12,085 nt of DNA from Promethearchaeota archaeon (GTDB lineage: Archaea > Asgardarchaeota > Heimdallarchaeia > Hodarchaeales > Hodarchaeaceae), in the NCBI GenBank assembly GCA_048938105.1, contig JBHLMN010000041.1:1-12085 (forward strand), read 5' to 3'. The notes beneath the pieces are model-generated. The model ran no database searches, had not been told where the DNA came from, and saw nothing but the letters and a program-made list of their open reading frames with translations. Of this stretch, positions 1 through 12,085 are shown in pieces. Made by a program: the position numbers and the translations under genes. The number at the start of each line of letters is the position of its first letter. Within the stretch, counting starts at the first letter, position 1.

Positions 1-65
1 ATCTCATCTAAGGCTAAATCTATTAATAATCTTCTAGCCTTATTTATCTTCTCTTTATTTATCAT
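1..65 (-). CDS. 5' end of a hypothetical protein running off the left edge (MINKEKINKARRLLIDLALDE...)
   Basis: ATG at 65-63 overlaps the TGA stop (64-62) of the 62..289 gene in an ATGA translational-coupling arrangement; the frame stays open to the window edge. Not in the ORF track. Confidence 0.65.
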   Translation of the reverse strand, partial: MINKEKINKARRLLIDLALDE

Positions 66-289
66 ATTCTAAATTTACTGGAATAATTATAATATCCTCT
101 TTTTATCTTAAATGGCTTTTCAGGACGGTTGAAATAACAGTCAGGACAATATATCAAAATCATAGGATCATTCCAAAATTCTTGTGCCTGTTTTTCTGTA
201 AGAGAAGGATTAATTTGCCAAAATTCTTCAAAGGTAAGGGATTTCTTACAATCATCACATTTTTTTTCTCTTATCGTGTGCTGTATCAT
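62..289 (-). CDS. small zinc-finger-like hypothetical protein (CxxC...CxxC)
   Basis: 75 aa with CDDC and CPDC pairs; GGTGA Shine-Dalgarno-like motif at 303-299 upstream of the ATG; ATGA-coupled to the next gene. Confidence 0.75.
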   Translation of the reverse strand: MIQHTIREKKCDDCKKSLTFEEFWQINPSLTEKQAQEFWNDPMILIYCPDCYFNRPEKPFKIKRGYYNYSSKFRI

Positions 290-479
290 TTATGAATATC
301 ACCATTTAGGTATTTAAAATATCTAGACTGAGCAGTTTTTTAAGAATAGTAGAATCTCCATTTTAACCGATTAATCTGACATATAGCCAATATTCAGATT
401 CACTATTTTTTCTTTATATATATTTATTAGTACACTAACCCAATGATACTTCAAGAATCAACGAGATGAAGGGATTAGA

Positions 480-686
480 ATGGATTATTCAGAAACCTTT
501 TTAGAAATGCTTCAGTTTCTTCAACTTACCTATCAAAAGTTCCCAAAGTTTATGATAGAAATCATGGCGGAAAATTATAGCATTCCTCGTAAAGAAATTA
601 AACCACTTATACATAAATTTAGAAAAGAGGGAATTTTACTTATATTGAAAAATGAGGGCTACACGTTTACCTTAAATGGAGTTTAA
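480..686 (+). CDS. small hypothetical protein, possibly winged-helix-like
   Basis: 68 aa with an amphipathic helix pattern ending in 'LIHKFRKEGILLILKNEGYTFTL' (helix + GxL + beta-hairpin, as in wHTH). Divergent from 62..289 with a TATA-like TTTATATATA at ~413-422. Confidence 0.65.
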   Translation: MDYSETFLEMLQFLQLTYQKFPKFMIEIMAENYSIPRKEIKPLIHKFRKEGILLILKNEGYTFTLNGV

Positions 687-996
687 AATTTTTCATATTT
701 ACCGTCTTTAATCTTTTTTTTATCTCCAGCTTTCTCTTTGGGAATAATAACGTTTAAACTTCGGGTAAAAGTGGTTTGAGCTGTCTTTCTTTTTAGGTTC
801 CTTTTATCTTTGAAATTATCTACGAACCCTTTTGATTCATTTGATTCTTTATCCTTTCCTTGTGGTGCAAAAAATTGCTGGGCATTAATAAATTGAAATC
901 CGCATCGTTCAGCAAACGTTTGATCGGTTTTCATATCTCCGACCATAATACATTGAGAAGGATCAAGGTGATACTTTTCAATAAATTGAACTCCCA
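683..996 (-). pseudogene. 3' fragment of a polynucleotide kinase/phosphatase (HAD C-terminal part) plus a Lys-rich tail
   Basis: GVQFIEKYHLDPSQCIMVGDMKTDQTFAERCGFQFINAQQFFAPQGK is near-identical to the C-terminus of 5768..6751. It lacks the kinase domain and the DxDGT nucleophile motif. The ORF track calls 683..1009, but homology stops at 996. Confidence 0.8.
854..996. repeat. 143-bp direct repeat, copy 1 (PNKP 3' end)
   Basis: Manual ungapped alignment with 5798..5940 gives 13 mismatches in 143 nt (~91% identity). Confidence 0.95.
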
Positions 997-1310
997 AGTA
1001 TTCAACCATACCAACGATACTGATTACTATTTTTTTGCTGTGCGAGATGTTCAGGATAATCCAGTCCTAATGATGTTGAAAATTTATCATCCCCTCATGA
1101 ATTTTGAATTGGTTTCGCATTCTGAAGCCCAGAGAAGTGAATTATTTGATTTTGAACATCTCGCTTTTCTTAAAAGGAAAGATCCTCCCCTCTGTGAAGC
1201 TTAAGACCACGACTCCCACTTATATCATAGAACCTTTTCAGGTAGGAGTCGCTTTTTAAAAGTATACTAAAACCTTCTCTCATCCTTAGATAGTCCAGTC
1301 CAGTAAAATG

Positions 1311-1328
1311 ATAAGAAAAAGAAAAAAT
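1311..1328 (-). terminator. oligo-T archaeal-type terminator after the caspase-domain gene
   Basis: The minus strand reads TTTTTTCTTTTTCTT just after the stop at 1334. Confidence 0.4.
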
Positions 1329-1333
1329 TATAA

Positions 1334-4300
1334 TTAAGTATTTTTTATTCTAATTTTTTTAATTAGCATTATTGAGATAATTCCTAATAAACCTAAAATG
1401 TAAAGAATATTATATCCCAGAATACTTTCCTCTTTAAGTCTAGGATAATCATTAGGATCTAATGGATCTGTTCCTCTCTCTACTTCATCTCCATCATTCC
1501 ATCCATCACCATCTGTGTCTTGTAAATGAGGATTTGTATTATGTAAAAATTCTTGATAGTTAGTTAACCCATCATTATCAGGATCAAGAGAAGAGTCGTC
1601 ATGAAATAGGTCTAATCCATATTGATATTCATAGCCATCATACATCCCATCACCATCAGTATCTGGATTGTTTGCATAAGTTCCTAGTAAATATTCTTGA
1701 ATATTTAATAGGCCATCATTGTCAAGGTCAAGCAAGGAATCATCATATAATGGATTTAGACCATTATTTACTTCGTATCCATCCAACATTCCATCAAAAT
1801 CAGTGTCATTCAATCTTGGATCTGTAATACCATAAAATTCTTCATAATCAGTCAACCCATCAAAATCGGTATCTATTTCCCTTGGGTTAATTCCTTCTCT
1901 TATTTCTAGAATATCTGGTAATCCATCACCATCGTAATCACCATAGATTTCTTGAAAGATGATAATATCATAACCTTCGATCTCTGCGAAAATCTCATAA
2001 CCAGTTATGGTCTTGTTTTCCTCTAGTTGGATTGAGCCTGAATAAAATTCGAATCCCGAATAGGTAAGAGTAGATAAAGTCAGATCTTCTACTTTCATTA
2101 CTATGTTATCGGTGACAGAACAAATACTTATAGTTAAAGAATTTAGCAAACCATGCCCATACAAATAAAATGAATAATTAAGATAATTACCAGATACATC
2201 TAATGATAGAGATCCAAAAGTAGGATATAATACGGATTCACCTGAAATCTGATCAGATTCTTGTGGATGAGAATCACCTCCAGAATATTGATAAGTATTG
2301 GTGTAGACAAAAGGATATTGCTCCTCCAATGATATAACGCCATCACCATTTGAATCAACAGCACTGCCAAATGAATTAAGGAAGAAGTAAGTAAAAATTC
2401 CATGAGCGAATGTTGGTGTCTCATAACATAATTCATCATCCATGCAGGAAGTCATAATATATCTTCCTGTAGCCTGACATTCTGCAATCATACCTCCACT
2501 GTAACAACAATCAATAATGATATATTTCTCTGAACATGGTAAGTTATCAAGCCTGTATTCTAGAACATAATCAAAATAACAATGAGACGGATTAAAGGGA
2601 TTAATAGAATCATAAGGACACAAATATTCTCCCCAGTCGATATGATCTCCTCCATGTCCGGAAAAGAAGAAGAAAAATACATCTTCTGGATTTATTCGCC
2701 AATATATATATGAAAAAGCATTATTTATATTACTATTTGTAGCATTAGAATCTACCAAAAAAATAATATTTTCTGAATTATAATTGCATTCAGATGTTAG
2801 AAAGTTATAGATCGATTCTGCGTCATCTCTACTGTAATCCAAATCGTAATCAGTGCCAGGATAATCTTCTACTCCAATTACAATAGCATATGCGTTTCTG
2901 GGGACAAGGACGTTATAATCCTTAACAACAATAACTTCATCATAAGCAGTATTACCCAAGGAATCGTTTACATAGAATCTAATCAGAACTGATCCATTTT
3001 CACAAAAATCCCATGCTACTTGATCTATTCTGCCAAAAGTATCGGAAACAGTATAATTATCCCCGGAATTTAAGGAATACCATATACTATCTACACTCTC
3101 CTCGTCTACGGTAATGTCATAAAATAGGTTTAATGTATAATTTCCATAGATTTGATACTGAATCGGTAAATTTATACTAATAGTTGGACTAACGGTATCT
3201 TTATTAACAGATACACTTTTTTCTAATTTTATGACTGATAAATAATCAGCATAAAATGTTATTTTAACAACGCCATCATTTAGCAAATCCCATGCCGTCT
3301 CATTAATCTTGCCTATTGGATTCGTAATAGAGTAATTTCGACCATCATTTAGAGAGTATTTCATCTCATATAATCCCCAATCTAGGAGTGAGATGTTATA
3401 GTAAGGCGCAATTGAGCCAAAATATTGGTCTGCAAAAGGTTCATTGATATCAATAGCAAGGTACTTCATGACATAGACTACATTATGAGCAGTGTTCCCT
3501 ACTGAGTTATTTGCATAAAATGTAATTTTAATACTACTACTCTCATATAAATCCCATCCCAATTGATCGATCTTACCCGTATTGCCTATGAAAAAAAAGG
3601 GACCTGATTCATTTAAGAAATACCAAGATGTATCTAAATCAACATCATAGATAGAGATGTTAAAATCTGGTGAATTAGCTCCAAAAATCTGATTATTTAA
3701 CGGATCATAAATAGTAATCAAAGGCAAATTAATATCTTTCTGAACTATGACTTCACTCATACCGATATTGCTAGATGAGTCATTAACATAGAACTTAATT
3801 GAAACCGTCCCATTACTGCATGATTCCCAAGCAGATTGATTTATAACTCCTTGAGTGGTAGTAAATGAATAATTCATTCCATCATTTAATGAATAATAAC
3901 ATTGATTTAATATCCCTATATATATTTTCATAGCAATATTGTATTCTGGCGCATTTATCCCATAAAACTTATTCTGAGAAGGAGTATTAATAGAAATACG
4001 AGGGGGAGGATTATATTTTAAGAGAAATATTTCATCTTTCCATTCAGGAGCTTCCAGTTGACCAGTAAGATATATACTTCCCTCTGAATCGAACGCAACT
4101 CCACTAGCCCAATCATCTCCAGAGCCACCCCAAGTAATATTCCATAAATAATTCCCCGAACTATTAAACTTTACCACTACTGCATCATTATACGCATCTC
4201 CTGCAACATAAATATTGCCAAATGAATCTCTTGCTAAATATTCTCCCCCAGTAGAGCCGTCCAACCATGTTTTAACCCATAACTGATCCCCATTGCTATT

Positions 4301-5200
4301 ATACTTAGCTAAGAATATCCTAGAGGTATAATATCTGTAAGCAGTACCAGTGACATAAATATCACCATTATTGTCAATGATGGTAGATGTTGCCCATGTA
4401 GAGTCTTCTACTCTCAAATCCCATGTACGACTCCATTCCGTACCACCAGTAGAATTGAATTTTACTATAACCATTTCTAGATTAGATAAATAGTTAGACC
4501 CAACAACATAAATATTGTCAAGAGTATCAAGTGCAACATCAAAACCTCGATTTAGCTGATTGTTGCCCCAGGTTTGATTCCATAGTTGGGTACCTGACTT
4601 ATCAAATTTAACCACACATATATCAAAATCACCTGCTCCAAAACTACGAGTCTCCCCCGTAATGACTAAATTCTCTGAAGAATCTAATGCTATAGAACTA
4701 CCAGATTCAATATTACTACCTCCCCATGTTATATTCCATATCAGCGAACCCAAATGGTCGAACTTAAGAAGACAAATATCACTGCTACCTACTGAGTAAC
4801 TATTGGTACTCCCTACAACATATACATTACCTTCTGAATCAGTAATAACATCATGAGCTAAATCCCGTTCAGGCCCTCCCCAACTAATATTCCACTGCTT
4901 CACTCCATACTTATTAAACTTAAATAAAAACATATCATAATTATCTACATTTGTATAGAAACCTGCATAATATATATTATCATTCTTATCTACTGATATG
5001 CCCACTGAACAATCATTCATTTCAGTTTCCCAAGTAAAATTCCACTCAGGTTCTACTGGATCATGAAAAGCTGATGTAGATGGTTCTTTATAGTCCTGAT
5101 CTAATAAATTGAATTTTCTTGGCGGGATATAAATGTTAAAGAGCAACAAAATAAAAAGAAGAAATAATATCTTTCTAATTTTCATAAATTTAAACATCAA
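1334..5200 (-). CDS. secreted, C-terminally anchored multidomain protein: SBBP-type beta-propeller repeats + ~4 Ig-like repeats + caspase-family peptidase C14 domain + DxDxDG Ca-binding repeats + Loki-CTERM-like anchor
   Basis: N-terminal basic+hydrophobic signal peptide (the real start may be ATG 5197 or 5185). Repeats of 'D..GNIYV.G...D....K(F/Y)NS.G...W..TWGG' at ~4010-5050. ~90-aa repeats 'P.I.I..P...(W)YSLN.G...I.Q.AW...NG...I.FY.N.S.GN' at ~2920-4010. C14 motifs YAIVIG, FFFFSGHG (His ~2655) and IIIDCCYSG (Cys ~2505). Tandem DTDGDG/DxDxDGL.D..E repeats at ~1445-1940. C-terminus ILGYNILYILGLLGIISIMLIKKIRIK. Confidence 0.9.
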   Translation of the reverse strand: MMFKFMKIRKILFLLFILLLFNIYIPPRKFNLLDQDYKEPSTSAFHDPVEPEWNFTWETEMNDCSVGISVDKNDNIYYAGFYTNVDNYDMFLFKFNKYGVKQWNISWGGPERDLAHDVITDSEGNVYVVGSTNSYSVGSSDICLLKFDHLGSLIWNITWGGSNIESGSSIALDSSENLVITGETRSFGAGDFDICVVKFDKSGTQLWNQTWGNNQLNRGFDVALDTLDNIYVVGSNYLSNLEMVIVKFNSTGGTEWSRTWDLRVEDSTWATSTIIDNNGDIYVTGTAYRYYTSRIFLAKYNSNGDQLWVKTWLDGSTGGEYLARDSFGNIYVAGDAYNDAVVVKFNSSGNYLWNITWGGSGDDWASGVAFDSEGSIYLTGQLEAPEWKDEIFLLKYNPPPRISINTPSQNKFYGINAPEYNIAMKIYIGILNQCYYSLNDGMNYSFTTTQGVINQSAWESCSNGTVSIKFYVNDSSSNIGMSEVIVQKDINLPLITIYDPLNNQIFGANSPDFNISIYDVDLDTSWYFLNESGPFFFIGNTGKIDQLGWDLYESSSIKITFYANNSVGNTAHNVVYVMKYLAIDINEPFADQYFGSIAPYYNISLLDWGLYEMKYSLNDGRNYSITNPIGKINETAWDLLNDGVVKITFYADYLSVIKLEKSVSVNKDTVSPTISINLPIQYQIYGNYTLNLFYDITVDEESVDSIWYSLNSGDNYTVSDTFGRIDQVAWDFCENGSVLIRFYVNDSLGNTAYDEVIVVKDYNVLVPRNAYAIVIGVEDYPGTDYDLDYSRDDAESIYNFLTSECNYNSENIIFLVDSNATNSNINNAFSYIYWRINPEDVFFFFFSGHGGDHIDWGEYLCPYDSINPFNPSHCYFDYVLEYRLDNLPCSEKYIIIDCCYSGGMIAECQATGRYIMTSCMDDELCYETPTFAHGIFTYFFLNSFGSAVDSNGDGVISLEEQYPFVYTNTYQYSGGDSHPQESDQISGESVLYPTFGSLSLDVSGNYLNYSFYLYGHGLLNSLTISICSVTDNIVMKVEDLTLSTLTYSGFEFYSGSIQLEENKTITGYEIFAEIEGYDIIIFQEIYGDYDGDGLPDILEIREGINPREIDTDFDGLTDYEEFYGITDPRLNDTDFDGMLDGYEVNNGLNPLYDDSLLDLDNDGLLNIQEYLLGTYANNPDTDGDGMYDGYEYQYGLDLFHDDSSLDPDNDGLTNYQEFLHNTNPHLQDTDGDGWNDGDEVERGTDPLDPNDYPRLKEESILGYNILYILGLLGIISIMLIKKIRIKNT

Positions 5201-5315
5201 TTTAAGGTAAATTTTGTCTTATGTTATAAATTATTATTATTATATATTTAAATCTAATAGACCAAAAACTATATTCATTAAGCATATAGCCATGCAAATA
5301 AATAAATATTCTCAA

Positions 5316-5633
5316 TCAACTTTTATATTTCTCTAACTTATCTTTTGGAACTTCTACTATCTCTCCTGTATCGGTTTCAAGATATTCTTTAGTCCTATCA
5401 TCATCGCTGTAAAAGGTAAAGTGTGCCTTAATTGCCACATCCATATCATCGGTATAAAATTCGGCATAATCGTCCCCGATCCCACTATCGGGATTCAATT
5501 TAACTCCCATTACTTTCCATTCTTTAAACATCTCCGCTAACCCTTCAAACGTCTTAATAAAATCGTCAATAGAACCAGCGTTTGAAGTAATCCACTTGTT
5601 CCGCCAAGAGGAAACATATCTAATTTTTCCCAT
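5316..5633 (-). CDS. hypothetical acidic protein (WRNKW...SIDD...DDYA motif)
   Basis: 105-aa ORF with protein-like composition; GAGGT SD at 5645-5641, 7 nt before the ATG. Confidence 0.8.
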   Translation of the reverse strand: MGKIRYVSSWRNKWITSNAGSIDDFIKTFEGLAEMFKEWKVMGVKLNPDSGIGDDYAEFYTDDMDVAIKAHFTFYSDDDRTKEYLETDTGEIVEVPKDKLEKYKS

Positions 5634-5683
5634 AGATTTTACCTCATAGTTATTGTTTTAAAAATAAATAGTAATCGTTCCTT

Positions 5684-5733
5684 AAAAAGAAAAAGAAAAT
5701 GTGCTCTTCTTCTTTTTTTTTCTCTTTTTCTTT
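5684..5733. terminator. A-tract/T-tract imperfect inverted repeat; probable terminator downstream of PNKP
   Basis: AAAAAGAAAAAGAAAA-TGTGCTCTTC-TTCTTTTTTTTTCTCTTTTTCTTT gives oligo-T runs on both strands. Confidence 0.4.
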
Positions 5734-5767
5734 AAATAAATTAAGTGAGATAGACTTATGATTCTAA

Positions 5768-6751
5768 TTATACATCGAAATTTGAATGATTTAAAATCTT
5801 TCCTTTTGGAGTAAAAAATTTATGGGCATTAACAAATTGAAACCCGCACCGTTCAGCAAAGGTTTGATCGGTTTTCATATCTCCGACCATAATACATTGC
5901 GACGGATCAAGGTTATATTTTTCAATAAATTGAACTCCCATACCCGGTATTGGCTTTCTGCAATAACATACTTGAGGATATGCCTGATGAGGACAAAATA
6001 AATAATCAAGATTTATTCCAAGCATTTCATGAGTATTTTCAAAACATTGTTCTGCCTGTTCGAGGGTAAAGACTCCTCTGACAATAAAGGATTGATTGGA
6101 CACTCCCAATAAAAGATAACCTTTCTCTTGGTAATTTTTTAAGACTTTTGTTCTATTAGGGAGAATTTCAATATCTTCGGGAGTAACAGGATACTTTTCA
6201 CCAGATTTGGTCTTTCGAATGGTTCCATCGTAATCTAAAAGAATGGCTTTATTCGTATAAATCTCTTTATCCATTTTTCGCGTGAATGGTACTTTTTCGA
6301 CTTCCTGAAATCCCTCTTGGAGTGTTGGTTTCTCAAACGCTTTTCGGTACCGATAAATCGCCGCAGGAGAATAGATACCGATATCTTTGGATACTTTTAT
6401 TTCTTCAGGCGGTAATAATTTTCCATATGTATCAATCATTCTCTTGGAAGCATTATAGAGCGCATCTCCCACCTCTATATCAATCCATTTACATTCAATC
6501 TTAAAATTATTATTATGAGCCCATTTAACAACAGAACTTCGTGATTTTATTGTAGGATAGGTATTATCCATAATAAATTTGTTAACCTTCTCACTTTTAT
6601 ACAACCGATCTAAATGGTTTACTAGTCCGTCTAAAGATCCCCCCATTTCATCTCGATTTAATCGATGATACCCTTGCTTTTCATATTCTTTTGCAATTAC
6701 TGTTTTTCCAGACGCAGGATATCCCATAATTACCAAAATTCTATTTTCCAT
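5768..6751 (-). CDS. pnkp: polynucleotide 5'-kinase / 3'-phosphatase (N-terminal P-loop kinase + C-terminal HAD-IIIA phosphatase)
   Basis: Walker A GYPASGKT and the PNKP-type kinase motifs LNRD, MDNTYP and YRKAFEKPTLQEGF. HAD motif I LLDYDGT, motif II SNQ, motif III RKP, motif IV MVGD...D. Confidence 0.9.
   Translation of the reverse strand: MENRILVIMGYPASGKTVIAKEYEKQGYHRLNRDEMGGSLDGLVNHLDRLYKSEKVNKFIMDNTYPTIKSRSSVVKWAHNNNFKIECKWIDIEVGDALYNASKRMIDTYGKLLPPEEIKVSKDIGIYSPAAIYRYRKAFEKPTLQEGFQEVEKVPFTRKMDKEIYTNKAILLDYDGTIRKTKSGEKYPVTPEDIEILPNRTKVLKNYQEKGYLLLGVSNQSFIVRGVFTLEQAEQCFENTHEMLGINLDYLFCPHQAYPQVCYCRKPIPGMGVQFIEKYNLDPSQCIMVGDMKTDQTFAERCGFQFVNAHKFFTPKGKILNHSNFDV
5798..5940. repeat. 143-bp direct repeat, copy 2 (within the PNKP 3' end)
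   Basis: Aligns ungapped with 854..996 at an offset of 4944 nt, ~91% identity. Confidence 0.95.
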
Positions 6752-6850
6752 GGATCATCAGCCAATTTTAGTTTTGATAGATATGAATGATAAACAGATA
6801 TTATAATTAAAAACTTAAGAGGCAAAATAATTATTAGACATTCCAAGTGG

Positions 6851-8392
6851 TTAACTTTCTCTACTATCCTTTGAGCTATATAAATTCCATCCTCTCTTTA
6901 AAGTTCCTGTAGTTCCAACCATCTCACTTTTAACCAAGTCATCATAGATCTCCCACATTTGATCCTTGTCATTGGTAATACGCATTTGACGGTTTAGTGG
7001 ATCTTTTCGCTTTCTGCTATAATCTAGATGATAAATAACATATTCTGGATATTCATTGCTAAGACTACTCTTATTGGTTTTCCAAGCCATAAATTTGCGA
7101 ACCATATCATCGCCTCTCTCATAGACCACCCGAGCTAATAACGTCGATTTTTCTAATTCTATTTCAGGAACAGCCGAGATTTCTGGTACTTCGACCATTT
7201 CAGTTAATTGACTTATTCTCACATCGCTAATATTATCAACACTTTTATCCTCTCGGATGGGATTCCCTTCAACAAATCGAGGGGAGATTAAGGCAACAAA
7301 CGGTTCAAGTTTCACTAAGACCCACTTCTTCTCCTGATCATCATAGTGCAATACATTCTGATAGATCGGTTCCATATTTCTATCTGTTAAAATGTCGAGA
7401 TAATCAATTTGAGCTACAACTTCTGGCTTGACCATCTGATAGACACGTCCATCACTACGAGTAGGGGCTAAAAAACCTTCTGATTTTACAACTGTGAATT
7501 TTCTCCATAACTCCCTGCGTTGATCGTCAGTTAGACCTCCGCCTACACGAGTAAGGATATGATACATACCATTTGGCTTGCGTAGTGCGACTAATGTCGA
7601 GGCTACTTGATCTTTAGATAAGCGTGTTCCAGGTCTTCCGGCTGAAATTCCAATAATAGCGACGTCAATAGTATGTACAGGTTTAATTTTATAGCCCGCT
7701 CCTTCAGTACGCACCACGATCCCTTCATGTCCGTTTTTAACTACATGCTCCTCATAATATTCCTGCAGTTCTTTAGTCTCTTTGATTAACTTCGATACAA
7801 CCAAACTTGCTCTTCCTGATTCAGAAAAAAGAGATTTTAACTTATCAAATCGTTCCTTAAAGGGTTTTTCTAACCAACTCTGACCATTCAGCTCGATAAG
7901 GTCAAAAATTTTAAATCCAATACGGTCCAAATCTTCTTTACTTTGAGGGTTTCGACAGTAATGAATTAAATCATAGACTCGCAAACGTGCATTAAAATCA
8001 AGAGGATCAGTAGTAGTGCCGCACAATTCTCCTCCTATAATTACGGATTTAATCTTTTTCTTTTTCATAATAGCATTCAGATCTTCATTTACAGGAAGTC
8101 CTGTATAAATCCGATGTGTAGGCGAATTACTGAAAAAAGAATCATCATCTGCTTCATTATAATAAAAAATATTATATTCTCCATCCACTTTTACACTAGC
8201 ATACAATTCTTCTCCTGTAATCTTGGGAATTTTTTCAACTCGCCAAGGAATTAACCGTTGACATACAGTTTTCTTATAATTATCAACTTTCTGAATCAAT
8301 TCCATATAAGGTAGTGTGTTTGGTTTTCCTCGTATATAGGAACCAAAGGAATTTTCAATCAGGTCTTCGGATAAATTAATCTTCTTCTTCAC
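6851..8392 (-). CDS. ATP-dependent DNA ligase (NTase + OB domains) with an extra C-terminal WGR-like domain
   Basis: Motif I KVDG (Lys68), III GGEL, IIIa FKIFDLI, IV EGIVVR, V YKIKP. OB domain: TIDVAIIG...TRVGGGL...PEVVAQIDY...SPRF...IREDK (motif VI). GTG start overlaps the upstream gene by 17 nt. Confidence 0.9.
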   Translation of the reverse strand: MKKKINLSEDLIENSFGSYIRGKPNTLPYMELIQKVDNYKKTVCQRLIPWRVEKIPKITGEELYASVKVDGEYNIFYYNEADDDSFFSNSPTHRIYTGLPVNEDLNAIMKKKKIKSVIIGGELCGTTTDPLDFNARLRVYDLIHYCRNPQSKEDLDRIGFKIFDLIELNGQSWLEKPFKERFDKLKSLFSESGRASLVVSKLIKETKELQEYYEEHVVKNGHEGIVVRTEGAGYKIKPVHTIDVAIIGISAGRPGTRLSKDQVASTLVALRKPNGMYHILTRVGGGLTDDQRRELWRKFTVVKSEGFLAPTRSDGRVYQMVKPEVVAQIDYLDILTDRNMEPIYQNVLHYDDQEKKWVLVKLEPFVALISPRFVEGNPIREDKSVDNISDVRISQLTEMVEVPEISAVPEIELEKSTLLARVVYERGDDMVRKFMAWKTNKSSLSNEYPEYVIYHLDYSRKRKDPLNRQMRITNDKDQMWEIYDDLVKSEMVGTTGTLKRGWNLYSSKDSRES

Positions 8393-9098
8393 CTACGTCT
8401 GGAATTAAGGATTCTGGGAGCTTCAATTCCTGATCAGATAGATGAAGAATTAAAGCATATTTGTCATCTTTCACACGTCCTTCAAGAAATGCTCTCGGAA
8501 ATTTTCTCCCCCCATCATACAATACTAATGGTTCTCTTTTTTTCGTTTCGGGATTAAAAGTATCAATACGGGCAAATTTATTCTCCTTTTGCAGTCTTTC
8601 AGCGAGTTCATACAGAAATTTGTAGGTTACCCCATTATTATGAACAATATAGTAACTCTTACGAAAGACATAGGTTAGCATTAACATATGTGTATCTACT
8701 AACTCATCGGTGATTTTTACTGGAAGTTCAGTATTAATATTTCCTATGGTACGTAGATGAGGTCTTTCTTTTATAGAACCATCTGCAAGGTGTAACACAT
8801 CAAACATAGTATAATTATAAACGGGGTCATAGTGCTCCCCAACGGTTATCCGATTAGTCTTTTTTACTTTTTTTCCAGCTAGTTCAGTATCAATATCAAT
8901 ATCAGATTCTTTCAAGTGGCTAGCGAGATTTTCTTTTTCCAACAAAATTTCATCCCGTAGATCTACATCAAACTTTATGTATCGCTGATAGGTTGCTCTT
9001 TCACCCTCAGGAGATACATGATACTGCTTTTGAGGTCGATGAGTGGGAATTAGTTCCAGTTCAGCATCAATATTTTCATGGGCTAAATGAATCTTCAC
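8376..9098 (-). CDS. hypothetical protein, putative divergent Ku-like DNA-end-binding subunit B
   Basis: 240 aa. The segment PVKITDELVDTHMLMLTYVFRKSYYIVHNNGVTYKFLYELAERLQKENKFAR...PRAFLEGRVKDDKYALILHL follows the Ku core pattern as recalled (strand, 'f.kpYYl', 'Y.lL.~aL...~k.a', beta-hairpin). The ORF is solid; the Ku call is pattern-based. Confidence 0.6.
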   Translation of the reverse strand: MKIHLAHENIDAELELIPTHRPQKQYHVSPEGERATYQRYIKFDVDLRDEILLEKENLASHLKESDIDIDTELAGKKVKKTNRITVGEHYDPVYNYTMFDVLHLADGSIKERPHLRTIGNINTELPVKITDELVDTHMLMLTYVFRKSYYIVHNNGVTYKFLYELAERLQKENKFARIDTFNPETKKREPLVLYDGGRKFPRAFLEGRVKDDKYALILHLSDQELKLPESLIPDVGEEED

Positions 9099-9105
9099 CT
9101 TCTAA

Positions 9106-9112
9106 TCACCTC
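9106..9112 (-). promoter_or_regulatory. Shine-Dalgarno GAGGTGA overlapping the upstream stop codon
   Basis: The minus strand reads ATA TGG TGA GGTGA TTAGAAG GTG AAG. The SD is built into the stop of 9111..9722, 7 nt before the GTG at 9098. Confidence 0.7.
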
Positions 9113-9722
9113 ACCATATCTCAAAGGCAATTTCCTCTTCCAATTCTTCTTCTATATCACTATAAAGAATCTCACTGGGGCTAACCATGATAGGTTCAGC
9201 ATACTCTCCAATTGCTACATATAATACTTCATTTTTAGGAAGAAGAATTGCATCTCTGGGGGTTGCGGTATCATAATACGCATACGTGAATCGATATAAC
9301 TTTCCCTGTTCTAAGAGCTTTTCACATACGGAATATAAGCGATTTAGATCGCTTGTCTGTTCCGAAGTGAGGATATAGGTTCGTTCAATTACATAACCAA
9401 AATAATCATCTATCGAGATTGTCTTGGACAATTTAACTGGTTCCTTATATATGGATCGAGTAATAGGAATTGCTTTATCTTCAGAATCTACTAATAAGGT
9501 CTTGGATAAATAAGTGCCATTAATATCAATATAATTTGCTCCAATTCCCTTATAGGGAAGAATTTGAGTACCATCTAGGGTAAGATTTGCCTGTTGATAA
9601 ACCGTACCATCCTCACCGCGTTTTTCAACGATACTCTTTCCATATAAATCATCCCTTGAGAATGTTTTTAGGATCACAGGGATCTCTACATCTTTATAGC
9701 GTAACGTTAATACCCTTGCCAT
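9111..9722 (-). CDS. hypothetical protein, putative divergent Ku-like DNA-end-binding subunit A with acidic C-terminal tail
   Basis: 203 aa. N-terminal 'VEIPVILK' resembles Ku 'VniPVkLy'. Core PVKLSKTISIDDYFGYVIERTYIL...LYSVCEKLLEQGKLYRFTYAY...RDAILLPKNEVLYV resembles the Ku barrel and is paralogous to the adjacent gene. Confidence 0.6.
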   Translation of the reverse strand: MARVLTLRYKDVEIPVILKTFSRDDLYGKSIVEKRGEDGTVYQQANLTLDGTQILPYKGIGANYIDINGTYLSKTLLVDSEDKAIPITRSIYKEPVKLSKTISIDDYFGYVIERTYILTSEQTSDLNRLYSVCEKLLEQGKLYRFTYAYYDTATPRDAILLPKNEVLYVAIGEYAEPIMVSPSEILYSDIEEELEEEIAFEIW

Positions 9723-10333
9723 TTTGCCTTATACTAAATTTATTGTAGACTATAGATAAAATAGAAGATTGCATTTTTAAATGTTTAATTTTTTCGTATG
9801 AAATTTTATAATTTTCACAAAATTTAAAGAAAAAATTCCTTTTCTGATCGCATTTTGAGAGTAAAATTCCCCATAGTCTATCAATATCATAATTAGTATT
9901 CCTATACTATTGGCATTCTATCCATTGTAGCAATTTTTATAAGAAGAAAACGAAGGAATTCTTAAATTTTTTTTTATACTATTAATCCTTTCGTTTCAGT
10001 TTTAACTACTAGTGCCTAATAGATTCCCATCCCAACACACCTATTTAAATCTTTACAATCCTATAATTCACTAATCTCGTACTGTTTATTACTCTGAATT
10101 TCTACGAAATATTTTAGTACAATTGCGTAATATATTGAAGGGGATCGTAATGTGGGTTGAGATATCTTAGCGCTCTATTTATAGATGTAAAGATATCACA
10201 AACCATACCATCACAGCATTGAAAAACAATGGGGGTAAAATATTTGTTTTTTCCCTGAATAGTATTATGCATTGTACTATCAATTATAGCTTTCACCAAT
10301 AGCTAAATCCTTAAGATTCTCTATACTTCATCA

Positions 10334-10858
10334 TTAATCTGCCAATTCTTTTTTGATGGATGCGAGGAATAGGATTAGAAGCACTACATAATTCAGAGGA
10401 AATACCAAAAACCACGCTAACCTGTATGAAATTTGAAATAGTGCAATAAAAATAACAATGGCTATAGGGAAATCTAGCCAACCCCACTTATTTTCGATTA
10501 AGTAGATGCTATAAACTACTAAAAAAACACCAAATATATATACTGGAGTAACCAAAGTTGTATATAATCCGGTCCAGCCTCCTAAAAACCTAGTTCCTAA
10601 ATCCCACCACATTACCAGACAAGAGATTCCAATAATGATTGTACCAACCACAAAAATTATTATGCTTCTCTTTTTTACAAGTTCTATATTCCATCTCTGT
10701 TTTGGAGATATTGAAAAGCAAATTCCACCAATAATACAAGCTATACCTATATAAATATATATGTATGCATAGAAATGTATATAAAAAAATCCCAAAAGAT
10801 CTAATACTATTCCTACTATAATAAGAGCTAAACCAGCAATTTTACGATTTTCCTTCAA
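10334..10858 (-). CDS. hypothetical multi-pass membrane protein (~6 TM)
   Basis: 174 aa dominated by hydrophobic stretches separated by short basic loops; TTG start with an in-frame stop shortly upstream. Confidence 0.75.
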   Translation of the reverse strand: MKENRKIAGLALIIVGIVLDLLGFFYIHFYAYIYIYIGIACIIGGICFSISPKQRWNIELVKKRSIIIFVVGTIIIGISCLVMWWDLGTRFLGGWTGLYTTLVTPVYIFGVFLVVYSIYLIENKWGWLDFPIAIVIFIALFQISYRLAWFLVFPLNYVVLLILFLASIKKELAD

Positions 10859-11277
10859 ATCTGAAAGTTTACTTAAAATTTTTCTTAATTCTTTTTTGTA
10901 CTAATATGTAAAAAATTGTTGCTGATATATATTAATATTGTCTTTTCCTGGACATCAGATTCACCATCTTCAAACACATGATCTCATTTTCAGATGTGTT
11001 TAAAAACCTCTATTAGGACTATTGTATAAGTGTATAGCCAAGTACCTAATACTTACGGTAACATCAGACAAGAAAGAGGATTTCGCCAAAACTGTAAAAT
11101 CTTCGTGCTTTTCTTCAAAAAACTCCTACACCCTATCCTCTTTTATTCAAGCTTAACACTACGTAAAATATTAATAAAGAATTTTGAGCATAAATTTACC
11201 CCCCATTTAACTGTGATGCCCCAGCCAATGAAAAAACCTTATAGGTTATATGAGGAGGGCTTAAAGGTGTTAAATTA

Positions 11278-11823
11278 GTGGAAAAATTAGGAATTATCCC
11301 AAACAGACCCAAACGGGTTATTATATTTGTAGACCATGCCAATATTTTCTATAATTTGCAAAAAAGAGATATTCGAATCGATTATCAAAAACTGAGACAG
11401 ATTGTGAGTAGAGACTCACATTTAGTGGGAGCTTTTGTATACCTTGGAGTGCCTGATAAGATCCCTATTGAAAAAGAAAATTTTATGAGATATATTGAAA
11501 AAGCAGGATATACCATCCAAAAAAGACCATTGAGCATGTTATCAGATGGTTCAACTAAACAAAAAAGAATTGATATTTTTATCTATAAAGATATGGTGGA
11601 GTTGGCAGAGGAAGATGCCTATGATAAAGCGGTGTTATTATCGGGAGATGGTGATTTTGTGGATGCGATAAAGCAACTAAAAGTGTTGAAAAAAAGGTTC
11701 GAAATATGGAGCTTTTGCAAATCCCTCTCCAAATTACTACGGAAAGAAGCAGGAGAGGACAATATCCACTATATCGATGACATTCTTGGTGAAATTAGCC
11801 AGAAGAAAAAAGAGGAAGAATAA
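11278..11823 (+). CDS. NYN domain protein (LabA/DUF88 family, PIN-like fold, putative RNase)
   Basis: Motifs IFVDHANIFY, KQKRID...DM and LLSGDGDF match the conserved acidic residues of NYN/LabA. GTG start with GAGGAGG/AGGTG upstream. Confidence 0.9.
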   Translation: MEKLGIIPNRPKRVIIFVDHANIFYNLQKRDIRIDYQKLRQIVSRDSHLVGAFVYLGVPDKIPIEKENFMRYIEKAGYTIQKRPLSMLSDGSTKQKRIDIFIYKDMVELAEEDAYDKAVLLSGDGDFVDAIKQLKVLKKRFEIWSFCKSLSKLLRKEAGEDNIHYIDDILGEISQKKKEEE

Positions 11824-12085
11824 ATTTTATGCCCCTAAAATATTCGTGGTTATACTTTAGAGTAAGATGTGATTTCAGATTTCAAGTACAACTAATTTAT
11901 TGAGAGATGCGAGAAGGATGCTGGCAATTTTTCTTTTCTTTAAATCCCCTTCCTTCTTTAAAAGCATTCTTTCTCGTTTTCTCTCTTATTTTTATTTTTT
12001 ACCCTTTAAATGAAAAAAGTGCCCTTTAAATAGTGAGGAGAAAAACAAAAAGTAATAGTTTGATCACTATTTTTCTCTATTTTTT

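Follow-up and report, generated by a model that had tools for sequence, protein, structure and literature searches.

The window analysed here, an entire contig of 12 kb (12,085 nucleotides), contains four genes in the same orientation on the minus strand: gene A (9111..9722, start at 9722; 203 aa, ATG start) and gene B (8376..9098; 240 aa, GTG start), coding for the predicted Ku-fold subunits 1 and 2, respectively, the gene for an ATP-dependent DNA ligase (6851..8392; 513 aa, GTG start), and the gene for the kinase-phosphatase PNKP (5768..6751; 327 aa, ATG start). The ORF listing reproduced exactly the arrangement given in the preliminary description: A and B are separated by 12 nt, the TGA stop of A lying inside GGTGAGGTGA, a Shine-Dalgarno-like run just 5' of the GTG start of B; B and the ligase gene overlap by 17 nt; and a gap of 99 nt precedes PNKP. 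For B and the ligase, the N-termini of homologues are consistent with the GTG starts. The ligase-PNKP spacer (6752..6850, minus strand), as read from the sequence, is AT-rich and contains T-runs and a TATA-like stretch, so that co-transcription of PNKP with the A-B-ligase triad is uncertain; PNKP may have its own promoter in this spacer, which is also a candidate terminator site. The assignment of the cassette to an Asgard host lineage is likewise uncertain, since contamination of the bin was 7.25% and the tetranucleotide distance of the contig (93rd percentile) denotes a somewhat atypical composition. A 4.9-kb insertion scar and a gene for an NYN nuclease, with a PADLOC match, were also observed in the window.

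The core unit of the locus, A-B-ligase, was encountered again in 390 stretches of the species-genome collection. Most of these are bacterial, and hundreds of bacterial species are represented, which bears out the caveat, raised earlier, that similar clusters of two genes and a ligase might exist in bacteria: they are widespread there. Among Asgard archaea it was found in 12 of 399 genomes (3%), and a search of 20 congeners detected no copy. By count, the cassette is mainly bacterial, and in the Asgard phylum it is an accessory trait of rare occurrence. A survey of gene neighbourhoods showed that the triad is co-conserved, in the order A-B-ligase in 56 and ligase-A-B in 12 of 83 related loci (together 68/83), most of the remaining ones being broken off at contig ends; this order is thus not due to chance. 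Gaps within the triad are mostly between -20 and +20 nt, and the gene order is unchanged in every one of the 11 further Asgard genomes in which B was found. In P0110, ligase and A are naturally fused and followed by a B gene, the ligase part being 41% identical to the window ligase. By contrast with the core, the fourth partners vary. Besides PNKP, which accompanies the triad in the window and in two related contigs, they include Mre11-like and Rad50-like proteins, whose genes are immediately upstream of the cassette in four Asgard species genomes (G156, G159, G160, and G258) and in a duplicate assembly of one of these; an AEP primase-polymerase, whose gene is immediately downstream of it in 13 bacterial loci; and BRCT miniproteins, encoded upstream in about six bacterial loci. 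In L094, an NAD-dependent DNA ligase adjoins the cassette. All of these partners suggest a function in DNA double-strand-break repair. Searches for ordinary Ku (PF02735) in the genome of the window and in five cassette-bearing bacterial genomes were negative.

This distribution also bears on the proposal that the cassette serves mobile elements, by protecting, circularising, or joining the linear ends of phages, plasmids, or integrative elements, or by countering host nucleases; phage Mu Gam and the Ku genes of mycobacteriophages provide models for such a role. It would agree with the patchy occurrence in both domains, including the low Asgard counts given above, with the bacterial copy L003, which lies among element-type genes (DnaN, RadC, DUF3846, and PcfK-like), and with the short, slightly atypical contig bearing the insertion scar and the NYN nuclease gene. 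Against it, many copies, such as L088 (contig of 213 kb) and L062 (chromosome of 4.85 Mb), are located in long chromosomal contigs amid housekeeping genes, PHROGs gave no match for A or B, and the B profile had no relative in 2.9 million viral contigs, a search in which the back-translated patterns used may miss some. Moreover, the B tree largely tracks bacterial phyla (one change for Acidobacteriota; 14 changes for all 12 groups against a minimum of 11), which fits mainly vertical descent with some transfer. We therefore regard a service to mobile elements as unlikely.

Neither A nor B matched any family in Pfam, NCBIfam, PHROG, or PADLOC. Both fail PF02735, the Pfam family that covers bacterial Ku, Ku70, and Ku80, which was touched by only 2 of 14 A homologues (E 0.003) in an A family of 232 clusters at 50% identity, and the profiles of A and B found no Ku among PDB sequences. 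Predicted structures, in turn, placed both proteins next to Ku. In the monomer model of A (pLDDT only 58, with the insert poorly modelled), the barrel core is formed by residues 1-22 and 93-182, and an insert of about 70 aa (23-92) sits where Ku has its bridge arms. Foldseek searches of this model against the PDB returned only Ku or Ku-containing complexes as the best 50 matches (best 9vnq_A, E 1.4e-6), and exhaustive VIA comparisons gave Z 12.3 with Bacillus subtilis Ku (101 aa, rmsd 2.5) and Z 12.0 with Mycobacterium tuberculosis Ku. The model of B (pLDDT 79) behaved similarly: the 50 Foldseek matches listed were all Ku or Ku-containing complexes (best 8v53_B, E 8e-7), and VIA gave Z 12.1 with M. 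tuberculosis Ku, 163 residues being aligned with the insert included, and Z 11.6 with Ku80. In structural comparisons the Ku70/Ku80 scores of A and B were no better than those of bacterial Ku. Both are single-domain proteins without vWA, SAP, or Ku80 C-terminal domains. Taken together, A and B are predicted to be Ku-type barrels with a long insert. Of the earlier designation of these proteins as Ku-like paralogs, the Ku-like fold was supported, Ku being the best match for both, and the paralogy was not at the sequence level, as hhalign detected no similarity between A and B (probability below 1%).

The closest structural competitors were SPOC domains, barrels of the same fold that bind proteins. 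A and B could be SPOC-type adaptors that tether the ligase and PNKP to other machinery and do not encircle DNA, and they lack sequence matches to the Ku family; in addition, the SPOC domains of PHF3, FPA, SPOCD1, RBM15, and SHARP and the INTS13/14 barrels reached Z 8-11.4, close to the Z 12 of Ku (for SPOC domains, 9.5-9.8 with A and at most 11.4 with B). Nevertheless, this explanation appears distinctly improbable. The inserts of 70-80 residues at the position of the Ku bridge, present in both A and B, are absent from SPOC domains; the alignment of B with SPOC domains covers about 110 residues, against 163 with Ku; Foldseek, which combines sequence and 3Di, gave only Ku-containing structures among the 50 matches listed for either protein; the predicted A-B interface runs through the inserts, as in Ku; and A and B share an operon with a DNA ligase, as Ku does.

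Prediction of the A+B complex supported their pairing: ipSAE was 0.77 (0.78, 0.77, and 0.77 in separate runs) against 0.00 for the best of three controls. This ipSAE mark is attained by 58 of 80 complexes of solved structure, as against 2 of 110 mismatched pairs, counts that are rough here, with our own alignments supplied. The runs had at least 81% of their contacts in common, with partner pLDDT of at least 75, and the predicted interface joins residues 21-85 of A with residues 15-42 and 78-105 of B. This modelling predicts that A and B form a heterodimer with each other; it may partly reflect a memory of solved Ku dimers, and homodimers would be compatible too.

The ligase contains a nucleotidyltransferase domain (7685-8230, minus strand; PF01068, E 1.8e-17, 64 bits) and an OB domain (7379-7615, minus strand; PF04679, E 1e-7, 33 bits), both above cut-off; domain searches revealed neither a POL or PE domain nor an N-terminal DNA-binding domain. 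Residues 395-513 (6854..7210, minus strand) form a cassette-specific C-terminal domain that is WGR-like by predicted structure. A jackhmmer search seeded with these residues found it in 87 of 90 cassette ligases, and an Atlas structure search related it to WGR-bearing clusters (TM 0.56/0.69 and 0.56/0.34); no member of this domain family matched Pfam WGR. The cassette ligase is a second ligase of the genome, in addition to a Lig1-like gene on contig C52. PNKP comprises an N-terminal P-loop 5'-kinase (6269-6751, minus strand; AAA_33, 25.4 bits against a cut-off of 27 bits) followed by a C-terminal HAD-type 3'-phosphatase (5825-6253, minus strand; PF08645 PNK3P, E 6e-10), which is the domain order of phage T4 Pnk. 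Its translation contains the readable motifs GYPASGKT, DYDGT, and GDMKTD, and it matched TIGR01662 above cut-off and the polynucleotide kinase family phrog_505. Unlike T4 Pnk, its kinase domain has its best-scoring match in TIGR01663, the model of eukaryotic PNKP (E 7e-27, well short of the cut-off of that model), its closest relatives have an extra Lys-rich tail, which the window copy has lost, and it adjoins a Ku-like/DNA-ligase triad and not an RNA ligase. The matches to PF01068, PF04679, and PNK3P thus upheld the earlier view of a stand-alone ligase without POL/PE beside a genuine PNKP. Linkage of PNKP to the cassette was seen only in the window and in the related contigs L094 and L095, where a PNKP of 73% identity immediately precedes A-B-ligase instead of following it as in the window; no PNKP adjoins the triad in any of the 11 further Asgard genomes that have it, nor in the additional Asgard contigs and the bacterial loci that were inspected. 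The window also carries a duplicated 3' end of PNKP (854..996, minus strand; direct repeat family D1), 91% identical to 5798-5940. This fragment corresponds, at 74% identity, to residues 271-378 of the relative P0228 (378 aa), and ORF 683-1009 retains the ancestral Lys-rich C-terminal tail.

A T4-type PNKP is the classic healing enzyme of RNA repair, as in the T4 Pnk-Rnl and bacterial Pnkp-Hen1 systems. Its presence raised the option of a system in which cleaved tRNA or rRNA is healed by PNKP and sealed by the ligase, while the Ku-fold pair binds structured RNA. The ligase does match RNA_ligase of Pfam (E 2.7e-6; 28 bits, with a cut-off of 27 bits), and the Foldseek matches of A include PDB 5y58, in which yeast Ku is bound to TLC1 RNA. 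We consider RNA repair very unlikely all the same: the ligase bears a DNA-ligase OB domain and its best solved relatives are archaeal DNA ligases, the recurrent partners are Mre11/Rad50-like proteins, the AEP primase-polymerase, and BRCT proteins, with the NAD-dependent DNA ligase in L094, and nearly all copies of the cassette lack PNKP.

Among known systems, the cassette resembles the prokaryotic Ku plus LigD end joining of M. tuberculosis, B. subtilis (YkoV/YkoU), and Methanocella paludicola in that the genes for a Ku-fold protein and an ATP-dependent DNA ligase are neighbours, in the separate end-processing genes of some lineages (such as the AEP polymerase after the cassette ligase in 13 bacterial loci), and in bacterial Ku being the best structural match of A and B. 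It differs in having two unlike subunits, both outside the Ku Pfam family, in place of a homodimer, and a ligase that lacks the fused POL/PE of LigD and has its own WGR-like domain. In the window, moreover, the healing enzyme is PNKP and not the LigD phosphoesterase. The Ku3 and Ku4 proteins of Sinorhizobium meliloti are reportedly recognisable, ordinary members of the Ku family that work with a LigD, whereas A and B are invisible to Ku sequence models, mutually dissimilar, and associated with a different ligase. The two systems share the presence of two different Ku-type subunits: in S. meliloti Ku3-Ku4/LigD4, the two ku genes are maintained as a pair and are both required genetically, and a eukaryote-like heterodimer has been proposed (Dupuy et al., NAR 2019, PMC6379672).

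With the eukaryotic Ku70/Ku80, Lig4-XRCC4, and PNKP pathway, the locus has in common an unlike Ku-fold heterodimer (in this case predicted), an ATP-dependent ligase dedicated to it, and a 5'-kinase/3'-phosphatase that deals with dirty ends. The preliminary description had read in this a eukaryote-like logic relevant to the origin of eukaryotic end joining. That reading was not sustained: the A/B-ligase family is mainly bacterial, A and B are more distant from Ku70/Ku80 than is ordinary bacterial Ku, the A/B split is common to bacteria and hence independent of the Ku70/Ku80 duplication, no XRCC4/XLF-like gene is in view, and PNKP, its supposedly eukaryotic part, has the T4 domain order, no FHA domain, and a narrow linkage to the cassette. 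That the Asgard cassette is a direct forerunner of the eukaryotic pathway is most improbable, despite the two unlike subunits predicted to pair, the single, well-supported Asgard clade (SH-aLRT 100) nested in no bacterial phylum, and the Asgard links to Mre11/Rad50-like genes or PNKP, since bacterial Ku, Ku70, and Ku80 make up one Pfam family that A and B fail, structural scores show no preference for Ku70/Ku80, the vWA, SAP, and Ku80 C-terminal domains are absent, the A/B split is older than the Asgard-bacteria divide of the A/B family, the cassette occurs in so few Asgard genomes, the ligase lacks the BRCT-bearing Lig4 architecture, and the PNKP domain order is opposite to the eukaryotic one.

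We conclude that the locus is probably a very divergent end-joining module, composed of an unlike Ku-fold pair and a dedicated ligase and, here, of PNKP. Most likely, the long barrel inserts of A and B would interlock, giving a heterodimeric ring that would thread onto DNA double-strand ends. The third gene would provide the dedicated ATP-dependent DNA ligase of the ring, with its WGR-like C-terminal domain. Its recruitment could involve the acidic, aromatic-ended C-terminal tail of A (9114..9179, minus strand), which ends in EEEIAFEIW and which, judged by its sequence, is a candidate docking peptide; the tail is kept across the family, ending in F[ED][VI]W in Asgard and DF[SGD]M[FML] in bacterial proteins, each after a D/E run, in contrast to the basic, Lys-rich tail of many bacterial Ku proteins. 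The T4-type PNKP, added beside the triad in this lineage, would convert 5'-OH/3'-phosphate ends into ligatable 5'-phosphate/3'-OH ends, a place that in other lineages would be taken by other end-processing partners, namely Mre11/Rad50-like proteins in further Asgards and, in bacteria, either an AEP primase-polymerase or a small BRCT protein. The role of the cassette in vivo would be double-strand-break repair. As anticipated in the preliminary description, no account of such a cassette was found in the literature searched, and A-B-ligase is probably a so far undescribed kit for joining DNA breaks. If this is true, it would represent a divergent, two-subunit form of Ku-ligase end joining that is far commoner in bacteria than in Asgard archaea.

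The window comprised the entire 12,085-bp contig (C16) of a bin of 65 contigs and 5.85 Mb (completeness 99%, contamination 7.25%). Listing its ORFs placed four co-oriented genes on the minus strand, in exact agreement with the layout and spacings of the preliminary description: gene A (9722..9111; 203 aa), gene B (9098..8376; 240 aa), a gene for an ATP-dependent DNA ligase (8392..6851; 513 aa), and a gene for a polynucleotide kinase/3'-phosphatase, PNKP (6751..5768; 327 aa). A and B are separated by a 12-nt gap, with the TGA stop of A lying within a GGTGAGGTGA run, and the B and ligase genes overlap by 17 nt. The ligase and PNKP genes are separated by a 99-nt AT-rich spacer containing T-runs and a TATA-like stretch, and PNKP may therefore have its own transcription. 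No family match was obtained for either of two flanking minus-strand ORFs, one of 105 aa just downstream of PNKP (5316-5633) and one of 174 aa on the upstream side of the four genes (10334-10858), the latter looking from its translation like a multi-pass membrane protein. A gene on the plus strand (11278-11823) encodes a NYN-domain (LabA-like) nuclease (PF01936, E 6e-21) that also matches the PADLOC NYN model, which belongs to candidate defence systems.

The ligase matched PF01068 with 64.1 bits (cut-off 26.2) and PF04679 with 32.7 bits (cut-off 27.5), and both the adenylation motif KxDG (VKVDG) and a motif VI-like IREDK could be read in its sequence. These matches place it in the ATP-dependent DNA ligase superfamily, with nucleotidyltransferase and OB domains, and its closest solved relatives are archaeal DNA ligases; a separate Lig1-like ligase is also encoded in the genome. 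In LigD the ligase is fused to an AEP polymerase and/or a 3'-phosphoesterase, whereas Pfam detected neither of these domains in the window ligase and the NCBIfam LigD models scored far under their cut-offs. The ligase had been described as stand-alone, and indeed only the two Pfam domains and an extra C-terminal domain were found. This last domain, of about 110 residues, is shared by 87 of 90 cassette ligases. In Atlas structure searches its predicted structure resembled a cluster, 32% of whose members bear WGR (TM 0.56/0.69), and a PARP-WGR cluster (TM 0.56/0.34); none of 48 domain members matched the WGR family PF05406 at E<=1, and its profile found no match in the PDB.

Proteins A and B had no match in Pfam, NCBIfam, PHROGs or PADLOC, and the lack of matches in the last two means that the cassette formed by A, B and the ligase fits no catalogued defence system. 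Almost all of their close homologues came from bins with Asgard labels (Promethearchaeota, Hodarchaeales, Thorarchaeota or Lokiarchaeota), and one homologue fragment bears the automatic UniRef name "Ku domain-containing protein". Neither protein matched PF02735, the family that holds bacterial Ku, Ku70 and Ku80; when this model was run against A homologues, two of 14 reached E 0.003, under the cut-off, and in another set one of 81 reached E 0.11. Profiles of A and B (alignments A1, A2, and A3) compared with PDB sequences gave chance-level matches only and no Ku. A and B had also been called paralogs. Comparison of one with the other by hhalign gave a probability below 1% with shallow and deep alignments alike, and the term was consequently dropped as a statement about sequence. 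By sequence, neither kinship between A and B nor kinship of either to Ku could be detected.

Structure gave a different picture. AlphaFold models, built on alignments of mostly Asgard homologues, had a pLDDT of 58 for A (with the insert at residues 23-92 unmodelled) and 79 for B. For A and B alike, each of the 50 matches that Foldseek listed against the PDB was Ku or a complex containing it; the best E values were 1.4e-6 (A) and 8e-7 (B), and bacterial Ku ranked first, with Ku80 and Ku70 after it. An exhaustive search with VIA-align aligned A with Bacillus subtilis Ku (Z 12.3; 101 aa, rmsd 2.5) and Mycobacterium tuberculosis Ku (Z 12.0), and B with M. tuberculosis Ku (Z 12.1; 163 aa, rmsd 6.9), and these barrel alignments covered nearly the whole of both chains. 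The Ku-like fold first suspected for the two hypothetical proteins was thus borne out by the models, which place a Ku/SPOC-type beta-barrel core in each. SPOC domains, which are protein-binding and share the same barrel, followed close behind Ku (Z 9-11.4), so that the barrel alone cannot tell Ku from SPOC. The Ku reading is favoured by the inserts of about 70-80 residues that A and B carry at the place of Ku's bridge, together with a predicted A-B interface that passes through the inserts of both proteins. Nearly every A protein ends in a C-terminal acidic run followed by a conserved aromatic or hydrophobic end; in a covariation test between them, this tail and the ligase C-terminal domain were both found to be nearly universal in cassettes.

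Complex prediction of A with B gave an ipSAE of 0.77, compared with 0.00 for the best control, a mark also reached by 58 of 80 solved pairs and two of 110 mismatched ones. The runs agreed on at least 81% of their contacts, with a partner pLDDT of 75 or more. A and B were modelled as one pair, and since Ku dimers are present in the training data, the ipSAE may reflect likeness to them. With this proviso, the pairing expected for the two subunits was recovered by prediction.

The cassette was then surveyed in other genomes. An exhaustive HMM search with the A profile recovered 232 clusters (50% identity), whose proteins are almost all about 200 aa long, and when the B profile was run over 185,579 species, each represented by one genome, 390 encoding stretches came up. 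Among the best 80 of these 390, two were from Promethearchaeota and the remainder were bacterial (Bacteroidota, Acidobacteriota, Planctomycetota, Myxococcota, Lentisphaerota, Verrucomicrobiota, Bacillota, Chloroflexota, Fidelibacterota, and Thermodesulfobacteriota); the caution that similar clusters may exist in bacteria was hence well placed. In the viral contigs scanned with the B profile, no relative was found. Of 83 loci besides the window, counted from their ORFs and HMM matches, 68 had the three genes together, in the order A-B-ligase (56 loci) or ligase-A-B (12 loci), with intergenic gaps typically of -20 to +20 nt; most of the other loci end at contig edges. The three genes were also present in all 11 other Asgard genomes carrying B. 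These results showed that A, B and the ligase are co-conserved, and the triad loci display a conserved linkage of the Ku-like genes with an ATP-dependent DNA ligase, as in prokaryotic NHEJ operons. The A-profile search also picked up one 779-aa protein (P0110; locus L108, 5001-7340), a natural fusion that joins the cassette ligase, complete with C-terminal domain, to an A-type Ku-like domain; its ligase part is 41% identical to the window ligase. A 346-aa B gene follows it, on a 30.6-kb contig devoid of Pfam-annotated neighbours. No ordinary Ku (PF02735) was found in the six genomes checked, namely that of the window and five bacterial carriers.

Recurrent partner genes bear on whether the module acts on DNA or in RNA repair. 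In 13 bacterial loci, the gene directly after the ligase encodes an AEP primase-polymerase of about 410 aa, and in about six loci from Bacteroidota an 83-aa BRCT protein is encoded upstream of the cassette. Four Asgard species genomes (G156, G159, G160, and G258), together with an assembly copy of one of these, have co-oriented genes for a Mre11-like phosphoesterase and a Rad50-like ATPase of 902 aa directly upstream (L086, 981-8235; L109, L111, L112, and L119). The Mre11-like and Rad50-like proteins of this five-gene array, which runs Mre11-like, Rad50-like, A, B, ligase, share 42-70% identity across species, and in L086 a 1494-aa SF1 helicase is encoded ahead of it. All of the recurrent partners are enzymes of DNA ends or double-strand breaks, and this is the main argument for preferring DNA end joining over RNA repair.

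The fourth gene of the window encodes a PNKP, as first assigned: it matched PF08645 (39.5 bits, cut-off 22), TIGR01662 of NCBIfam (80.5 bits, cut-off 44.6) and the phrog_505 polynucleotide kinase, residues 6-90 scored 25.4 bits against AAA_33, just under the 27-bit cut-off, and its sequence contains the motifs GYPASGKT and DYDGT. Its domain order is that of a T4 Pnk-type chain, a P-loop kinase followed by a DxDxT HAD 3'-phosphatase, both activities being predicted; eukaryotic PNKP has the reverse order of phage T4 Pnk. In the window it would take the role that a phosphoesterase has in LigD systems, the handling of dirty ends. PNKP was absent from the 39 nearest relatives of the window genome, and it adjoins the cassette only in the window, downstream, and in the related metagenomic contigs L094 and L095, where a PNKP 73% identical to that of the window lies directly upstream of A-B-ligase and near an NAD-dependent ligase. 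On L094, an Asgard-type contig (278-8418), and on L095, the array reads NAD-dependent DNA ligase, 628-aa protein, PNKP, A, B and ATP-dependent ligase. It therefore holds two unlike DNA ligases, the NAD-dependent one being LigA-type and BRCT-bearing; the sole match of the 628-aa protein was HTH_11 (E 5.8e-5, under cut-off). A 568-aa PNKP relative (P0288), 57% identical to that of the window, carries a fused BRCT domain.

The 3' end of the window PNKP gene is repeated directly (854-996 and 5798-5940; 143 bp, 91% identical), and the two copies flank a segment of 4.9 kb. A PNKP 3' fragment ORF (683-1009, minus strand) retains the ancestral Lys-rich C-terminal tail and is 74% identical to residues 271-378 of a 378-aa relative (P0228), and the intact PNKP has a short new tail in its place. 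From this arrangement, the segment looks like an insertion into the PNKP 3' end. It encodes a 1288-aa protein (1334-5200, minus strand) with SBBP beta-propeller repeats, a Peptidase_C14 domain of the caspase family, and bacterial TSP3 repeats, which are calcium-binding; its translation appears to have N- and C-terminal hydrophobic segments.

The preliminary description had seen eukaryote-like logic in this locus and a bearing on the origin of eukaryotic NHEJ. This reading was not supported, on five counts. A and B fail the Ku family common to bacterial Ku, Ku70, and Ku80; their structural scores show no preference for Ku70 or Ku80; in the eukaryotic proteins a vWA domain and a SAP or Ku80-CTD domain flank the barrel, whereas Pfam found none of these in A or B; the PNKP order is T4-like; and the split between A and B predates the Asgard-bacteria divide of the cassette family. 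On these grounds, and as far as the models go, heterodimeric Ku-like rings appear to have more than one evolutionary origin. The Ku3-Ku4 pair of Sinorhizobium, inferred genetically, offers a case for comparison (PMC6379672). It is very improbable that the Asgard branch of the cassette is an ancient archaeal module for double-strand breaks, made up of Mre11/Rad50, a two-subunit Ku-like ring, ligase, and sometimes PNKP, whose ring is sister to or source of Ku70/Ku80; were it so, heterodimeric Ku would be pre-eukaryotic and would not have arisen by duplication in the stem lineage of eukaryotes.

A maximum-likelihood tree built from 96 B proteins placed the Asgard sequences in one clade (SH-aLRT 100), divided by a long branch from the bacterial part, which largely follows phyla, and not nested in any bacterial phylum. 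A recent transfer from bacteria to Asgards was consequently rejected as the source of the Asgard copies; on this unrooted tree, any ancient transfer may have gone either way. The cassette occurred in 12 of 399 Asgard genomes, eight of them from one family, and in none of 20 other species of the genus of the window or of its 59 nearest relatives. The window has a GC content of 33.1% (genome 35.1 +/- 1.6%), and its tetranucleotide distance from its genome falls at the 93rd percentile, neither typical nor a clear outlier. Rarity, absence from congeners and slightly atypical composition together mark the locus as an accessory trait in Asgards. The nearest homologues are in a different Asgard family, and with a composition slightly atypical for the bin both the place of the contig in the bin and the Asgard host lineage of the locus are somewhat uncertain.

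The best reading of the models is a divergent end-joining module in which a two-subunit Ku-like ring would act with the ligase, and which in the window PNKP would extend to 5'-OH/3'-phosphate ends. Domain-based surveys of prokaryotic NHEJ are blind to the A/B family (PMC7719229, PMC11936186): they count Ku by sequence family, and the cassette is thus invisible to them. No description of it was found in the literature searched, most subscription journals being outside the coverage, which agrees with the initial view of an undescribed system. Several hundred species carry the cassette, among them gut and rumen Bacteroidota, soil Acidobacteriota, Planctomycetota, Myxococcota, and a few Asgard archaea. 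Should the cassette join DNA ends, the picture of which microbes are capable of template-free break repair would change, with a bearing on mutagenesis, on how foreign DNA is acquired and on CRISPR editing outcomes, and heterodimeric Ku rings would have an origin separate from that of the eukaryotic ring. The cassette would also offer biochemistry and genome engineering a compact kit of three or four proteins for healing and joining ends, in which the PNKP of the window, in place of the LigD phosphoesterase, would be a distinct solution to dirty ends.
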